The notes beneath the pieces are model-generated. The model had not been told where the DNA came from. It saw only the letters and a program-made list of their open reading frames with translations, and made no database searches. A DNA stretch of 64,000 nucleotides from Planctomycetota bacterium (GTDB lineage Bacteria > Planctomycetota > MHYJ01 > WSZJ01): contig JBBTCT010000016.1 in assembly GCA_038060895.1 (NCBI GenBank), positions 4,020 through 68,019 of the forward strand, written 5' to 3'. Of this stretch, positions 1-64,000 are shown in pieces. The position numbers were made by a program, and so were the translations under genes. Within the stretch, counting starts at the first letter, position 1, and the number at the start of each line of letters is the position of its first letter.

Positions 1-93
1 GGGGCAGCAATGCCCACTTGTTTGCTTTGCTGCCCCATCCCCATCCCAAGCCCCCCCTGGCCCCATCCCGCCCATTCCCCATCCCCTGCCGTT

Positions 94-1752
94 TTAAATC
101 CCGATCGCCGCCGCATTCCCTCTCCTCGGCGACACCCCCGCCGTCATCACCCCCGTCCCCGGCTCCCACGCAACTCCCGTCACCCGCCCGAAGTCCCACC
201 GCCCCGCCACCGTCGCCAGGTGCCCCCGCACGATCAGGTCTTCCAATGTTTTCTTTTCGAAGCGGCCTTCGAGCGTGGCCCCCGCGGGCGTCGCGCCGTG
301 CGGCGCGAACGACGACGGGAAAGCGATCGACGTCAGGAGCGGCGCTTCAGCCGCTTCCTGAAGCGACATCCCGCGCGACGCGATGTTGAGGAAAAACTGG
401 AGCGTCCACTGGTCCTGTCCGTCGCCGCCGGGGGTGCCGAAGGCGAGGCAGCGGCCGTCGGGGAGGCGGGCGAGGGACGGGGTGAGCGTGGTGCGCGGGC
501 GCTTTTTCGGCTGGAGCCGGTTCGGGTGCCCCTCGATGAAGTTGAACATCTGGAGCCTCGTCCCGGGCGCGAACCCCAGCCCCGGGATCTGCGGGTTCGA
601 GTCGAACCATCCTCCCGACGGCGTCGCGGCGACCATCAGGCCGTCCTTGTCCGCCGTGTCGAGGTGCGTCGTGTCCCCCGTGTGCGAGGTCAGCGGCTCG
701 TAGCCGCGATCCGCGGAGCCTGAAGTCCACGGAAGCGGCGGCGCACCCGTGCCGGGGCGCAGCACGCGCGACGCCGTGTCGCCGACGAGCTTCCGGCGCT
801 CCGCGGCGTACTCGCGCGAGAGCAGCCGCTCCAGCGGGATTTCGGAGAATTTCGGGTCGCCGTAAAAGGCCTCTCGATCCGCAAACGCCAGCTTCGCGCA
901 CTCGAGGTAGACGTGCGCCCACTCCGGCTCCGTCATCTTCGGAAGATCATCTCCTTCCAGCAGCCGCAGCATCTGCAGGAACACCGGTCCCTGCGTCCAC
1001 GCGCCGCACTTCGACACCAGGCATCCGCGCCAGTCGATCTCGACCGGTTTCTCCCACGCCCCGGCGTACTCCGCGAGGTCGGCCTCCGTCAGCAGCCCTT
1101 GCACAGGAAGGCCCGACCGGTCCGGATGCGCCCCTTTCAGGAACGCCGCCGTCGCCTTCCCCACGCGCCCTCCGTAAAACCCCTCGCGCCCCTTCGCCGC
1201 AATCGCCTCCAGCGTCCGCGCCAGGTCCGCCTGCTTCAGCACGGCCCCCGCTTCGCCGAACGTCGCCCCCGTCGCGGGCCAGTCCTTGAAGAGATACCGG
1301 TTGTCCTCGATGGCGCTTCGCAACCGCGAGTCCACGGGAAATCCGTCGGAGGCGAGCTCGATGGCCGGCTTGAGGATTTCGCGAAGCGGGAGCTTCCCGA
1401 ATTTCTCGACGAGGAGGATCCAGGCGTCGACGGTTGCGGGGACGGCGGCGGAAGCGACCCCGTCGCCGGGGATGCCGGAGGAAGGGAAGCGGTCCGGCGT
1501 TGCGGCGGCGGGGGCCCAGCCCTGGCCGCTGATGGCGTGGGTGGTGCCGTCGGCGGCGCGGACCAGGATGGGGCATTCGCCGCCGAGGCCGTTCAGGTGA
1601 GGCTCGAGCACGGCCAGAGCGAAGCCCGCAGCAGCGGCCGCGTCGGCGGCGTTCCCGCCGCGCCCGAACATCCGGATGCCGGCGGTGGCCGCCAGGTGGT
1701 GGCCGGCGGCGACGATGCCGCGGCTTGAAACGACCTCGGGGCGGTGGTTCAT
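94..1752 (-). CDS. Gamma-glutamyltransferase family protein (Ntn hydrolase)
   Basis: GGNAADAA, LAVLEPHLNGLGG, catalytic Thr in GDTTHL, KRPRTTLTP and FGTPGGD motifs. Confidence 0.93.
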   Translation of the reverse strand: MNHRPEVVSSRGIVAAGHHLAATAGIRMFGRGGNAADAAAAAGFALAVLEPHLNGLGGECPILVRAADGTTHAISGQGWAPAAATPDRFPSSGIPGDGVASAAVPATVDAWILLVEKFGKLPLREILKPAIELASDGFPVDSRLRSAIEDNRYLFKDWPATGATFGEAGAVLKQADLARTLEAIAAKGREGFYGGRVGKATAAFLKGAHPDRSGLPVQGLLTEADLAEYAGAWEKPVEIDWRGCLVSKCGAWTQGPVFLQMLRLLEGDDLPKMTEPEWAHVYLECAKLAFADREAFYGDPKFSEIPLERLLSREYAAERRKLVGDTASRVLRPGTGAPPLPWTSGSADRGYEPLTSHTGDTTHLDTADKDGLMVAATPSGGWFDSNPQIPGLGFAPGTRLQMFNFIEGHPNRLQPKKRPRTTLTPSLARLPDGRCLAFGTPGGDGQDQWTLQFFLNIASRGMSLQEAAEAPLLTSIAFPSSFAPHGATPAGATLEGRFEKKTLEDLIVRGHLATVAGRWDFGRVTGVAWEPGTGVMTAGVSPRRGNAAAIGI

Positions 1753-1800
1753 CGTCAGGAGTTTATCGCGAAGGTTCCTGCCCTGCTCGGTTCAGGAACC

Positions 1801-1838
1801 AAAGTGAAAGGGCCGCTCCCGGGTGGGAGCGGCCCTTC
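1801..1838 (-). terminator. Intrinsic terminator after porin gene
   Basis: 13-bp perfect stem AAGGGCCGCTCCC/GGGAGCGGCCCTT (1808-1837) followed on the minus strand by TCACTTT. Confidence 0.75.
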
Positions 1839-1874
1839 GGTTGGGTCTCGTTCAACGCGCATTCCCGGCCCGGC

Positions 1875-3200
1875 CTAGAAATCAATCTGCGCCCTGAACA
1901 CGAACACGCTCTCGTTGTCGATCACCTGACCGTCCGGCGTGAAGAAGCGGCGGGTGTCCTTGTGGTCGTACCGGTAGTACACGTACATCGCCGACACGCG
2001 GACGAACGAGTTCGGATAGTAGTTCAGGCCGATCGCGACTTCCTGCGCATTGCGGCTTCCGCCCCAGCCTGCTTCGTTCTCAAGCGCGTCCTCGAGGTTG
2101 ATGGCCGAGTACCGGCCGACGATCTGGACGTCGCCGAAGCCGCCGTCCTGGAAGAGCGCCTTCTTGATCTGAGGACGCTTGTTATTAAGCCGTGTGCCGC
2201 CGAGGAGCCAGAAACCGACCTCGCCCATGTAAGCGACCATGCGCATGGGATCGTGGCTTCCGTCGATGAACTGGTGCTTGGACTTGAAGTAGGACCACTC
2301 GCCCTTGACGGAGAACGGGCCCCAGATCCAGACGAGGTCCACGCCGAAACGGGTGCGTTCGTAGTCCGACTTGAAGGTGTTGGGGCCGAAGTGAAAGATG
2401 GTGCCCGAGGCCGGCGCCTGGAAGACGGTCGGTGCGCCGCTGTCGCGGCCGGCGACGCCGCGCGTGTAGCTGACCGCGAGGGTGAGGTTCTTGATTGCGT
2501 CGCTTTCAGCCTTGGCACCCGGCCGGATGGCGAGCCGGATGGAGAGTTCCTTGTCGCTGTTGTTTTCGGTCCCGGCGGAGGGGCCCGTGCCGTTGAACAG
2601 GCCGAGCCAGTACTGGAAGATGCCGCCCTCGATCGGGGAGCCGAAGACCATGGCGCCGAGATCGCGGCCGGGCACCGTCATGCCCAGGAGGGAATTCTCG
2701 GGCATGTCCGTCCAGCGAGGATCTTCGAGGAATTCCTGGGAGTAGGGCACCTTCATGAGGCCGACGCGGATCTTGAAGGCATCCCACTTGTTGAATTCGG
2801 CCCAGCCCAGGAAGAGGGTGGAGCCTCCGGAGTTGAAGATCGCGCGGACGAAACCTGAGAACGACTGCCAGAGACGCCCTTCCACGTCGATGGCCACCAT
2901 CTTGATTGTAAAACCATCGAAGCGGTTGTCGCTGTCGTTAAACGTGGCGTTGCTGGTGTAGTGAAAGATGCCGAAAGCGCCGATGTGGCCCATGAAGGAC
3001 TTGTCGTCAGTTCGGAATTGAAGGCCGTCGTCGAAGTAAGCCTGGACACCGGTGCCTGTGCCTCCGGCGGCGGGCGTCTTCTTGTCCTCGGTCTTGATTT
3101 CGAGGGCTTTGACACGGTCCTCCAGGCTGCCGGTTTGGGCGCTTGCAGTGCCGGCGAGGAGGAGGGCAAGAGCGGCAGCAACGAACGATTTCAAGATCAT
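1875..3200 (-). CDS. Phosphate-selective porin OprO/OprP family
   Basis: Signal peptide, short coiled coil (LEDRVKALE), G-x-x-K-V-P-Y-S-x-E and PGRDLG motifs, GLNYY strand, C-terminal RAQIDF. Confidence 0.85.
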   Translation of the reverse strand: MILKSFVAAALALLLAGTASAQTGSLEDRVKALEIKTEDKKTPAAGGTGTGVQAYFDDGLQFRTDDKSFMGHIGAFGIFHYTSNATFNDSDNRFDGFTIKMVAIDVEGRLWQSFSGFVRAIFNSGGSTLFLGWAEFNKWDAFKIRVGLMKVPYSQEFLEDPRWTDMPENSLLGMTVPGRDLGAMVFGSPIEGGIFQYWLGLFNGTGPSAGTENNSDKELSIRLAIRPGAKAESDAIKNLTLAVSYTRGVAGRDSGAPTVFQAPASGTIFHFGPNTFKSDYERTRFGVDLVWIWGPFSVKGEWSYFKSKHQFIDGSHDPMRMVAYMGEVGFWLLGGTRLNNKRPQIKKALFQDGGFGDVQIVGRYSAINLEDALENEAGWGGSRNAQEVAIGLNYYPNSFVRVSAMYVYYRYDHKDTRRFFTPDGQVIDNESVFVFRAQIDF

Positions 3201-3449
3201 GCGGCTTTCCCCTAAAAAGACGATTGATAAATCGTTAAACGACTATGTTATTTCCTTGAATACTTAGCGGAATACTAATAGAAATCAAACACTCGTCAAG
3301 AAACACGATGGTAAGCGCAATGTTTTCCGAAGTGCCCAGGTCGGGCGCACGATGAGCGGCGGTTCTTGTGCCGGGCCTGAATGCAACGCAACCGCCTGAA
3401 CCAGGCGGTCACTCGACGCCTTACGTTGCTTCCGGAGAACGAAAAGGCG

Positions 3450-4499
3450 CTACTTTGCGCTCTTAAACGTCAACTCCCGGGTCCAGGCCGTGTGCTCCTT
3501 GCCGTCTGCTTCCACGTAGCACTTGATGAACCAGTTCAGCTTCGCGCCGTCCTGCCTGGGCGCCAGGTCGATGTTCCTTCCATAGCTGAACGCCACCCGG
3601 TTTAGGTCAACGTGGTCGAAATAGTACTCCTTCTTCTCCGGCGTCACGTCCGCATAGCTGATGTCACTGTACACCCAGCCCCTTCCAGGGAAATAGGTGC
3701 GAACCCAGCAGTGGTAGCTTGGCTCCTTGATCTTCTCGTCAAACTTCCCCACGCCGTCCAGTTCGGCCTTGAGCGCCGTTCCCATCACGAACTGCGTCGG
3801 CAGATCCACCACCCGCGCCATCGCCTGGTACAGCGCATGGAAATCCGTGCAGTTTCCCGTCCGGGAGTCCATGCAGTAAGTCGCTGATCCGTGGCCGCTC
3901 GCCTTCAATTTCAGGGGATCCTTCTTCCAGTACTCCGCATTGTCGATGATGTAGTCGTAGAACTTGCGCGACCGGGCGGTCGGATCTTTGACGCCTTTCG
4001 CCAGCTCCTCGGCCTTCGCGCGGATCTTGTCCGTCGTCTCCCCGTTCGGAAATTCCGCCAGCCGCGCCGCCAGCACCGACTTCTCGTCCGCCGTCAGCTC
4101 CCGCGCCTTCTCCGGAGGCGGCGCACTCTCCCACCGCTCCACAGTGAACGTCACCGTTACTTCAAACGTCGCCGCCTTCGGGTCGGCGATTTCCACGTAC
4201 AGGAAGCGATTCCCTTCAACCTTCTCGTTCTCAATCCTGTAACCCTCCGGGGCCGTGACCTTGAGGTCCGAAATCTCCTGAAGCGCCTCTTCGATGGGAA
4301 GTTCAAACCAGGCGCGCACCTTCTTCGTCCCCGCGGGGATGTCCTTGACCACGAAAGCATCGCGCACCGTCGCCCTGAGCGAGGCGGACTCCGGGCGGGA
4401 TTCGTCGATGAGAGTGGGTGTTCCTTCTCCGGCAGGGGCCGCCAGCGCGAGGGCGAGAATCAGGCCGGCAGGAACGGCGGGCAGAGCGAATCGTTTCAT
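3450..4499 (-). CDS. Exported transglutaminase-like domain protein
   Basis: Signal peptide; GNCTDFH, YHCW and GWVYSD giving a Cys-His-Asp triad. Confidence 0.88.
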   Translation of the reverse strand: MKRFALPAVPAGLILALALAAPAGEGTPTLIDESRPESASLRATVRDAFVVKDIPAGTKKVRAWFELPIEEALQEISDLKVTAPEGYRIENEKVEGNRFLYVEIADPKAATFEVTVTFTVERWESAPPPEKARELTADEKSVLAARLAEFPNGETTDKIRAKAEELAKGVKDPTARSRKFYDYIIDNAEYWKKDPLKLKASGHGSATYCMDSRTGNCTDFHALYQAMARVVDLPTQFVMGTALKAELDGVGKFDEKIKEPSYHCWVRTYFPGRGWVYSDISYADVTPEKKEYYFDHVDLNRVAFSYGRNIDLAPRQDGAKLNWFIKCYVEADGKEHTAWTRELTFKSAK

Positions 4500-4609
4500 C
4501 GGGGAGTCTCCGTGTAGATGTCCTGCGCGTGGAAAACATAACAGACGAGCCCACCACGCTCCCCATCGGAAAACTCGAATTCAGAGGCCTCCCTGAATCG
4601 GATCGCCCT

Positions 4610-5062
4610 TCAGTTGACGTTCAGGATCACTTCCGGCGCCACGTTCACATCGAGCCAGTAGTTGGCGACCGAGCGAAGCGACCTCCCGAATTCGTCGAAG
4701 TCGATTTCCTTCCTCACGTAACCATTGGCGCCCGCTTCGTAGCTCGCGGCCACGTCCCGCTCTTCCACCGACGACGTCAGAACCACTGCGGGGATGTGCT
4801 TCGTCAGTGGGTCCTTTCGCAGGGCCCGCAAGACTTCGTGCCCGTGGCTTCGCGCCAGTTTCAGGTCCACCAGGACCAGCGCCGGCGTCAGTTTCCGGTC
4901 TCTCTCTTCCCACGCCCCTTTCGCGTGCACGAAGTCCATCGCCTCTTCGACGTCCTTCACCGCCACGCAGAGGTGGGGCACTCCTTCTTTTCGGAGCGCC
5001 CGCTGCACGAGGTCCTGATGGTCCGGATTGTCCTCAACGAGCAGGATGATCTTTCCGAGCAA
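4610..5062 (-). CDS. Single-domain response regulator (Rcp1-like)
   Basis: ILLVEDN, LVLVDLKL, VLTSS, GANGYVRK; TTG start at 5062 with a GGGGAG RBS. Confidence 0.9.
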   Translation of the reverse strand: MLGKIILLVEDNPDHQDLVQRALRKEGVPHLCVAVKDVEEAMDFVHAKGAWEERDRKLTPALVLVDLKLARSHGHEVLRALRKDPLTKHIPAVVLTSSVEERDVAASYEAGANGYVRKEIDFDEFGRSLRSVANYWLDVNVAPEVILNVN

Positions 5063-6734
5063 GTGGATTCTCCCCTGAGAGACTGAAAAATATCGTGGCG
5101 CCCTTCCCGGTCGCGCCCTCCGCGCGGATCCTGCCCCCGTGACGTTCCACGATCCTGCGCGCGGTGGCAAGTCCGATGCCGTGCCCCGGGAACCGCGGGT
5201 CGTCGTGGAGGCGGTGGAAGGGCCGGAACAGGCGGTCGCGGGCGGCCCCGGAATCGAAGCCGGCGCCGTTGTCGCGGACGAAGAACTCGCCGTCCCGGAT
5301 CGTGCCGAATTCGACGAGTGGAGCCGGCGTTGCGGAGGTGAATTTCCACGCGTTCTCGAGCAGGTTTCGCAGGAGAACGCGCAGCAGCGGAGCGTCGCCC
5401 TGCGCCGGGAGGCCCGGCTCGACGCGGCAGGTGACCTGCCGACCCGGGTTGGCCAGGGTGATCTGGTCGGCAACCTCCTGCGCCAACCCGCTCAAGTCCA
5501 CCTTTCCCGAATGCATTTCGGCCCGCGACAGGCGGGACAGCTCGAGCAGGCTTTCGAGAATCTCGCCCATCTGCTTTGCCGATGACCGGACGCGCCTCAG
5601 GTGCGCTTTCGCCGCTTCTCCCCCCTCCTCGAGGGCCGCCGCCGCGAATCCGTCGATGGTCTGAAGTGGGCCCCTCAGGTCGTGGGAGATGGAGTAGCAA
5701 AAGGCCTCGAGTTCCTCGTTTGCGGCGGACAGCTGGGCGGTGCGGTGTCGAACGCTGGACTCCAGCTGGCGATTCAGCCGCGCGAGCGAACGTTCCGCGC
5801 GTCGCCGGCGGCCGTCGAGCGTGGCGAGCCGGTTGGCCAGCAGCAAGGTGGCGATCGACATGGCCCCGATGACGGTCACCACCACCGCGGCGGATGAGAA
5901 CTGGGCGCCGTACCACCCTCGATGTTGCCCGAACAGGATCGCCAGGCCGCCGATCGTCGGGACGCCCAGGGCGCCCGGAATCATCCGCCGGGCCATGAAC
6001 CCTGCCGACCCGCGCGCGGCGACGACGCGCAGCGCGCCGCGCCGCGAGTTGAACAGAAGGGCGCCCGCCGAGAGGGAAAGGAAACCGGCTGCCGTATGCA
6101 CCGCCTGCTGCGTGGTGTGAAACGTGACCGGGCTGTCGGCGGGGACGTCGAACAGGTTCCCGATGAGGGAGAGAAGCGCGATCATGCCTGCCGGCAGCGC
6201 AAGGGAATCCGCCAGCCGGCTCGCGAGCCGGGAATCTCCTCCTGCGAGGGGAAGCGCGACACCCAGGAGCACAAAATTCAGGGCCGTGGTGGGCGCCATG
6301 CGTCCGGGGAGGTAGGGGAGCCCCGGACCGATGTCGCGTGCCAGGGCCTGATCGATCCCGAAGCTCGCTCCGAGCGCGAACTCGAGAAGCGTCAACAAAC
6401 CAAGTCCGGCCGCGGCGCTGCCCAGCACGATTGCGGCAAGCCGAAGCCGGGTCCAACCTGCGGCCAACATCACCAGGACAAGCCCCTCCGCCATCATCGC
6501 GGTCGCCGTGTTCACCTTCATCGTCGCCGCACCCGGCAGCACGCTTTTCAGCGCATCGACGCCCAGGATCCATCCCGCGAGACCCGTGCAGCCGATGATC
6601 GCCGCGAACACGCCGAGCGCCAGCGACCAGCGCCGGATCCGGTAGGCCGACTCCGCTTCCGCCACAACCCGTGCCATCCCACCCCCGTTGACGGCGACAT
6701 CCGAAAACACTCGCGCCCCCGTCGGAAGTGCCAA
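5034..6734 (-). CDS. Membrane sensor histidine kinase
   Basis: Several N-terminal TM helices, H-box SHDLRGPL, N-box NLLENAWKF, DNGAGF, GIGLA; the true start may be downstream (MARVVAE). Confidence 0.92.
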   Translation of the reverse strand: MALPTGARVFSDVAVNGGGMARVVAEAESAYRIRRWSLALGVFAAIIGCTGLAGWILGVDALKSVLPGAATMKVNTATAMMAEGLVLVMLAAGWTRLRLAAIVLGSAAAGLGLLTLLEFALGASFGIDQALARDIGPGLPYLPGRMAPTTALNFVLLGVALPLAGGDSRLASRLADSLALPAGMIALLSLIGNLFDVPADSPVTFHTTQQAVHTAAGFLSLSAGALLFNSRRGALRVVAARGSAGFMARRMIPGALGVPTIGGLAILFGQHRGWYGAQFSSAAVVVTVIGAMSIATLLLANRLATLDGRRRRAERSLARLNRQLESSVRHRTAQLSAANEELEAFCYSISHDLRGPLQTIDGFAAAALEEGGEAAKAHLRRVRSSAKQMGEILESLLELSRLSRAEMHSGKVDLSGLAQEVADQITLANPGRQVTCRVEPGLPAQGDAPLLRVLLRNLLENAWKFTSATPAPLVEFGTIRDGEFFVRDNGAGFDSGAARDRLFRPFHRLHDDPRFPGHGIGLATARRIVERHGGRIRAEGATGKGATIFFSLSGENPLARKDHPAR

Positions 6735-6867
6735 CGGAGGCGCGAAAGTGTAACTCAGGTATCATGGAGCGTACGACCCGCCAGCCCGGGGACTCAACGT
6801 GGGGCCGTCAAATCCTGGGCAGGCGGGTGTACTCACCCCCCCCTCGGGGAAGAAGGGGGGTTTTTAA

Positions 6868-8508
6868 TTACCTGGGTTCCGGCGCAGTGCCTTCCCAGTA
6901 AGCCTTGTAGCGGGGCCACGCGGTCACGGCGATCTTCCGGCCCAGCTTCAGGCCATCCTCGTTGTCCACGCGGATGTGATAGCCGCCCAGCATGCGCGAT
7001 TCCGCAGCCATCTCCGCCGTGGATGAGAAAGTCGGCAGGGCAAGGTCCATCTCGCGTGAAGTGGGAATATCCGTGGCCGGGACCCCTTCGTTGGCCTGCA
7101 TTTCGTAGGTCGTGCAGCTAGCCTCGGTCAATTCACCGGCCATGCGCTTGGCGACGAACTCGAAGCGATCGCTTCCACTGAACAACTCCAGGATCTTGGC
7201 GGAGCCACCGCTGACAGTCGCGTGGCCGGAGGGATAACCCGGGAACGGCGGGGTCACGAATGTGTCCGGCGAGTAGGGATGCCATTCCTCGGCCGGGATC
7301 GTCTTGAAGCCCTGGCACGGACCTGCGTATCCCTTCACTTTCTTGCCCTTGTAAAACCACCGCACGTACCAGTACGGGCGGGACGAATCGAAGAAGTACT
7401 TCTCCTCCCAGCAGACCACGAACGCATCGTGGGCGATGGCCGAGATGCTGAAGAACAGTTTCACGTCCTGGTCGAGATCGTAGTTATCGCGGCGGGAGAG
7501 GTCCTGCGCGAAGCGGAGCCAGTGACCCGACTGTCCCGTGGAGCGAGGGCCGTCGCGCATGAATTCAACGATGGACTTCTGGCGAAGTGAAAGCGTTGCG
7601 TTCGCCTCGATGCACTCGTCAACTTCCTTCTTCATCTGCTCGGAGTTCGCCTTGGGCGGCCCGGGCAGGCGGAACTGCTCGCAATTGTCGATGCCGACCA
7701 TTTTGACGTTTTTCCAGTGAGGCGTCAGGCCGGGCGGGGTGATGCGGGGGGCTTTCGGGTCCTTCGGGTCCGCGAACGAGATCTGCATCCAGTGATCCGG
7801 ATCCTGCTCCTGGCCGTAGGCGCGAGCGGGTTTGTAGCCGGAGGTGTCGGAGTAAGGCTTCCCGCTCGAACCCTTGTCGTCGCCGAGCTGGTTGGCGCCG
7901 TCGCGATGGCGGTACTCGATGAGGGCGGCGGCGACGGTGTTGCCGACGCCTTCGGGTTTGGAGCAGTCCATCGACTTGTTGGCGGGATCGACGCCGAACT
8001 TCTTGCTGACCGTCTCGTGGATCCAGGCGACGTCCTCGGGGTAGACGTCTTCCAGGCAGCGGGTCACGGCGTAGGCAATGGCTTTTTCCTTATTGGCCTT
8101 GGTGCGTTCGGCCTCGGGACGGCGGTTCTTCCCGCCGAGACGCGTGCCGACGGCTTTCGCGTCGTAGCAGGCCCAGGCGTCGAACATGCCGGTGCAGGAG
8201 ATCACCATTTCGCGCGCGATGATGGTGGGCTTGGCAGCAGTGCGATCGACGCGCCGGGCGGCGGTCTCGAGAATCATTTCAAGCCAGGCGTAAGCGGCCG
8301 ACGGATTGGCGTGCGGGACGGCGTGGATGGGCCACTTCGAAGTGTCGGCGCTCGTTTCCCATGAGTAGCCCGATTTGCCGCCGCCGGCTTTGTCTCCGTT
8401 TTCGTCCGGGCCGGTTTCCCCGTTGTCGGCGCAGCCGGCGCCGAAGGCAGAGCCCAGTGCGGCGAGGGTGATGCCACGCCAGAAGTGGCGCGAAGCGAAC
8501 TTTAGCAC
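6868..8508 (-). CDS. Vanadium-dependent haloperoxidase/PAP2 family lipoprotein
   Basis: K-x6-RP (KYFFDSSRP), PPFPGYPSGH, SRMLGGYH; lipobox-like FGAGC; GTG start at 8508 after AAGGAGG. Confidence 0.85.
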   Translation of the reverse strand: MLKFASRHFWRGITLAALGSAFGAGCADNGETGPDENGDKAGGGKSGYSWETSADTSKWPIHAVPHANPSAAYAWLEMILETAARRVDRTAAKPTIIAREMVISCTGMFDAWACYDAKAVGTRLGGKNRRPEAERTKANKEKAIAYAVTRCLEDVYPEDVAWIHETVSKKFGVDPANKSMDCSKPEGVGNTVAAALIEYRHRDGANQLGDDKGSSGKPYSDTSGYKPARAYGQEQDPDHWMQISFADPKDPKAPRITPPGLTPHWKNVKMVGIDNCEQFRLPGPPKANSEQMKKEVDECIEANATLSLRQKSIVEFMRDGPRSTGQSGHWLRFAQDLSRRDNYDLDQDVKLFFSISAIAHDAFVVCWEEKYFFDSSRPYWYVRWFYKGKKVKGYAGPCQGFKTIPAEEWHPYSPDTFVTPPFPGYPSGHATVSGGSAKILELFSGSDRFEFVAKRMAGELTEASCTTYEMQANEGVPATDIPTSREMDLALPTFSSTAEMAAESRMLGGYHIRVDNEDGLKLGRKIAVTAWPRYKAYWEGTAPEPR

Positions 8509-8761
8509 GGATCCTCCTTGGTAAAAGACTATGAATCTAGTTGGTATTCTCATGACTAGCAGGCGTGGAAACGTAGCAAGGGCGCGATCAGAATTCAAGG
8601 CAATGTTTGGAATAGGAGTATGTGATGTATTACATCGGCATATACCTTGCATTCCATCGCCGCTTGACCTGGCCTTGACTCCCGCCAACACCGCCCCCCA
8701 TCGCATTCGCTGGTGGTCACTCACTTCCTGTTCGAATTGTTCTCCCATCCGATATTTCCTG

Positions 8762-8789
8762 TTGACTTCCGTTCCGTCCGCACTATCCT
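8762..8789 (+). promoter_or_regulatory. Sigma70-like promoter for the riboswitch leader
   Basis: TTGACT-N16-TATCCT about 20 nt upstream of the aptamer-like sequence. Confidence 0.5.
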
Positions 8790-8807
8790 CTGCTCCCTGA
8801 CAACTCG

Positions 8808-8860
8808 GTCACGTGGGATTTGCGGCGTATTGCAGCCACGCTAAAAACTGCTAAAAAGCT
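8808..8860 (+). ncRNA. SAM-II (SAM_alpha-type) riboswitch aptamer
   Basis: P1 CGTGG/CCACG enclosing GATTTG...TATTGCAG, followed by an A-rich linker and GCTAAAAAG; matches the SAM-II H-type pseudoknot consensus as I recall it. Confidence 0.82.
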
Positions 8861-8877
8861 CCCCGGGCTATCCCGGG

Positions 8878-8917
8878 AAAAACCGCTTCGCCGCCCATTG
8901 CGAAGCGGTTTTTTTTT
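8878..8917 (+). terminator. Intrinsic terminator (riboswitch expression platform)
   Basis: AAAAACCGCTTCGC-loop-GCGAAGCGG followed by T9, between the aptamer and the ATG at 8964. Confidence 0.85.
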
Positions 8918-8963
8918 CGACCTGTCCCCGCCGCGGGGATGGCGACGGAGACGGGAGATACGG

Positions 8964-9485
8964 ATGACCACCGAAATTACGCTCGACCGCATTCGCCGGC
9001 GCTGGACAGCCTGGGTCGCCGCCGGCCGGAACCGCGACGGTTTCTCCCGCATCGTCGCCCGCGGCTTCGACGACGTCCTCGGCCTCTGCGGAGCCAAATG
9101 CTGGGAACGCGTCGACGCGAAACCCGGCGACGTCCTTTTCCTCGACCGCGACCTCACCGTCCAGTGGTACCGCGACTCCATCCCGAACTTCGAGAGCCTC
9201 GTCGAGTCGGTCGGCGCGCTCGGCGCTCTCTCTCCCGATGGGCCGCTTCAGACGTCCGATGGTGATGAAACATGGTCCTACACGCTCGCTCTCATCGCCG
9301 AAAAATCCCTCGCGTGGCTGGCGCAGGGACAGCCGGGCCGCGCCGAGCTGCTCGTCGCTCTCGCGCGCGTGAAATCGATCCTCCACAAGCACGATGAGGC
9401 CGCGGACCTCCACGCAGAGGCCCGCAAGGCGTGGGACAAGGGAACAAGGGGAAAGCGAAAGGGGCAGGGCCGCGTGGCGATGTGA
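8964..9485 (+). CDS. Hypothetical protein with C-terminal TPR-like helices
   Basis: ATG 8964 with GGGAG RBS, typical high-GC codon usage; no family recognised. Confidence 0.7.
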   Translation: MTTEITLDRIRRRWTAWVAAGRNRDGFSRIVARGFDDVLGLCGAKCWERVDAKPGDVLFLDRDLTVQWYRDSIPNFESLVESVGALGALSPDGPLQTSDGDETWSYTLALIAEKSLAWLAQGQPGRAELLVALARVKSILHKHDEAADLHAEARKAWDKGTRGKRKGQGRVAM

Positions 9486-9552
9486 CCGTCGGCCGCCGTG
9501 CCCGTCCTGTTTCGCTGCCGTTCCCTTTCACCAATTCCCAGGAGCCCACCCC

Positions 9553-9828
9553 ATGCCCGTCCTCGAAGTCACCAACGAAACCGTCTGCTCCGCGTGCGGC
9601 GCTTCCCGATGCGCCCACGACGCCGTCCTGTCCCGCCTGCTCGGTTGCGAGGAAGCGGGCCTCTGCTTCGGCTGCCTCGCGTTCAGTTTCGGCGTCGAGG
9701 AAGCGAGATTTGCGACCGGCGCAGTCGCTCACCTTCGCAAAAAGTCGTGCCTGTGGTTATCCTTCGACCGCGCCGCGGGGTGCGATTGCGCCCTGGATCG
9801 CGCGAGACGAAGGGAGGAGAGCGCTTGA
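9553..9828 (+). CDS. Small Cys-rich putative metal-binding protein
   Basis: CAGGAG RBS; CSAC-x4-CAH, CFGC, C and CDC motifs in 91 aa. Confidence 0.75.
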   Translation: MPVLEVTNETVCSACGASRCAHDAVLSRLLGCEEAGLCFGCLAFSFGVEEARFATGAVAHLRKKSCLWLSFDRAAGCDCALDRARRREESA

Positions 9829-10007
9829 AGCGTCGCGGGAAGAAGCAAGTCGAGACGGACCAGTACGAGCCGATCCCCGTGGAGCAGGCGGCGGAGCCGG
9901 GGTTCATCGTTCCGAAAAGCTGGAGCGAGGAGGAGATCCTCGACGCGATGAAGGCGTTCGAGGAGCAACTTCGGAGAGAACGCGGACTGCCGCCGAGCCG
10001 GCCTTGA
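9825..10007 (+). CDS. Small hypothetical protein (60 aa)
   Basis: TTG start overlapping the upstream stop (TTGA), strong GGGAGGAG RBS. Confidence 0.6.
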   Translation: MKRRGKKQVETDQYEPIPVEQAAEPGFIVPKSWSEEEILDAMKAFEEQLRRERGLPPSRP

Positions 10008-10059
10008 CGCTCGGCGAACCAGGGCACGTCGCCGCGAAGATAAGCGAATCGGGAGCAAT

Positions 10060-10788
10060 TTACTTTCTCGGGTAAAACGTCTTGTGCATCTCGAGCAGCC
10101 GCTTCAGTTCCTCGATCGGTTTCGCGTGGTCCTCGACGCGGATGTCGATCCAGCGGTCGTTGAATCCGGCGTAGCCGCCCTTTTCACGGACGACGAGCAG
10201 GGAGGCGGACTGCATGCCGCGCTTGTCGCCGCCCTTGGACTGCGCGGCTTCGAGCGCCGCGACGAGGCGGTCGCCGAGTTCGCCCGTGGAGGATTTCCAG
10301 CTTGCCTCCATGGCAGTCACGACGTCCTCGCCGGCGAGGATGTTCCCCTGGACTGCGTAGTTTTCGCCGTTGCGGCCTCCCGCGAAGGCCATGCACTTCT
10401 TGCCTGTGAACGATGCCGAGCGGCCCCTGGCGTCCACGATTCCGGCCTGGCGAGTTGCGGATTCGTCGTCGGCGCCCGTCAACGCCTTCATCACGTCCGC
10501 GGGCGAGTCGCCCTTCGCGAGCAGATCGAGCCCCTTCGGACCGTAGGTCGTGTTCGCGTACGACTGCGTTGCGACGGCGCCCACGCCCGCTTTCGCCCAC
10601 GGGACGACGGAGCCGACGCCGAAGAATTTCGACTGGACCGCGATGCCGAGGTCGCCGGTGTCGGGGTCGCGCGCGACGATGGAAAATGTGGCGACGACGC
10701 GGTTGTTCGACCCGGCACGGTCTTGCGGCAACAGGAGCGCGAGCGCCAGCACGGCGGCGAACGGAAAGGCGTAAGCGGCGCGCTTCAT
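10060..10788 (-). CDS. DUF1028 family Ntn-hydrolase-like protein, exported
   Basis: TFSIVARD, GAVATQS, QGNIL, GGDKRG.QSA motifs after a signal peptide. Confidence 0.9.
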   Translation of the reverse strand: MKRAAYAFPFAAVLALALLLPQDRAGSNNRVVATFSIVARDPDTGDLGIAVQSKFFGVGSVVPWAKAGVGAVATQSYANTTYGPKGLDLLAKGDSPADVMKALTGADDESATRQAGIVDARGRSASFTGKKCMAFAGGRNGENYAVQGNILAGEDVVTAMEASWKSSTGELGDRLVAALEAAQSKGGDKRGMQSASLLVVREKGGYAGFNDRWIDIRVEDHAKPIEELKRLLEMHKTFYPRK

Positions 10789-10805
10789 GGGTTGCTCCGG
10801 GCCGG

Positions 10806-12083
10806 CTACTTCTCCCACTTCCCGTCGCGATACCTCGTGAAACCGTCCGCCAGAACGGCGCGGTCATACGCCTCCGCCACCGAGGGGACGACCTCGTAGG
10901 GCTTCTGGCCCTTGATGCAGTTGGTGACTTCGATGAGGAAGAGCTGGATCTTGTCTTTGGGTGGGGGATTGGCCGGTGGAGCGTATTTGATTCCCTGGCA
11001 TGTCCCGCAGGGCGTCTTCCCGCCGCAGCACGGCGGTTGCCCCACGATCGAAACAACGCTGTTGAGGCCTCCCCGGCGGGTGTATTTGATGAGATCGATC
11101 TCGGTTTTGAGGGCGTCGGCCTCGTGCCCCGCCGTTGCGCGGACGGTCCTGTGCGTGCTCAGGTTGGAGATGTAGATCCAGATGTCGCGCTCGGCCTTGC
11201 ACTTCACGCAGAGCAGATCTCCCAGTCCGTAGCAGGTGCGGCAGACGCTGTCGCAGAACCCCGACTCTCCCTTGCCGGCCGCGAACCCCTTCTTGGATCC
11301 GGTCCCGCCGCAGACGCCGCACTTCAGCATCGCGGCGCCGTCGCAAGCCGGGCACTTCGCCTCAGCCGTGCCGGCGCAGTTCTTGCACATGACGCGCCGG
11401 GCGATATCGCGGGCCAGGTCGTCCACCGACATCCCCATGACCGCCGGGGCGTCTTCGCTTTTCGCAAGAGTGCCGGCCTTCTGGAGTTTCGGAAGAGCCT
11501 CTTCAAACCGGTCCTGCATGACGAGGTCAAGGGCGGCGGAGAGCTGCTCCATTTCCTTCCGTGCCTCGTCCACGAGTCCCTGGCGCATGTCGTCGAGCCG
11601 GATGCGCGCTTCCGGGTTGCCGGGCTTGGCGAATTTTGCGCGGGCGTAACAGAGTGCGGCTTCGCGACGCATACCCAGGGGCTCGACGGTTTTTCCCAGC
11701 AGCATCTGCGCGTCGAAGGCGAGGTTCGTGTCGAGTTTGGAAGCGATGGCGCAGAGGCGGCGCAGGGTGGGGAGGTCGTAGGCGTCCTTTCCCTTTCCGG
11801 TCAGCCAGTTCGCGAGGGCGAGGTAATCGGCGGGTTTTGCGGGATCGAGGGCGGCCAGTTTCTGCTCGCGCTCCTGGAGGGCGCCGCCGGCCTGTCGCTC
11901 GACGGAGGCTACCTGATCTTTCTGGAAGGTGAGCGTGGCCTTGGCGGTCTTGATCTTGACGGAGGTGTCGTTGTCGTCGAGGACGACGCCTTCGTAGGTG
12001 CGGCCGTCCTTGAGGACGACCTTGTCGGCGAATGAAACGGCGGCCAGGGCGAGGCAGAGGGCGGCGAGGCGGAGGAGTCGCAT
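10806..12083 (-). CDS. Exported protein with DnaJ-type CxxCxGxG zinc-finger repeats
   Basis: Signal peptide, DKVVLKDGR N-terminal domain, helical middle, six CxxC motifs; GAGGA RBS. Confidence 0.8.
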   Translation of the reverse strand: MRLLRLAALCLALAAVSFADKVVLKDGRTYEGVVLDDNDTSVKIKTAKATLTFQKDQVASVERQAGGALQEREQKLAALDPAKPADYLALANWLTGKGKDAYDLPTLRRLCAIASKLDTNLAFDAQMLLGKTVEPLGMRREAALCYARAKFAKPGNPEARIRLDDMRQGLVDEARKEMEQLSAALDLVMQDRFEEALPKLQKAGTLAKSEDAPAVMGMSVDDLARDIARRVMCKNCAGTAEAKCPACDGAAMLKCGVCGGTGSKKGFAAGKGESGFCDSVCRTCYGLGDLLCVKCKAERDIWIYISNLSTHRTVRATAGHEADALKTEIDLIKYTRRGGLNSVVSIVGQPPCCGGKTPCGTCQGIKYAPPANPPPKDKIQLFLIEVTNCIKGQKPYEVVPSVAEAYDRAVLADGFTRYRDGKWEK

Positions 12084-12214
12084 TGTGTTCCTCGGAGGAA
12101 AGGGGCCAATTCGGACATCGGAGAGGATACCAAGGCGAGGTGGTCTGACGGAGCGCAAGCGTGCGTTCGTCTCATCTGGCTGAGCCGATGAATCGGCCGT
12201 TCGTACATAGGTAT

Positions 12215-12235
12215 TTACGATCCTAATCATCGTAA
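12215..12235. promoter_or_regulatory. Palindromic operator-like site in a divergent promoter region
   Basis: TTACGAT-N7-ATCGTAA perfect inverted repeat in an AT-rich patch. Confidence 0.45.
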
Positions 12236-12296
12236 TTCATCGGCTATCCTGCGCGCGTCCGGGGAACGCCTCACTCACTCATTTTCGGAGGGGAAG

Positions 12297-13586
12297 ATGA
12301 ATCACCTGCGTACGCTCGCAGCGATTGCCGCACTCGCCGGTTTCGCGTCGGCCCAGGCGCCGTCCGAGAGGGACAAGGAGCTCGACGAACTCAAGAACCG
12401 GGTGGATGCGCTCGAGAAAGAAAAGAAGGCGGGAGGAGACACCCCAGGCTGGAAGGACCTCGTCTCCCTCGGCGGTCACCTCAAGTGGTACGGCTTTCTT
12501 CGCCTCGATTGCCACTACACCGACTCCGCTTTCGACAACGCGCGTTTTCCGACCTTCGTCCGCGCCGAGGAGAACATCCCGTTCCTCGCCGGCACCTCGG
12601 CCCCTGAACGCAATGACGACAATTTCGTCGCCAGCGCGCGCCTCACGCGCCTCGGGTTCGACATCGACTCCGGCAAGATCGAAAGCCTGGGCGACGCTTC
12701 CGCCAGCGGCAAACTGGAAATCGACTTTTTCTCGCTTCCGAGCTCCGAAAGCCGCGCCGTGCCCCGCATGCGGCACGCGTACGGAAAGGTCGGCTGGAAC
12801 TGGCTGTACGTGCTTTTCGGCCAGACCTCCGATATGGCCTCTCCGCTCAACCCGAGCCTGAACCCCGACAACGTGCTCTGGAACTGGGGCAACACGGGCG
12901 ACCGTCGCCCGCAGGTCCGGCTCGTCTCCGAACCGACCGTCGGTGAGAAGCTGAAGTTCTACTTCGGCATCATGGCCGGGCAGGAAGGCGCCATCCGGAA
13001 CGTGGACACAGACGCGCTGGGTGTCCTCGACGGCGACGACTCCGGCTGGCCCAAGATGGAAGCCCGCGTCGCGATCAGCTACCAGAACTGGGTCGAGAAG
13101 AAGTGGATCACGCTGGGCATTTCCGGCATGACGAGCGAAGAGCAGGTGGACGGCGCCGGCATCGGCGGCAGGCACATCTTCCGCACCGACATGTGGGCCG
13201 TGGACTTTGAGTTCCCGATCCTGGCGCAGCTCTCCTTCCGGATGGAGTACTGGCGCGGCCGGAACCTCGCGGACATCCGCGGCGGCATCGGCCAGACGGT
13301 CCTTGCCGACGGCAGCGACATCCGTGCGAGCGGCGGCTGGGCCGAGCTCAAGTTCTCGCCGGTCAAGTTCTACGCCGCCACGGTCGGCTACTCCCGCGAC
13401 AACCCGCACGAGCGTCACCTGCCGTTCGGCGCCCGCTCGGAAAACACCGTGTACTACCTCATGAACACCTTCACGTTCGACCCGTTCCTGGTGTCGATCG
13501 ACATCTCCCACTGGCGCACGGAATTCGTCGGCCTGAACGCCGGGCGCGCGTGGCGGTACACGCTCACCCTGCAACTGTCGTTCTAG
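12297..13586 (+). CDS. DcaP-like outer membrane porin
   Basis: Signal peptide, coiled coil, YGFLRLD, SARLTRLG, LEIDF, PRMRHAY, FGQT, C-terminal Phe. Confidence 0.8.
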   Translation: MNHLRTLAAIAALAGFASAQAPSERDKELDELKNRVDALEKEKKAGGDTPGWKDLVSLGGHLKWYGFLRLDCHYTDSAFDNARFPTFVRAEENIPFLAGTSAPERNDDNFVASARLTRLGFDIDSGKIESLGDASASGKLEIDFFSLPSSESRAVPRMRHAYGKVGWNWLYVLFGQTSDMASPLNPSLNPDNVLWNWGNTGDRRPQVRLVSEPTVGEKLKFYFGIMAGQEGAIRNVDTDALGVLDGDDSGWPKMEARVAISYQNWVEKKWITLGISGMTSEEQVDGAGIGGRHIFRTDMWAVDFEFPILAQLSFRMEYWRGRNLADIRGGIGQTVLADGSDIRASGGWAELKFSPVKFYAATVGYSRDNPHERHLPFGARSENTVYYLMNTFTFDPFLVSIDISHWRTEFVGLNAGRAWRYTLTLQLSF

Positions 13587-13755
13587 ACTTCCCCTGAGGG
13601 GCCGCGCGCCCGCCGTAACGGGGTGCGCGGCCTCTTGTCTCTCCGGGAAGTTCCAGGCCAGGGCCCCGGCAGGCGCTGGCCCTTGCCCCAGATGAGGGCG
13701 ACGAACTTCGCTGCCTTCACGTATGCTCCCCCCCTCAAACTCCCAGGAGACTCCC

Positions 13756-15174
13756 ATGCGCCTTCGCACCACAATCCTGCTCGCCCTGCTCGCGATCCCC
13801 GCCGCCGCGGACGACGTCCGCGCGAAGGTGGATGAGTTCATCAAGGAATGCACGGGGGAACAGAACTGGGAGAAGAAGCAGAAGCTGCTCAACGCGCTGC
13901 GCCGCACAGCGGGTTCGGCGAAAGTCTTCCTGGAGGCCGTCGCCGCCCGCGAGGACCTGGAGCAGTCATCGTGGAACCTGGCGAGCGCAGCGCAGCCGCT
14001 GCTCGACCAGAAGCGCGACGAGATCGAGGCGCCGGTCAAGGAGCTTCTGAAGAGCCCGGACCCGAAGCAGGCGCGGTTCGCCATTCTCGTCGTCCAGCAC
14101 GCGGGACTCACGGGCGCGCTGGCGGGCGAGCTTCTCGCCCTGGCCGCTTCGCCCAACTCCGACGCAGCCGGCTCCGCCTCCATGGCCCTCTCCTCGTCGC
14201 GCGACTCGCGGGTCGTCGCTCTTCTTATCACGGAGTCCGCTGCCGCAGGCGACCGCGGCGTGCGCGGACTCCGCATGCTGGCTTCCACGGGCGCCCCCGC
14301 GGGGCTCGAGAAGTTGCGCGCGGTGGTGGGGGACGCAAAGGAACCGGAGGATCGCAGGGCGGAAGCTCTGAGCGGCCTGAACCGACAGCCGGCGCCCGCC
14401 GACGTGGCGCTGGCGAAATCGGTCCTCGCAGAAAAACTCGAGCGGCTGGAAGACCCGGCCATCAACCTCCTCATCAACGCGCGTGCGACGATCCCGGCCG
14501 CAGACCTGAAGGCGCTTCGCCGCAAGGGCGACGAGTGGCGCGAGTCGATGATCGACAAGCTGCTCTCGCTCGCGGGAGACGAAGAAGGCGCCAAGGCGTG
14601 CCTGCGGCGGGCGCACGGCGGCTCCGAGTGGGATCGCGTGGAGTGGTACGCGTGGGCCGGGCGCTCGGGAATTCAGGAAATCGGCGCGAAGATGGTGAAA
14701 GAACTCGGCGAGGAAACGAACGACGACGTGCGAATGGGGATCCTGATCGGGATCGGCGAGTGCGGCGATCCCGCTTGCGCCGACATCCTCGCGAAGTACC
14801 TGACGCATCCGCAGAAGGGAAACCAGGCGATGAAAGCGCTCGCCATGCTGGCGCGGCGGACGCCGGCGGCGATGGACGCGGTCCTCGACAAGATGGCGGA
14901 GGTCACGGGGACATCGATGTGCGGCATCGACTCCTTTCCCTACTCCTACCTCGAAGGCGCGACCGGCGCCAACCGCGCGCAGCTCTTCGATGGCTACTTG
15001 CGGCTCCTCGTACGCGTGAACGACCGACCGCGGTTGCGGGAAGCGACGCTGAGGACTCTATCGGAAATGGCGCGCCCCGAGTTTGACTGGAGCGAGGACG
15101 CGCTGGAGAGGTGGACGGCCTGGTGGAAGGTGAATCGCGAGACGTTTGAGAAGAGCCCGCCGAAGCCGAGGTAG
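13756..15174 (+). CDS. Exported HEAT-repeat protein
   Basis: Signal peptide, repeated alpha-helical HEAT-like units, W-x-x-WW C-terminal motif; CAGGAG RBS. Confidence 0.75.
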   Translation: MRLRTTILLALLAIPAAADDVRAKVDEFIKECTGEQNWEKKQKLLNALRRTAGSAKVFLEAVAAREDLEQSSWNLASAAQPLLDQKRDEIEAPVKELLKSPDPKQARFAILVVQHAGLTGALAGELLALAASPNSDAAGSASMALSSSRDSRVVALLITESAAAGDRGVRGLRMLASTGAPAGLEKLRAVVGDAKEPEDRRAEALSGLNRQPAPADVALAKSVLAEKLERLEDPAINLLINARATIPAADLKALRRKGDEWRESMIDKLLSLAGDEEGAKACLRRAHGGSEWDRVEWYAWAGRSGIQEIGAKMVKELGEETNDDVRMGILIGIGECGDPACADILAKYLTHPQKGNQAMKALAMLARRTPAAMDAVLDKMAEVTGTSMCGIDSFPYSYLEGATGANRAQLFDGYLRLLVRVNDRPRLREATLRTLSEMARPEFDWSEDALERWTAWWKVNRETFEKSPPKPR

Positions 15175-15291
15175 GATCGAGAACGCGGGCTTGGAGAGAC
15201 CGGGCGTGACTTCTGACGAATTCGAAGCGGCCATCAACCCGAAGCTGTTCGAAATTCCGCAGCCTCGGGACCTGAGAACGGAATAGCCCCC

Positions 15292-15645
15292 TTAGCCGGG
15301 GTGGTGCGCTTCCACCGATGTCTGGATGCCACCGCGGATGTTGAAGCGCCCGACGACGGACATGCGTCGCGGTTTCACGGCGCGCACGAGGTCATCGAGG
15401 ATCCGGTTGACGACCGCTTCGTGGAAGGCGCCCTCGTTGCGATAGCTCCAGAGGTACGTCTTCAGCGACTTCAGCTCGAAGCAGAGTTTCTCCGGCGTGT
15501 ATTCGATCGTGAGCGTCGCGAAATCCGGCTGTCCCGTCATCGGGCATACGCAGGTGAATTCGTGCGTCTCGCACCGGACCAGGTACTCCCGCCCGGGTTT
15601 GGGGTTGGGAAATGTTTCGACAGTTTTCGTCGGCTTGAGCGGCAT
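15292..15645 (-). CDS. queF: NADPH-dependent 7-cyano-7-deazaguanine reductase
   Basis: [24 protein letters not shown] QueF motif, RGGI. Confidence 0.96.
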
Positions 15646-15664
15646 GCGTTGAATGGCCTGGCCT

Positions 15665-15699
15665 TTCCTACCTCCTACTCACTACCAACTACCCCCTAC
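15665..15699 (+). repeat. Degenerate 7-bp tandem repeat (NNNCTAC)x5
   Basis: ttcctac ctcctac tcactac caactac cccctac between fabI and queF. Confidence 0.8.
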
Positions 15700-16460
15700 A
15701 CACCGACAATGTTGTACCCGCTGTCCACGAATAAAACCTGCCCCGTCACTCCGCGCGACAGCTCACTGGCAAGGAACGCCGCGGCATCGCCGACCTGCGC
15801 CTGGTCGATGTTGCGGCGAAGCGGCGCTCGCTCGGCGACGAAGTCGAGCATCTTGGCGAAATTCGAGATGCCGGCGGCCGAGAGAGTGCGCACGGGGCCT
15901 GCGCTCACCGCGTTCACGCGGATTCCCTTGGGGCCGAGGTCCATCGCGAGGTACCGCACGCTCGCTTCGAGCGCTGCTTTCGCGACGCCCATGACGTTGT
16001 AGTTCTGCACCGCCCGCGTCGCGCCGAGGAACGACAGCGTGAGGACGCTTCCGGCTTTCCCTTCCATGAGCGGCGCCACCGCGCGTGTCAGCGAGACGAG
16101 CGAGTAGGCGGAGACGTCGAGCGCCGTGTGCCATCCTTCAAGGGGCACGTTTTTGAAATCGCCATCAAGGTCTTCCGTCCGCGCGAAGGCCACGGCGTGC
16201 ACGAGAATGTCGATCCCGCCCCAGGCCTTCAGCTGGTCGACCAGCGTCACGACCTGCGCGTCGTTCATGACGTCGCACATCAGGGTTTTTGTGCCTGGAA
16301 GCGTGTCCGCGAGTTCCTTCACGCCCTTCTCCAGCCGTTCCGTCTGATAGGTCAGGCAGAGTTCCGCGCCTTCGCGGGCGAACGACTGCGCCACGCCCCA
16401 CGCGAGACTGCGCTTGTTGGCGACGCCGACGACGAGGGCTTTCTTGCCTTTCAGAATCAC
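15696..16460 (-). CDS. fabI: Enoyl-ACP reductase (NADH)
   Basis: GVANKRSLAWG, SAYSL, YNVMGVAKAALE, SAGPVRTL; GTG start at 16460. Confidence 0.96.
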   Translation of the reverse strand: MILKGKKALVVGVANKRSLAWGVAQSFAREGAELCLTYQTERLEKGVKELADTLPGTKTLMCDVMNDAQVVTLVDQLKAWGGIDILVHAVAFARTEDLDGDFKNVPLEGWHTALDVSAYSLVSLTRAVAPLMEGKAGSVLTLSFLGATRAVQNYNVMGVAKAALEASVRYLAMDLGPKGIRVNAVSAGPVRTLSAAGISNFAKMLDFVAERAPLRRNIDQAQVGDAAAFLASELSRGVTGQVLFVDSGYNIVGV

Positions 16461-16604
16461 GAGAGATCTCCGCAGGAACAGGTGCAGGGAAACAGCTTGT
16501 GGGGCGGAAGTATAAGTAGGGTTCGACGGCCCGGGGACCCAACCTGAGGAATATTTTGAAATAATGCTTGCGTTCCGCCCACCAATAGCCGATATTACAG
16601 GTCG

Positions 16605-16705
16605 GAGCAAGCCTCCGGGATGTCGAGAGCCGGCCAGAAGGCCGGACGCCCGCAGTTCTTGATTGAGCAGTGGCCGCCGATATACAGGCAATCCCGAAGG
16701 TGCTC
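16605..16705 (+). ncRNA. Candidate structured small RNA or leader (6S-like closing stem)
   Basis: 5' GAGCAAGCCTCCGGGATGTC pairs with 3' GGCAATCCCGAAGGTGCTC; internal hairpin CCGGCC-AGAA-GGCCGG; upstream TTGCGT-N17-GATATT; downstream terminator. Confidence 0.5.
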
Positions 16706-16720
16706 TTCTTCATCAACGCG

Positions 16721-16752
16721 AACCGGCCCATCCAGGCCGGTTTCTTTGTTTT
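16721..16752 (+). terminator. Intrinsic terminator after candidate RNA
   Basis: AACCGGCC-CATCCA-GGCCGGTT followed by TCTTTGTTTT. Confidence 0.75.
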
Positions 16753-16810
16753 AAGGGGTCCCATTCAGGGAACCCAAACCGGAAGAGACGGGGGTGCGTA
16801 AACCTCAGCG

Positions 16811-17455
16811 ATGCGCGTCTCCGAGACCTTTCGATCGCTTCAGGGCGAAGGCCCCTCTTCGGGCGCCCCCGCCACCTTCGTCCGGCTGCAGGGGTGCGCC
16901 GTCGGATGTCGTTGGTGCGACACACGTTACACCTGGGACGCGGCGCGCGGGCGCGAAGTGCCGCTGCCGTCGCTTCTCGACGAGTTGGACTCCCTCGGCC
17001 CCCGCGACCTGCTCGTCATCACCGGCGGCGAACCCCTCCAAGTCCGCGGATTCGATGAGCTGCTCGACTCTACCTGCGGCACCTGGCCGCGCGTCGAGGT
17101 CGAGACCTCCGGCGTCGGCGGCCCCACCTTGTCCCGCCCGAACCTCTTCTGGAACTGGTCGCCCAAGCTCCCCACCGTCACTCCGCTCTGGGAGGAAACC
17201 TGGGCCCATTCCCACGAATGGATGGCTGAGCCGCGCGCGATCGCCAAAATCGTCGTCGGCGAGGGCGACGATTCGGAAGCCGTGCGCCTCGCGCGTTCGC
17301 TTCCGAAAGACCGGGTCTGGCTCATGCCCGAGGGCGTGACGGAAGAAGCACTGAAAAAGCGCGCCGTGGCGCTCGCCGAATTGTGCAAGCGCGAAGGCTG
17401 GCGCATGTCGCCGCGACTGCAGGTCTGGCTGTGGGGCGCGCGCAGAGGAGTCTAG
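16811..17455 (+). CDS. queE: 7-carboxy-7-deazaguanine synthase (radical SAM)
   Basis: SLQGEG, FVRLQGCAVGCRWCDT, ITGGEP, VETSG, SPK, SPRLQ. Confidence 0.93.
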   Translation: MRVSETFRSLQGEGPSSGAPATFVRLQGCAVGCRWCDTRYTWDAARGREVPLPSLLDELDSLGPRDLLVITGGEPLQVRGFDELLDSTCGTWPRVEVETSGVGGPTLSRPNLFWNWSPKLPTVTPLWEETWAHSHEWMAEPRAIAKIVVGEGDDSEAVRLARSLPKDRVWLMPEGVTEEALKKRAVALAELCKREGWRMSPRLQVWLWGARRGV

Positions 17456-17462
17456 GAACGCG

Positions 17463-19304
17463 CTACTTCTTCAGCGCTTCCCGAATCAGCTCTTCCCAAT
17501 TCTTCGGATCTCTCCCCGCAGCGTCCAGGCGCTCGACGCCCAAGTCGCGGAAGCGAATGCGCAGCAGGAGCGGGGCGGCGGAGTCGGGAATCCCCTGGTA
17601 GTCCATTTTGGTGTCCTCGTCGCCGGCGAAGCGGGCGAGGGCCAGCAGGGAGGCTTCTGAATCGCGCTGCCAGAGGCTGAGGTAACCGGCCCGGCGAAGA
17701 GCGGCATTCGTTTTGGTTCCGAGAAATGAGGCGATGGCCGCTATGTCGGCGTCGTCGCCATCCGCGAGGTTGCGCAGGGCGCTCGCGAGATTGGCGTCGG
17801 AGCTGGACGCGTTGCCCAGAACCGCTCGCGCCAGCTGCCGCTCTTCCGGGGTGCGGGCAGGAGCGAAGATGTCGGATTCCGCGAGCGGATCTCCACCTCG
17901 CGCCGCCTGAACCGCGCGGCGGATCATCCTCGCGGACCTGACCTCGCACTTCTCCTTTCCTCCCGCAAGGAGGTCTGCGAAAAGGAGGAAGCGGTCGCGG
18001 TTGAGACGCCACGCCAGCTGCAGGTCCAGGTCGGCGCTGGACTCGCCCCACGACGGCGCGCGGAACACAGCCCAGGCCGGCTCTTCCCGCGTGATCATGT
18101 TCCTCGAAATCGGCCCGATCCCCACGACCCATTCCAGCCCGGAAGGCGTCCGGACGAGCGCCGCCCCGCCGTCCTTGCAGGAGAACGTGAACGGCGCGCC
18201 CGGATCCTGCCCTTCCGCGAGCGAAGACCAGCGCGTGACCGCAACGTTCGCATCCTCTCCATCCGTCGCGTCGCCGAACCACTTGCCGGTCCCGCGCTCG
18301 AGCGCCAGCGCCGCAGCCCAGCGGTCGCGCGAATTGAGGGGCGATTTTTCAAGAAGCGCCGCAAGGTCTTTCAGTCCGGCCGGTGACCCCGCGTTTCCGA
18401 GCGCGATCGCCAGGTCCTCGTCCGGCTTCGCCCCGTAAGCGCGCTCCAGCTCGCCCTTCACCTGCGTCCCTGCGCCGTACGAAATCGCGGCGAGCCGGCG
18501 CAGCTCGCCGTGGGGCTCGTAGAGGATCGCGCTTGCGAGAAGCGGCTCCGCGCCCGGTCCGGCGCGGCGGAAGAATGCGCGGATGTCCCACCACGGAATC
18601 GGCTGGCCGGAGGATTGAATGCGATCGAGGAAGCGCTTCAGCTTGCCGCGGACCTCGAGCAGTTCCCCCTCGTCGAACCCCGCCGCCGCAAGCGAGGCGA
18701 GGACCGGTTCCCAGGCCTCGAACGCGCCCGCTGAGCGCACGGCGTCTTCCAGGGCTTCGTCGAGGATGTTCGCGAGTTTTCGAATGTCGTGGCCCAGCCG
18801 GACGAAGAGAGTCGCGGCCAGGCGCCGGACCTCCGAATCCGGGTCCGCGAAATAGGGGGACGGGTCCGACATGACGCGGCGCGAGTCCTCAAGCTGCGAC
18901 CCGAGGGCGACCCACCACCAGGCGAAGACCCGCAGCCGATGTCCGGGCTTCAGGGCGCCGCGAAGCGTCTCGGCGAATCTCTCGTTGATCGGGGGAGCGG
19001 TTTCCCAGGTCTGCCGCCTGATTTCCTCGAGCAGGATCCGGCAGGCGGCCGAGCGTTCCGGGTCGGCGTCAACGCCGCCGGCGAAGAGCCACGGCCCCGC
19101 GGCAAGTCCCGCCTTGCGAAGTTCATCGGCCGCGGCGTTGCGCGCGTCCGCGGCATTGTCGCCGAGCGTGACCACCCAGGAGGCCAGCGTCCGGGCCTCT
19201 TCCGACTCAACCGCGGGCGCCGCGTCCGGCTCGGGCGGCGCCGTGTAACTGCCGCCGCATCCCGCGACCGCCGCCGCCGCCGCCATCGCGAGGAGCCGCT
19301 TCAT
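17463..19304 (-). CDS. HEAT-repeat lipoprotein
   Basis: [16 protein letters not shown] lipobox; ATGA overlap with the ispG stop; helical repeats. Confidence 0.75.
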
Positions 19305-20428
19305 TTGCGCGCCGCGATCAGCGAATCGAGATTCTCGCGCAACCGGTCGAGGACGATGTCGTATCCGAACGTCCCGACGACCACGGACTTGCGCTTGAGG
19401 TTCACGGTCGAGGGCCCGCACCAGAGCCCGAGGTCCGCGTCGTCCGTTTCCCCGGGGCCATTCACGCGGCATCCCATCACCGCGATCGTGATCTTGTGCG
19501 CCTTCGCGTACTCCGTGATCGACTTCACCTGGATCGCGAGGTTCACGAACGCCTCGTTCTCCACGCGGCTGCACGACGGGCACGAAATGATGTTGAGGCC
19601 CTTGCCGAAGTCCGGCACGGAGCGGAAGCGCCCGTGCTCGATGTCGTCGAGGATCTGTTTTCCAGCGGCGATCTCCGCGGACTTCGCCTCGTTCGGGACC
19701 GTCAGCGACACGCGGATCGTGTCGCCGATGCCCTTCGTGATCAGTTGCTCGAACGCGATCCGCGTCTTGATCACGCCGTCCGGCGGCAGGCCCGCTTCCG
19801 TCACGCCGAGGTGGAGCGGCACGTCGGGGCGCTTCGCGGCGAAGCGCATATTGACCCCGACGACTTTCGCAGGGTCGCTGTCCTTCAGCGAGACGCAGTA
19901 GTCCGTGAAACCGATCTTGTCGAGGATGTCGCAGTGATACAGCGCGCTCTCGACGATCGCGTCCTGCTGGTCGGCGTACTTCTCCAGGAATTCAGGGGCG
20001 ACCGACCCGCAGTTCACGCCGATGCGGATCGCGCAGCCGTTGTCCCTGGCGACCTTGGCGATCCAGCCGACCTTTTCCGCCATCGGTTTCGACTTCTGCA
20101 GGTGGTGCAGGTGCCCTGGGTTGTAACGGATCTTGTCGACGTGGGGGGCTACCTTCTCGACGAGCGGGTAGTTCTCCTGGATGTCGACGACCAGGTTGGC
20201 CTTCGTGAGTTTCCGAAGCGCCGCGAGCCCGTCCACGTCCTTCTGGTTGTCGACCGCGACGCGCACGAGGTCCGCGCCGGCCTTCACGAGGTCCTCGCAC
20301 TGGATCAGCGTCTCGTCGACGTCGGAAGTGTGCGTCGCGCACATGGACTGCACCGCGATCGGGTGACCGCCGCCGATGTGCGTGCGGCCGATGCGGATGG
20401 CGCGAGTGGGGTTGCGGGGGAGGGACGT
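19301..20428 (-). CDS. ispG: (E)-4-hydroxy-3-methylbut-2-enyl diphosphate synthase
   Basis: [52 protein letters not shown]; start extended to ACG 20428 to include the conserved RxxTRxxxIG motif. Confidence 0.95.
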
Positions 20429-20475
20429 GCGTCTGGTAAGGATAGCGTTGCCTTGATGAAGTGGCCAGCGGCCAG

Positions 20476-22530
20476 TCAGTGCTTCGTCGAGTTTGCCGCG
20501 CTGGACTGGCGACGGCCGGAGTGCAGCGGCCGCGTCCGCGGACCGGCCGGCTTCGTCGCGGGAACCGGGTCGCTTCCTGACACGAACCGATACCGGGCCG
20601 GACGCGGCTTCGCGTGCGGCAGCGCGTCGGCCAGCGTCGTGTAGGCGTCGCGGCCGACCCGGCGGTCCTCGTGGACCAGGCGCGTCCAGATTTCTGTTTC
20701 GCGCGCCGCGCTCGTTTCGGCGGTGCCGGTGACGTCGAAGCGGGCACGTTGCGTCCGCGGACGGGCACCCGGGACTCCAGCGCGGGGAGCGGAACCGAGG
20801 TTGCGGAACACTTCAGGCCCGTGGCAGACGTACCAGAGCATCGTGTGCGCCGTCGAAAGGGCGCCGGCCCAGGGGTAGCGCCGGAGGCGCCAGCCGGAGG
20901 AGAGTTCACGGATGGCGACATCGAGCCGCGCCTGGTCTTTCGGATTCTTCGCTCGGCGGCGCTCGGCGAAGAAAAGCCCGGTGCCGAGTTCGTCCCCTTC
21001 GACCTGCCAGACTTCCTTGATCCCGAACTCGCCCGGGCGTTGCGCGACGAGCGAGCCGTGCGTCAGGTCGAAGCGGCCGACGATGAAGAGCGAGAGCGAG
21101 TCGTGCAGGTCGGCGCAGAAGCGGACGGTTTGCATCGCTTCGCCATACGTCTCGGTCGGGAAATCGGAGAAGCACATCGCTTCAACCGCCGCCCCGGCCG
21201 CCGCCAGATTTCGCACGACGCGGGCCACGTCGTCGGGGGGGATTCCCTTGTCGATGAGCTTCAGCACGCGCGGAGCGGCCGACTCGACGCCAAGCGCGGT
21301 GCTGAGGAGCCCGCCGCGGACGAGCAGCTCGCAGGTCTCCTTGCCGAGCGACACCTCGGGGCGCATGTCGGTTCCCCATCGCACGTCGAGACCCCGGTCG
21401 ATGATTCCCTGCGCGACGTCGGAAGCGATGCTCGGCGGGAACACGTCCTGCGACATGTAGAAGATCTTCGCGCCGTGTTTCGCGGACAGCATTTCAAGGT
21501 GGTCGAGCACGGTGGGAACAGGCCGCTGCCGGTAGCGCGCGGTGCCGACCTCCGCCAGCCCGTAGTGGCAGAACGTGCACGTCCCCCAGTAGCACCCGCG
21601 CGTCGGGTCGTACGGCAGGATCAGTTCCGGAGCGAGATACCGGTCGAGCGGCAGCCCGTCGAAGTCCGGAGGCGGCAGCGTCCCGAGGTCCTCGATCATC
21701 TTTCCCCGGATCAGTCGTTCGTCGGGGCACGGGTTTTCGCCGCGCCCCAGCTTTCGCACCAGGTCGAGCAGCGCAACCTCTCCTTCGAACACGACCGCGC
21801 TCGAGAACGGTCCGATCGCGCGGTCGAGCCGCTCTCCCTGCAGCCGGAGCAGCATCTGCGTGAGCGCCGGGCCGCCGACAGTGACGTGGACGCCCGGCAG
21901 CTTCTCGCGGAGCACGTGCGCGAGCGAATACGCCGGCTGGATCTGCCCGGGGAACGCGACCGACAGGCCGACGAGCCCGACGCCGGCCGCGCGCAGCCGC
22001 CCGGCCAGCGCTTCGAAATACCCGTGGAAGGGATCCCGCTCCGCCGAGGCGTCGCGAGCGATCTCCTCCGCGCTCAGCAGCGAAAAAGGTGTCCGGTATG
22101 AAACGAAATCCAGCGTGAGCGGGGCGTAAGCCGCACTCACCACCCGCTGCGCCGCCTCCACGACGGCCACGGCTCCCGCATACGCGCCGGGATCGTAGAA
22201 AGCCTCCGGGTCGCGCAGCGTTGCCAGCGCCCGATCGATAGCGCGCGGCACGGCCGCCGCATCTCCCCGCGCCGCCCAGAGCGCCGCGTAATCCAGCTGG
22301 TCGACGTGCGACAGCGCCGGTTTCTCTTCCAGCGCCGACAACCGCCCCTCAATCCGCTCACCGAGCGCCGTCAGCGATCCGCGCTGGAGCAGCCACTCCC
22401 ACGATTCCAGGTTTGCGTCCACAGGCAGCACCTCGACGCCGTGCTTCCTGAGCCACGCCGCCAGCGTCGGCACCGACAGGTAGGGCGCCGTCGGGTCGCA
22501 CGTCGGGGGATAGATGAGAGCGACTTTCAT
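20476..22530 (-). CDS. Cobalamin-binding domain radical SAM protein
   Basis: N-terminal LIYPP...[26 protein letters not shown]. Confidence 0.9.
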
Positions 22531-22613
22531 GCGAAGGAGCATACACGAGCGAACCGGCAAGGGTGATCGGCCGACGCTTTCGGTTGCGGATTCTTCGGCT
22601 ATGATCCGCTCCC

Positions 22614-23378
22614 ATGATGAGCACTCACGCTTGCCGCGGTATCTCCGGCCCGCTGACCCGGGCGCTGGCCTTTGCGGCATTCGCCTTTTCCGCGTGCAAG
22701 CCCCCGGCGCCTACCCCGCCCGGACCCGTCAGCCTGGATAAGATCCCGCCGGACCTGAAGCTGATGGCCGCAGACTTCCTGCGCGAGTTCGATGAGAAAA
22801 AGTACGACGGCAAGGTCATCGAGATAACGGGGATCTACTTCACCTGGACCCTCGTGGATGACGGCAAGCATGCGACGGATCTCACCCTTCTCGCCTCGGG
22901 CTGGTCCGATAAACTCTTCTTCGTCCTGGATCGCGAGGTCATGGACAAGCGGTGGATGATCCTCGATTACTGGTCCCTGATCAGCATGAAAGGGCGTTAC
23001 GCCGGCCGGGACGCCGACGGCGCATACCGCTTCACCGGCGCCGTGCTTACCTCGACGCACGTTGAAGCGAGCGAGTATCCCACTGCCCTGAAGGTCGAGG
23101 CCGTTTCACTTACCGAAGCCTTCTGGCGGACTGATTCCGGGAGCAAATCGTCCCGCTTGTACGCAGGCCGGGTGATTGAGGTCTCGGGAACCGTGGTCAG
23201 CGTCGACGGCCATGAGGTTGGCCTGGCCTCATGCGACGAAAAACGTCCGCTCAGCTGTCGCCTCCGGGAAGAGGATCCCGCTATCGCACCCGGACAGACC
23301 ATCGTGCTCAAAGGATTCTGCTGGGAAGACACGGTCCGTATGAGCGGGCTGACCCTTGACGGGTGCATCCGTCCCTGA
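22614..23378 (+). CDS. Lipoprotein with two OB-fold (tRNA_anti-like) domains
   Basis: Lipobox FSAC; duplicated KYDGKVIEITG / LYAGRVIEVSG motif. Confidence 0.7.
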   Translation: MMSTHACRGISGPLTRALAFAAFAFSACKPPAPTPPGPVSLDKIPPDLKLMAADFLREFDEKKYDGKVIEITGIYFTWTLVDDGKHATDLTLLASGWSDKLFFVLDREVMDKRWMILDYWSLISMKGRYAGRDADGAYRFTGAVLTSTHVEASEYPTALKVEAVSLTEAFWRTDSGSKSSRLYAGRVIEVSGTVVSVDGHEVGLASCDEKRPLSCRLREEDPAIAPGQTIVLKGFCWEDTVRMSGLTLDGCIRP

Positions 23379-23416
23379 GGGATCCACGTTCTTCCTGCTC
23401 CCGCGACGCCGCCCGA

Positions 23417-24421
23417 TCATCGCCCGCAAGCTTCCTCAAACACCTTCACCAGTCGGTTCACCATCGCCGGCAGGCTGTGGTCTCGCTCGATCCGGTCTCG
23501 CGCGTCCCGTCCGGCGGCCTCACGGTTCCCGAACAGAATCCGCGTCGCGACCTCCGCGAGCCCGGCGGCATCCCCCTGCTTGTACGACAGATCCGGCGCC
23601 CACGCCGCGAACGCCGGCGCGCACGCCACCGCCGGCCGCCCCGCGGCCATCGCCTCCAGGATCGCTTTGTCCAGCGCGGTCTCGCTCGCCGACACGAACA
23701 GGTCGCTCTCGTGGCAGAGCCTGGGAATCTCCGGGAAGGGCACGCTTCCCAGCAGCGTCATCGCGACCCCGCGCTCCTTCGCGAGCCTCTCCAGCGCCTC
23801 GCGCCGCGGGCCCTCGCCGGCGAGCGTCAGGTGGAGGTCCGGGAAGCGCTTCTTCATGATCGCGCACGCCTCGATGATGACGTCGTGGTTCTTGACCGGG
23901 GCGAGGCGGCCGACGGAGAAGAGGCGGAAGCCGTTCCGTGGGGGAGCGGTGGTGAAGCGCTCGAGGTCGACGCCCTGCCCGGTGATGCGGAGCTTCGGCG
24001 TCTTCATCGGGAAGAACTCGGGCGCGGAGGCGACGACGAGGCGCGAGAGGCGCACCGCGATGCGGAGCCGGCGCGTCAGCGTGTGATGCGAATACCAGAG
24101 GACGCACGGGACGCGCGTGACCGGCGCGGCGGCGATGACGTACTCCGGGTTCATGTGCGCGAAAATTACGTCCACTTTGTGACGCGCCACCGCTTCTCGC
24201 AACCCGGTGTAAAACCGGACGAGCCGCCCGAAACGGCGCGTGCCTTTCTCCTTGCCGAGCGAGCAGACCTCGACGTTCGCGGGCAGGTCGCAGGGGACGA
24301 CGCGGCCGGCGAGCACGTACAACTTCTCGACGCGCAAAGCGAGCGCCCGGAGCCAGAGCGGCACGAACCCCAGCAGGCCGTCCTGCGGGTCGACCGCCTG
24401 CGTCATCATCAGGACCTTCAT
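23417..24421 (-). CDS. Glycosyltransferase family 4
   Basis: GVDLERF, SVGRLAPVKN, ILEAMAAG. Confidence 0.92.
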   Translation of the reverse strand: MKVLMMTQAVDPQDGLLGFVPLWLRALALRVEKLYVLAGRVVPCDLPANVEVCSLGKEKGTRRFGRLVRFYTGLREAVARHKVDVIFAHMNPEYVIAAAPVTRVPCVLWYSHHTLTRRLRIAVRLSRLVVASAPEFFPMKTPKLRITGQGVDLERFTTAPPRNGFRLFSVGRLAPVKNHDVIIEACAIMKKRFPDLHLTLAGEGPRREALERLAKERGVAMTLLGSVPFPEIPRLCHESDLFVSASETALDKAILEAMAAGRPAVACAPAFAAWAPDLSYKQGDAAGLAEVATRILFGNREAAGRDARDRIERDHSLPAMVNRLVKVFEEACGR

Positions 24422-24428
24422 CGCGCTC

Positions 24429-25364
24429 TCAGGCCTTTCCGGACTGCGAGAGAAACGCAGCGGTCCGCCGCAGGCCGTCCTCGAACGCGACCGCCGGCCG
24501 CCACGACAGCTCCCGCGCCGCCCGCGTCGTGTCCAGGATGTTGACCGGAACGTCAAAGCGTCGCGCCGGCTTGAAGACAACCTCGACCGGCCGGTTGAGA
24601 ACCTTGCGGATCGATTCGACGACCTGCAGAAGCGACAGCCCGGACCCGCTTCCGATGTTGAAAATCCGGAAGTCGCCCCTGTAGTCGAGGGCCGACTGCG
24701 CCGCGCACGCTACGTCCGTGACGTGCAGGTAGTCGCGGACGACGCTTCCGTCCCCCCAGATCTCGATCGGTTGCCCCTTCAGGGCCTTGTCGAGGAAAAC
24801 GGTTACCGCTCCCTGTGCAGCGGTGGGGCGCTGGCGTTCGCCGTAGGGGTTCGAGATGCGAATGACCGCGTAGTCGAGTCCGTGGAGGTCGCGGTAGAGC
24901 TTCAGGTACTTCTCGATCGACAGTTTCTGGATTCCGTACGAGGTCAGCGGGTCGGTCGGGTGATCCTCCGGGATCGGCACGCGCTGTGGAATTCCGTAAA
25001 CCGTTCCGCCCGAGGAGAGGAACAGGACTTTCTTCACGCCGGCCTGCACGGCCGCGTCGAGGAAGTGAAGCGTCGGGACCAGGTTCGAAGTGATGTCGTA
25101 TACGGGGCTGTCGTTGGATGTCTTGGGCAGCGTGGTTCCGACGCAGTGCACGACGGCTTCCATTCCCTTGAGCACTTCGGCGACCCGATGCGGATCGGTG
25201 AAATCTCCCTCCATCCATTCCACCTGGCCGATGAAGGAACGGACGTTGTCGCGCAACACCCGTTCCTTCTCGAAGATCCGGACCGCGTGGCCGGCATTCA
25301 GCAGAGTCTCGCTGATGTGGGAGCCGAGGAAGCCGCCCCCGCCGAGGACGAGGCAGCGCGTCAT
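24429..25364 (-). CDS. NAD-dependent epimerase/dehydratase
   Basis: GGGGFLG, SSGGTVYG, YGIQK, NPYG, RDYLHV. Confidence 0.95.
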   Translation of the reverse strand: MTRCLVLGGGGFLGSHISETLLNAGHAVRIFEKERVLRDNVRSFIGQVEWMEGDFTDPHRVAEVLKGMEAVVHCVGTTLPKTSNDSPVYDITSNLVPTLHFLDAAVQAGVKKVLFLSSGGTVYGIPQRVPIPEDHPTDPLTSYGIQKLSIEKYLKLYRDLHGLDYAVIRISNPYGERQRPTAAQGAVTVFLDKALKGQPIEIWGDGSVVRDYLHVTDVACAAQSALDYRGDFRIFNIGSGSGLSLLQVVESIRKVLNRPVEVVFKPARRFDVPVNILDTTRAARELSWRPAVAFEDGLRRTAAFLSQSGKA

Positions 25365-25415
25365 TCCGCGATCCGTCCGGCGGGCGCTTCGGCGCGTCTC
25401 ATCGGCGCAAGGATA

Positions 25416-26528
25416 TCATCGGGCGCGCTCGAGGTAATCGAAGATGGCCTTCTGCCGCTCAATCGTCACCGCGAAGCTGTAGCGCTTCCAGAAGTCCGCC
25501 CTGATTTTCTCCGAGAACGCGCCGGCCAGGGCGTCGTCGCCCGCGAGGCGGGCCAGGTTCGCGACGAAACCGTCGAGGTCCCCCTGCTCCGAGACGAACC
25601 CGCTGGCGCCGTTCTCGAGGACGTTCGTGACGCCGCTGACGCGCGTGGTGACGATCGGAAGCCCGCTCGCCGCCGCTTCCATGAAGACACGGGGGAAGCC
25701 CTCGAAGTGCGACGTCAGGACGAAGGCATCGTGCGTGGTGTAGAGGCCGGGGAGTTCCTGGCGCGTGCAGCCCGGGACGAGGCGGACGCAGGCTGAGAGG
25801 CCGCGACGGGCGACCTCGGCATCGAGGAACTTCTTGTCCGGGCCGTCGCCGACCACGGTGAAGGAGATTTTCTTCGGGAGGCCTTTCTTCCCGAGGCGAT
25901 CCATGACGTCCACCAGGAACCGGATGTTCTTCTGGGGGAGCATGCGCGCGATGAAGAGAACCTTGAACTCCCCGGGCGTCGTCTTTCGCGGAATCGACCG
26001 GTACTCCTCGATGTTCTCCGGCACGATGGGCTTCCAGAACACCCGGTCGCCGTACCGCTTCCGGAGATCCGCCTCGGTCTCGAATCCGTCGGTCTGGATC
26101 GCGTCGCTCCGGTTGAGGATGAACGACGCCAGGCGCTTCAGGAGCCGGTTTTTCCACGCGAGGCGCACCCAGTGGGGATCGAACACGTTGGTCCCGTAGA
26201 CGCTGACAAGGAGGCGGGCCCGGGCGGCCCGGGCGACGCGCCAGCCGGCGAAGCCGCCGAAGAGCGGGTCCTGCACGACGACGAGGTCGAACTTTTCCTT
26301 TCTTGCGAGGCTCTTGCCGATCCTGATCGACCGGCAGAACCTGGCGATCCGGCTGCTCCCCCCGGTCGGCACCAGCGTCACGTTTCCTGCGGAATTCGAC
26401 TCGGTCCGGTCGCAGGTCACAAGGACCGTGAGGCTCTCGAGAAGCCGGCCATAGGCCGCCATCCGATTGAACGAGTCGCCGTCCGGATCGAAGATCTGGC
26501 GGTCGCTGCTGAAGATCAGGGCTCTCAT
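25416..26528 (-). CDS. Glycosyltransferase family 4
   Basis: ARMLPQKN, EGFPRVFMEAAASGLP. Confidence 0.92.
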   Translation of the reverse strand: MRALIFSSDRQIFDPDGDSFNRMAAYGRLLESLTVLVTCDRTESNSAGNVTLVPTGGSSRIARFCRSIRIGKSLARKEKFDLVVVQDPLFGGFAGWRVARAARARLLVSVYGTNVFDPHWVRLAWKNRLLKRLASFILNRSDAIQTDGFETEADLRKRYGDRVFWKPIVPENIEEYRSIPRKTTPGEFKVLFIARMLPQKNIRFLVDVMDRLGKKGLPKKISFTVVGDGPDKKFLDAEVARRGLSACVRLVPGCTRQELPGLYTTHDAFVLTSHFEGFPRVFMEAAASGLPIVTTRVSGVTNVLENGASGFVSEQGDLDGFVANLARLAGDDALAGAFSEKIRADFWKRYSFAVTIERQKAIFDYLERAR

Positions 26529-26703
26529 GAAGCGTCGCCGGATGGGCCGCTCGAGCGGGCCGCCAGGGGATGGAACGTGCCGGTCACGTTCAGGACGCGC
26601 AAGGACACAGGTTCGGGGAAGCGCGGCCGGAAGTCAATCGTCCGGCCCGGAAGCGCGCGGTTTTTCCGCTGGTTCGACGGGGGCGGCGCGTATTCTCCCC
26701 GCC

Positions 26704-27441
26704 ATGCGCCCCCTCCGATTCCTCGCGGTCCTCGTGCTCGCCTCCTGCTCCCCGTTCCCGGACTACTTCGCCCCCGGCGCGTCAAGCCGCCTCGAGTTCC
26801 GTCTCACGAACGGATTCTGGAAGGACACCTACGCCACTTCGACTCCGATCGCGCGGGGGGGCTTTGTGGTGCTGGAAGCGAAGGCGGACCTGCTCGAGCA
26901 ACCCCTGGTGGCCGTAGCGTCCGATCCCGCGGTGGTCGAGATTGCGCCGGATCCTGTGGGCCCTGCGAGGAAGGACGGCGTCCTTGTCTGGCGATTCACG
27001 ATCCGCGGCGTCACCTGCGGCCGGACCGTCGTGACTCTTCGCAGCGGCGACGTTCCCCTGGATTCCGTCGAGCTGACCGTCGCCGATCCCGGCGAACTCC
27101 GCTGGGAGCCCTTCGACGATCGCCTCGAGGACCGGCGCTACCTGGACGCGCTCCTGGTCCACCCCCAGGAAACCGTTGAGATCGCCGTCTGGGCGTACGA
27201 TCCCTTCGGCCAGCGCATGGCGGGGGCGCAGGCCTGGACGCTCGAGGCGGGAGCGACGACGCTGTCGTTCGAGCCGGAGCCCGACACGCCGCAGGCCTGC
27301 ACCTGGAGCGTGATCCGCGCGGGGGCGCGCGCCCCGATCATCGTGACGGGGAAAGCGTTCGGCTGGACCGAGATGGTGTTCCGGAATCCGGGCGGCATCC
27401 AGATGACGATCAAGGCCACGTGTTCGTGGGGCAAGCGATGA
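26704..27441 (+). CDS. Hypothetical beta-rich lipoprotein
   Basis: Lipobox LASC; Ig-like SDPAVVEI segment. Confidence 0.7.
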   Translation: MRPLRFLAVLVLASCSPFPDYFAPGASSRLEFRLTNGFWKDTYATSTPIARGGFVVLEAKADLLEQPLVAVASDPAVVEIAPDPVGPARKDGVLVWRFTIRGVTCGRTVVTLRSGDVPLDSVELTVADPGELRWEPFDDRLEDRRYLDALLVHPQETVEIAVWAYDPFGQRMAGAQAWTLEAGATTLSFEPEPDTPQACTWSVIRAGARAPIIVTGKAFGWTEMVFRNPGGIQMTIKATCSWGKR

Positions 27442-27503
27442 CCCTTCCGTAATCTTGACCAATTCCATAAAATATCTAAACGGTCCCCTGCGGGCCGTCA
27501 CGA

Positions 27504-29381
27504 ATGACCGACCTCATGCCTCTCGCGCTCGAGTTCTCGCGCGCCTTTAACAAGGCCGTCCGCTCGTTTCGCATGTATTCGCCGACGCATCCGCAGGTCG
27601 CGCACGACCTTGCCGACGCGTTCGCGTGGATCGAGAAGATGACCGTGCAGGAGTCTCCCGTCGCGCTCGGCACGCGCGATGGCACGATGATCATCCAGGG
27701 CCGCCCCGTCCGCGAATTGACCCCGACCCTCAAGGCGTTCTGCGACCTCATCTCTTCGCGCGGCATTTCTTCTTTCTCTGCCCAGCGAGGCGCGACCTTG
27801 GCCGAGTTCTCCGCCCTCGTGGACATCCTCGTCAAGAAACCCGAGGAGGTCATGCAGGGCGACCACATCAGGCCCGAGCTCCTGAAGCCTCTTCAGCGAT
27901 TCCGCATCAACGAACTGCGGTTCGTCGCGCTCGAGGACGGCACACCCGAAGACGCCGTCAAGGCGCTTTCGGGCGGAGGCGTCCAGCAGCAGGACATGAT
28001 GAAGCTCCTGTCCGCTTACGTGACGGCGGGGAAGGGAGACGCGGGGCAGCTTTCGAAGGGGCTGGTGAGCCTGATCCAGAAAGGAGACGCCGCCGACCTC
28101 GTGCGCATGCTCGACGATGTTGTCGGCCAGATGGACGAGGCGGGCGTCGCTCCCGAGGAACGCATCGACCGCATGTCGCAGGTCTTCAAGAACATGCCGA
28201 TTTCGGAGGAAGTCCAGAAGCTCCGCCGCGTCCTCGTGATGCAGGAGGACCCGCCGATGCGCGCGGAATGGATGGCGGCACTCAAGCAGAGCGGATTCGA
28301 CGCCGATTCCGCGGACTCGCCGCCCGCGGCGATCCAGAAGCTGAGCGACGGCTCGCACTGGTCGGGATTCGTCGCCGACGCCGGATTCCGCGGCGCCGCG
28401 GGCGTGAAGTTCCTCGACGACGTCGCGAAAGCGGGAAAGAAGCCGGTTCCCGTCGTCCTGCTCTCGTGGGACGAAGCGATGCGGGACGCGCCGTCCGTCG
28501 CCAATTACCCCGGGCTTCGCTTCATCTCCCAGCCGACCAACCACCCCGCGATCACCGGCGCGATGGACGAGATCGCGCTTCCCCCGCTGATCGAGCGCCC
28601 CACGGAGGAGCAGATTGCGGCGGACCCGATGCTGGCGGCGGAAATCGAGCGCGCGCGGGTGATCCAGTCGAAACTGCTCCCGACCGATATTCCAACCGTC
28701 GAGGGATTCGAGATCTCCGCCCAGTACCTTCCCGCCCAGCGCGTCGGAGGCGATTACTACGACGTCCTCGCGCTTCCCGGCGGCCGGATCGGCTTCATCG
28801 TCGCGGACGTTTCCGGCAAAGGGATCTCCGCGGCCATGATCATGGTGATGGCCCGGACGATTTTCCACGCGGTCGCGCCGGGGGCCGCGTCGCCGAAGGA
28901 AGCGGTGCTCCAGGCTAATTCGAAGCTCGTGCCGGACCTGCCACCGGGCGTCTTCCTGACGCTGGCGTACGCGGTGCTGGATCCGGCGACGTCCAGCGTG
29001 ACCGTCGCGAGCTGCGGACACAACCCGCCGCTTCTGTGGACGGATTTCGGCGGCGTCGGGATCGTCCAGTCCGTTGAAGTGCAGGGCGCCGCGATGGGCC
29101 TGGTGCGCGGCCCCGCGTTCGAACGGTCGATTCGCGAGAGCGTCGTCACCCTGGCGCCCGGAGAACACCTCCTGTTCCACACGGACGGCGTGAACGAGGC
29201 GATGGACATGAGTGCGGAGGAGTTCGGCGACAAGCGCCTGATCAAGGCGATCGTGCGCGCCGGCACGCGGAACGCGCAGGACATGGCGCACGGCGTCGTG
29301 AATGCTGTGATGAAGCACCGCGGGGCAGCGGACGCGAGCGACGACATCACGGTCCTGGTCGTACGCCGGCAACCGGCGTAG
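27504..29381 (+). CDS. PP2C/SpoIIE (RsbU-like) phosphatase with long cytoplasmic N-terminus
   Basis: VGGDYYD, ADVSGKG, CGHNP, TDGVNEA, DDIT. Confidence 0.92.
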   Translation: MTDLMPLALEFSRAFNKAVRSFRMYSPTHPQVAHDLADAFAWIEKMTVQESPVALGTRDGTMIIQGRPVRELTPTLKAFCDLISSRGISSFSAQRGATLAEFSALVDILVKKPEEVMQGDHIRPELLKPLQRFRINELRFVALEDGTPEDAVKALSGGGVQQQDMMKLLSAYVTAGKGDAGQLSKGLVSLIQKGDAADLVRMLDDVVGQMDEAGVAPEERIDRMSQVFKNMPISEEVQKLRRVLVMQEDPPMRAEWMAALKQSGFDADSADSPPAAIQKLSDGSHWSGFVADAGFRGAAGVKFLDDVAKAGKKPVPVVLLSWDEAMRDAPSVANYPGLRFISQPTNHPAITGAMDEIALPPLIERPTEEQIAADPMLAAEIERARVIQSKLLPTDIPTVEGFEISAQYLPAQRVGGDYYDVLALPGGRIGFIVADVSGKGISAAMIMVMARTIFHAVAPGAASPKEAVLQANSKLVPDLPPGVFLTLAYAVLDPATSSVTVASCGHNPPLLWTDFGGVGIVQSVEVQGAAMGLVRGPAFERSIRESVVTLAPGEHLLFHTDGVNEAMDMSAEEFGDKRLIKAIVRAGTRNAQDMAHGVVNAVMKHRGAADASDDITVLVVRRQPA

Positions 29382-29443
29382 CCAGGAGCGATCCGCGGAC
29401 AATTCGCGCGACCGTCGAACGCGCCCCGGATAAAGTAGGTTTC

Positions 29444-30919
29444 ATGCAGCCCGCGCTCCGTCTCGCTTCCGCCGAAGGCCTCGAACTTCACCTGCGCGTC
29501 ACCGACGCGGATGTCCTCTCGGAACTGAGTCGCCTCACAGACTCCGCCGAGCGCGACGCTTTCGCCCTCGCGGCCCTGCGCATCGGCGTCCTCGCCATCC
29601 GCCAGGCCGGCGGCGCGCTCGACGAGCGGACCTTGCGCGACGCGGGAAAGACAATGGTCGCCGAGGTCGAGCGCGTCATGAACGAGCACCGGCTTCAGAC
29701 CGTGACGCGCATCGAGAAGGAGATGCAGGGCTACTTCGACCGCGCCAACGGCAAGGTTCCCCAGTTCCTCGACGAAATGACGAAGCCCGGCGGGAACATC
29801 GACCGCATGCTCCGCCAGCACCTCGCCAGCGACCAGTCAACGCTCGCCTCGACGCTGACGCAGCACGTCGGCCAGCAATCGCCGCTTCTCCAGATGCTCT
29901 CCCCGGAACTGAAAACCGGCCTGCTCGCGCGCGTGGAGGACCTCGTCAAAAAGAACCTCGAGGAACAGCGCTCCACGTTCCTCGGCGAGTTCGACCTGAA
30001 CCGCGACCAGTCCGCGCTCTCGCGGCTCGTGAAGCAGATGAAGGAAGGGCAGGGAAGCCTCGAGACGAACTTCCGGGAGACCATCGGCAAGCTCGCCAGC
30101 GAATGGTCCCTCGACAACGAGAATTCCTCGGTCGCCCGCTTCAAGAAGGACGTCGCCGCGTCGATCGACAAGCTCGTCGAAGGCCAGACCCTGTTCCAGA
30201 AGGAAGTCGTCCGCGAGCTGGCCGCGCTTCGAGAAAAGCGCGCGACCGAGGCGGTGACGACGCGCAAGGGGGCGACGTTCGAGGAAGCGCTGGGGAGCGT
30301 CGTCCGCGCGGAAGCGGAGAAGGCCCGCGAGAAATTCGACGCGGTCGGGCTGACCGTCGGCGAGATCAAGAACTGCAAGAAGGGGGACTTCACGATCGAG
30401 CTCGGCCCGGACTCCGCGGCCCCCGGCGAGCGGATCGTGGTCGAGGCGAAGGAGGACGCCGGATTCACGATGCGGCTCGCGATGGAGGAACTCGGGATCG
30501 CCCGGCCGAATCGCAAGGCCCAGGCCGGCATCTTCGTCCTGTCGCGCGCGGTCGCTCCCGAGGGGATGGCCCGCTTTCAGCGCTTCGGCAACGACCTCGT
30601 CATCGTCTGGGACGTCGAGGACCCGGCGACCGATCTTTGGCTCCTGGCCGCCCTCGAAGTCTCGCGCGCGCTCATCGTGCGCCGCGCCCGTGAGGCCGTC
30701 GCAACGTCGACCAGCCTCGCCGAGATCGACACCGCCATCGCCCAGCTCGAAAAGGACGCGACCGGCCTGCAGAGCATCGCGACCTACGCCAACACCGTGA
30801 CCGGCGCCGCCGACAAGATCCGCGAGGAAGTCGAAAAGCTCATGAAGAAGGTAGCGAAGCGGATCTCGGAGATGCGCGAGGGGGTGGAGACGTTGAAGGG
30901 CGCCGGCGGAAGCGGATAG
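29444..30919 (+). CDS. Coiled-coil protein with putative PD-(D/E)xK nuclease domain (RmuC-like architecture)
   Basis: Long helical N-terminus, then KGATFEE...KGDF...IVVEAK, then a C-terminal coiled coil. Confidence 0.7.
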   Translation: MQPALRLASAEGLELHLRVTDADVLSELSRLTDSAERDAFALAALRIGVLAIRQAGGALDERTLRDAGKTMVAEVERVMNEHRLQTVTRIEKEMQGYFDRANGKVPQFLDEMTKPGGNIDRMLRQHLASDQSTLASTLTQHVGQQSPLLQMLSPELKTGLLARVEDLVKKNLEEQRSTFLGEFDLNRDQSALSRLVKQMKEGQGSLETNFRETIGKLASEWSLDNENSSVARFKKDVAASIDKLVEGQTLFQKEVVRELAALREKRATEAVTTRKGATFEEALGSVVRAEAEKAREKFDAVGLTVGEIKNCKKGDFTIELGPDSAAPGERIVVEAKEDAGFTMRLAMEELGIARPNRKAQAGIFVLSRAVAPEGMARFQRFGNDLVIVWDVEDPATDLWLLAALEVSRALIVRRAREAVATSTSLAEIDTAIAQLEKDATGLQSIATYANTVTGAADKIREEVEKLMKKVAKRISEMREGVETLKGAGGSG

Positions 30920-30943
30920 GGAACGTTCGGCGCTCCGCGTCGC

Positions 30944-31840
30944 CTACTTCTCCGTGGGGAGCGGCAGGAAGTCCGAAAGCTTTGTTGTCAGGATCCATCG
31001 TTTCCCTTCGATCGCAAATTCCACCGGAGGCAAACCCTCGGATTCGTAGACGACGCGGACAGGGGAGCGGTGGGCGACCTTCCACGTGCCGCGCAGGAGC
31101 CGGTCGGCGGTCTCTTTCGCGCGAGTGGCTTCCAGGATTTCGTTCGAGAGCCCCTGGTTCACGGCGTAGTCGCTAAACCGGGTGAACCTGAGGAAGGTCT
31201 CTCCGACCAATCCCTTGGTGGCGTACTTTTCCCGCACTTTCCTGCGCGCGCGATTGCTGAGCAACCGGAGCAGGGCGCTGCCATCCGCTGTCACCATTGC
31301 GGCGCGCCATCGAGGGAAATAGCGGTCCGGCGGAGGCGGTGACAACGTTGTCCTTCGAAGACAAGTCGAATCATCGATCCGAAATCGCCCGTCCTTCCAG
31401 GTGGCCCGAACTCGTACCGGCGCCCAGCGCGCTTGTATCACCGCTTCCAGAACCTCTTCGCTTAGTTCCACGTGACTCACCGCGGGACTCTGGAAATACA
31501 TGGAAAAGCCTGCCTGAAACGGAGGGAACGAGTGGCGCAGGTACTCCTGGGGCGTGGTTTCCGGTAGAGACCTGAGTCCTGAAGTAATCCAGACCGTAGC
31601 GCTCGCAAGCAGATTTCCCGAGGCCGCATGCCGAAGCAGGACGCGAGCCTTCGAGATCTCGGCGGCACGGAATTCCTTCGATTGGAGCTTTTCCCAATCA
31701 TCAGGACTCGGCGAGTCCAAAGCGATGGCGACCTCGTTGAGAAAGCGGCGAACGTCCCCAAGGTCCGGCTTTTCCCCCGCTGAAGCCTGGAGTGAGCCGC
31801 CGATCGTCGCGAAACCCAGGAGAAGGAGCAGTCGTTTCAC
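30944..31840 (-). CDS. Hypothetical exported protein
   Basis: Signal-peptide-like N-terminus; codon usage less GC3-biased than neighbours. Confidence 0.55.
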   Translation of the reverse strand: MKRLLLLLGFATIGGSLQASAGEKPDLGDVRRFLNEVAIALDSPSPDDWEKLQSKEFRAAEISKARVLLRHAASGNLLASATVWITSGLRSLPETTPQEYLRHSFPPFQAGFSMYFQSPAVSHVELSEEVLEAVIQARWAPVRVRATWKDGRFRIDDSTCLRRTTLSPPPPDRYFPRWRAAMVTADGSALLRLLSNRARRKVREKYATKGLVGETFLRFTRFSDYAVNQGLSNEILEATRAKETADRLLRGTWKVAHRSPVRVVYESEGLPPVEFAIEGKRWILTTKLSDFLPLPTEK

Positions 31841-31955
31841 CCGTGCATGATTTCACTTCTGAGCCCGGAGTACAACGCCTGCGGCTTCGCATCCCCGGAA
31901 TACCGGATCGGCACGGGCTCCAGAGGGAAGAAGAGGTCGAGCGTCCAATCTTGAT

Positions 31956-31975
31956 ATGCCATACAATCATGGCAT
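31956..31975. promoter_or_regulatory. Putative TA operator palindrome
   Basis: ATGCCAT-N6-ATGGCAT overlapping TACAAT, just upstream of the antitoxin RBS. Confidence 0.6.
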
Positions 31976-31996
31976 CTTCTATGACAGGAGTTAGCC

Positions 31997-32254
31997 ATGC
32001 GGAATCTTCACGTGCCCCTGCCGGATTCGATTTACGCCGGTCTGCGCCAGGAGTCACAGCGCCGCGGGCGCCCCGCGACCGAAGTTGCGCGCGAAGCGAT
32101 ATCCCTCTGGCTCAAGGCGATGCGAAAAGCCGCCGTTCGAAAGGAACTTGCGGCTTGGATCCGTGAATTTGCCGGCACGGAGCATGATCTCGATCCGGCG
32201 CTTGAACGGGCGGGGATCGAAGAGATGTTGCGCCTTGGCGAGGATGAGAAGTGA
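31997..32254 (+). CDS. Ribbon-helix-helix (CopG-like) antitoxin
   Basis: MRNLHVPLPD beta-strand plus two helices; overlaps the toxin start (GTGA); CAGGAG RBS. Confidence 0.8.
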   Translation: MRNLHVPLPDSIYAGLRQESQRRGRPATEVAREAISLWLKAMRKAAVRKELAAWIREFAGTEHDLDPALERAGIEEMLRLGEDEK

Positions 32255-32598
32255 AGCGCGGCGAGGTTTACATGGCGACGCTCGAGCCGCGTTCAGGATC
32301 AGAGCAGCGGGGGACGCGGCCTGTGTTGCTGGTAACGAGCGACCAGTTCAATTCGGTCGAGGCATGGAATTCGTTGATCGTTGTGCCGCTCTCGACATCG
32401 ACGAAGAACCTGTGGCGCGGGCCGTGCTGCGTTGCGGTCAGCGCCGGGGCGGCCGGACTGCGGAAAGACAGTTTTGTTCTGTGTCATCAAGTGACCACCC
32501 TTGACCGCGCCAAGATTGGCAAGCATCTGGGCAGTCTGCCCGTGGCGGCCCTTGAAGAAGTCGCTGAAGGACTTCGAATCGCGCTGGGGATTGATTGA
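32251..32598 (+). CDS. PemK/MazF family toxin
   Basis: RGEVY...GSEQRGTRPVLLV, VVPLST, QVTTLDR. Confidence 0.93.
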   Translation: MKRGEVYMATLEPRSGSEQRGTRPVLLVTSDQFNSVEAWNSLIVVPLSTSTKNLWRGPCCVAVSAGAAGLRKDSFVLCHQVTTLDRAKIGKHLGSLPVAALEEVAEGLRIALGID

Positions 32599-32646
32599 GG
32601 ATTCAACGAAGGAGATTGCGCTCGCGCGAATCGATCCAGCTCCGAG

Positions 32647-33897
32647 CTACGGTTTCCGTTCCCCGGAATACCTGATCCGCACCGTCTCCCTCGGAAAGAA
32701 CAGGTCGAGCGTCCAGTCGAGCATCACCCGGAGCTTGTTCCTCAGGCCCGGTAGTTTGAACAGGTACGTGGTCCTCCAGAGCCACCACGCGGGGAAACCC
32801 CAGAAGCGCATCCCGAAAAACTCGGAGACGGCGTAGCGCCGGCCGAGGGACACGAGGCGGCCGAGGCGCCGGAAGCGAAACTTGCGCAGCGGGCGGCCGC
32901 GGAGCCCGGCGATGAGGTTGCCTGCGACGACTTTCGCTTCTTGCCACGCAACCTGGCCTTCGGGGCCGAGCGTTTTGCCGTCCTGGGTGAACGACGCGCA
33001 GTCGCCGAGCGCAAAGACATCCGGATGGCCCTTGAGCCGGAGATTCTCGTCGAGTTCCAGCCGGCCGCCCTTGTCTTTCGGCGCGTCAAGCGCGGCGACG
33101 ACCGGATTGGGCGCGAGGCCTGCCGTCCACGCCAGCGTGTGGCAGGAAATCGACGAACCGTCGTTCAGGGAGATTGCGGCGCCGTCGAATGCCGCGATGC
33201 GCGTCTTCAGGCGCAGTTCGATCTTCTTGCGCTTCATCCGCTTCTCGGCGTACGCCGAGAGCGACTCGTCCAGCGAGCCGAGCACGCGCTCGCTCCCCTC
33301 GACAATCATCATCTTCACTTCGTCGCGCCCGATGTCCGGGTACTGGTGCCGCACGATTTCGTCGAGGAAGTCGCTCACGTCGCACGCGAGCTCCACGCCC
33401 GTCGGTCCGGCGCCCGCGATCGCGAACGTCAGGTGGGCGGTTCGGTCCGGACCCTTCGGCATGCGCGACGCCTCTTCCAGGCAGTCGATCACGCGGTTGC
33501 GGTAGGCGATCGCCTCCGGCAGGGTCCGCATGAACCACGCGTTCTGGGCGACCCCCGGGAGGTTGAACGTCCCCGTCACGCTTCCCAGCGCGATCACGAG
33601 CAGGTCGTACGCCACCGGACCCACCGTCGTCTCCACCGTTTTCGCCGCCAGGTCGATCCGCGTCACCGCCGCTTCCACCACCTTCGCCCGGCCGGCGAGC
33701 ATTTCGCGAAGCGGCGACGTCGCGTGGCGGACCTCCATGGCGCCGCCGACGATCTCGGTGCAGAACGGCGTGAAGAACAGGTAGTTGTCGCGCGCGACGA
33801 GCGTGATGTCCGCCTCGTCCTTGCGAACCATCCCTGCGGCCCTGCGCGCGACGAAGGCGCCGCCGAAGCCGCCGCCCAGCACGACGACGCGCTTCAC
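32647..33897 (-). CDS. Type II NADH dehydrogenase-like FAD oxidoreductase
   Basis: VVLGGGFGG, GAGPTGVELA, WTAG, FALGD, GFPAWWLWR; GTG start overlapping the upstream stop. Confidence 0.92.
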   Translation of the reverse strand: MKRVVVLGGGFGGAFVARRAAGMVRKDEADITLVARDNYLFFTPFCTEIVGGAMEVRHATSPLREMLAGRAKVVEAAVTRIDLAAKTVETTVGPVAYDLLVIALGSVTGTFNLPGVAQNAWFMRTLPEAIAYRNRVIDCLEEASRMPKGPDRTAHLTFAIAGAGPTGVELACDVSDFLDEIVRHQYPDIGRDEVKMMIVEGSERVLGSLDESLSAYAEKRMKRKKIELRLKTRIAAFDGAAISLNDGSSISCHTLAWTAGLAPNPVVAALDAPKDKGGRLELDENLRLKGHPDVFALGDCASFTQDGKTLGPEGQVAWQEAKVVAGNLIAGLRGRPLRKFRFRRLGRLVSLGRRYAVSEFFGMRFWGFPAWWLWRTTYLFKLPGLRNKLRVMLDWTLDLFFPRETVRIRYSGERKP

Positions 33898-34934
33898 TTT
33901 TTCTTCGGCCGGCGCGCGACCTTGCGCTCGCCGACGAGAAACTGCGACATGAGGTGGGGCGGGGCGTGAAGGACTGGCTCGGAGAATCCGGTCTTCGTGA
34001 ACATGCGCGTGTATTCGCTGAACGAGTACGTCCGGCCCTCGCGCGTCCACGCCAGCATGACGGCCGCGAACATCGCCGCATGCGCATTCGATACCCCGTC
34101 CTCGGCCGCAACGAACTCGTGCACGAGCAGCCGGCCTCCCGGAACGAGCGCGAGCGCGAATCGCTTCAGGAGCGTCTCGCAGGTGCCCGGTGAGAAATGG
34201 TGCAGGACGTGGGAAGCGATGATGGCGTCGTAAGGGCCGCCCAGGTCCGTCCGGAACATGTCGCCGCCGACGCAGGTCACGCGCTTCGACAGCCCGAGCT
34301 CCCGCGCGCGCTTCTTCACGGACGGCACCACATGCGCGCCGTCGAGCAGGGTGACGTGCGCGCCCGGGCAGTGGCCGGCGACGGTCAACCCGTAGAGGCC
34401 GGATCCGCAGGCGACGTCGAGGACCTTTGAGGGGGCGCGGTCCTCGAGGAAGCGCTTGAGAAGCGACTCCGAGTACCCGGCGGCCGGGGCGGCGAAGGCG
34501 TCGGAATTGTCGGCGAACGTCTCCCAGAAGCGCTGGCCCGGTGTCTCTGCGTGGAAGGGAAGGACGGTTCCGCCGTGCCGGACGGCCTGGGCGAAGCGGC
34601 CGAAGGCGTCCCAGAGTGCGGGGTCGCAGAGGATGCGCGCGGCGCCGCCGACATATCCCGGGCGGCCCGGGACCAGAAACTGCGCCGCATCGAGCGAAAG
34701 TCGATAGCGGCGACTTTCCTTGTGAAGGAGGCCGGTCGAGGCGAGGGCGTCGCAGAGGATGGCGGCGGACCGTTCGGGGCAGCGGACGGCCGCGGCGACC
34801 TGCGCCGCAGCGCGGGGTCCCTTGGCAAGGGCGCCGAAAACACCGAGCTGGATCGCCGCGTTGAGGACGCCGCTGGCGTGGAATCCCTGAAGCAGGTTGA
34901 AGATCGGGGCGGGGGACGGCGCGGTGGGGGGCAT
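33894..34934 (-). CDS. SAM-dependent O-methyltransferase (dimerisation domain + Methyltransf_2 type)
   Basis: N-terminal AIQLGVF winged helix, LDVACGSG, GGDMF, SHVLHHF, PGGRLL. Confidence 0.9.
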   Translation of the reverse strand: MPPTAPSPAPIFNLLQGFHASGVLNAAIQLGVFGALAKGPRAAAQVAAAVRCPERSAAILCDALASTGLLHKESRRYRLSLDAAQFLVPGRPGYVGGAARILCDPALWDAFGRFAQAVRHGGTVLPFHAETPGQRFWETFADNSDAFAAPAAGYSESLLKRFLEDRAPSKVLDVACGSGLYGLTVAGHCPGAHVTLLDGAHVVPSVKKRARELGLSKRVTCVGGDMFRTDLGGPYDAIIASHVLHHFSPGTCETLLKRFALALVPGGRLLVHEFVAAEDGVSNAHAAMFAAVMLAWTREGRTYSFSEYTRMFTKTGFSEPVLHAPPHLMSQFLVGERKVARRPKKK

Positions 34935-34963
34935 GGGTGGGGACAGTGAAAGGCAAAAGCAGG

Positions 34964-34998
34964 AAACGAAAAACAAAAAACGAAAAACGAAAAACGAA
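34964..34998 (+). repeat. 7-bp tandem repeat (AAACGAA)x5
   Basis: aaacgaa aaacaaa aaacgaa aaacgaa aaacgaa in a divergent intergenic region. Confidence 0.9.
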
Positions 34999-35084
34999 AA
35001 GTGAAATGCGGCGAAATGAGGCATGATCCCCGCCTGTCCGTCGCCGTTCGCGTCGCACTGGCCCTTCACCCGGAGATCCGCTTC

Positions 35085-35489
35085 ATGCCCCTCACCGACC
35101 AGGAAAAGAACTTCGCCTTCTCCCACCTCATCGCCGCCGCCACCGGCTACAGCCTCGAGCACCCCGGACAGTCCGTGCTGGCCGCCAACAAGGACGGCAA
35201 GCGCGCCCTCCTCCGCTGGGCGAAGGACGCAAAGGCCACGCTCGAAATGCAGCGCGCCCAGGTCAAGGCCGCACAGGAACTCCTCGTCGCCATCGGCGAC
35301 CCAACCGGCGTGCTCTACGAGGTGTTTCGAGTGAAGCGCGACGACATTCTTCGCTTCCGGAAAGACGGCTCCCGTCCGGCGCTCATGACGCTGAGCCTGC
35401 GCGACGCGGCCGAAGCGCTCGAAATGGTGACGCCGCTTCAGGTGACGGGAAGGCAGTTGGAGCAGGCGTGGGACAGGCTGAAAAAATAG
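35085..35489 (+). CDS. Hypothetical protein
   Basis: GGAG RBS, ATG 35085, strong GC3 bias. Confidence 0.7.
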   Translation: MPLTDQEKNFAFSHLIAAATGYSLEHPGQSVLAANKDGKRALLRWAKDAKATLEMQRAQVKAAQELLVAIGDPTGVLYEVFRVKRDDILRFRKDGSRPALMTLSLRDAAEALEMVTPLQVTGRQLEQAWDRLKK

Positions 35490-35493
35490 CGGC

Positions 35494-36177
35494 CTACTTC
35501 CGCTGGATTGCCTTCGATTCCACCTCCCACCACAAGTACATCAGCCCCTCCCGCTTCACCCGTCCGCGGAATCCCTCCGCCCCGCCCGACTCCGTCGCGG
35601 CTGTCGGCGCCCATTCGGCCGCTTCCCGGAAGATCGCGTCGTCCGCGGGGGGCGACGGGAACCACAGTTCGACCCAGTCGTCGCCGCAGCCGGCGATTTC
35701 GACGGGTGTTGAAGAGCGCCACGCGCGGACGCGGCCGGAGATGACGTCCCCGTTGCGGGTCCCCATGAAGCGGAGGGCCTCGATCGAGTCCTTCGCGTCG
35801 ATGGCGACGATGCAGGCGGGGACTCCCGCGGCGATGTTGTCCTCGACCATGAACGCGGCCGCGCGTCCTGCGAGGCGTTCGCGGAGCCGGGCGAGGGTGG
35901 CATAGGCCGTCGCTCCATCCGGCATGATGGCAAGCCCCGTGCGCTTGCGCGTCCCCTCGAACACGGATGGCTCGCCGCCCTCGTCGCGAAGCGCCTGCAT
36001 GTCCTCCCGCGACAATCCCGTCTCCTTGATGTCGAGCGGGTCGAGCGTCTCTCCCGCGGGTATCGCGTCCATTCCCTCGCGGTAGGAGCGCAGCAGGAGG
36101 GCCAGCAGGAACACCAGCCCGCCGGCCGCGGCGATGATGGGGAGGAAATCGGGGAGGTTTGCGTTAAACAAGGGCAT
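35494..36177 (-). CDS. Membrane-anchored DUF4253-like protein
   Basis: N-terminal TM; W...EIAGCGDDWVELWF..PP...A.E and terminal LWW pattern. Confidence 0.65.
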   Translation of the reverse strand: MPLFNANLPDFLPIIAAAGGLVFLLALLLRSYREGMDAIPAGETLDPLDIKETGLSREDMQALRDEGGEPSVFEGTRKRTGLAIMPDGATAYATLARLRERLAGRAAAFMVEDNIAAGVPACIVAIDAKDSIEALRFMGTRNGDVISGRVRAWRSSTPVEIAGCGDDWVELWFPSPPADDAIFREAAEWAPTAATESGGAEGFRGRVKREGLMYLWWEVESKAIQRK

Positions 36178-36196
36178 CTCGTCGCGTTCGACGTTC

Positions 36197-37903
36197 CTAA
36201 ACCGTGGCGAGTTCCTCCAGAACGTTTTCGATCGCAGGCCGGATTGTCCTCTCGCTCAGGTCGAACTCCGCTCCCGCCGTCCGGAACAGCTCCGGCAATC
36301 CTTTCGTCCCACCGAGCTTGAGCGCCGCCTGGTACTGCTTCACGGCGTTCGCCGAATCCCGCTTCTTGTTCGCCCAGACCTGCAGGGCCCCCAGCTGCGC
36401 GATGCCATATTCGATGTAGTAGAACGGGCTCGTGAAGAGGTGCAGCTGCCGCTGCCAGGTGCAATCTGAAATGTCCTCGTAACCGCTCATGTCCTCGATT
36501 CCGCCGAACCGCCGGCGCAGCCCCCTCCACTGCGCCGTCCGTTCTTCGCGCGTGTGCTCCGGGTGCGTGTAGACCCAGTGCTGGAAGGCGTCGATCGTGG
36601 CCACCCAGGGGAACAGGTTCAGGATTCCCTCCAGCTCCTTCCGCTTCGCGCGCTTCACGTCATCCTGCGCGTAGAACACGTCGAGGTGCTCGAACGCGAG
36701 GAGTTCCATGGCCATCGAAGCGACCTCGTTGAACTCCATCGGCGCGTGCCGGTATCGCAGGATCGGTTCTTCCTTCGCCAGCAGCGCGTGGAACGCGTGG
36801 CCGCCTTCGTGCAGGAATGTGAAGACGTCATGGTTCATGCCGGCGGCATTCATGAAGATGAACGGCTTGCGGATTTCGTGAAGGGTGGCCTGGTAACCGC
36901 CGGGCGCCTTGCCCTTGCGGCTCTCGAGGTCGAGGTTTCCGGACTCGCGAAGCGTGTCGATCATCTTCGAGAAGATCGGGTCGACGCGCCGGAACATCTC
37001 GCGGCATCCGTCGAACAGCTGCTCGCTCTTCTCGAACGGCTTTAGCGGCGGCTTGTCGTGGATGTCCACCGACAGGTCCCACGGCCGAAGCGTGTCGACT
37101 TTCAGCGCCTTGCGGCGTTCCTCCTGCATCCTGCGGACCTGCGGCACGACAAGCTTCTCGACGGCGTCGTGGAACTTCGTGCAGTCGGCGGGCGTGTAGT
37201 CCCAGCGCTCCTTCGAGCGGAACACGAGGTCGCGGAAGTTCTCAAAACCCGCGTTCTTCGCCATTTTGTGCCGGAGCGGAACCATTTTCTCGTAGACGGC
37301 GTCCAACGCGTCGCGGTCCTGGAACCGGCGTCGTGCCGTCAGCTCCCATGCTTTCTGGCGCACCGCGCGGTCGCGGTTTTCCAGGAAAGGGCCCATCTGC
37401 TGGAGCGTCAGCTCCTGCCCCTCCCACGTGACCATCATCGCGCCCATGAGCTTCTGGTATTCGTTCGACAGCCGCGTGTCCTCGACCCCGAGCGGGATGT
37501 TCTCTTCGCGGAACAGCGCGACCTGGTTTTCGTAGGAGCGCAGCAGGAGCCCCCACCGTTCCTGGTCCAGCGCCGGTCGCTTGGAATGCTCGAGAAGCAC
37601 GCGCTCCAGCTTCTGCCAGCGCGGCTGGCACTTCGGCATGATGTTCTCGGCGTATTCGAGAAACGCCTGCACCTTCTCGGAATTGTCGGTGGCGCCGGTC
37701 TTGTCGATGTAGCGCCTCGTGTACTCCTCGGCGACGGCGGCCTGCAGCTCGCTGCACTGCACGAGCCAGGCGGGGAGATCGACCTCCGGCAACTGGGCGA
37801 TCCGCTCGAGGTTGTCGAACTGCGCCGAGATGGCGTCCCAGTCGGTCGGCGCAAACTTCTTCGACAGGTAGCGGCGCGTCGTTGCGCCGGCGGTGGGACT
37901 CAT
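36197..37903 (-). CDS. pepF: M3 family oligoendopeptidase F
   Basis: RKGKAPGGY, HEGGHAFH, EVASM, PFYYIEY. Confidence 0.93.
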   Translation of the reverse strand: MSPTAGATTRRYLSKKFAPTDWDAISAQFDNLERIAQLPEVDLPAWLVQCSELQAAVAEEYTRRYIDKTGATDNSEKVQAFLEYAENIMPKCQPRWQKLERVLLEHSKRPALDQERWGLLLRSYENQVALFREENIPLGVEDTRLSNEYQKLMGAMMVTWEGQELTLQQMGPFLENRDRAVRQKAWELTARRRFQDRDALDAVYEKMVPLRHKMAKNAGFENFRDLVFRSKERWDYTPADCTKFHDAVEKLVVPQVRRMQEERRKALKVDTLRPWDLSVDIHDKPPLKPFEKSEQLFDGCREMFRRVDPIFSKMIDTLRESGNLDLESRKGKAPGGYQATLHEIRKPFIFMNAAGMNHDVFTFLHEGGHAFHALLAKEEPILRYRHAPMEFNEVASMAMELLAFEHLDVFYAQDDVKRAKRKELEGILNLFPWVATIDAFQHWVYTHPEHTREERTAQWRGLRRRFGGIEDMSGYEDISDCTWQRQLHLFTSPFYYIEYGIAQLGALQVWANKKRDSANAVKQYQAALKLGGTKGLPELFRTAGAEFDLSERTIRPAIENVLEELATV

Positions 37904-37995
37904 GGTGGCGTTCCCTTCGATGGAATTGAGCGCGGGAGGATAATGCGGCACCGGAAGGGTATCAAGCCGCGAGCGCGGGAGGGTAATATCCCCGA

Positions 37996-38403
37996 ATGCC
38001 GTCCTGGCTCTTCAAGTCCGACCCCGACACCTACTCGCTCGACGACCTCGAGCGCGAGAGCCGCGCGACGTGGGACGGCGTCGCCAACAACACCGCGCTC
38101 ATCCACCTGCGGAAGACGGCACCGGGCGACGAGGTCCTCATCTACCACTCGGGCGACGAGAAGGCCGTGGTCGGCGTCGCCAAGGTCGTGAAGGGCGGCT
38201 ACCCGGACCCGAAGAAGAAGGACCCGAAGCTTGCGGTGTGCGACCTGGAGTTCGTGAAGCGGCTGCGCGCGCCGGTGGCGCTTTCGGTCCTGAAGGCGGA
38301 GAAAGGGCTCTCGCAATTCGACCTGATCCGGATCTCGCGGCTGTCCGTGATGCCCGTGTCGGCTTCGCATCGCGCGCTGCTCTCGAAGCTGGGCGTGCGC
38401 TAA
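37996..38403 (+). CDS. EVE domain protein
   Basis: WLFKSDP, WDGVAN, GD...YHS, RLSVMPV. Confidence 0.92.
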   Translation: MPSWLFKSDPDTYSLDDLERESRATWDGVANNTALIHLRKTAPGDEVLIYHSGDEKAVVGVAKVVKGGYPDPKKKDPKLAVCDLEFVKRLRAPVALSVLKAEKGLSQFDLIRISRLSVMPVSASHRALLSKLGVR

Positions 38404-39269
38404 AGCTGGAAGGTCTCGCCCTCTTTCGCCACTTGAAATCCGCGAGCCCTCACCAGGCGTCCTTCGCGGCTCTCCGGGTTGTGTGCGGGATTGGTGTGGT
38501 TGAGGTGGATGAAGCGGACCTTCGCGCGTTCGCGCGCCGGCAACGCCGAGAGGCGCTCGATCGTCTCCGCAAGCGGCGGGTGGGGAATCTCTGCGGCCGG
38601 GCGGAATGGGAGTTCGTCGAGGCTGAAGAAGGTCGCGTCGAGCCACGCAGCGTCCACCGCGGCGATCGCGTCCTCGAGGGGGGTGTTCCAGAGTTCCCAT
38701 CGGTCGATGTCGGGGAGCCAGAGGACGGACCGGCGCGGCCCGGCGACGCGAAAGGCGACGGTTTCGGTGTACTCGGCGCGGTGCGGGACGGAGAGGGGAG
38801 TGATGGAGAGCGACGGGGCCAGCAGCACGGCGCGGTGATCGCGAAGCGGCCGGATGTCGATGTTTTTATTTCGAACGAGCTGCTCCCACGGGGCATTGCC
38901 GCGAAGCAGCGCTGCCATCTTGCCCATCGCATGCACGTCGACGCCGCGTGCGTTCATGGCCTCCCGGCCAAGCTGAAGCAGCCCGGCATAGTGGCCCATG
39001 TGCCCGTGCGTCAGGAAAACGCCCTCCAGCGATCCGGGGAACCGTCGATCCAGGAAGGCCAGCTGGGAACCGAAGTCGGGCGTTGCGTCGATCAGCCAGC
39101 GCTTCCCGGATTCCACCACAGCGGCGCAAGCCGCCCGGCGGCTCAGCTTCGGGTCGTGACGCACCCGCGCGCAGCACGCGCGCCGGCAACCGGCCTGCGG
39201 CAGGCCCGCGTCCTGGGCCATTCCGAGGACGACAAACCGGGGCTTCACGATCCGGGGGCTGGGGCGCAT
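38400..39269 (-). CDS. PqqB-like MBL-fold metallo-hydrolase
   Basis: LGMAQDAGLPQAGC..C, LIDATPD, THGHMGH, VPHR, HLNHTNP. Confidence 0.88.
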   Translation of the reverse strand: MRPSPRIVKPRFVVLGMAQDAGLPQAGCRRACCARVRHDPKLSRRAACAAVVESGKRWLIDATPDFGSQLAFLDRRFPGSLEGVFLTHGHMGHYAGLLQLGREAMNARGVDVHAMGKMAALLRGNAPWEQLVRNKNIDIRPLRDHRAVLLAPSLSITPLSVPHRAEYTETVAFRVAGPRRSVLWLPDIDRWELWNTPLEDAIAAVDAAWLDATFFSLDELPFRPAAEIPHPPLAETIERLSALPARERAKVRFIHLNHTNPAHNPESREGRLVRARGFQVAKEGETFQL

Positions 39270-39292
39270 GTTCGCCCGGATTGTGACCGGGC

Positions 39293-40171
39293 TTACCGTG
39301 CGCTATCCATGATTCGCTGCTTCCAGTTTTCTTCCGCTTCAGGCGCCCGTTCCTCCGTGACCCCGTCCGGCACGCCGATGCGGGCGACGAGCGCCGGCCA
39401 CGCGGCCTCCGAGATTCCTGGATCGCGGTCGTGCGCGAGGTGCCAGAGCGTCAGCGCCGAGCCGCCACTCCTGCAGGCGCGGATGACCGCAAGGGCCGCT
39501 TCCCGCCGGTCTTCCGGCCTCGCGCGGTCCAGGGCCTCGATGGCGGCGACGAGATCGCCGGGCGTGTCGTCCCAGCGCGGCGTGCCGGAACCGCGTGCGG
39601 GGAAAGCACGGCATGAAGCATCCGCGGGGACCCAGGTCTCACGTCCGCGGTCGGCGAAGGCGACCTGCCCGGAATCCACCCGGACGAGCGTGCTGCCGTC
39701 TGCTTCGACCGTGAGCGTGTAGTGACAGCCGAGATCAACGCAGGTCGTGGAGGGAGTTTCGACCTGGAAGAGCCTCGGCCGGGCGGCATAGGTGATTCGG
39801 GCGTCGATCGTGCCGCGCGTCAGCCGGAGGCGGATCTCGTCGGCGGACTGGCGAATGACGTCGACGACCGCTCCTTCGTGCGCGTTGACGCTTCCGTAGA
39901 TGCCCAGGTCGATCTCGCGCGCCGCGGTGAGCTGGACCGGATTTGGGAAGCGAACACGATGCGGAGTCTCGGCCGGCATCGCGAGGCGGACGGCAAAAAA
40001 CACCACTGCGGCCGTGGCGAGAACGGCGAGAAGAGCGCCCCATGCGGGGCTGACCGGCATGCGCGGCGGCGGACCGCTGTCCTCGGAGTGCGCCAGCGGC
40101 GCCAGGAGATTCTCGATCGCCTCGATCTCGGGGTCGCGCCCCGACTTGTCCCACAGGTAGTCGTCGTTCAT
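39293..40171 (-). CDS. FecR-domain anti-sigma factor
   Basis: DYLWD N-terminus, one TM, LTRG...FQVETP...DLGC.Y...V.SGQV FecR motif; overlaps the sigma stop. Confidence 0.85.
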   Translation of the reverse strand: MNDDYLWDKSGRDPEIEAIENLLAPLAHSEDSGPPPRMPVSPAWGALLAVLATAAVVFFAVRLAMPAETPHRVRFPNPVQLTAAREIDLGIYGSVNAHEGAVVDVIRQSADEIRLRLTRGTIDARITYAARPRLFQVETPSTTCVDLGCHYTLTVEADGSTLVRVDSGQVAFADRGRETWVPADASCRAFPARGSGTPRWDDTPGDLVAAIEALDRARPEDRREAALAVIRACRSGGSALTLWHLAHDRDPGISEAAWPALVARIGVPDGVTEERAPEAEENWKQRIMDSAR

Positions 40172-40734
40172 GGCCAGCCTTCTTTCTTGAGCAGCTCACG
40201 GAGCAGGTCCATCCCACGGCACAGGTTCACGCGCACGGAGCCGCCGGTCAGTCCCGTCGCCTCCGCGATTTCCGGGCCCGTCAATCCCTCGATCAGCCGC
40301 ATCGCCAGCGTCTCGCGGTACGCTTCCGGCAACGATCTCAAGTGCGCCATCACGCGTTCGCGCAGCTCGCCGCGGTCCGCCGCCGCGCCCTCGACGCGCG
40401 CGCTTTCCTCGAAGAGCGGCTCTTCCTTGCCGCGCCGCGCGCGGGCCCGATGCCGGTCCGTCGCTACATTCCTCGCGATCGCATGAAGCCACGGTCCGAC
40501 CGCGCCCGGCTCGCGCAGCGACTCCAGCCGCTTCCAGGCCATCACGAACGTCTCCTGCAGGCCGTCGTCCGCATCCGCCGGCGGGAGACGGGAGAGGAGG
40601 ACGGCGTGCACGGACTTTGCGAAGCGCGCGTGCAGCGCCGTGAAGGCATCCGCGTCGCCGCGCTGCGCGCGCGTGACGAGGACTGCGATCTGTGCGTTCT
40701 CGGCCTGCGCCGCGGACTCGAGCGTTTCCGTCAT
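40168..40734 (-). CDS. ECF RNA polymerase sigma factor
   Basis: ADDGLQETF, WLHAIARN, LPEAYRE, EIAEATG..GSVRVNL; start could alternatively be 40755. Confidence 0.93.
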   Translation of the reverse strand: MTETLESAAQAENAQIAVLVTRAQRGDADAFTALHARFAKSVHAVLLSRLPPADADDGLQETFVMAWKRLESLREPGAVGPWLHAIARNVATDRHRARARRGKEEPLFEESARVEGAAADRGELRERVMAHLRSLPEAYRETLAMRLIEGLTGPEIAEATGLTGGSVRVNLCRGMDLLRELLKKEGWP

Positions 40735-40782
40735 CGTAAGGGATTCTACGAGCATGGGGGTGGCGCTTCGGTTCGCTCCCGG

Positions 40783-42099
40783 CTATTTCTTCTTCACTTC
40801 CCGGCCGCGCACTTCTTCTGCGTCGGCATGCATCCCGGCGAGGAGAGACTTCGCGTTTGCGAGGATCTGCTCGTCGGTCGAGAGCATCAGCACGCGCCGG
40901 ACATGAGGTTCGAGGAAGCGGCCGAGCTTGTTCAGCGCCGCCTGCGATTTCGCGCGGGTCGGCCCGTCCTGGCTCGACCAGTCCCTCACGGCCGCGAGCA
41001 CCGTCGCTTCCTCTTCCGGCGTCACGCACTCGAGCCGCCCTACCAGCACGCGCACCAGCTCCTTCGGCGCGGGGTCGAGCGCCAGGGGCAGCACTCGGTC
41101 GACCATCAGGCGCGGCACGACGTACAGGATGCGAAGGCCTTCCGTCCGGAAGTAGCTCCGCTCCCACGTCCGCACCATCGACTCCGCTTCCTTCGGGTAC
41201 AGGCCCTGCTCGACAAGCTTCGCTTCGAGCGCCGGCCGCAGTTCCGCGATCATCGCATCCACGGGCTTCGCAGCTTTTGTGATCGGGCACTGCAGCTCGA
41301 CCGTCCCTCCGGCGGGCGCCTCCGGCGCGTACTTCCAGGCCGCGACGCTTCCGCGGATGTTCACGATGAAGAGGTGCCGGATCGGATCGGAGCTGTTGTT
41401 TGTGAGCGACACGCGCGAATCTTCGCGCGACTTCGCGACCAGCGGCAGTTCGAAACGCCCCAGTCCCCGGTAAAAGATGAACTTCTCGTGCTCCTGCGGC
41501 CCCATCCGCGGCGACTTGCGCGCTTCCGTCCGCACCACGTTCGAGTCCGGGATGCGCTGCGCTTCCCACGGTGAACCCGTTTCGCACGCCGGAATCTGGT
41601 CGAGGCCGGCGCCTTTCCCGAGCACGTCCACGCCCCACTCCAGGTAGCTCTTGTCCACCTTTGCCATGTCCAGCGGGCCTTCCTCGGGACGAGCTTCCGG
41701 GGGACCCAGCAGATCGCTCACCGGGTACCACTGCGTCAACAGGCCGTGGTTGAAGCAGACGCGGGCACGCACGTGAAGCGGCTGGTCGGCGTAGAAGTAA
41801 ATCACCGGCGTTTCCATCTTCTTGGTCACGTTCTCCACATCGACCTCGAGCCCCTTGTAGCCGAATTCGCGAAGCGGGCAGGTGCGGACTTCCGAGCGCG
41901 AGTAGACGAAGTCGGGGAGCCCTTCTTCTTCGTGCTGCAGGCCCTCCAGCGTGACGCCGTCGGAACCCTGCATCGACGTGAACGTGCCCCACTCGTGCGC
42001 GACGAACTCCGGGGCGGGGGAGGGGTCTTCTCCGCGGAGCAGGGCGAAGGAGAAGAGCGCGACGGTCGCGACGACGGCGGCGGAAAGGATGCGAATCAT
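40783..42099 (-). CDS. Conserved-type exported hypothetical protein (HEWGTFT / METPVIYF motifs)
   Basis: Signal peptide, HEWGTFTS, METPVIYFY, FYRGLG, GLYPKEA..M..TW; AAGGAG RBS. Confidence 0.8.
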   Translation of the reverse strand: MIRILSAAVVATVALFSFALLRGEDPSPAPEFVAHEWGTFTSMQGSDGVTLEGLQHEEEGLPDFVYSRSEVRTCPLREFGYKGLEVDVENVTKKMETPVIYFYADQPLHVRARVCFNHGLLTQWYPVSDLLGPPEARPEEGPLDMAKVDKSYLEWGVDVLGKGAGLDQIPACETGSPWEAQRIPDSNVVRTEARKSPRMGPQEHEKFIFYRGLGRFELPLVAKSREDSRVSLTNNSSDPIRHLFIVNIRGSVAAWKYAPEAPAGGTVELQCPITKAAKPVDAMIAELRPALEAKLVEQGLYPKEAESMVRTWERSYFRTEGLRILYVVPRLMVDRVLPLALDPAPKELVRVLVGRLECVTPEEEATVLAAVRDWSSQDGPTRAKSQAALNKLGRFLEPHVRRVLMLSTDEQILANAKSLLAGMHADAEEVRGREVKKK

Positions 42100-42132
42100 G
42101 GCGGACTCCTTGGGTTCATGTCCTGCGGGGAA

Positions 42133-42160
42133 GACGTTTGCCGGGGAACGCGCGTTAACA
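42133..42160 (-). promoter_or_regulatory. Putative ECF promoter TGTTAAC-N17-CGTC
   Basis: Same motif recurs upstream of the next gene (43013-43039). Confidence 0.6.
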
Positions 42161-42174
42161 GCAAATCGGGCGGC

Positions 42175-42984
42175 CTACTGCCGCAGTTGCCGTTTCGCCT
42201 CGTCGACGCCGCTCGTCACGATCCAGCAGAACTCGCACTTCTTGTCGATGCCTTCCTTGCCCGAGCAGGCCTCGCACCGCTCGTCACCCAGAGACTTCAT
42301 CCCGCCCGCGACCGCCGACTTCAGGGTCTTCTTCAGCCACCGCATCTGCGCGTCCCGCAGGTGTTCGAGCTGCGGTGCCGTCAGCTCTTCCTTCAGCACT
42401 GCTGCCCACTTCCGTTTCAGGTCGTCACGCTTCTGGCCGAGCGCCGCCAGTTCCTTCTTCTGCGCCTCCGTCAGCTCCCCGAATTCCGACTCGTCCCACC
42501 GGAAGGCCGCCTCCACGCCCTGCCGCACCGCAATGCAGAGTGCGCAGAACCGGTCCTTCTCGCCCTTCTTCTGCGCCGCCAGCGCTTCATCGTTCGCGAA
42601 CCAGAACTCACCGGCCGACTCCACTTCGATCAGGAGGGCCTGATCGCGCGCGGCCCGCGCCAGGAAAGCGGTGACGAGCTCGGCAAGCGGCTTGCTGGAG
42701 ACGCCTGAGGCGGCGCGCTTCGGCCCTGCCGGGAGCTTTGCGACCTGCTCGTTGATCTCGCGAAGGGCCTTCCGGAAGTTGGTGTCCGCTTCGGCCAGGG
42801 TGTCGATCTGCTCCTTGCTGAGCAACGCCTTCTCCGGCATGGGGTTCGTCGTGGAGCCGGTCGCCAACTCGCCCAGGCCCGGCGTCGGGATGGCCGAGTC
42901 GCGAATCTGGCAGGCTTTGCCGCCGGCGGCGGCGGGGATGGGGAGAAGGGCGATGATGGACGCGACGACAGTGAAGGTGCGCAT
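42175..42984 (-). CDS. Exported helical Cys-containing hypothetical protein
   Basis: AAAGGAG RBS, signal peptide, CALC, CEAC and CEFC motifs. Confidence 0.75.
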   Translation of the reverse strand: MRTFTVVASIIALLPIPAAAGGKACQIRDSAIPTPGLGELATGSTTNPMPEKALLSKEQIDTLAEADTNFRKALREINEQVAKLPAGPKRAASGVSSKPLAELVTAFLARAARDQALLIEVESAGEFWFANDEALAAQKKGEKDRFCALCIAVRQGVEAAFRWDESEFGELTEAQKKELAALGQKRDDLKRKWAAVLKEELTAPQLEHLRDAQMRWLKKTLKSAVAGGMKSLGDERCEACSGKEGIDKKCEFCWIVTSGVDEAKRQLRQ

Positions 42985-43012
42985 GGGGGTCTCCTTTCGG
43001 GTATGAGAGGGA

Positions 43013-43039
43013 GACGGTTGCGGTCGCAGGCTGTTAACA
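43013..43039 (-). promoter_or_regulatory. Putative ECF promoter TGTTAAC-N16-CGTC
   Basis: Second copy of the motif, 28 nt upstream of ATG 42984. Confidence 0.6.
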
Positions 43040-43583
43040 CGATTTCCCGCAGGCTTGTTGAAGGGCGGAATGAGGGGGACAATGCCCGCATGACGCGAAT
43101 TCCCGCAGATTTTCCCTGGCACGAACGCATTCAGGCGGGAATACGGGATCAGGGGCGGCGCAGGGCATCGGTCGAGGCATAGCTTGTTTCGGTCGGTGCA
43201 CGGCGACTCCGAGCGGCCGGATTGTCGGTACCAACAGCGTTTTCGAATCCAGAGAAGCGGCTGTACCGGCTGATTGAGACGACGCGCGGCGACGGGGCAC
43301 ATTCCTACTACAACTCGCTGTTGCCTCATTCGAGAAATCCCTCGAGAGAACTCTCCGTGAGGCCCGGAAGAAGCCGATCTCGAGATCCTGACGCTCACCA
43401 TCTCCGGCCCGGCGACAGGACCGCACACCGCATCCGCCTCGCGGCCACCCCAGGCGCCTGATTTGTTCACTCAGGTCCCATCCACTGCGCCCCCGACCCC
43501 GATTCAGATGGAGTCGCGTAGGGACGCTCGAGTTCGCGCCGCGCCGCCTTGCGCTTCCCGTGTTTTCGCGCCCGGCCCGAGAT

Positions 43584-43997
43584 TCACGGACGCGCTGTTT
43601 CAGGGGAGTCGCCGGGGCCAGAGTGGGCGTTCGTGAAGAGGAACCGCCCCGTCAGTGCCGCCGGCCGGCCCGTCTCGCCCTCCGGCGCAGCGCGGGTTGT
43701 TGAGCCAGGTCCTGAGGCAGGTGCGCAGCCAGGCCCGGAAGCGGCCCTTCGCGGGATCCCGGCGCCGAAGACGTCGGAGCGGTTTTCCAGGAGGTGAATG
43801 AAGAATTCCTGGGTGACGACCTCCGGGTCGTAGTTGACGCGCGTCGCGGCCGAGAGGTGCCAGGTCACGAGTTTCACCACGACCGGCCGGTACCAGCGGG
43901 CCAGGAGGTCCAGGGCGACCGTCGAGCCGCTTCCGGCGGCCGCGACCTTGGACCTGGGAATTCGGGTGAATTCGACTCCGGAGGCCTCTTCTGCCAT
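43584..43997 (-). pseudogene. Frameshifted, degraded ECF sigma factor
   Basis: ALDLLARWYRP...VTQEFFIHLLE in one frame continues as RDPAKGRFRAWLRTCL in another (shift near 43770); no intact region 4. Confidence 0.7.
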
Positions 43998-44159
43998 GGG
44001 GAAAGATGGCGGATTTGGCGTCCCGGGGGCCAGCGGGCGCGAAATTTCCGGATTCTTCGTCGGATTTCCCCAGCCTTGCTTTAGAGGCTGCTGAACGAGG
44101 GAGGAAGCGAAGGCATTGGCCATCGAATCCCAGTAACCACGACTTCAAGGAGGCGACCC

Positions 44160-45056
44160 ATGAAGACGAACCTGGCCTGGAGCAAGGCGTGCACGGCGGT
44201 GCTGGTGCTGGCGCTGGCGGCGGGATGTGGACCGAAGCACAAGTCCTCGGACAGCGGCGGCGGGAGTTCGGGCTCCAGCGGCGCGGGGGCCGGCGCCGGG
44301 GCGGGCGGGGGCGGGGGCGGGGGCGGCGGCATGCCTCTTCTGCTGCCGGATCTCGTGGACGGCGGCCTCGCGAGCCAGTACTCGGATTCGCGGGCGGTGG
44401 CCGGGGCGACCTTCCTGGCCGGCGGCGAAGTGACGAACGCGGGAACGATGAATTCGGGCCCGTTCCAGGTCGACTTCTATCTCACCCAGGGGCCGGAAGT
44501 CACGCCGCTGGACGTTTTCCTCGGCTCGGTCGCGATGCCCGACCTCATGCCGGGCGACATCGCAATGGCCGACCTGTCCGTCCCGATGCCCGACATTGCT
44601 CCCGGCGAGTGGCGGATCGGATGGATCATCGACGCCGCGGACGTCGTCTTCGAGCTGGACGGGACCAACAACGTCGTCATGTACCCCATCGATGTCCTGG
44701 TCGAGGACCGCTACGAGGCCAACGACTCCTTCGCCAGCGCCTTCATTCTGGGCCCCGCCGGCGCCAGCTATGCCGCGGACGGTACGATCCACTCGGCGGC
44801 CGATGAGGACTGGTTCTCGGTCGACCAGATCGCCGGAAGCAGCCTCACCGCCACCATGACCTGCCCCGCGGACTACGACCTCGAAATCTGGGCCTTCGAC
44901 GGCACGCTCCTGGTCTCTTCGAACAACTCCGGCATCCTCGCCGAATCGGCCACCGTCGTCGCTCCCTACACCGGCTCCTACTTCATCCGCATCGTCCCGG
45001 TCTCCGGCGCCTTCGACCAGAACAACCCCTGGACCCTGACCGTCGACGTGCCCTAG
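44160..45056 (+). CDS. Lipoprotein with Gly-rich linker, CARDB-like and PPC-like domains
   Basis: LAAGC lipobox, LPDL...V.NAG...F.VDFYL...E.D.TNN, DRYEAND, DEDWF, DYDLEI. Confidence 0.8.
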   Translation: MKTNLAWSKACTAVLVLALAAGCGPKHKSSDSGGGSSGSSGAGAGAGAGGGGGGGGGMPLLLPDLVDGGLASQYSDSRAVAGATFLAGGEVTNAGTMNSGPFQVDFYLTQGPEVTPLDVFLGSVAMPDLMPGDIAMADLSVPMPDIAPGEWRIGWIIDAADVVFELDGTNNVVMYPIDVLVEDRYEANDSFASAFILGPAGASYAADGTIHSAADEDWFSVDQIAGSSLTATMTCPADYDLEIWAFDGTLLVSSNNSGILAESATVVAPYTGSYFIRIVPVSGAFDQNNPWTLTVDVP

Positions 45057-45148
45057 CCCTCCCGCCGAAAACGTCGCCTCGCCGGCCGGCTCCGCACCCG
45101 TAATCGCGGACCGGCCGGCGATCTCATTTCTCCGCGTAAGATCCACTC

Positions 45149-46099
45149 GTGCCCGCCCCCGTGCCTGACACCGCCGAATCGACCTCCACCGCTTCCGACC
45201 TCCGCCGCGCCCGTGGCGGGGTCCTCTGGGCCGTCCTCGCCTACGGGTCGTGGGGAGTCTTCCCGATCTACTGGAAGCAACTCCGGCACATCCCGGCGTT
45301 CGAAGTGCTGTGCCATCGCGTGCTGTGGAGCTGCGCGCTCGTCGGGATCGCGATGGCGATTCAGGGACAGCTCGGCGCCATCCGAAGCGCGCTCGCCGAC
45401 TCGAAAACGCGCCGCGTGCTCCTCGCCAGCACCGCGCTCATCGGCGTGAACTGGTTTCTCTTCATCTGGGCCGTCACCAGCGGCCGGATTCTGCAGGCGA
45501 GCCTCGGCTACTACATGAACCCGCTCGTGAACGTGGCCCTCGGCCGCCTGGTCCTCGGCGAGCGCATCAGCCCCGCCGCCGCCGTAGCCGTCGCGCTGGC
45601 CGCCGCGGGCGTCGCGATCATGGCCGCTGGCACCGGTGCCGTCCCATGGGTCGCCGTCTCCCTCGCCGTCACCTTCGCGCTCTATGGACTGTGCCGCAAG
45701 ACCGTCGCGGTCGGCCCCCTCGTCGGCCTCTCCGTCGAAACCATCCTCATCGCCCCCGTCGCCGCCATCGCCCTCGCCGTCCTCTTCGCCCGCGGCCAGG
45801 CCGCCACGCAGCACGCCACGCGCATCGAGTGGATCTTCCTCGCGGGAAGCGGCTTCCCCACCGCGATCCCTCTCCTCGCCTTCGCTGAGGCCGCGCGCAG
45901 ACTGCGCTTCATCACGGTCGGCATCCTCCAGTACATCGCGCCGACGCTACAGTTCCTCTGCGCGGTCGCGATCTACCACGAAGCGTTCACCCGGAACCAC
46001 GCCGTGGCCTTCGGCTGCATCTGGGGAGCGGTGGCGATCTACGCCGTGGATTCCATCGTCCGGGCGAAGGCGCCAGGCAAGTTACTGCCGAGGGCATGA
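45149..46099 (+). CDS. rarD: EamA/DMT family transporter RarD
   Basis: WGVFPIYWK, HRVLWS, NWFLFIWA, ASLGYYMNPL, G.LQYIAP. Confidence 0.92.
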   Translation: MPAPVPDTAESTSTASDLRRARGGVLWAVLAYGSWGVFPIYWKQLRHIPAFEVLCHRVLWSCALVGIAMAIQGQLGAIRSALADSKTRRVLLASTALIGVNWFLFIWAVTSGRILQASLGYYMNPLVNVALGRLVLGERISPAAAVAVALAAAGVAIMAAGTGAVPWVAVSLAVTFALYGLCRKTVAVGPLVGLSVETILIAPVAAIALAVLFARGQAATQHATRIEWIFLAGSGFPTAIPLLAFAEAARRLRFITVGILQYIAPTLQFLCAVAIYHEAFTRNHAVAFGCIWGAVAIYAVDSIVRAKAPGKLLPRA

Positions 46100-46103
46100 C
46101 GGC

Positions 46104-47177
46104 TCAGGTCGTCCTTGCGACGGCGGTCCAATTCCCGACCTGCCCGCCCATTCCCGGCATTCCCGTGGCCAGCCCTCGCGTCAGCGCGTACCAGCAGAAA
46201 TAGCAGTGGTTCGTCGTTTTCCCGGGAAGCGCATCGGGGTCCTTCGCGAGGATCTCTTCCTTGATGGCGCTCAGCCCTTTCGAAAACACCTTCCCGACGT
46301 AGGGATGCGCCCGGCCGCGCTGGAGGATCTCCTTCGCCGAGTGCTCGTGGATGTTGCCGATTGTGAGCTGGTCGAGGTCGCTTGCGAAGCCGCAGCACGG
46401 CTTGACTTCGCCGCGCGGCGTGACGACGAACGCCTGCCCGGGACCTTCACAATAGTCTTCCTTGAACCACGAGCCGTCCCAGTTGTCTGTCAAGCCCTCG
46501 GCGCGTTCGACGGCGGCCAGGTGATTGAAGTTGAGCGTCGCGCTGACGTCGGGGGCGATGAGCATCCATGCACCGAGGGCGGGGGAGAACTCGACGAATC
46601 CGCCCAGCGCCTTCGCGACCGCCTGCACCTTCTCGAGCCCGGCGTCCGGCGCGCCCGCCGCGTAGCTGATCGTCAGGATGTCGTCGCGCTTTGAGACCTT
46701 CGCCGCGCTCCGCGCGAACTGGGCGAGCACTTCGATTTTCACCGGGTGAAACCGGTCGACGCTGAGCCCCAGGCGGCCCGAGTAGCCGGCACGCAGCAGC
46801 CGCTTCAGGGTCGTCTCCAGCTCGTTCACCGTTTTCCACCACGCGCCGTTGGTGGAGATCTTGTCGAAGCGAAATCCGAGCCTGGCGGCATGGCGCGAGA
46901 CTTTTTCGAGGAACTCGGGGTAAATGAACGGCTCGCCGCCCGTGAAGCCCATCGTCTTGATGCCAAGCTCGGCACACTCGGTCGTGAAGCGCTTCGCCAC
47001 GTCGATGTCGAGGTAGTCCTTCCACTCGATCGGAACGCAGCAGTGCGCGCATGTCAGGTTGCACTGGTAGGTTCCGCTGAACGAAACGTAGTTCGGGCGG
47101 AAGGTGTGCGACTTCGAACGCGTGCGCGCTTCGCCGCGGGAGAGGATCGGGTTCGGGGCGTCTTCCTTACAGCTCAC
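46104..47177 (-). CDS. Radical SAM protein with SPASM/twitch-like C-terminus
   Basis: CNLTCAHC, FTGGEPF, STNG, C-x15-PCC, IGN, CYFC. Confidence 0.88.
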   Translation of the reverse strand: MSCKEDAPNPILSRGEARTRSKSHTFRPNYVSFSGTYQCNLTCAHCCVPIEWKDYLDIDVAKRFTTECAELGIKTMGFTGGEPFIYPEFLEKVSRHAARLGFRFDKISTNGAWWKTVNELETTLKRLLRAGYSGRLGLSVDRFHPVKIEVLAQFARSAAKVSKRDDILTISYAAGAPDAGLEKVQAVAKALGGFVEFSPALGAWMLIAPDVSATLNFNHLAAVERAEGLTDNWDGSWFKEDYCEGPGQAFVVTPRGEVKPCCGFASDLDQLTIGNIHEHSAKEILQRGRAHPYVGKVFSKGLSAIKEEILAKDPDALPGKTTNHCYFCWYALTRGLATGMPGMGGQVGNWTAVARTT

Positions 47178-47512
47178 GGCGACCGTCTGATGTTTCGCGC
47201 GGCGGGCGGCGGAGCCTTCAGACCCAGCGCGTTTCGGACATCCTCGAGCGTGATCTTGCCGTCCGCCTTGCCGTCGAGGGAGTCGAGCTGGGCGAAGTAG
47301 CGACCGAGGTCTTCGTAGGTGAGGATGCCCTTGTCCAGAAGCGCCCGCATCGTCACGAGCATGAGGAGGTTCAGCTCGCCGACGTTTTCCGCGACCCGCT
47401 GGGCGCGCGCGGCGGCCTTCACGTCGTGGCCGCCGGCGTGCTCGAGCTGCGTGGAAAGCTGCCGAAGCTGCGAATCCTGGCGCGCGTTCACGAACATGCC
47501 GATGAGACTCAT
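47174..47512 (-). CDS. Small hypothetical protein with EF-hand-like loop
   Basis: LLDKGILT and DSLDGKADGKITLEDV; stop overlaps the radical SAM start (GTGA). Confidence 0.7.
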   Translation of the reverse strand: MSLIGMFVNARQDSQLRQLSTQLEHAGGHDVKAAARAQRVAENVGELNLLMLVTMRALLDKGILTYEDLGRYFAQLDSLDGKADGKITLEDVRNALGLKAPPPAARNIRRSP

Positions 47513-47600
47513 GGGTAGGCCCTTCTTCGGGGGAGGTCGAAGTCTACGCGGCCTTCCGGGAACGCCCAATCCCAACATTTTTGTACGATCTTTCGTGCGG

Positions 47601-47609
47601 CGGCGTCGT
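47601..47609 (+). promoter_or_regulatory. CGGCGTCGT ECF -10-like box, copy 1
   Basis: 28 nt upstream of ATG 47638; identical 9-mer precedes both paralogues. Confidence 0.6.
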
Positions 47610-47637
47610 ATTACCTGAGGCACTCTCGAGACCCCCG

Positions 47638-49473
47638 ATGAACCCCTGGGAATCACTCGTCCGCGAACACCTGCCGGTCGTCACCGGCGTAGCGCTTCGC
47701 GTCCTTGGCGACCGCGCCGCAGCCGAGGACGTCGCGCAGGATGTGTTCCTGCACCTCCTGCAGAACCCGCACGCACTCGATCACGCGGAAAACGTGCGTT
47801 CTTTCCTGTGCCGGTCCGCGATCAACCGTTCCCTGGACCGCATCCGGGAAAAGGACCGCCGCGAGCGGCGCGAAGCAGCGGTCGAGCACTCCCCGCGCGA
47901 CCTCAACCCGCTTGACGCTGCCTGGCACGAGGAAGTCCGCCGCAGCGTCCAAGCGCTTCCCGAGCCCGAACGCGACGCCGTCGCCGCGCGGTATTTCCGC
48001 GGGTTGACCGTGCGCGAAGCCGCAAAGGAGATGCGGGTCTCCGTTGGCACGGTCTGCAACCGGCTTGAAGCGGGCGTGAAACGGCTTCGGAAGTGGCTCG
48101 GCGCCGCCGCATTCGGGTTGATCTTCGCAGTTCTGGACGACGACGCTTTCGCCGTCGAAGCGGTCGCTGAGGCCTCGCGGCTGGTGCGCCGGGGCACGCA
48201 GCCGGGAGTCGGGAGTCCGGATACGGGAGTAAAGGCACGGAAGCGAAAGGTCGCAAGGACGGCGACCGGGCTCGCAGGTGTCGCCGCCTTGCTGCTGATT
48301 TCGATCTGGATAGGCCAGCCGGGTCAGATCGCAGGAGAGAAGCGACGCCCGCCCGAGATCGCCGTTACGCATCTCGATGGACGCGATCGTTCTGCGTCAC
48401 CCGAGGCTCCATCCGTTGTTTCTCCGGGCGGCGCTGCGGCCAGGTCCGTCCGCGAGTCCGCGCGTCCCCGCGGCGAACTCTTCCGCGCCGAAGGTTTCCT
48501 CGTCCGAGACGGCGACGGCTTCGCCTTGATCGAGCCCGCCGTCCGCGAGCCGCGCCGCGTGGCCGGCGGCACAAATTGCTTCGATTCGTACTGTTCTCCT
48601 ATCGTCCATCACGGCGCGCGCGGCAACCTCAGCGACTCGTTCATCTCGGACAGCGTGGCAGCGGTCCGGGCCCCCTTCCTCCTCGAGCGCGGGCCGCTTC
48701 TCGACACGATTCCGGCCGGGACCCTCGCGTCCTTCGCGTCCTGGCTTGAAGGGGTTTCCGACCTCTCCGGCCTCCCGCGCGCCCGGCTCGTCCTGCGCGC
48801 CGCCTGGGTCGACAAGGCCGCCGGGCTGGCCGAGGCCGTCGAGATCGAGGAGGCGGAACTGCTGACGGATGACTGGCTCACGGTCTGGCGCGAAGCCCTG
48901 CAGGCCAACGCATCCCTGGCTCGCGCGTTCGAAAAGCCGCCGGGCGCGCTTCGGCGCGCGGAGGCACTTTTCGCGGCCGATCAGCTCGAAACGGCGCTGG
49001 AGAAGGCCCGGGACGCGCGCCGCCACGAGTCGGCCGTCGCCTGGCGCATGCGCCGTGAAAGCGAAATCGAGATCGCGTCCGCCGCGGCGGTGGCGTGTCT
49101 TGGCCGCAACGAGGAACTCCCCGAAGGTCCGGCCGAGCCGCCCGATCCGGAATCCTTTGCCGCCTCGCGCGCCGTCGGGCTCGAGCTGGAACCGGTTCCC
49201 GCGATTCAGCAGGGAGCACTGGCGCTTCGCGGCGGCTCCCGTGTCCTTTCCGTCGCCCCCGGCTCCGCCGCGGACCGGGCCGGGTTGCGGGCCGGAGACG
49301 TGATCTGGCGCATGACGCCCCTTGCCGGGGAGGGACGCTCGGCGCCGCGCATGGTCCTGCGGTCCGAAGACGTGTCCGCATTCGTTGCGGATGTCGCTGA
49401 ATCTGGCGGAAGCGGGCTCGAATTCGAGGTTGTGCGGGGGATGGATGTGATGGCGTTCGCGCTTTCGCTGTAA
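47638..49473 (+). CDS. ECF sigma factor fused to TM helix, unknown domain and PDZ (paralogue 1)
   Basis: AAEDVAQDVF, LPEPERDAV..RYFRGLT, SVGTVCNRL; TM GLAGVAALLLISIWIG; PDZ VAPGSAADRAGLRAGDVI. Confidence 0.88.
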   Translation: MNPWESLVREHLPVVTGVALRVLGDRAAAEDVAQDVFLHLLQNPHALDHAENVRSFLCRSAINRSLDRIREKDRRERREAAVEHSPRDLNPLDAAWHEEVRRSVQALPEPERDAVAARYFRGLTVREAAKEMRVSVGTVCNRLEAGVKRLRKWLGAAAFGLIFAVLDDDAFAVEAVAEASRLVRRGTQPGVGSPDTGVKARKRKVARTATGLAGVAALLLISIWIGQPGQIAGEKRRPPEIAVTHLDGRDRSASPEAPSVVSPGGAAARSVRESARPRGELFRAEGFLVRDGDGFALIEPAVREPRRVAGGTNCFDSYCSPIVHHGARGNLSDSFISDSVAAVRAPFLLERGPLLDTIPAGTLASFASWLEGVSDLSGLPRARLVLRAAWVDKAAGLAEAVEIEEAELLTDDWLTVWREALQANASLARAFEKPPGALRRAEALFAADQLETALEKARDARRHESAVAWRMRRESEIEIASAAAVACLGRNEELPEGPAEPPDPESFAASRAVGLELEPVPAIQQGALALRGGSRVLSVAPGSAADRAGLRAGDVIWRMTPLAGEGRSAPRMVLRSEDVSAFVADVAESGGSGLEFEVVRGMDVMAFALSL

Positions 49474-49503
49474 CCGGAGGATTTCGCCGAGTAATCCCGC
49501 TTC

Positions 49504-49512
49504 CGGCGTCGT
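49504..49512 (+). promoter_or_regulatory. CGGCGTCGT ECF -10-like box, copy 2
   Basis: 33 nt upstream of ATG 49546. Confidence 0.6.
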
Positions 49513-49545
49513 CTCCATAGGCAGTAGCATCCCGGAGACACCTCC

Positions 49546-51648
49546 ATGCCCGCCTACACCGACCTTGTCCGCGACCACCACGCGCTCGTCTACCGCGTGG
49601 CGCTCGGCGTGCTGCGCGACAGCGCCGCCGCCGAGGACGTCGCGCAGGACGTCTTCCTCTCGTTTTTCGTCGACCCGGGAGCTCTCGACCGCGCGCAGAA
49701 CGTCCGCGCCTTCGTGTGCCGGGCCGCGCTGAACCGCGCGCTGGACGTGCGGAAGGCGGGGCTGCGGCGGGCCGTGCGAGAGTCGGCGGTCAGCGGGAGG
49801 AAAGAACCCATGAGTGCGATCGATGTCATTTTCCGTCGCGAGCTGCGTGACAAGGTGTCGGAGTTGCCCGAAATCCAGCGGCAGGCCGTCGATCTGCACT
49901 ACTTCCAGGGCCTGACGCTCGCCGAGACGGCCGAAGTCCTGGACATCCCCAGCGGCACCGCGTCCCGCCGGATCAGCGACGCGGTCGCGACGTTGCGGAA
50001 GTGGCTCTCAGCTGCCGCCTTCGTCGGGCTGGTCGCCGTCCTCGAGGGCGAGCTCAGCGCTCTCGAAGCGGCGCCGGTGCCGCACGGGCTGGCCGCGAGG
50101 CTGATCCGGTTGCCCAGGGTGCGCCCCGCCCCGCCGCGGTCGCTCGGCAGCAAGATGCTCCGGGGCGCGGGGGCCCTTTGCGTCGCGGTGTTCCTGGCGT
50201 TCCTGGCCGGGATCACGATGGAAGCGCGCGAGTCGCAGGACCGGCTCCATTGCGTGACAGCGGAGTTCCGGATCGAACCTCCGGCCGATCCGACTTCCGG
50301 CAGCGAGACCGGGCCTGATCATGGCGTCGGCGCGATCGAAATCGCCGCTTCGCCTGTGGCCTGCCCCGCCGAGACCGTCGAAGCGCTGGCAGAATTCGAG
50401 CAGACGATCGAGGGGTTCCTCTTCCGCACGTCTGACGGACTCTTCCTTGCAGGCGAGATCGTTCCTGATGCCGGGGAGCAGATCGTGCTCCGGACCGGGC
50501 TTCACCGGCCCTTCGACGGCCGGATCTGGAAACTCGCCGGCGGTGGCCTCGAGTCCTGGCCCGCTTCCGACACGACAAATTTCACGCCCTTTCTCCAGGA
50601 CGCCGGCGCCGCGGCTTCCGCCCCGCACGCCCGGGTGAGGCTCCGCGCGAGAGTGCCGGCGGCGCCGCAGAGGTGGCAGGTGGCGCTTCAGAAGCAGGTC
50701 CAACCGCAATTCGGTTACCTGGACATCATGGATAACTCTCTTTCTACCGGACCTGACGGAGCGGTCCGGATTGTGCGATTCGAACGCGATTCGGTGGAAG
50801 TGCAGCAGCCGGATCCGAGGGAATCGACGCTGATGTACCGCCTTTCCGATCCCGCGTCCGACTCCGGGAGCGGAGACGTGGCCGAAGCGATCTGGTTGAT
50901 GAACGAAGCGCAGGAACTGTCTGAGCGGTCGGTCGAGCTCGCGACGGTGTCGCGCGTGCTGCTCGAGGAAGTTGTGCAGCGCCGGCGCGAGGAAATGCCC
51001 GCTCCGGAGATCGCGACCGTGCTCGAGGTGCTCGAAGTCGAGCTGCTGTCCGACGCGTGGCTCGAGGCGTGGAGGGACCTGTACGCGACTGCGTCGAGGA
51101 TCCACGCAGGCGCGGAGTCCGTTCCTGACGATTCTGCCAGCGCCGTTCAACTTGGCGAAGCGATCCGCCGCGTCCGGCTCGCCCGCGCCGGCCAGACGCC
51201 GGCGGCGTGGCGCATCCGCATGGAGCACAAGTTCGCCGCCGCGGCCGTGGCGACGCTCGCCGCCCGGGGTTACTCAAACCTGATGCCGGGAATGCCCACG
51301 GTGGCGGAACTTCGTGAAGCCTTCCTTGCGGCCAGCTCACCCGAAGCGCTCAAGGCGATCCTGGAATCCCGCTGGGGGATCGAAAGCCTGTCGCTGACAA
51401 TGAACGTCCTGGCGAGCGGCGCTTCCGGGTGCAAAGGCCTGGAGTTGAAGCTGGGGTCCGGGAGCGATCCGAACGTGCTTGACTACGACATCGAGGTCGC
51501 GCAGGACGGCGGAGCCCTGGCGGACCCGGTCCTGCCCGCAGTGGTATCGATGGCTGACATCGTCGCGCTTCCACGGGACGACTTTCTCGCCCAGCAGGCG
51601 GCGACTCGCAATCTCCGCCTGGGGCAAGCGAACACACCGAACTGGTAA
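49546..51648 (+). CDS. ECF sigma factor fused to TM helix and unknown domain (paralogue 2)
   Basis: AAEDVAQDVF, LPEIQRQAV.LHYFQGLT, PSGTASRRI; TM GAGALCVAVFLAFLAGITM; no PDZ motif seen. Confidence 0.88.
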   Translation: MPAYTDLVRDHHALVYRVALGVLRDSAAAEDVAQDVFLSFFVDPGALDRAQNVRAFVCRAALNRALDVRKAGLRRAVRESAVSGRKEPMSAIDVIFRRELRDKVSELPEIQRQAVDLHYFQGLTLAETAEVLDIPSGTASRRISDAVATLRKWLSAAAFVGLVAVLEGELSALEAAPVPHGLAARLIRLPRVRPAPPRSLGSKMLRGAGALCVAVFLAFLAGITMEARESQDRLHCVTAEFRIEPPADPTSGSETGPDHGVGAIEIAASPVACPAETVEALAEFEQTIEGFLFRTSDGLFLAGEIVPDAGEQIVLRTGLHRPFDGRIWKLAGGGLESWPASDTTNFTPFLQDAGAAASAPHARVRLRARVPAAPQRWQVALQKQVQPQFGYLDIMDNSLSTGPDGAVRIVRFERDSVEVQQPDPRESTLMYRLSDPASDSGSGDVAEAIWLMNEAQELSERSVELATVSRVLLEEVVQRRREEMPAPEIATVLEVLEVELLSDAWLEAWRDLYATASRIHAGAESVPDDSASAVQLGEAIRRVRLARAGQTPAAWRIRMEHKFAAAAVATLAARGYSNLMPGMPTVAELREAFLAASSPEALKAILESRWGIESLSLTMNVLASGASGCKGLELKLGSGSDPNVLDYDIEVAQDGGALADPVLPAVVSMADIVALPRDDFLAQQAATRNLRLGQANTPNW

Positions 51649-51729
51649 GCAAGTCCGTGTCGCGAATGGGGTTGGAGTTGGCGTTTTCCTCGGCATTTTT
51701 GATTCCTCCCGACCAGCCTGCACTCCCAC

Positions 51730-51738
51730 CGGCGTCGT
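51730..51738 (+). promoter_or_regulatory. CGGCGTCGT ECF -10-like box, copy 3
   Basis: 29 nt upstream of ATG 51768. Confidence 0.6.
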
Positions 51739-51767
51739 ATGATCGGACCCTGAACAAGGAACCGATC

Positions 51768-53425
51768 ATGCCTACCTACGAATCCCTCGTCCGCGACTAC
51801 CACTCCCTCGCGTTCCGCGTTGCGCGCTCCATCGTGCGCGACGACTCTTCAGCCGAGGACGCCGTGCAGGACGTGTACCTCCGGTTTCTCCGTGACCCCT
51901 CCGCCCTGGATCGCGTTTCGAACCTGAAAGCGTTCGTTGCGCGGGCGGCTGTGAATGCGGCGCTGGACCAGAAGCGCAGCGCGGGGCGGCGGGAGAAACA
52001 CGAAAACGAGGCGATGAGGAGGGAGTCTGCGATGAGCGACAGAGCGAACCGGTCGAATCCTGTGGCGCCAACGCATCGAATGTGTCGAAGAAGGCTCCCG
52101 CGACCGAGGCCGCAGCACTGGACCTGAAACCCTCGAACGACAGTCCCGTCGTCGCGGCTGCTGCCGGCGAAACGATCCTCGAGGGCTTCCTCTTTCGCCG
52201 CGGCGACGGCGTCTACGTGAGCGACGTCGGCGCGTGGGATCACCGGCCGAAGCAGACGATCTGGAATCCGGACGCCGTTGAAGAGGAGCGGTGGCGCGAG
52301 TCGCTGACGTTGCGCCCGATCGAAGGACTTCCGGCGGTCGAGCCGTGCGGGTTCGGGGATTTCATCGACCGGGACGGCACGCCCGGGACGGCGCCGCGGG
52401 CTCGCGTGAAACTGAAAGTGCTCGGCGGCCAGCGCCCGCCGCCGGCGAAGAAAACGGAAAACGAGGGCGGACTCCCGGGTTGGCGCGAGGCGCGCTCGTT
52501 CCCGCCTCAGAACGCCGAACTCGTCGCCGTGCTCGAACGCGAAATCCTCTCTCCCGCGTGGCTCACTTCGTGGCGCGACATGATGCGAGCGGCGGACGAA
52601 CTCTGGGCCGCGTGGTCGCTTGAGCCCGGCATGGACAAGCGCACGAAAGTTCTCGAGGCCGCGACGAAGTTCGCCCAGGCATGGGAAGTCGCCCGCGCTT
52701 CCCGCAAGGGCGAATCTCTCTCGAACTGGCGTGTCGGCCGCGAGTCGGAGTTCGCCTCCAACGTCGCCAACCGGCTCCGCACCGTCGGCCTCGACCGCAT
52801 CCTTCCTGCCTGGCCGACGAGCGAGGAACTTCACGCCGTCCTCATGGACGCCGCTTCCCCCGCCGCCCTCCGGGACACCGTCGTCGCACGCTGGGGCGAG
52901 GAAGCGGTGCTCCTGGAGACGTACGGCTACCGCTCGACCGGGCCCGGCTCATGGTCGTACCGGCAGATCGGGATCGAAGAGGTGGCTGCGATGGAGCCGG
53001 CGGCGTTCGAGAGTTTCAAGAAGGAGCTCGAAGGGATCGAGAACAACCGGCCCCAGGCGCCGGACGCGGCGGCCATTGGGGAGAGCTCTCGCAAGGCCCG
53101 CGAGCGCATCGCCGTCACCGGCCTCTCGGTCGCGCCGCTGACATCGATCGACCGCGAACGCTTCATCGTGGACTGCGGCCTCTGCGTGGTGAGCGTGGTG
53201 CAGGGGAGTCCTGCGGAGCGGGCGGGGCTCAAGACAGGGGACCTGCTGTGGAAGGCCGTGATGGACCTGCAGCAGAAACAGGACAAGGTTCGCGGCGAAG
53301 TGCCGGTCCATGACGAGCGCGGGCTCGCCAGCTACCTGGACGCGGCCGCCGAAACAGGGGACGGATCGCTGGAGATGAAGGTGGTCCGCGAAACGGGCGT
53401 TGAAACCGTGAAGCTCGCGAAGTAG
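51768..53425 (+). pseudogene. Third ECF-fusion paralogue split by an out-of-frame internal deletion (sigma2 at 51768-52127; unknown domain + PDZ at 52082-53425)
   Basis: MPTYESLVRDYH...SAEDAVQDVY sigma2 is intact; sigma4 and TM are absent; the downstream frame carries LEGFLFRRGDG and PDZ VQGSPAERAGLKTGD. Confidence 0.75.
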
Positions 53426-53574
53426 CCGGGCTTCACGGCCGGGGCGGTTTGCGATCCGGTTCCGGATCGGCGCAGGATCCGCTCATTCAGGTGGGGACGC
53501 CGGCTTTCGGCAGGATCCACTTCATCAGCACGAACCACGCGACGGCGATGCCGACATAGAGAAGCCATTCCACG

Positions 53575-54006
53575 TTATGCCTCCTTTGCAGTCAGCGTTG
53601 ACGCGGTGCGCGGCTCGGTGAGCACTCCGAAGAGCCACGTGCCGGTAAGAATTCCTGCTACGGTGAACACGGCGTAGAGTTTTCCTTCGCCGATCTGGGC
53701 GAGCGCCGTGCCGGGGCACGCGCCGGAGAGCGCCCATCCTGCGCCGAAGACGAGGCCGGCGAGGAAGAGGCCCTTCTTCATCGGCTTGGGTTTCAGGTCG
53801 ATCGGCTCGCCGTTGATCGCGCGGGCGCCGCTTCGCTTGAGCAGGAACATCCCGAGTGCGCCGACGCCGATCGCGACGCCGATGACGCCCATGAGGTGGA
53901 GATCCTGGAGGCGGAACATGCCGGCGATCGCGTCGTAGTCGGTGGCGCGGGCGCGGGAGAGGATGAATCCGAAGAGGGCTCCGAACAGCAGGTAAGCGAA
54001 GCGCAT
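53575..54006 (-). CDS. YeeE/YedE family sulfur transport membrane protein
   Basis: GALFGFIL, FGAGWALSGACPG. Confidence 0.9.
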   Translation of the reverse strand: MRFAYLLFGALFGFILSRARATDYDAIAGMFRLQDLHLMGVIGVAIGVGALGMFLLKRSGARAINGEPIDLKPKPMKKGLFLAGLVFGAGWALSGACPGTALAQIGEGKLYAVFTVAGILTGTWLFGVLTEPRTASTLTAKEA

Positions 54007-54007
54007 G

Positions 54008-54502
54008 TCAGGCGACTCCGAAGGCGCGGAAGAGGAGCTGGGTGACGCCGAAGCCGGCGGCCATGAAACCGACGGTGGCGATCAACGAGGCCTTTGAGCC
54101 GAGAGCGATGCCGACGATGGAGTGGCCGCTCGTACAGCCGCCGGCCCAGCGGGCGCCGAGGCCGACGAGGGCGCCGCCGGAGAAGGCGGCGATTCCGGTG
54201 AGGACGGGGCTGCCGCCGAAGGCGTGGAGGGAAGTCGCGAGGTGCGGGCCGCCGGCGAGAAGGGCTGCGGCGAGACCGCCGAGGGGGAGCCCGGCGAGGA
54301 ACCACGGGCGCCACGTCTCGCAGAACGGTTTCTGCTTCCAGGCGGACATGCGGGAGAAGAAGCCGCATGTGGAACCGTAGCCGCTGGAGATCCCCAGCGG
54401 CTTGCCGGTCGTCCAGGCGAGGAGGATCACGAACAGCCCGATTCCCCCGCCCGCGGCCCACCAGGGCCAGGGTTGGACGAAGACGTGGTCGAAAAAGCTC
54501 AT
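54008..54502 (-). CDS. YeeE/YedE family sulfur transport membrane protein
   Basis: WPWWAAG, LGISSG, GARWAGGCTSGH; ATGA overlap with the upstream gene. Confidence 0.9.
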   Translation of the reverse strand: MSFFDHVFVQPWPWWAAGGGIGLFVILLAWTTGKPLGISSGYGSTCGFFSRMSAWKQKPFCETWRPWFLAGLPLGGLAAALLAGGPHLATSLHAFGGSPVLTGIAAFSGGALVGLGARWAGGCTSGHSIVGIALGSKASLIATVGFMAAGFGVTQLLFRAFGVA

Positions 54503-55896
54503 CTGGAAATCTCCTGCGGTTTCATCGCCTGCCACGCCACCCATCCGCCGGCCACGTCGATGGTGGAGCGTAGTCCGATCCTCGCCAGCAGGCTTGCAGC
54601 CAGGGAGGACCGATAGCCCGTACGGCAAATCAGCGCGAGCGTCCGGCCGTGCGGAAGCTTCGAAGCTTCCTTCGTGAGCCGGTTCAGCGGCACGTTGACG
54701 CTTCCTTCGATGTGCCCTGCCGCGAATTCGCGCGGCGTCCGGACATCGACCACGAGCGGCGCATCCGGTTCCGTGAGCATTGCGACGATGTCCCACGGTC
54801 CGGCGCGGTGCGACGCCTCGACCAGCTCCGGACGGGATTTCCAGGCGCCGGGGCCGTCCTGCAGGAACCCGGCCACGTTGTCGTACCCGATCCGGCCAAG
54901 CCTCATGGCCGACTCCTCTTCCATTCCGGGCTCGCTCACGATGGCGATCCGCCCGGCGCGGTCGAGGACAGTGCCGGCCCAGGTCGCGTACTGGCCGCCC
55001 AGCCCGATGTTGAGAGAACCGGCGAGATGCCCCGCCGCGAATGCGTCGGCGTCGCGCGTGTCCACGATCGTCACGCCGTCGTTTGCGAGGCGGAGAAGGG
55101 CCTCGAGGGGGAGGGGCTGAAGCGCCGCGGCCAGCGTCTCGTCCATCGTGGCGTGCTCCGCCTGGTTCATGAGGCGGTCGTGGATGAAGTAACCAGGCGC
55201 TTCGGGCTGCTCGGCCAGGACGGAGCGGATGAAATCCTCGCGAGACATCGGGCGGAGAGCCGGATTCTTCGCACGCTCGGCGCCGATCGTCGAGGAGTTT
55301 TCGGGGCCGAGGTTCTTGCCGCAAAGGGAACCCGCGCCGTGGGCGGGGTAGACGAGCGTCTCGTCCGGCAGGGCCAGGAGTTTCTTGTGGAGCGAGTCAT
55401 ACAGCATCGAGCCGAGATCCTCGGCCTTGAGGCCGACGGCGCCCAGCAGGTCCGGGCGGCCGACGTCGCCGACGAAGAGTGCGTCGCCCGTGAGGACGGC
55501 GTGGGGGGCGCGTTCGGACTTTGCGAGGTCGTAAACGACGATCGAGATCGACTCGGGGGTGTGGCCGGGAGTGGCCAGGATGCGCAGGCGCACGTCGCCG
55601 AATTCGAGGGTATCGCCGTCGTGGAGCTCCGTGTGCTGGAATCCAGGTTTGGCGCCTGCGCCGAGATAGATGCGGGCGCCGACGCGTTCCCGCAGTTCGA
55701 GGTGCCCTGCGACGAAATCCGCGTGAAGGTGTGTGAGGAACACGTGGTAGAGGTCGAGTCCCAGCGCCTGCGCATCGTCGATGTACTTCTGCACGTCGCG
55801 CTGCGGGTCCACGACAATGGCGGTGCGGGTGCGCGTGTCGGCGATCAGATAGGAGGCGTGAGAGAGACAGCCGAGGTAGTACTGTTTGAAGATCAT
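54499..55896 (-). CDS. MBL-fold hydrolase (persulfide dioxygenase-like) fused to two rhodanese domains
   Basis: CLSHASY, THLHADFVAG, TPGHT, TGD.LFVGDVGRPDL, PAHGAGSLCG, CRTGYRS. Confidence 0.93.
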   Translation of the reverse strand: MIFKQYYLGCLSHASYLIADTRTRTAIVVDPQRDVQKYIDDAQALGLDLYHVFLTHLHADFVAGHLELRERVGARIYLGAGAKPGFQHTELHDGDTLEFGDVRLRILATPGHTPESISIVVYDLAKSERAPHAVLTGDALFVGDVGRPDLLGAVGLKAEDLGSMLYDSLHKKLLALPDETLVYPAHGAGSLCGKNLGPENSSTIGAERAKNPALRPMSREDFIRSVLAEQPEAPGYFIHDRLMNQAEHATMDETLAAALQPLPLEALLRLANDGVTIVDTRDADAFAAGHLAGSLNIGLGGQYATWAGTVLDRAGRIAIVSEPGMEEESAMRLGRIGYDNVAGFLQDGPGAWKSRPELVEASHRAGPWDIVAMLTEPDAPLVVDVRTPREFAAGHIEGSVNVPLNRLTKEASKLPHGRTLALICRTGYRSSLAASLLARIGLRSTIDVAGGWVAWQAMKPQEISR

Positions 55897-55934
55897 GGCG
55901 TTGGCTCCTGTTCGATAGATGAAAGGGAGTCATC

Positions 55935-55949
55935 GCAATCCCCATACCG
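55935..55949 (-). promoter_or_regulatory. Sigma54 -24/-12 promoter
   Basis: Minus strand CGGTATG-GGGA-TTGC = GG-N10-GC, upstream of the MBL-rhodanese gene. Confidence 0.7.
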
Positions 55950-56020
55950 CATAGAGAGTAGTGATTAACTCATTGTTGCTAAACGCTTTAAGAAGAAAGT
56001 GTGCTGCTCAAGTGCGCGTT

Positions 56021-56039
56021 GTTAACTTATTAAGTTAAC
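56021..56039. promoter_or_regulatory. Palindromic upstream activator site for a sigma54 enhancer-binding protein
   Basis: Perfect GTTAACTTA-T-TAAGTTAAC, about 70-90 nt upstream of the -24 box, with an IHF-like site (55966-55978) in between. Confidence 0.6.
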
Positions 56040-56054
56040 GCAATTATGTTTACG

Positions 56055-57431
56055 TTAGCCCCCTATCTCCATCCCCAGCCGCTTCAGCTTCTTCCACAAC
56101 GTCACACGGCTCCACCCGAGCGCCTTCGCCGCCTCCGCCTTGTTCCCTCCCGCCGCACCCAACGCCGCTTCAATTCGCTTTCTCTCCGCATCGCCGACCT
56201 CCGTCACCGGCCGTCCCGCTCGCGCCTGCGGCTTCGATCGCACTTCGGCCGGCAAATCCAGCAGACGGATCCGGTCCCCATTCGCATTCACGAGCGCGTG
56301 CTCGATCGTGTTGCGGAGCTCGCGGATGTTCCCGGGCCAGGCGTGGGCCAGGAGGCGCTGAAGCGCCTCTTTCGCAATTCCGCCCACGTTTTTCTTCATC
56401 GTCGCGGAGATCTCCTTGCGGAAAATCTCTGCGAGCAGCGGAATGTCTTCCCGCCGGTCGCGCAGGGGAGGGAGCGCGATCTCGAAAACGCGGATGCGGT
56501 AGTAGAAGTCGTCGCGGATCGCGCCGGTCTTCAGCGCCGCCGCGAGATCGCGGTTGGTCGCCGTCACGACCCGCACGTCGATCTTGCGCGTCCGTTCGTC
56601 CCCGACCCGCCGCACCTCGCGCTCCTGCAGCGCCCGCAGCAGCTTCACCTGGATCATCGGTGGAACCTCGCCGATCTCGTCGAGGAAGAGCGTCCCTTTG
56701 TCGGCCGCTTCGAACAACCCGGTCTTGTCTCGGGCGGCGCCCGTGAACGCGCCTTTGACGAATCCGAAGAGTTCGCTTTCCAGGAGTGTTTCGGGGATCG
56801 CCGAGCAGTTCACCGTGATGAGCGGCCCGCCCTTCCGCGCGGACAACTCGTGAATCGCGCGCGCCGCGAGCTCCTTCCCGGTCCCCGACTCGCCCGTCAG
56901 CAGCACGGTCACGTCGCTCTGGGCCGCGAGCCTGAGCCGACGGAAGACTTCCTGCATCGGAGCGCTCTTCCCGACCATCTTCCCGAACGCGTCGCGCCGG
57001 CCGGCCTGTTCTTCCAGGAGCGCGATCTTCTCGTTGGCTGCCACGAAGGACGTCAGGTCGCTGAACGTCCCCACGGCCCCCGCGATGGCGCCCTTCTCGT
57101 CCTTCAGCACCCTCACGTTTCCGTGCAGAAGCAGCTCGCGGCCGTCCTTCGCGAGGAACTTGCACTCCTGCTCGCAGATTCCGGCCGGGGCCTGTTCCGG
57201 AGAAGAGAGCAGGTCCGCCAGCGTCGCGAATCCCTTGCAGTTGGGGCCCTGAAGAAGCGTACACGGCTTGCCCACGACCTCGGACGCGGGAAACCCCGTG
57301 ATTCGTTCGGCGCCTTCGCTCCAGCCGGCGAACGTTCCGCGGGCGTCCACGGTGAATACTCCGTCGGCCATCGCGTCGACGATCGACGCAAGCACGCGGG
57401 GATCCTTGCGAAAATCGAGTTCCATGGTCAC
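56055..57431 (-). CDS. PAS-domain sigma54-dependent transcriptional activator
   Basis: PAS, GESGTGKE, ESELFG, GAFTGA, LFLDE, WPGNIREL, Fis-type HTH. Confidence 0.95.
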   Translation of the reverse strand: MTMELDFRKDPRVLASIVDAMADGVFTVDARGTFAGWSEGAERITGFPASEVVGKPCTLLQGPNCKGFATLADLLSSPEQAPAGICEQECKFLAKDGRELLLHGNVRVLKDEKGAIAGAVGTFSDLTSFVAANEKIALLEEQAGRRDAFGKMVGKSAPMQEVFRRLRLAAQSDVTVLLTGESGTGKELAARAIHELSARKGGPLITVNCSAIPETLLESELFGFVKGAFTGAARDKTGLFEAADKGTLFLDEIGEVPPMIQVKLLRALQEREVRRVGDERTRKIDVRVVTATNRDLAAALKTGAIRDDFYYRIRVFEIALPPLRDRREDIPLLAEIFRKEISATMKKNVGGIAKEALQRLLAHAWPGNIRELRNTIEHALVNANGDRIRLLDLPAEVRSKPQARAGRPVTEVGDAERKRIEAALGAAGGNKAEAAKALGWSRVTLWKKLKRLGMEIGG

Positions 57432-58237
57432 GGCAGCGTGAACTCGATGTCCCTGGTGACCGTCGCACCGCCGAGGTGATCGCGGACCGTCGCGTGAAGC
57501 ACCCAGCTCCCGTTCGCGTCCTCCCCCTTCAGCGTGAACGTGTCCGTGAACGTCGCCGCCGCCGCATTGCCTTCTCCGTCGATCGTCTTGAAGTCGGCGT
57601 TTTTGATCTCCTGCCCCTTCGGTCCCTTGAGCAGGATCCCGTGAGTGGCCGCTATCCGCTTGTTCGCGCCGCGCGCTTCCGATTTCAGGCCGTGCACTTC
57701 GAAGTTCACGGTGACCTCGAACCCGCCTTCGATTTTCTTCTTCTGGATATCGACGTTTCTGAATTCCGGCGAGCCTTCCGGCGGCGGCGCTTCCGCGACC
57801 GCTCCGTAAGTCGTCGCCTCGATCTTCAGGCCCACGACCTTCCAGCCGTCTTTGTCCGCGAGCTGGAGCTCGACCGCGCGCGTCTTGCCGTCCTTCCCGG
57901 GCAGGGCGACGTTCACGCGGCCCAGCGTCACGCCGTTCTTCGTCTCAATGAAGCGCCCCGTGACCGTCCACCCGGTGCCCCAGGTGCCCGGTTCCCGGAG
58001 CAGTTCCTCGACGGGCACCCCCGGGTCGCACAGCCCCTTAGCCTTCGCCGCGTCGCCACCCGACATCGCCTGCAGAAACTCCTCCCCGGCCTTCACCGGC
58101 GCGGCCGTGACTTTGACGATCGCGAAGAGGCATCCGCCGATGAGCAGGCCTCCCAGCATCATGACGCCGACGCAACCGATGACGATCCACTTCAGCGGAC
58201 TGCTGCGGGGCGGCGGGGCCTGCTGCATCATCACCAT
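57428..58237 (-). CDS. Single-TM hypothetical protein (NTF2-like + Ig-like domains), paralogue A
   Basis: Pro-rich N-terminus, IGC TM, EEFLQAMSGGD, GKDGKTR, C-terminal DIEFTLP. Confidence 0.75.
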   Translation of the reverse strand: MVMMQQAPPPRSSPLKWIVIGCVGVMMLGGLLIGGCLFAIVKVTAAPVKAGEEFLQAMSGGDAAKAKGLCDPGVPVEELLREPGTWGTGWTVTGRFIETKNGVTLGRVNVALPGKDGKTRAVELQLADKDGWKVVGLKIEATTYGAVAEAPPPEGSPEFRNVDIQKKKIEGGFEVTVNFEVHGLKSEARGANKRIAATHGILLKGPKGQEIKNADFKTIDGEGNAAAATFTDTFTLKGEDANGSWVLHATVRDHLGGATVTRDIEFTLP

Positions 58238-58358
58238 GGCGTTCTCCCGGGCCGGTCGAGGGGAAGCGCGCCCAGGCCGGCCGGCCCCGGGCGTGCCCGA
58301 ATGATGAATCGAACGACGGGGCGGATTGTAACTCCCGATTCCGTTACGCCGGGAATCG

Positions 58359-59159
58359 TCACGGCAGCGTGATCTCGATGTCCTTCTCGGCCGCGAGAAA
58401 GCTCTTCCGGTCCGTGATCGTTTCGTGAAGGACGTACCTTCCCCCGGCGCCGCCGGGTCTGACGGTGAGCTTGTGCGTGAACGCGTGGACGCCCGGGGGG
58501 TCTTCGCGGACTTCCGTCGTCGTTTCCATCCGGTAGGGCTCGTCGCCCGCAGGACCGCGCAGGACAATCGCGTGCACGACGGAGGCCCACTTGCCGTCGC
58601 TGCGCGTCTCGGTCTTCAGCGAGGAGACCGTGAAGGTCACTTCCAGATCCCAGCTGCCGCCGAACCCCGTCTTCCGGACCTCGACGTCGCGGATTTCGGG
58701 CATCGACATTCCGGCCGGAAGCTCAGCAGGGCCAAACGAAGATCGCCCATCGATCTTCATCTCGTCCACGCGCCAGTCCACGAAGCGCGACACCCGGAAT
58801 TCGACGGTCCGCGTCTTCCCGTCCCGGCCCTTGACTCGAGCCTCGACCCGCGCGACTTCCTTTCCGCCTTCCTCGCCGCGCGAACGCTCTTCGACTGCCC
58901 ACTCCGCCCCCCACGCCGGCCCCTCCAGCGCGAGCGCGGCCTCAATCGGCACACCCGAGGCCGGACCGCAGGCCATGCGTGCCGCGCCCGCGTCTCCCCG
59001 GTTCATCGCTTCGAGGAATTCCTCCGCGGCGCCCGTGGGCGAGCCTTCGAACCGGCGGAACATGGACAGGGCCGCGGCCGGGATGCCGGCGAAAATGAGA
59101 AGCGCGATGCCGCAGCCGACGAACGCTTTCAGCCGGGATTGCGGGGGTGCGGGGGCCAT
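58359..59159 (-). CDS. Single-TM hypothetical protein, paralogue B
   Basis: VGC TM, EEFLEAMNRGD, GRDGKTR, C-terminal DIEITLP. Confidence 0.75.
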   Translation of the reverse strand: MAPAPPQSRLKAFVGCGIALLIFAGIPAAALSMFRRFEGSPTGAAEEFLEAMNRGDAGAARMACGPASGVPIEAALALEGPAWGAEWAVEERSRGEEGGKEVARVEARVKGRDGKTRTVEFRVSRFVDWRVDEMKIDGRSSFGPAELPAGMSMPEIRDVEVRKTGFGGSWDLEVTFTVSSLKTETRSDGKWASVVHAIVLRGPAGDEPYRMETTTEVREDPPGVHAFTHKLTVRPGGAGGRYVLHETITDRKSFLAAEKDIEITLP

Positions 59160-59231
59160 GAAGCGTGGAAGTGTAACGCGGGCGCGAAAGGCGCGCTTGG
59201 TCCGGCGGAAGTCGGCGTTTATGCTGAGGCG

Positions 59232-59867
59232 ATGCGCCGCGCCGTCTTCGCCCTGCTCCTGACCGCCTCCTGCGCGCCGCCGGAGGCCACGACGCCCGCG
59301 CCCAAGGCGAACGAACCGGACCCTCCCCCCGCCGCCTCGACCTGGCAACCCGCCGAGGGCCGCGAGATGCTCGGCACCCCGGCGCCCGAGTTCTCCGGGC
59401 TCAGCGATTGGACGAACTCGGAGCCCTTCACCCTCGCCGCCCTCCGCGGCAAAGCCGTCCTCGTCCGCTTCTGGACCACCGGCTGCTCCCTCTGCCGCCA
59501 CACCGCCCCCGCGCTCAACGACCTCGACCGGCGCTTCCGCGGGAAAGGCCTCGTCGTGCTCGGCATCCATCACCCGAAGGAGCCGGCGTCGCGTGAGGCG
59601 GCGTACTGGCGCTCGGCGGCGCAGAGGTACGGATTCACGTTCGCGCTCGCGCAGGACCAGGAGTGGGCCACGGTGAACTCGTGGTGGCTCGAGCGCGAGA
59701 CGAAGCACTCGTTCACGAGCGCGACATTCCTCGTCGACCGCTCCGGCGTCATCCGGTGGCTTCACCCGGGCGGGGAGTTTTTCGACGCGGAAGGGGAGCC
59801 CGGCGATGCGTACCGTTCGCTGCTCACGGCGGTCGAGAAGGCCGTCGCGGGGGAGGCGGTGAAATGA
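59232..59867 (+). CDS. TlpA-like thioredoxin-fold lipoprotein
   Basis: Lipobox TASC, PAPEF, LRGKAVLVRFWTTGCSLC, TFLVDRSGVIR. Confidence 0.9.
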   Translation: MRRAVFALLLTASCAPPEATTPAPKANEPDPPPAASTWQPAEGREMLGTPAPEFSGLSDWTNSEPFTLAALRGKAVLVRFWTTGCSLCRHTAPALNDLDRRFRGKGLVVLGIHHPKEPASREAAYWRSAAQRYGFTFALAQDQEWATVNSWWLERETKHSFTSATFLVDRSGVIRWLHPGGEFFDAEGEPGDAYRSLLTAVEKAVAGEAVK

Positions 59868-59919
59868 CGCGATGCGTCAATCGGACTGTCGCAGTGCGTC
59901 ACACCGGCGCGACCCCGGT

Positions 59920-60279
59920 ATGAGCCTCGCTGACCTTCCGCAGATCGACTCCGTCGTATTCCGCACGCGCGACCTGGCAGAGGTGCGCCGATGGTACGAA
60001 CTCGTCCTCGGCCTGCGGGTCGGCACTTTTGAGCGCGACGGAATCACGGTGCGGGACGCCGATGCGCGCTACGTGAACTTTCAGTCGGGAAACACGCTGA
60101 TCGGGTTCGAAACAGGCAACGAAGTCGACCGCGCCCGGCTGGTTTTCATCGTTGGCGACCTCGAGCAGACAAAACGCGAAGTGACAGCCCGAGGAGCCAT
60201 CATTTCCCTCCAGCGAGACAACTGGTTCATCGTCCGCGATCCCGAGGGTCGCGAAGTCCTTCTGCAGCAGAGGAGCTAG
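59920..60279 (+). CDS. VOC/glyoxalase family protein
   Basis: RDL....WY..VLG and RDPEG motifs. Confidence 0.8.
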   Translation: MSLADLPQIDSVVFRTRDLAEVRRWYELVLGLRVGTFERDGITVRDADARYVNFQSGNTLIGFETGNEVDRARLVFIVGDLEQTKREVTARGAIISLQRDNWFIVRDPEGREVLLQQRS

Positions 60280-60852
60280 CTAACGCTTCGCCGCCGCTTC
60301 TTCCGCGCGGCTGATCTGCTCGACGAATTCCGCCACGAGGGCGATGTCTTCCTCGGCGACGACCGAAGCGGCGCTCGGCGACTCGAGCGATTTCTTGAGC
60401 TTCATCGCGCGGTTGAGCGATTCGGTGGCCGCCTTTTTCTGTTCCCCGGTCGCGTCCGGGTTCAGGATCGTCTCCGTCGCCATCTTGATCTGGAAATCAA
60501 GATTGCCTCCCGATGAATTCGCGATCTCGCGCTTCATCCAGGCGAGTTTCGCGAGCATCACGCGGCGGCGGGCCTCGGCATATTCGGCGAAGTCCTTGAA
60601 ACCGTACTTCTGCGCAAAGGCTTCCGATCGACGCAGCGAAGCGGCGTCGGCGCCGGTACCGGAGGATGGACCGGACTCCGGTTTCGGGAGGTCGGGATCG
60701 AGGAGGGAGGCGACATAGGAGGTGACGATCGGGCGGGTGAGCGCGGGGGCGAGGCGCGACGGTGGGGAGGGAGGCGCCGGTTGCGGCGGCGGCGGGGGAG
60801 CCTTGCCGCAGGACGGCAGGAAGAGGAGAAGGAGCAGGAGGAGGCGGGCCAC
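60280..60852 (-). CDS. Hypothetical lipoprotein
   Basis: LPSC lipobox, Pro-rich linker, QKYGFKDFAEY. Confidence 0.7.
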   Translation of the reverse strand: MARLLLLLLLFLPSCGKAPPPPPQPAPPSPPSRLAPALTRPIVTSYVASLLDPDLPKPESGPSSGTGADAASLRRSEAFAQKYGFKDFAEYAEARRRVMLAKLAWMKREIANSSGGNLDFQIKMATETILNPDATGEQKKAATESLNRAMKLKKSLESPSAASVVAEEDIALVAEFVEQISRAEEAAAKR

Positions 60853-60944
60853 AGGCGCATCATATCCGCTACAATTTCCCGCCCTTCAGACCCGTTGTTG
60901 TTGAAGGCAGTTCCCCGGCCACCGCACAAAGAGGAGTCCAAACG

Positions 60945-62240
60945 ATGCGCTTCACCGTGATCCCGCTGATCTCCTTGCTCGCGCTCGCCGGCGCCGCTTC
61001 CGCGCAGGAACTCGATTTCAACCAGAAGCAGGCGGTGGACCGGCAGGAGCGGAATCTCAAGGAAGCGCAGGGGAAGCTGAAAGCTCTTCAGGACGGCTAC
61101 GCTGCGGAGTGGGAGAAACTGAAGGCGCCGGAGACGATGGTCCCGCCGGCGTGGTTCAAGGGAAACATGGCGAAGGGGGACGAGGTTCTCAAGAAGTGCG
61201 ACGGCATGGTGTCGGACCTGGAAAAGAGCAAGTGCCCGCCGGACAACGCGCGAGTGAAGGCGATCACGGACTGGGTGACGCAGGCTCGGGCCGATGTCGC
61301 GAAATTGAACGCAGAGATGGCGCCGAAGCTGGCGGAGATGGAGACGCTGGCGAACCCGAAGAACTATCCGAACCTCGACGCGGACTTCAAGCAGATCGAC
61401 ACGGTGGCGAAGGCGTACGCGTTCAAGGGATTCCAGTCGAACCCGGACAAGGTCGCGGAACTGGCCAAGGAATTCGCGCAGGCCGTGACGTGGGGGAACG
61501 AGAAATTCAAGGAGTACCGGCCGATCATGGTGCTTTCGGGCGGCAAGAGCAGCCCGCTCTTCAAGAAGTACGAAGCGATGTCGAACGCGATCAAGGGGTT
61601 CCAGACCGAGGCGGGGGAGTATTTCAAGAAGGCGGAAGCGGAGGTCCCGGCGCTTCTGAAGAAGGCGGAAGAGATGGCGGCGAAGGCGGCGGCAGAGAAG
61701 AAGCCGGCATTTTTCACCGGCGGGGTGCAGCAGCAGTTCGACTGGGCCGAGAACTACATGAAGGTGTGCCGGGCGCTGGTTCCTGCGGACGACGAGCGGC
61801 TGGTGAAGATGGAGTCGGCGTGGGCGGCATCGAAGAAGAAGGTGGACGAGCAGGCGGGGACGCTGAAGGAACTGATTGTTGCGGAGACGCGGCCGCCGGA
61901 TGAGAAGTACAGCGGTGCGGACAAGGAAGAGATCCGGGCGAAGGTGATGGAGGAATGGAAGAAAGCGTGGCCGAAGGACGAAGTGATGATGATCCGGATG
62001 CACATGGCGAACTTCGACCGGCGGGAAAAGGCGACGTGGGATTCGGGGTCGAAGTCGTGGGAGTTTTCGGACCGGTCGGTGCTGTGCGTGACGGTGATCG
62101 TGAAGACGAGCGACAAGATTGCGACGAGTTATCCGGCGTACGTGAACGTGAATCACATTTCGAAGGCGACGACGTACGGGGTGGGGACGAAGGGGAACGA
62201 GTACGTGACGCGGGAGATGCTGGTGGAGAATGTGAAGTAG
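60945..62240 (+). CDS. Exported alpha-helical hypothetical protein with C-terminal beta domain
   Basis: GAGGAG RBS, signal peptide ending ASA, long helical region. Confidence 0.8.
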   Translation: MRFTVIPLISLLALAGAASAQELDFNQKQAVDRQERNLKEAQGKLKALQDGYAAEWEKLKAPETMVPPAWFKGNMAKGDEVLKKCDGMVSDLEKSKCPPDNARVKAITDWVTQARADVAKLNAEMAPKLAEMETLANPKNYPNLDADFKQIDTVAKAYAFKGFQSNPDKVAELAKEFAQAVTWGNEKFKEYRPIMVLSGGKSSPLFKKYEAMSNAIKGFQTEAGEYFKKAEAEVPALLKKAEEMAAKAAAEKKPAFFTGGVQQQFDWAENYMKVCRALVPADDERLVKMESAWAASKKKVDEQAGTLKELIVAETRPPDEKYSGADKEEIRAKVMEEWKKAWPKDEVMMIRMHMANFDRREKATWDSGSKSWEFSDRSVLCVTVIVKTSDKIATSYPAYVNVNHISKATTYGVGTKGNEYVTREMLVENVK

Positions 62241-62279
62241 CGAATGGTTCTTCGGCGGGAGTCGAAGTTGCCCCTGCCG

Positions 62280-62329
62280 TTGCCCTCGCCCACCGCACGA
62301 GGGACCCCTTGTGAGGTGGGCAAGGGCAA
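62280..62329. terminator. Long imperfect hairpin between convergent genes
   Basis: TTGCCCTCGCCCACCGCACGAGG...CCTTGTGAGGTGGGCAAGGGCAA. Confidence 0.55.
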
Positions 62330-62357
62330 AGGAAACTGCCCGGCGGTTGGCCGAGGC

Positions 62358-64000
62358 TTACGTCTTCGCCAGCTTCTTGTACTTGATCCGCCTCGGGTTC
62401 TCCGCGTCGTCGCCGACTTCCTCGCGCCGCTTGGCCATGTAGGCCTGGTAGTTCCCCTCGAACCACCGCACTTTTCCATCCCCCTCGAACGCGAGGATGT
62501 GCGTCGCGATCCGGTCGAGGAACCAGCGGTCGTGGCTGACGACGATCGCGCATCCGGCGAAGCTGAGCAGCCCTTCCTCCAGCGCCCGCAACGTATCGAC
62601 GTCGAGGTCGTTGGACGGCTCGTCGAGGATGATCAGGTTCCCGCCGCTCTTGAGCAGTTTCGCGATCTGCACGCGGTTGCGCTCTCCTCCGGACAGCTCG
62701 CCGACGACTTTCTGCTGGTCCGTGCCCTTGAAATTGAACTTGCCGACGTATGCGCGGCTGTTCATCCACTTGCCGCCGGCCTTGAACTGGTCCTGGCCGC
62801 CTGAAATTTCCTGGTAGACCGTGTTCTCCGCCGCGAGCGTCTCGCGATTCTGATCGACGTAGGCGAGCTGCACGCTCGGACCGACGGTCAGAGTGCCGGA
62901 GTCCGGCTTTTCTTTCCCCACGATCATCCTCATCAGCGTCGTCTTGCCGGCGCCGTTGGGGCCGATCACGCCGATGATTCCTCCCGGCGGAAGGCTCAGC
63001 GTGAGCCCGTCGATCAGCACCCGGTCCCCGTACGCCTTCTTGAGGTCCTTCGTCTCCAGCACCTGGTTTCCCAGCTTCGGCCCCGCCGGGATTCTCAACT
63101 CCAGCTCGTCCGCCTTTTCCCCCGAATCCTGCTCGAGCAGGCGCTCGTACGCCTCAATGCGCGCCTTCGGCTTCGCCTGCCTCGCCCGCGGCGACATGCG
63201 GATCCACTCCAGCTCCCGGCCCAGCGTCCGCTGCCGCTGCTCCTCCGCCTTCTCTTCCAGCTCCAGCCGCTTCTTCTTCTGCTCCAGCCACGACGTGTAG
63301 TTCCCCTGCCACGGGATTCCCCGGCCCCGGTCGAGCTCCAGGATGTACCCCGCAACGTTGTCGAGGAAGTACCGGTCGTGCGTGACCGCGATCACGGTGC
63401 CCTTGAATTCCTTCAGGAAGCGCTCAAGCCATGCGACGGACAGCGCGTCGAGGTGGTTCGTGGGCTCGTCGAGGAGAAGGAGGTCGGGGGTCTTGAGAAG
63501 CGTGCAGCACAGCGCGACGCGCCGGCGCTCGCCGCCCGACAGCACCGCGATTTTCGCGTCCATCGGCGGCAGCTCCAGCGCTTCCGCAGCAATCTCGAGG
63601 TGCCGGTCGATTTCCCAGGCACTGCAGGCGTCGATTTTGTCCTGAAGCGTCTGCAACTGTTCGAGGGCGTGTTCCATTTCGTCGGGATCGAGTTTTCCCT
63701 CGAGCCGCGTCCCGACTTCCTCGTGCTTGCGCAGCAGTTCGTGCGTTTCGAACACGGCTTCGTCCAGGCAGCCCTTCACGTCCGTTTCCATGTTGAGCTG
63801 CGGCTCCTGCGGCACGAACCCGATCTTGCAGTTCGGCATGTGGTACAGGCTGCCCTCGAAGTCCGTGTCCTGCCCGGCCATGATGCGCAGCAGCGTGGAC
63901 TTTCCGGATCCGTTCGAGCCGAGCACGCCGATCTTCGCGCCGTAGTAGAAGGACAGCGTGATGTCCTTGATGACGACCTTCTTCTCGTACGCCTTGGACA
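62358..64000 (-). CDS. ettA: Energy-dependent translational throttle ABC-F ATPase (5' end outside window)
   Basis: LSFYYGAKIGVLGSNGSGKSTLLRIMAG, two LSGGE/DEP cassettes, ELEWIR..PRARQAK, RIKYKKL. Confidence 0.95.
   Translation of the reverse strand, partial: SKAYEKKVVIKDITLSFYYGAKIGVLGSNGSGKSTLLRIMAGQDTDFEGSLYHMPNCKIGFVPQEPQLNMETDVKGCLDEAVFETHELLRKHEEVGTRLEGKLDPDEMEHALEQLQTLQDKIDACSAWEIDRHLEIAAEALELPPMDAKIAVLSGGERRRVALCCTLLKTPDLLLLDEPTNHLDALSVAWLERFLKEFKGTVIAVTHDRYFLDNVAGYILELDRGRGIPWQGNYTSWLEQKKKRLELEEKAEEQRQRTLGRELEWIRMSPRARQAKPKARIEAYERLLEQDSGEKADELELRIPAGPKLGNQVLETKDLKKAYGDRVLIDGLTLSLPPGGIIGVIGPNGAGKTTLMRMIVGKEKPDSGTLTVGPSVQLAYVDQNRETLAAENTVYQEISGGQDQFKAGGKWMNSRAYVGKFNFKGTDQQKVVGELSGGERNRVQIAKLLKSGGNLIILDEPSNDLDVDTLRALEEGLLSFAGCAIVVSHDRWFLDRIATHILAFEGDGKVRWFEGNYQAYMAKRREEVGDDAENPRRIKYKKLAKT

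Follow-up and report, generated by a model that had tools for sequence, protein, structure and literature searches.

A SAM-II-class aptamer and an intrinsic terminator precede three uncharacterised genes in a planctomycete

Why should an RNA of the SAM-II type stand ahead of three genes, none of which encodes a recognizable methionine enzyme? The question was raised by a preliminary description of the window, the stretch of 64,000 nucleotides from a Planctomycetota bacterium analyzed here (assembly GCA_038060895.1, contig JBBTCT010000016.1, positions 4,020 to 68,019), which proposed either an undescribed SAM/sulfur-responsive operon or a stand-alone RNA. The former is still the best reading, and it has gained a new lead in ORF2, which is homologous to a domain found at the N terminus of TusA fusion proteins. 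The class of the RNA is known and its regulon is new, and this regulon may be linked to sulfur. As a whole, the locus is likely to be a SAM-repressed transcriptional riboswitch over the ORF1-3 operon.

The sequence elements listed in that description (promoter-like site, aptamer parts, hairpins, T9, and ORFs) were all found in place, in the order promoter-like site, aptamer, small hairpin, intrinsic terminator with nine U, and three coding ORFs (Table 1). In a promoter scan, for which shuffles gave 0.4, the promoter-like site was the sole match in 7500-11000; no second one was found in 8790-11000, hence none separate for ORF1-3.

Table 1. Features of the locus, in window coordinates
Feature	Position	Strand	Sequence or basis
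Promoter-like site	8762..8789	+	TTGACT (-35), N16 spacer, TATCCT (-10)
SAM-II-class aptamer, H-type pseudoknot (SAM-II/SAM-V type)	8812..8860	+	RF00521/RF01726 scores, covariation, ligand-contact nucleotides
P1	8812-8816 with 8836-8840	+	CGTGG with CCACG; sequence, RNAfold
Triplex third strand	8817-8822	+	GATTTG (GAUUUG); sequence
Aptamer loop segment	8823-8827	+	CGGCG; sequence
P2a	8824-8826 (5' strand) with 8858-8860	+	C8826-G8858, G8825-C8859, G8824-U8860
P2b, 5' strand	8828-8835	+	UAUUGC(AG): TATTGC 8828-8833, AG 8834-8835; UAUUGC pairs with GCUAAAAA 8850-8857
Linker	8841-8849	+	CTAAAAACT
P2b, 3' strand	8850-8858	+	GCTAAAAAG (RNA GCUAAAAAG)
Small hairpin	8862..8877	+	CCCGGG-CTAT-CCCGGG (RNA loop CUAU); RNAfold; directly 3' of pseudoknot strand
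Intrinsic terminator	8878..8917	+	A5, 9-bp G+C-rich stem, 8-nt loop, U9 (8909-8917)
Terminator stem	8883-8891 with 8900-8908	+	CCGCTTCGC with GCGAAGCGG
Candidate antiterminator partner	8889..8894	+	CGCCGC, from the 5' arm into the loop of the terminator; complement of GCGGCG 8822-8827 (aptamer loop)
ORF1 (P0001), 173 aa	8964..9485	+	Orphan protein; weak TPR-like C-terminal part
ORF2 (P0002), 91 aa	9553..9828	+	Cys-rich; corresponds, as a stand-alone protein, to the N-terminal domain of TusA fusions
ORF3 (P0003), 60 aa	9825..10007	+	TTG start, 4-nt overlap with ORF2 stop, preceded by GGAGGAG

Positions 8812-8860 of the forward strand are a genuine SAM-II-class aptamer. RF00521 matches them over its full length with 27.1 bits, so that the proposed covariance-model check gave a significant E value (2.3e-4 in a search of 301 nt, 9.9e-4 in one of the complete 5.4-Mb genome) but a score below the gathering score of 36, which is why a gathering-level Rfam scan of the whole window returned no match. 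RF01726 gave 26.4 bits against a gathering score of 44, and RF01826 (SAM-V) was absent among the window matches at E <= 10. A near-identical orthologue from the genus (L003/L141), different in a few bases, scores 36.3 bits with RF00521, at or above the cut-off. Our custom model R1 gave the window 57.5 bits, which is not independent evidence because the window row sits in its alignment. Rfam matches with E values of 0.13-9.4 (Phe_leader, anti-hemB, DUF3800-IX, RNAI, and others) were read as matches to the terminator hairpin only and dropped.

All of the contact nucleotides given in a structure description of SAM-V (PMC6061858) are present in the window, including those that touch SAM at its adenine, its amino-acid end, or its sulfonium: U8/U9/U10 correspond to 8819-8821, A18 U19 U20 G21 to 8829-8832, and C46 U47 A48 A49 A50 to 8851-8855. 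The same description portrays the ligand site of the SAM-V crystal structure as closely resembling that of metX SAM-II, and we expect the window aptamer to bind SAM. The structure predicted by RNAfold contains P1, the small hairpin, and a terminator hairpin of 14 bp. Its energy of -48.1 kcal/mol (z = -3.07) was equalled by none of 200 shuffles.

The wider family was gathered with a pattern fixing GATTTG, TATTGC, and GCTAAAAAG, and the invariance of these columns is due to that ascertainment; pseudoknot pair 22:64 and pair 21:65 lie in columns outside those set by the pattern. Among 131 members, pair 22:64 is GC in 77, CG in 48, GU in 3, AU in 2, and another combination in 1, and pair 21:65 takes six standard types (GC 45, CG 21, GU 18, AU 10, UA 9, UG 1; other 27). 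Their covariation score was reached by 0 of 500 shuffles, and slid controls went down to 31-51% paired. P1 and P2a both covary in the family. For P1, 89% of cells are paired on the model-fitted alignment, with changes on both sides in 5 of 5 pairs (0/500 shuffles), and 78.6% on a MAFFT alignment in which about 20 rows are out of register by 1 nt. The RF00521 match, the contact nucleotides, and this covariation, with a promoter-like site before and an intrinsic terminator after, bear out the original recognition of a SAM-II-type aptamer.

The accompanying picture of SAM-II as an essentially proteobacterial element has to be given up. In our survey, SAM-II-type aptamers with a SAM-V-like core were widespread outside Proteobacteria, the same core being common in Gemmatimonadota, Latescibacterota, Marinimicrobia, Ignavibacteriota, and further phyla. 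Of 18 pattern-defined loci from other phyla, 7 reach the RF00521 cut-off in cmscan and 1 more reaches that of RF01726; with 8/18 loci tested at a cut-off, current Rfam thresholds miss more than half. Non-proteobacterial relatives precede metH, metY, metB-like, metK, thrB/thrC-like, hom, ahcY, and panB genes. The first downstream ORFs in other lineages (n = 126) comprise S-methyl_trans (43), Cys_Met_Meta_PP (31), PALP (12), SAM synthetase (8), GHMP kinase (5), Pantoate_transf (5), homoserine dehydrogenase (2), and AdoHcyase (1), and the gene association in the window differs from that of every other family member examined. A pattern match in Paenibacillus (L085) lies inside apparent coding sequence and was excluded from the RNA alignments.

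Judged from these searches, few Planctomycetota carry this type of aptamer, and its closest counterparts are metY leaders of Ignavibacteriota/Bacteroidota. The custom model found it in 2 of 151 sampled Planctomycetota genomes, and SAM-I was present in 20 of 151; the portion of PMC2864571 available to us contains no report of SAM-II in this phylum. RF00521 matches in 8 other Planctomycetota genomes (L010-L018, E values of 7e-4 to 0.04) were judged to be false positives: they are without the GAUUUG/UUGC/GCUAAA motifs, the sequence around them reads as coding, and, within the sample common to both searches, the custom model matched none of these genomes. In a member of another Planctomycetota family (G068), two aptamer-terminator units lie in tandem behind a promoter-like site and point toward a convergent Iso_dh gene at its 3' end; the strand of these units holds no convincing ORF. 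The genome of the window also carries a SAM-I riboswitch, located upstream of hom.

Within the genus, the arrangement is well conserved, as the whole unit was found in 6 of the 7 other genomes. In 7 congeneric genomes, the leader hardly changes between the -10 hexamer and the U-tract; TTGAC of the -35 element, the T and A of the -10 element, the terminator stem, and the U-tract are all kept, and variation is seen in the promoter spacer and the terminator loop. The small hairpin shows compensatory changes (CCCGGG/CCCGGG, CCGGGG/CCCCGG, and CGGGGG/CCCCCG). ORF1 orthologues behind the same RNA share 49-94% identity. It had been suggested that ORF1 homologues be checked for SAM riboswitches or neighboring met/cys genes. 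In 7 of 7 congeneric loci with the RNA, it stands before ORF1 and ORF2; in the window, no SAM, Met, or Cys enzyme was found in the operon or adjoining it. A VCPO/PAP2-like protein, a DUF1028 protein, and a histidine kinase flank the operon, and Pfam gave no match for the flanking ORFs 4960-6765(-), 5922-7118(+), 10413-12032(+), 10809-12230(-), 12282-14594(-), and 12297-13583(+).

The downstream proteins, as had been noted at the outset, resemble no Met enzyme: ORF1-3 have no match to a Met/SAM family in Pfam or NCBIfam, and tblastn against 158 loci found them in the genus only. All three ORFs have a GC3 coding pattern, with GC by codon position of 0.69/0.50/0.82 in ORF1, which starts 46 nt past the U-tract with GGGAGA 6 nt upstream of its ATG. 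A word-indexed search gave 7 relatives of ORF1, all at genus level and none outside, a profile search of PDB sequences gave nothing (best E = 9.9), and the Atlas offered TPR-like leads only, below 0.9; the AlphaFold2 model was not used for a fold search because of its pLDDT of 58.9. ORF3 is less conserved, with a tblastn match in 3 of 6 other congeneric loci (E <= 1e-3).

ORF2 proved more informative. In our sequence comparisons, it is homologous to the Cys-rich N-terminal domain in fusion proteins of about 190-240 aa that carry TusA (PF01206), such as P0015, P0017, P0024, P0027, and L166:1231-1794. ORF2 aligns over most of its length and keeps the arrangement CxxC-x4-C-x-H ... CxxC ... C, and BLASTP gave E = 8e-11 with the N-terminal part of P0027 and 3e-9 with that of P0024. 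A phmmer search of 1.84 billion representatives found 7 relatives (E of 2e-31 to 6.8e-4), 2 of which carry TusA, and a profile search found 22 proteins, 14 of them with PF01206. In a 12-row alignment, C12, C15, C20, H22, C38, C41, and C66 are invariant; P0027, outside this alignment, has Ser at the C20 position. Unlike the fusion proteins, ORF2 has no TusA domain, nor any Pfam match at E <= 0.1, PF01206 being carried by its fused relatives only. The N-terminal domain has no Pfam or NCBIfam model, and PDB searches yielded no solved relative: Foldseek with ORF2 returned nothing at E <= 0.001 (best E = 4.2), and matches of the ORF2 profile to PDB sequences were confined to the TusA part of fused rows. 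The nearest Atlas clusters are without a name. In the congeneric genome G007, the gene of such a TusA fusion precedes a DsrE-like gene and a TusA-OsmC gene. This one gene neighborhood and the domain fusion are the basis on which ORF2 may be connected to sulfur, and we offer the connection as a lead.

How, then, might the aptamer act on these genes? The terminator platform had been regarded as unusual for SAM-II. In the literature, however, it is named as the commonest platform, and a hairpin with a T-run is present in 83 of 135 family instances; a terminator-antiterminator mechanism for SAM-II is described in published accounts (PMC2258182, PMC9373788, and PMC4239095 with PMC5473149). The terminator hairpin alone is predicted at -21.0 kcal/mol, and the simple terminator scan did not list 8878-8917 because a stem through A5/U5 leaves too few U for its rule. 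As a candidate antiterminator, we propose that GCGGCG of the aptamer loop pairs with CGCCGC, which reaches from the 5' arm of the terminator into its loop. CGCCGC is the same throughout the genus, also where it falls within the otherwise variable loop, and the minimum free energy (MFE) structure of the transcript 8796-8899 pairs it with GCGGCG. Only 6 bp of this antiterminator are conserved in the genus. In the family, a perfect downstream complement of at least 6 nt to the loop segment occurs in 22.8% of 136 instances, kin among which are not independent, versus a mean of 3.8% and a maximum of 7.7% in 200 permutations. A scheme in which the tail pairs with the terminator reached 19.1%, with controls at 14.5% on average and 18.9% at most, and is not clearly enriched across the family; an alternative antiterminator of this kind, linker AAAAACUGC with GCGGUUUUU on the 3' side of the terminator (-11.7 kcal/mol), was set aside.

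Considering these data, we propose the following model for a SAM-repressed riboswitch over ORF1-3. Transcription would start a few bases past the -10 hexamer, at about 8796, and the first 50-65 nt would fold into the aptamer, in which the 3' tail GCUAAAAAGCU engages the loop of the P1 hairpin to form a pseudoknot with a U-A.U major-groove triplex that houses SAM. With SAM bound, GCGGCG and the tail would be locked in the pseudoknot, the hairpin with its U9 would form, and transcription would stop 46 nt ahead of ORF1, leaving a leader of about 120 nt. At low SAM, the loop would be free to pair with CGCCGC and delay the folding of the terminator, allowing read-through into ORF1-ORF2-ORF3. Since bound SAM would mean termination and scarce SAM read-through, the predicted direction of regulation is OFF. 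The cargo would be a genus-specific operon without a Met enzyme, encoding a 173-aa orphan, a 91-aa Cys/His-rich protein, and a 60-aa protein, and may serve in sulfur or metal handling needed at low SAM. The aptamer was probably acquired horizontally and then wired to this operon.

The proposed control of termination has to be weighed against a constitutive attenuator, with the aptamer modulating, e.g., RNA stability or processing. The loop-arm duplex, at -14.5 kcal/mol, is weaker than the terminator hairpin, and the full-length MFE structure always keeps the terminator; termination could therefore be largely constitutive, as reported for Sinorhizobium meliloti metA, where PMC9373788 describes a validated terminator 3' of the SAM-II aptamer, no predictable riboswitch-driven antiterminator, and RNAs stabilized by SAM binding. 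The conservation of CGCCGC within a variable loop and the enrichment of loop complements in the family argue otherwise, however, and folding during transcription up to 8899 is predicted to favor the loop-arm helix, so that we think a purely constitutive terminator quite improbable. Far less probable still is that the RNA, although SAM-II-like, responds to a ligand other than SAM, e.g., SAH or a metabolite derived from SAM. This would account for a cargo without Met genes and could be read into the singular gene association and the Rfam score under threshold, but every SAM-contacting nucleotide of the SAM-V structure is present, and only a few bases separate the aptamer from the metY leaders of Ignavibacteriota/Bacteroidota.

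It is also conceivable, though unlikely, that the terminated leader of about 120 nt is the main product, a SAM-binding small RNA acting in trans or as a SAM buffer, with ORF1-3 as incidental read-through. The tandem units of G068 without a convincing ORF would fit such a role, as would the strength of the terminator here (-21 kcal/mol, U9) and, by analogy, the terminated SAM-II leaders of S. meliloti, which accumulate as the sRNAs RZ and RA1/RA2 and for which a role in trans was proposed (PMC9373788). Public RNA data add little, as two metatranscriptome runs hold only small parts of the region (shares of 0.08 and 0.05). A 154-nt contig covers 9367-9520 with 0 differences, and a second contig, of 203 nt, matches 8796-8915 with 2 differences, has flanks that are unlike, and therefore comes from a relative; that its match spans just the leader is weak support for a leader product, since both matches are contigs, from which RNA ends, strand, and level are not readable and in which DNA carry-over is possible. 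Against this stand ORF1 with its ribosome-binding site 46 nt past the U-tract, the synteny of RNA, ORF1, and ORF2 in 7 of 7 congeneric loci with the RNA, the lack of a separate promoter-like site for the ORFs in our scan, and the occurrence of the same RNA type with a terminator directly upstream of Met/SAM genes in other phyla, which is classical cis control. A stand-alone RNA is thus less parsimonious at this locus than a cis-regulated operon. A role for the leader RNA and control in cis are compatible with each other.

A broader scenario can be drawn, which we put forward as speculation with a modest chance of being right. A genus that uses SAM-I at hom would have captured an FCB-group SAM-II element, probably by horizontal transfer, and thereby made a three-gene module SAM-repressible, with ORF2 at the core of a new accessory system under SAM control, for sulfur relay or metal clusters, that feeds the metabolism of sulfur amino acids; the unit might in addition be an autonomous SAM-sensing small RNA. 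The last idea was prompted by the ORF-less tandem units of G068.

The RNA itself is textbook, and the locus therefore leaves the understanding of SAM-II riboswitches unchanged. Its value is that of a pointer, in that three uncharacterised proteins are singled out as SAM-responsive by a riboswitch whose ligand is known. One of the three belongs to a family of Cys-rich domains that has no name and shows repeated fusion to TusA. Riboswitches have guided the assignment of function to orphan genes before, and here they supply a hypothesis for an unannotated domain, namely, sulfur or metal handling under SAM limitation.

Set beside known SAM riboswitches, the window element belongs with SAM-II and SAM-V, two types that are described as forming a single general class (McCown et al. 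2017, PMC5473149). With SAM-II (RF00521, SAM_alpha; Agrobacterium metA and S. meliloti metZ), it has in common the H-type pseudoknot with P1, the GAUUUG third strand, the UUGC ... GCUAAA P2b, a covarying P2a, and presumably the OFF logic, as well as the intrinsic terminator, which is predicted for metZ and most alpha- and betaproteobacterial members in the accounts of PMC2258182 and PMC9373788. It differs from SAM-II in its score (27.1 versus a cut-off of 36), its short loop with a 5-nt variable segment, its planctomycete host, its P2b core, which is UAUUGC/GCUAAAAAG as in SAM-V instead of GCUUGC/GCUAAAGAG, and its cargo, which includes none of the hom/metA/metX/metY/metC/metW genes given as the SAM-II regulon in PMC4239095. 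SAM-V (RF01826, 'Candidatus Pelagibacter' metY/bhmT) has a triplex and ligand-site nucleotides identical to those of the window, as far as described in PMC6061858; its P3 stem between P1 and the tail, however, hides the ribosome-binding site for translational control, whereas the window has no P3 at that place and uses a terminator platform. SAM-II elements of the FCB group and other non-proteobacterial lineages share with it the core pattern, the 3-bp covarying P2a, and frequent terminators, and they occur in tandem copies, as in G068. In the window and in the Ignavibacteriota/Bacteroidota metY leaders alike, no spacer base separates GUGG from GAUUUG and the linker AAAAACU is present, and the two differ in few bases overall; yet the non-proteobacterial elements precede genes of the Met/SAM type, whereas that of the window precedes three orphan genes.

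On sequence grounds, the RNA in the window is a real SAM-II riboswitch with a terminator, located ahead of genes that do not encode Met enzymes. The elements listed in the preliminary description, from the promoter-like site through the aptamer parts, the hairpin and the terminator with its T9 to the three ORFs, are all present in the sequence as read, and that observation is confirmed. The interpretation attached to it was partly right: a SAM-II riboswitch on a terminator with non-Met genes downstream holds, the terminator as an oddity does not. The promoter-like match is the only one in 7500-11000 (0.4 in shuffles). In the RNAfold prediction P1, the hairpin stem of the aptamer, forms along with the small hairpin, and the terminator hairpin extends to 14 bp; the leader fold energy is -48.1 kcal/mol (z = -3.07; 0 of 200 shuffles fold equally well). 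A simple terminator scan missed this terminator because five U residues are swallowed by the stem.

Coordinates of the riboswitch leader, its downstream ORFs and the SAM-I riboswitch of the same genome (G000)
Feature	Position	Strand	Details
Promoter-like TTGACT-N16-TATCCT	8762-8789	+	sequence
Aptamer part CGTGG	8812-8816	+	sequence
Aptamer part GATTTG	8817-8822	+	sequence
Aptamer part CGGCG	8823-8827	+	sequence
Aptamer part TATTGC	8828-8833	+	sequence; AG directly after
Aptamer part CCACG	8836-8840	+	sequence
Aptamer part CTAAAAACT	8841-8849	+	sequence
Aptamer part GCTAAAAAG	8850-8858	+	sequence
Small hairpin CCCGGG-CTAT-CCCGGG	8862-8877	+	sequence, RNAfold
Terminator stem-loop	8883-8908	+	A5 run, then 9-bp G+C-rich stem and 8-nt loop
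T9 of terminator	8909-8917	+	
ORF1	8964-9485	+	173 aa; GC by codon position 0.69/0.50/0.82
ORF2	9553-9828	+	91 aa; GC by codon position 0.63/0.58/0.77
ORF3	9825-10007	+	60 aa; GC by codon position 0.67/0.43/0.82
SAM-I riboswitch (RF00162, 87 bits) with terminator	G000:C14:49643-49746 (locus L162, 1501-1604)	+	before hom
hom (homoserine dehydrogenase)	L162:1658-2968		downstream of SAM-I

An Rfam scan of the whole window at gathering thresholds returned no match. When 8700-9000 was searched again with E-value reporting, the two best matches were full length: RF00521 SAM_alpha at 27.1 bits (E = 2.3e-4), short of its cut-off of 36, and the long-loop SAM-II model RF01726 at 26.4 bits (cut-off 44). 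The covariance-model check proposed earlier gave a full-length match below threshold. Across the whole 5.4-Mb genome the element is the sole credible RF00521 match (E = 9.9e-4; next, E = 8.9); of the genus's seven other genomes, six also have it, one copy scoring 36.3 bits and so reaching the cut-off. The ligand site can be compared with that of SAM-V, which PMC6061858 describes, from a crystal structure, as closely similar to metX SAM-II: U47 pairs with the SAM adenine and also bonds U8, the sulfonium is turned to O4 of U9 and O4 of U20 within a U20:A48.U9 triple, a further triple is formed by U19:A49.U10, A50, paired with A18, bonds the amino-acid end, and G21 stacks on the ligand. Mapped onto that structure, all contact nucleotides have counterparts in the window (U8-U10, 8819-8821; A18-G21, 8829-8832; C46-A50, 8851-8855), and an apparent A.A mismatch between 8829 and 8855 corresponds to the known A18:A50 pair. 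The claim of a SAM-II-type aptamer is borne out by this intact contact set, by covariation and by the Met/SAM gene context of its relatives.

Covariation was read from A2, a 131-row MAFFT alignment in which three blocks are fixed by the search pattern, making their invariance uninformative. Among columns not so fixed, the pseudoknot pair 22:64 occurs as GC in 77 rows, CG in 48, GU in 3, AU in 2 and other in 1, and pair 21:65 as GC in 45, CG in 21, GU in 18, AU in 10, UA in 9, UG in 1 and other in 27. Pseudoknot pairing stands at 87.9% and falls to 31-51% once the partner is slid; the observed covariation score was reached by 0 of 500 shuffles. In A2 the spacer-less rows slip by 1 nt in register, which blurs P1; on A6, an alignment fitted to our custom covariance model R1 and leaning towards its structure, P1 is 89% paired and five of five pairs change on both sides. 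R1 was built with the window row included, and its 57.5 bits for the window are not independent. Within the genus, seven aligned leaders hardly differ downstream of the -10 hexamer as far as the U-tract; the spacer of the promoter and the loop of the terminator do vary, and the small hairpin carries compensatory changes (CCCGGG/CCCGGG, CCGGGG/CCCCGG, CGGGGG/CCCCCG). Since identity of the orthologues falls to 49% for ORF1 and 65% for ORF2, this pattern indicates purifying selection on the leader RNA.

The preliminary description had SAM-II aptamers as best known from Proteobacteria, which is too narrow: the same core was matched in Gemmatimonadota, Latescibacterota, Marinimicrobia, Ignavibacteriota and others, and the SAM-II-type family, judged by these matches, reaches far beyond that phylum. 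Scanning one genome per species with GATTTG-N5-TATTGC-N8-25-GCTAAAAAG gave at least 120 stretches; among the matches listed, most are from Gemmatimonadota, others being from Latescibacterota, Marinimicrobia, Fidelibacterota, Ignavibacteriota, Calditrichota, Fermentibacteria relatives, Omnitrophota, Spirochaetota, Tectimicrobiota and Pelagibacter. A second pattern, GTGGGATTTG..., written for the form that lacks the spacer, yielded 23 stretches: seven in Planctomycetota, one in Gemmatimonadales and the rest in Ignavibacteriota and Bacteroidota. For each element the downstream gene was the longest ORF with a start no more than 450 nt beyond it, cut to 350 aa; six genus loci and L092 (which contains an N) were left out, and five instances (L047, L077, L099, L121, L124), four of them with at most 154 nt left before their locus ends, had no ORF of at least 60 aa. 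Among the matches listed, the 126 ORFs carry Homocysteine S-methyltransferase (43), Cys_Met_Meta_PP (31), PALP (12), SAM synthetase (8), GHMP kinase (5), Ketopantoate hydroxymethyltransferase (5), Homoserine dehydrogenase (2) and AdoHcy hydrolase (1) domains, so gene context likewise marks the class as a SAM sensor. The ketopantoate hydroxymethyltransferase gene panB, not a classical SAM-regulon gene, lies behind five elements in Gemmatimonadota (L021, L046, L116 and two further loci). Of 18 loci compared with Rfam, seven had a pattern element at or above the cut-off of RF00521 and one at or above that of RF01726; in ten the element fell below all gathering scores (Omnitrophota, Spirochaetales, Entotheonella, Ignavibacteriota, Bacteroidota, Longimicrobiales, Comamonadaceae, the planctomycete G068 from another family, and the first aptamer of a Pelagibacter SAM-II/SAM-V tandem). 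At current Rfam thresholds this short class is under-detected (ten of these 18 loci).

A platform of the terminator type is nothing unusual in this class and, in the literature, is the most frequent one for SAM-II. A perfect stem of at least 6 bp with a T-run within 110 nt occurs in 83 of 135 distinct family instances, and Scheuer et al. (2022, PMC9373788) state such a platform for 'many' SAM-II aptamers and predict one for S. meliloti metZ. The beta-proteobacterial 'metXZ' element is a terminator-antiterminator according to PMC4239095, and was later stated, in PMC5473149, to consist of canonical SAM-II members. In the window, CGCCGC (8889-8894), spanning the 5' arm and loop of the terminator, is the exact complement of the aptamer-loop GCGGCG (8822-8827) and stays constant across the genus, including the part that falls in the otherwise variable terminator loop. 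For a transcript ending at 8899, the minimum free energy structure pairs the two and opens P1; adding the 3' arm shifts the fold to the terminator (-42.6 and -48.1 kcal/mol), the loop-arm duplex being worth -14.5 and the terminator hairpin -21.0 kcal/mol. A perfect complement of at least 6 nt to the loop segment, no more than 87 nt downstream, occurs in 22.8% of 136 family instances, compared with a mean of 3.8% and a maximum of 7.7% in 200 permuted pairings (47% versus 21% at 5 nt or more), in a test that treats kin as if they were independent, which they are not. A second small hairpin, TCCCCGCCGCGGGGA, lies between the terminator and ORF1 (8926-8940, + strand); it again has CGCCGC, and its conservation in the genus is only partial.

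We propose that bound SAM would lock loop and tail in the pseudoknot and let the terminator form, and that in its absence the loop would hold the 5' arm of the terminator long enough for read-through. By the modeled energy balance, termination could also be largely constitutive, as in S. meliloti metA. A rival reading makes the terminator constitutive and has the aptamer act on RNA stability. A ligand other than SAM is unlikely because the SAM site is intact. The terminated leader could itself be the functional product, for which the S. meliloti riboswitch sRNAs are a precedent and tandem aptamer-terminator units without an ORF in G068 a parallel; the strict synteny of the RNA with ORF1 and ORF2 disfavors this as the main role, and a functional terminated leader would in any case be compatible with control in cis. 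In G068 (L005, also L149, 1341-1521, - strand), a promoter-like TTGACT-N17-TATCAT leads into two such units, which have trxA-trxB-like genes before them and run towards the 3' end of a convergent Iso_dh gene; their strand holds no convincing ORF. Candidate readings are a stand-alone riboswitch RNA, an antisense transcript gated by the riboswitch, and regulation of a very small ORF.

The three ORFs alike have a coding GC pattern and a Shine-Dalgarno-like sequence ahead of them, ORF3 starting with TTG in a 4-nt overlap with the ORF2 stop. That none resembles a Met enzyme, as first described, holds. ORF1 has a sub-threshold Pfam match to TPR_12 alone (E = 0.011), seven relatives, all genus-level, a poor model (pLDDT 58.9) and Atlas leads that are TPR-like and below 0.9; ORF3 has no match, and tblastn recovers it in three of six other genus loci. 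For ORF2, phmmer against 1.84 billion representatives gave seven matches, two with a C-terminal TusA domain. Another of the seven, P0014 (1166 aa), matches the Cys-rich part of ORF2 in 12 stretches; its Pfam matches are to zf-tcix, a treble-clef zinc finger, and to the C-terminal family of TNP-like RNase H. In ORF2, the CxxC...CxH stretch near the N terminus may resemble a zinc ribbon. A profile search found 22 proteins, 14 with PF01206 and several that their source calls 'tRNA 2-thiouridine synthesizing protein A', the scores of TusA proteins being inflated by TusA columns from two fused rows. ORF2 alone matches the N-terminal parts of the TusA fusion proteins P0027 (E = 8e-11) and P0024 (E = 3e-9). 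C12, C15, C20, H22, C38, C41 and C66 are invariant in a 12-row alignment; P0027 has Ser in place of the third Cys. The AlphaFold2 model is all-helical and confident (pLDDT 88.1), and Foldseek found no solved relative. G007, the sole congeneric genome without riboswitch and ORF1 (87% complete), has a sulfur-relay-like cluster (L166, 144-1794, - strand), in which TusA is fused to an ORF2-like Cys-rich domain and the next genes are a DsrE-like one and a TusA-OsmC fusion, in that order. From the fused relatives, the N-terminal similarity and this cluster, we read ORF2 as probably a stand-alone version of a Cys/His-rich domain, still unnamed, that partners TusA sulfur carriers. Repressing such a protein by SAM would make physiological sense, and the unusual cargo may be linked to sulfur.

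The operon neighbors, a divergent DUF6851/VCPO-like protein, a convergent DUF1028 protein and a histidine kinase, give no further functional hint. The divergent gene (6868-8748, - strand; 626 aa, DUF6851 plus vanadium-chloroperoxidase-like/PAP2) is syntenic with the riboswitch operon in five of seven genus loci, window included. In 151 sampled Planctomycetota genomes, the custom model finds the aptamer in two, G000 and G068, and RF00162 (SAM-I) is found in 20, 19 of them above cut-off. With SAM-I before hom and SAM-II before ORF1 to ORF3, G000 would use the former for a Met-pathway gene and the latter for an orphan operon, and the two classes coexist in one genome; a 2007 survey had reported no species with both (PMC2258182).

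In five Ignavibacteriota/Bacteroidota leaders (L114, L131, L142, L143, L148) a second SAM-II-type aptamer lies about 35-165 nt upstream of the first; these tandems escaped the DNA pattern and showed as second matches in the model-fitted alignment. The window element belongs to a known riboswitch class in an unusual phylum with unusual cargo. The planctomycete aptamers are most like the metY leaders of Ignavibacteriota and Bacteroidota: both lack the spacer base and have the AAAAACU linker, and tandem copies occur in those leaders and in G068, likenesses that suggest horizontal acquisition of the planctomycete aptamer.

Follow-up and report, generated by a model that had tools for sequence, protein, structure and literature searches.

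Domain X, by its sequence a rare, apparently new extracytoplasmic domain family that matches no named family, is the ectodomain of an array of ECF σ factors whose intact members are predicted to be anchored in the membrane. We establish here the architecture and conservation of these proteins, together with the extracytoplasmic nature and autonomy of the domain X module. The intact proteins (c1, c2 and an unlinked paralogue, c4) probably act as membrane-tethered ECF σ factors that are held inactive and freed by signal-dependent proteolysis, a reading to which we give a probability of about 0.55.

Three tandem paralogues, two of them intact

The ORF list and translations place three tandem paralogues of one ECF σ factor at positions 47638-53425 of the window (the whole 64,000-nt stretch of DNA analysed, from an uncultured planctomycete). 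The build common to the array is σ2-σ4, a short hydrophobic helix, one transmembrane (TM) helix, a disordered linker and domain X. Copies 1 and 3 have a PDZ domain at the C-terminus, while copy 2 has no Pfam PDZ match. ORFs, Pfam, pairwise BLASTP and alignments confirm the three tandem paralogues with a common build that the first-pass annotation had proposed. Its description of all three as membrane-anchored σ factors holds for c1 and c2, which are intact, but not for copy 3, which lacks σ4, the hydrophobic helix and the TM helix; thus only two intact membrane-anchored σ factors are present in the window. The features are as follows.

47638..49473, + strand: copy 1 (c1), intact 611-aa ECF σ factor with TM-anchored domain X and PDZ (ORF, translation, Pfam, orthologues)
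47656..48093, + strand: c1 σ2 (residues 7-75) and σ4 (residues 98-152) (PF04542 8.8e-16; PF04545 7.9e-10; PF08281 1e-9)
48094..48135, + strand: c1 juxta-σ4 hydrophobic helix WLGAAAFGLIFAVL, then DDD; too short for a TM span (alignment, uncharged run)
48259..48315, + strand: c1 predicted TM helix, ~residues 208-226, with a K/R-rich stretch before it (hydropathy, KD19 1.88)
48484..49173, + strand: c1 domain X, ~residues 283-512 (alignments; BLASTP against c3 2e-13)
49174..49470, + strand: c1 PDZ domain, residues 513-611
49546..51648, + strand: copy 2 (c2), intact 700-aa ECF σ factor with TM-anchored domain X and no PDZ (ORF, Pfam)
50164..50220, + strand: c2 predicted TM helix, ~residues 207-225 (hydropathy, KD19 2.18)
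50410..51435, + strand: c2 domain X including a ~100-aa insertion (alignments; BLASTP against c3 1e-17, 3e-7)
50653-50985, + strand: insertion in c2 domain X, ~100 aa, roughly residues 370-480 (alignments)
51768..52127, + strand: copy 3 remnant 1, σ2-only stub, out of frame after ~residue 99 (PF04542 7.9e-14; DNA alignment to the intact G002 orthologue)
52064..52076, + strand: copy 3 deletion junction (DNA alignment to the G002 orthologue)
52082..53425, + strand: copy 3 remnant 2, 447-aa ORF with domain X and PDZ (ORF, Pfam, hydropathy)
~52169-53116, + strand: copy 3 remnant 2 domain X
53123-53422, + strand: copy 3 remnant 2 PDZ

The intact fourth paralogue, c4, lies on another contig (C15) of the same genome and also has a PDZ domain. 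No anti-σ family is detected in the genes flanking the array, as the first-pass annotation had stated, and no protease gene is found among them.

Copy 3 is most likely a pseudogene in this genome, having lost σ4 and the TM helix. Specifically, 476 nt of the intact orthologue in genome G002 (L008:1017-1492), which encode σ4, the hydrophobic helix and the TM helix, are replaced in a DNA alignment by 13 poorly aligned nt, a net loss of ~463 nt that shifts the frame. Remnant 2 is 85% identical to the G002 orthologue and contains neither a TM helix nor a signal peptide. The c3 orthologues are intact, with lengths of 690-704 aa, in five genomes of the same genus (G001-G005). The junction is covered by a contig of sequencing run X1, possibly the very run from which this assembly was built. 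In X3-X5, runs that belong to a different study, contigs flank 51995-52096 and none bridges it, so that the apparent deletion is seen in this assembly and in X1.

The σ core and its predicted membrane anchor

Pfam matches Sigma70_r2 and r4/r4_2 in c1 and c2, and r2 only in the first ORF of copy 3. The general ECF model TIGR02937 (cut-off 42.9 bits) scores 78.1 bits for c1, 67.5 bits for c2 and 34.8 bits, below the cut-off, for the c3 stub. With σ2 and σ4 only and a match to the general ECF model, c1 and c2 are assigned to the ECF (group 4) σ70 family. The NCBIfam model TIGR02989 (Rhodopirellula/Verrucomicrobium family) reaches 53.3 bits, against a cut-off of 124.55.

An uncharged run of 12-15 aa follows σ4 in all 17 family members, with KD19 of 1.2-1.6 for the segment. 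Alignment shows this juxta-σ4 hydrophobic helix to be conserved across the chassis, including the relatives that carry CarboxypepD_reg domains. In each of the 17 members, hydropathy identifies a single strongly hydrophobic segment, preceded by residues rich in K/R, in addition to one too short to span the membrane. The loop between the short segment and the TM helix is K/R-rich, and the 15 aa preceding the TM helix of c1 contain six K/R versus one D/E. The TM helix is predicted from hydropathy and the topology from hydropathy and homologues; Pfam, hydropathy and homologues support the earlier claim that σ factor, TM helix and ectodomain are fused in a single polypeptide. Between σ4 and the TM helix, a segment of only ~50 aa, no recognisable anti-σ domain is matched in Pfam or NCBIfam at E<=1 (residues 153-207). 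A complex prediction of the σ core (residues 1-150) with residues 151-205 gives a score of 0.01 (mark 0.32) and carries no weight either way.

Domain X and the PDZ domain

The conserved blocks EGFL..DG, P.AR..L., E.L...WL..WR and WR...E align across all copies. BLASTP of domain X gives 1e-17 for c2-c3 (32% over 137 aa; 3e-7 for the N-terminal block), 2e-13 for c1-c3 (38% over 101 aa) and 4e-5 for c1-c2, so that the likeness of the three copies exceeds chance on sequence comparison, and the shared blocks quoted in the first-pass annotation stand, with pairwise values of 4e-5 to 1e-17. Domain X has no Pfam match at E<=1, and no NCBIfam family, PDB sequence or PDB fold could be assigned to it, consistent with its earlier description as a domain of no assignable family. 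A search of the ESM Atlas with domain X returned no usable match. Fold searches with whole models matched only PDZ and generic three-helix bundles, and a domain-only model, searched as a whole, did no better. No catalytic domain or motif was found with Pfam or in a further search.

Structure prediction gives confident models, with pLDDT of 91.5 and 93.4 and pTM of 0.86 (AlphaFold2 for copy 3 remnant 2, pLDDT 91.5). The models predict a folded domain X composed of a β subdomain, a three-helix bundle and an α/β subdomain. The linker is disordered, with pLDDT <50 at residues 1-24 of the P0004 model.

Domain X is very rare, with 59 cluster representatives among 1.84 billion. Among the 56 representatives scanned, 15 are fused to σ domains and 41 have none; an N-terminal hydrophobic segment resembling a signal peptide or an anchor is present in 28 of 42 representatives without a σ domain. 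Because free proteins bearing a signal peptide or an anchor make up most of the representatives, domain X is an extracytoplasmic, autonomous module. The free copy in genome G200, the single context examined, has no σ neighbour. Since most copies are free secreted proteins and the G200 copy lacks a σ neighbour, the primary role of domain X may not be signalling.

At the C-termini, c1 and c3 match PDZ_6 below the Pfam threshold (24.3 and 23.8 bits, respectively; cut-off 27), and the relative P0030 scores 43.7 bits for the PDZ model. Fold searches recover a PDZ fold in this region, closest to the PDZ domains of HtrA and Ctp proteases. The c2 orthologues P0024, P0025 and P0027, like c2 itself, have no Pfam PDZ match. 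The sub-threshold matches in copies 1 and 3, with none in copy 2, agree with the PDZ distribution recorded in the first-pass annotation, and the ~100-aa insertion that it placed in copy 2 is visible in the alignment. Because c2 is without PDZ, a PDZ-based signal cannot be general.

Relatives and modular variation

Orthologues of c1 are 54-82% identical and occur in Planctomycetota MAGs, and the relatives come from Planctomycetota, Planctomycetes or Planctomycetia MAGs. The order c1-c2-c3 is kept in G001, G003 and G004, and also in G002, where c1 is cut by the contig end. A profile search of genomes indicates that σ-fused forms of domain X are conserved between two families within a single order. 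CarboxypepD_reg ectodomains are borne on the same σ-helix-TM chassis by further proteins, of which this genome has five, and this supports modular swapping. Variation is modular in the presence or absence of PDZ, in differing insertions and in the use of CarboxypepD_reg ectodomains on the chassis, in support of the modular swaps suggested earlier.

Promoter-like motifs upstream of the three genes

Each gene of the array is preceded by a promoter-like motif.

47602..47611, + strand: promoter-like -10 motif GGCGTCGTAT, 36 nt upstream of the c1 ATG
49505..49514, + strand: promoter-like motif GGCGTCGTCT, 41 nt upstream of the c2 ATG
51731..51740, + strand: promoter-like motif GGCGTCGTAT, 37 nt upstream of the c3 ATG

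Among five c1 orthologues, four have the exact 8-mer GGCGTCGT upstream and all five have CGTCGTAT. All six c3-type genes have an exact GGCGTCGTAT; among four c2-type genes, GGCGTCGTCT is exact in two, has one mismatch in one and is absent from one. The upstream 8-mer occurs only 14 times on both strands of the 64 kb window. Genome-wide, GGCGTCGT[AC]T has 55 matches, of which only those of c1-c3, on inspection of the flanks by eye, immediately precede a start codon; no regulon emerged from this search. Several other matches fall within a repeated kinase-like coding motif. The ECF-like promoter predicted for each gene has a common -10 (CGTCGT) and a paralogue-specific -35, a combination that suggests auto- or cross-regulation. 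The upstream motifs may function as promoters.

Proposed mechanism and alternatives

Intact c1, c2 and c4 would each be a single-pass, N-in/C-out, membrane-tethered ECF σ factor. The cytoplasmic part would consist of σ2-σ4 and a conserved juxtamembrane module made up of the 12-15-residue hydrophobic helix with its acidic end, a VPxGLxxRL-like stretch and a basic stretch, in that order; beyond the TM helix would come a disordered Pro/Ala/Gly-rich linker, then the periplasmic sensor domain X and, in c1, c3 and c4, an HtrA-like PDZ. The membrane tether would keep the σ factor inactive, an assumption made because no anti-σ domain is recognisable between σ4 and the TM helix. Domain X or PDZ would sense a signal, perhaps an exposed C-terminal peptide, and the signal would make the linker or the ectodomain accessible to a site-1 protease in the periplasm, either S41- or HtrA-like. 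Next, a site-2 protease resembling RseP would free the σ factor, as in IutY of Pseudomonas putida. An RseP-like M50 protease and eight S41 matches were found in the genome, which is permissive only, and release of the σ factor by proteolysis is proposed by analogy.

Alternatively, the σ factor could be active while tethered, or respond to a change of conformation or oligomeric state that the TM helix transmits without proteolysis, in the manner of membrane-bound one-component regulators of the ToxR/CadC type. We consider this unlikely. Pfam detects no anti-σ-like domain, the array has no linked protease, and the conserved juxtamembrane helix of all chassis members could pass on conformational changes; however, a σ factor must join core RNA polymerase, and the long disordered linker agrees with a role as the place where a protease enters. 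In addition, IutY, the only TM-fused ECF studied experimentally in the account of PMC8999054, needs Prc and RseP.

Rather improbably, domain X with or without PDZ could be mainly a periplasmic worker (an adaptor, chaperone or protease partner), with the σ factor reporting its turnover or occupancy and no ligand being sensed. The predominance of free secreted or anchored representatives (41/56 without σ domains, 28/42 with N-terminal hydrophobic segments), the free G200 copy and the likeness of the PDZ to those of HtrA and Ctp proteases agree with such a role, but no catalytic domain or motif was found, fold searches give no functional analogue, and the σ-fused forms are conserved in two families of one order.

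Two TM helices in the extension, which would leave domain X in the cytoplasm, are very improbable. ECF57 members are described in PMC7826278 with ~2 predicted TM helices, and the first hydrophobic segment, right after σ4, has KD19 of 1.2-1.6, but its uncharged run is only 12-15 residues in 17/17 members, the loop between the segments is K/R-rich, and free homologues have signal peptides. The disruption of copy 3 would fit an array of decaying duplicate DNA without function, but this reading is very improbable, since neither c1 nor c2 is broken and further species of this genus have intact orthologues of all three copies, closer to them than the paralogues are.

A further proposal, built on release by proteolysis, is that domain X and PDZ form a new self-contained periplasmic sensing module, in which the peptide-sensing PDZ sits on the proteolysis substrate and its ligand gates cleavage of the same protein and release of σ, the paralogues, with their common -10 and differing -35 boxes, forming a small cross-regulating σ cascade. 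We regard it as doubtful.

Comparison with known systems

Membrane-tethered ECF σ factors are abundant in Planctomycetota, and we know of none studied experimentally in this phylum. A full-text literature search from 2019 on for membrane-tethered ECF σ factors in planctomycetes found nothing. The locus lends itself to practical study of sensing and firing by one-protein switches: it offers a compact, well-folding ectodomain (model pLDDT >90) not assigned to any named family, natural variants that either have or lack PDZ, free secreted versions of the domain X module, and a conserved promoter-like element suited to reporter assays. Domain X also adds a rare extracytoplasmic domain family to annotate.

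The closest likeness in phylum is to ECF57 of Planctomycetes, described with TM helices in a C-terminal extension and proposed to be freed from the membrane (Casas-Pastor et al. 2021, PMC7826278). As far as that description goes, ECF57 and the array share the phylum, a long membrane-anchored C-terminal extension, the absence of a neighbouring anti-σ and the proposed membrane release. Carboxypeptidase-regulatory-like domains are associated with ECF57 (PMC7826278), and sister chassis proteins here bear them too. The Planctomycetes origin agrees, and the one clear TM helix is accompanied by a hydrophobic helix of 12-15 residues, which TM prediction might register as another one. In contrast, the hallmark of ECF57 in this account, a completely conserved Cys pair with one Cys in σ2 and one in σ4 (PMC7826278), is not conserved in alignments of the proteins studied here: Cys occurs in both regions for c1 and its orthologues (FLCR, TVCNR), in σ2 only for c2, in σ4 only for c4 and in neither for c3-type proteins. 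The ectodomains given for ECF57 are WD40 or homeodomain-like, whereas those here are domain X/PDZ.

IutY, an ECF243 σ/anti-σ hybrid of Pseudomonas putida, has been shown to be activated through regulated intramembrane proteolysis, with Prc and RseP as the cleaving proteases, and the same kind of activation is predicted for actinobacterial ECF48/52/53 (as reported in PMC8999054). Like the array, these join a σ factor to a periplasmic domain by way of a TM helix. As described there, they keep an anti-σ portion (FecR-like or zinc-finger), whereas the proteins here have ~50 residues without a known domain, and they also differ in phyla and ectodomains. The DegS/RseA/RseP pathway, as outlined in PMC8103513, likewise combines an HtrA-type PDZ with a membrane-tethered ECF σ controller, and RseP-like and S41 proteases are encoded in this genome. 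There the PDZ is on proteases and σ is separate, whereas here the PDZ is on the σ-bearing polypeptide, which has no protease domain; the available text of this review describes no PDZ-bearing ECF fusion.

The first-pass annotation had singled out the locus as a candidate for an undescribed signalling system. This cannot be maintained: because TM-tethered ECFs have already been described, namely ECF57 (PMC7826278), IutY and ECF48/52/53 (PMC8999054), the array is not a new class of signalling system. What appears to be new here is the domain X ectodomain, carried on an already described tethered-ECF type of switch.

Architecture of the sigma factor array

The array spans window 47638-53425, and its open reading frames (ORFs), belonging to three tandem ECF sigma paralogues (c1-c3), are all co-oriented:

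47638-49473, + strand: c1, ORF of 611 aa
49546-51648, + strand: c2, ORF of 700 aa
51768-52127, + strand: c3 stub, ORF of 120 aa
52082-53425, + strand: second c3 ORF, 447 aa, in a different frame from the stub

Pfam matches both Sigma70_r2 and Sigma70_r4/r4_2 in c1 and c2, and r2 only in the c3 stub. Both c1 (78.1 bits) and c2 (67.5 bits) match the general ECF superfamily model TIGR02937 (cut-off 42.9) and exceed no narrower NCBIfam cut-off. The first-pass annotation had described three membrane-anchored sigma factors; this holds for c1 and c2, which are intact, but not for c3, which here lacks sigma4 and the transmembrane (TM) helix. The PDZ domains that it placed in copies 1 and 3 are seen in that pattern, with no Pfam PDZ match in c2, but the C-terminal PDZ_6 scores (24.3 bits for c1, 23.8 bits for c3) lie below the cut-off of 27.

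The region between the sigma part and PDZ has no Pfam match at E<=1. Pairwise BLASTP gives E-values of 2e-13 for c1 and c3, 1e-17 for c2 and c3 (with 3e-7 for the N-terminal block), and 4e-5 for c1 and c2, so the region common to all three is evidently not a chance resemblance. The sequence blocks quoted earlier for this shared ectodomain (domain X) likewise align across the copies.

The lesion in c3 was defined against an orthologue of 85% identity from a same-genus genome (G002, L008:721-2835, 704 aa), to which the window was aligned. At window 52064-52076, 13 poorly aligned bases stand where the orthologue has the 476 nt for sigma4, the hydrophobic helix and the TM helix, so that c3 is 463 nt shorter and thrown out of frame. 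The 447-aa ORF that is left has neither TM helix nor signal peptide. Copy 3 thus appears broken in the source genome's assembly and intact elsewhere in the genus, where five genomes carry orthologues of 690-704 aa. One contig, from a run that may be the assembly's source, crosses the junction; contigs of an independent study end to each side of it, none bridging.

Flanking genes encode a CARDB protein, an EamA transporter, a radical-SAM/SPASM enzyme with a 113-aa upstream ORF, sulphur-transport proteins, an MBL-rhodanese and a sigma-54 activator. None encodes an anti-sigma factor or a protease, in agreement with the first-pass statement that no separate anti-sigma gene is adjacent. The genome as a whole codes for an RseP-like M50 protease and for several proteases of the S41 family.

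The radical-SAM/SPASM gene (357-aa product, above no NCBIfam subfamily cut-off) and the preceding 113-aa ORF, which has no family, overlap by 4 nt at window 46104-47515 on the - strand, divergent from c1. The pair is kept beside c1 orthologues at three loci (L019, L022, L024); it may act in peptide maturation or, alternatively, be a sigma target.

Membrane topology

Kyte-Doolittle profiles were compared for 17 family members. Directly after sigma4, each of the 17 shows 12-15 consecutive uncharged residues (WLxAAAF...L, then D/E), probably too few for a membrane span. A second, later uncharged run of 16-37 residues (KD19 hydropathy 1.7-2.8) is also present in 17/17, with more K/R before than after it in most.

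Homologues without sigma domains bear on the orientation. Pfam was run on 56 of the 59 domain X representatives, leaving out P0016 (the window's own c3 ORF) and P0015 and P0006, already known as sigma-fused; sigma domains were found in 15 and not in 41. Among the 42 non-sigma proteins (the 41 plus P0016), 28 have a signal-peptide-like or anchor-like hydrophobic start, and the other 14 include several clear fragments. These starts, which support the hydropathy profiles independently, show the domain X module to be extracytoplasmic and indicate that the sigma fusions are N-in/C-out with a single span.

Domain X is rare and has a confidently modelled fold

A profile built from 13 sequences retrieved 59 representatives at E<=1e-3 (30 at <=1e-10) among 1,835,955,588. 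Across the phylum, 8 of 401 sampled genomes matched at E<=1e-5, with up to five candidates scored per genome; four belong to the genus (the window's own included), a fifth to the same order, and the last three are distant genomes with free forms. The 13 members have no Pfam family in common and domain X has no PDB sequence match (best E 0.84), which agrees with the earlier view that it could be assigned to no known family.

The AlphaFold2 model of the second c3 ORF product (P0004; 48-row alignment) is confident, with pLDDT 91.5 and pTM 0.86, and contains:

residues ~30-155: beta subdomain
residues 158-233: three-helix bundle
residues 247-345: helical and beta-hairpin subdomain
residues 348-447: PDZ

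One free domain X protein (422 aa, L044:6438-7706, - strand) is from a distant planctomycete, G200. Its gene lies near those for a methyltransferase/spermidine-synthase-like membrane protein, a PfkB kinase and an LPG-synthase-like product, with no sigma factor nearby.

Further copies and conservation

Unlinked to the array, a fourth sigma paralogue with domain X and PDZ is present and intact in the source genome:

contig C15, L002:1366-3384, - strand: c4, 672 aa

The P0004 query matched in 7/7 other genomes of the genus. Gene order c1-c2-c3 is kept in G001, G003 and G004, and in G002, where c1 is cut by a contig end; one genome of a different family of the same order encodes a homologue with this architecture, 719 aa long. 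The c1 ectodomain is 54-82% and the c2 N-terminus 63-81% identical to orthologues, and the c1 and c2 sigma cores are 46% identical to each other. Since orthologues are closer than paralogues, the duplications are older than the genus.

The c2-c3 orthologue gap is ~1.36-1.4 kb in two genus genomes (G003 L021, G004 L022), versus 119 nt in the window. The G003 gap, the one inspected (L021:5411-6619), holds a 402-aa opposite-strand ORF with a P-loop-like GPRQVGKTT motif. Two c1 orthologues, P0006 and P0010, have a ~90-aa insertion in the domain X beta subdomain (columns ~390-500 of alignment A2), at a different site from the c2 insertion; domain X loops seem to tolerate large inserts.

One chassis carries different ectodomains

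A search for the chassis (sigma2-sigma4, short hydrophobic helix, TM helix) with c2 residues 1-235 as query gave 21 long proteins at E<=1e-10. In 6 of the 21, a CarboxypepD_reg-type beta-sandwich ectodomain replaces domain X, and all three inspected (P0079, P0080, P0084) keep the hydrophobic helix, a VPxGLxxRL-like stretch and the TM helix. This supports the modular swaps proposed in the first-pass annotation. The source genome has 11 chassis matches, five of which are ECFs of 699-759 aa bearing CarboxypepD_reg repeats. Three of these five form another tandem triad, with the same sigma4-hydrophobic helix-TM chassis:

G000:C14:42372-49600 (L062:872-8100): ECFs of 722, 699 and 708 aa with CarboxypepD_reg repeat ectodomains

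Two further CarboxypepD_reg-type ECF genes lie on C22 and C34.

A putative promoter element

A -10-like element, GGCGTCGT(A/C)T, is found before the start codon of all three genes, at a distance of 36-41 nt:

47602-47611, + strand: upstream of c1
49505-49514, + strand: upstream of c2
51731-51740, + strand: upstream of c3

On the two strands together, the window has 14 copies of the 8-mer GGCGTCGT, with ~7 expected. The 10-mer has 55 genome-wide matches and, with flanks judged by eye without gene calls, stands just before a start codon only at c1-c3. Counting the window's own genes, the exact 8-mer is found upstream of 6/6 c3-type, 4/5 c1-type and 2/4 c2-type genes, and is absent upstream of c4. 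All five c1-type genes have CGTCGTAT, in the context TTTTTG(T/A)ACGA-N15-CGTCGTAT, with 17 nt from the AC of TG(T/A)AC to CGTC. This context resembles an ECF -35/-10 pair, and the -35-like boxes are paralogue-specific. We infer that the element may act as a promoter.

Proposed mechanism and comparison with known systems

The anatomy and location of the domain X sigma fusions are shown here; the fourth copy, free homologues, shared chassis and putative promoter motif go beyond the first description. In the best-supported reading, an ECF sigma factor would be tethered to the membrane, domain X (with or without PDZ) would sense an envelope signal outside the cytoplasm, and regulated proteolysis would free the sigma factor, by analogy with IutY (PMC8999054). 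According to PMC7671368, planctomycetal ECF duplicates gain unrelated C-terminal extensions, which the shared chassis with swapped ectodomains fits. The chassis also fits the description of ECF57 in PMC7826278, but the hallmark Cys pair given there is not conserved across c1-c4. Since tethered-ECF regulators are already known as a kind, the first-pass phrase "undescribed signalling system" is not supported; the new part is the unnamed, rare ectodomain.
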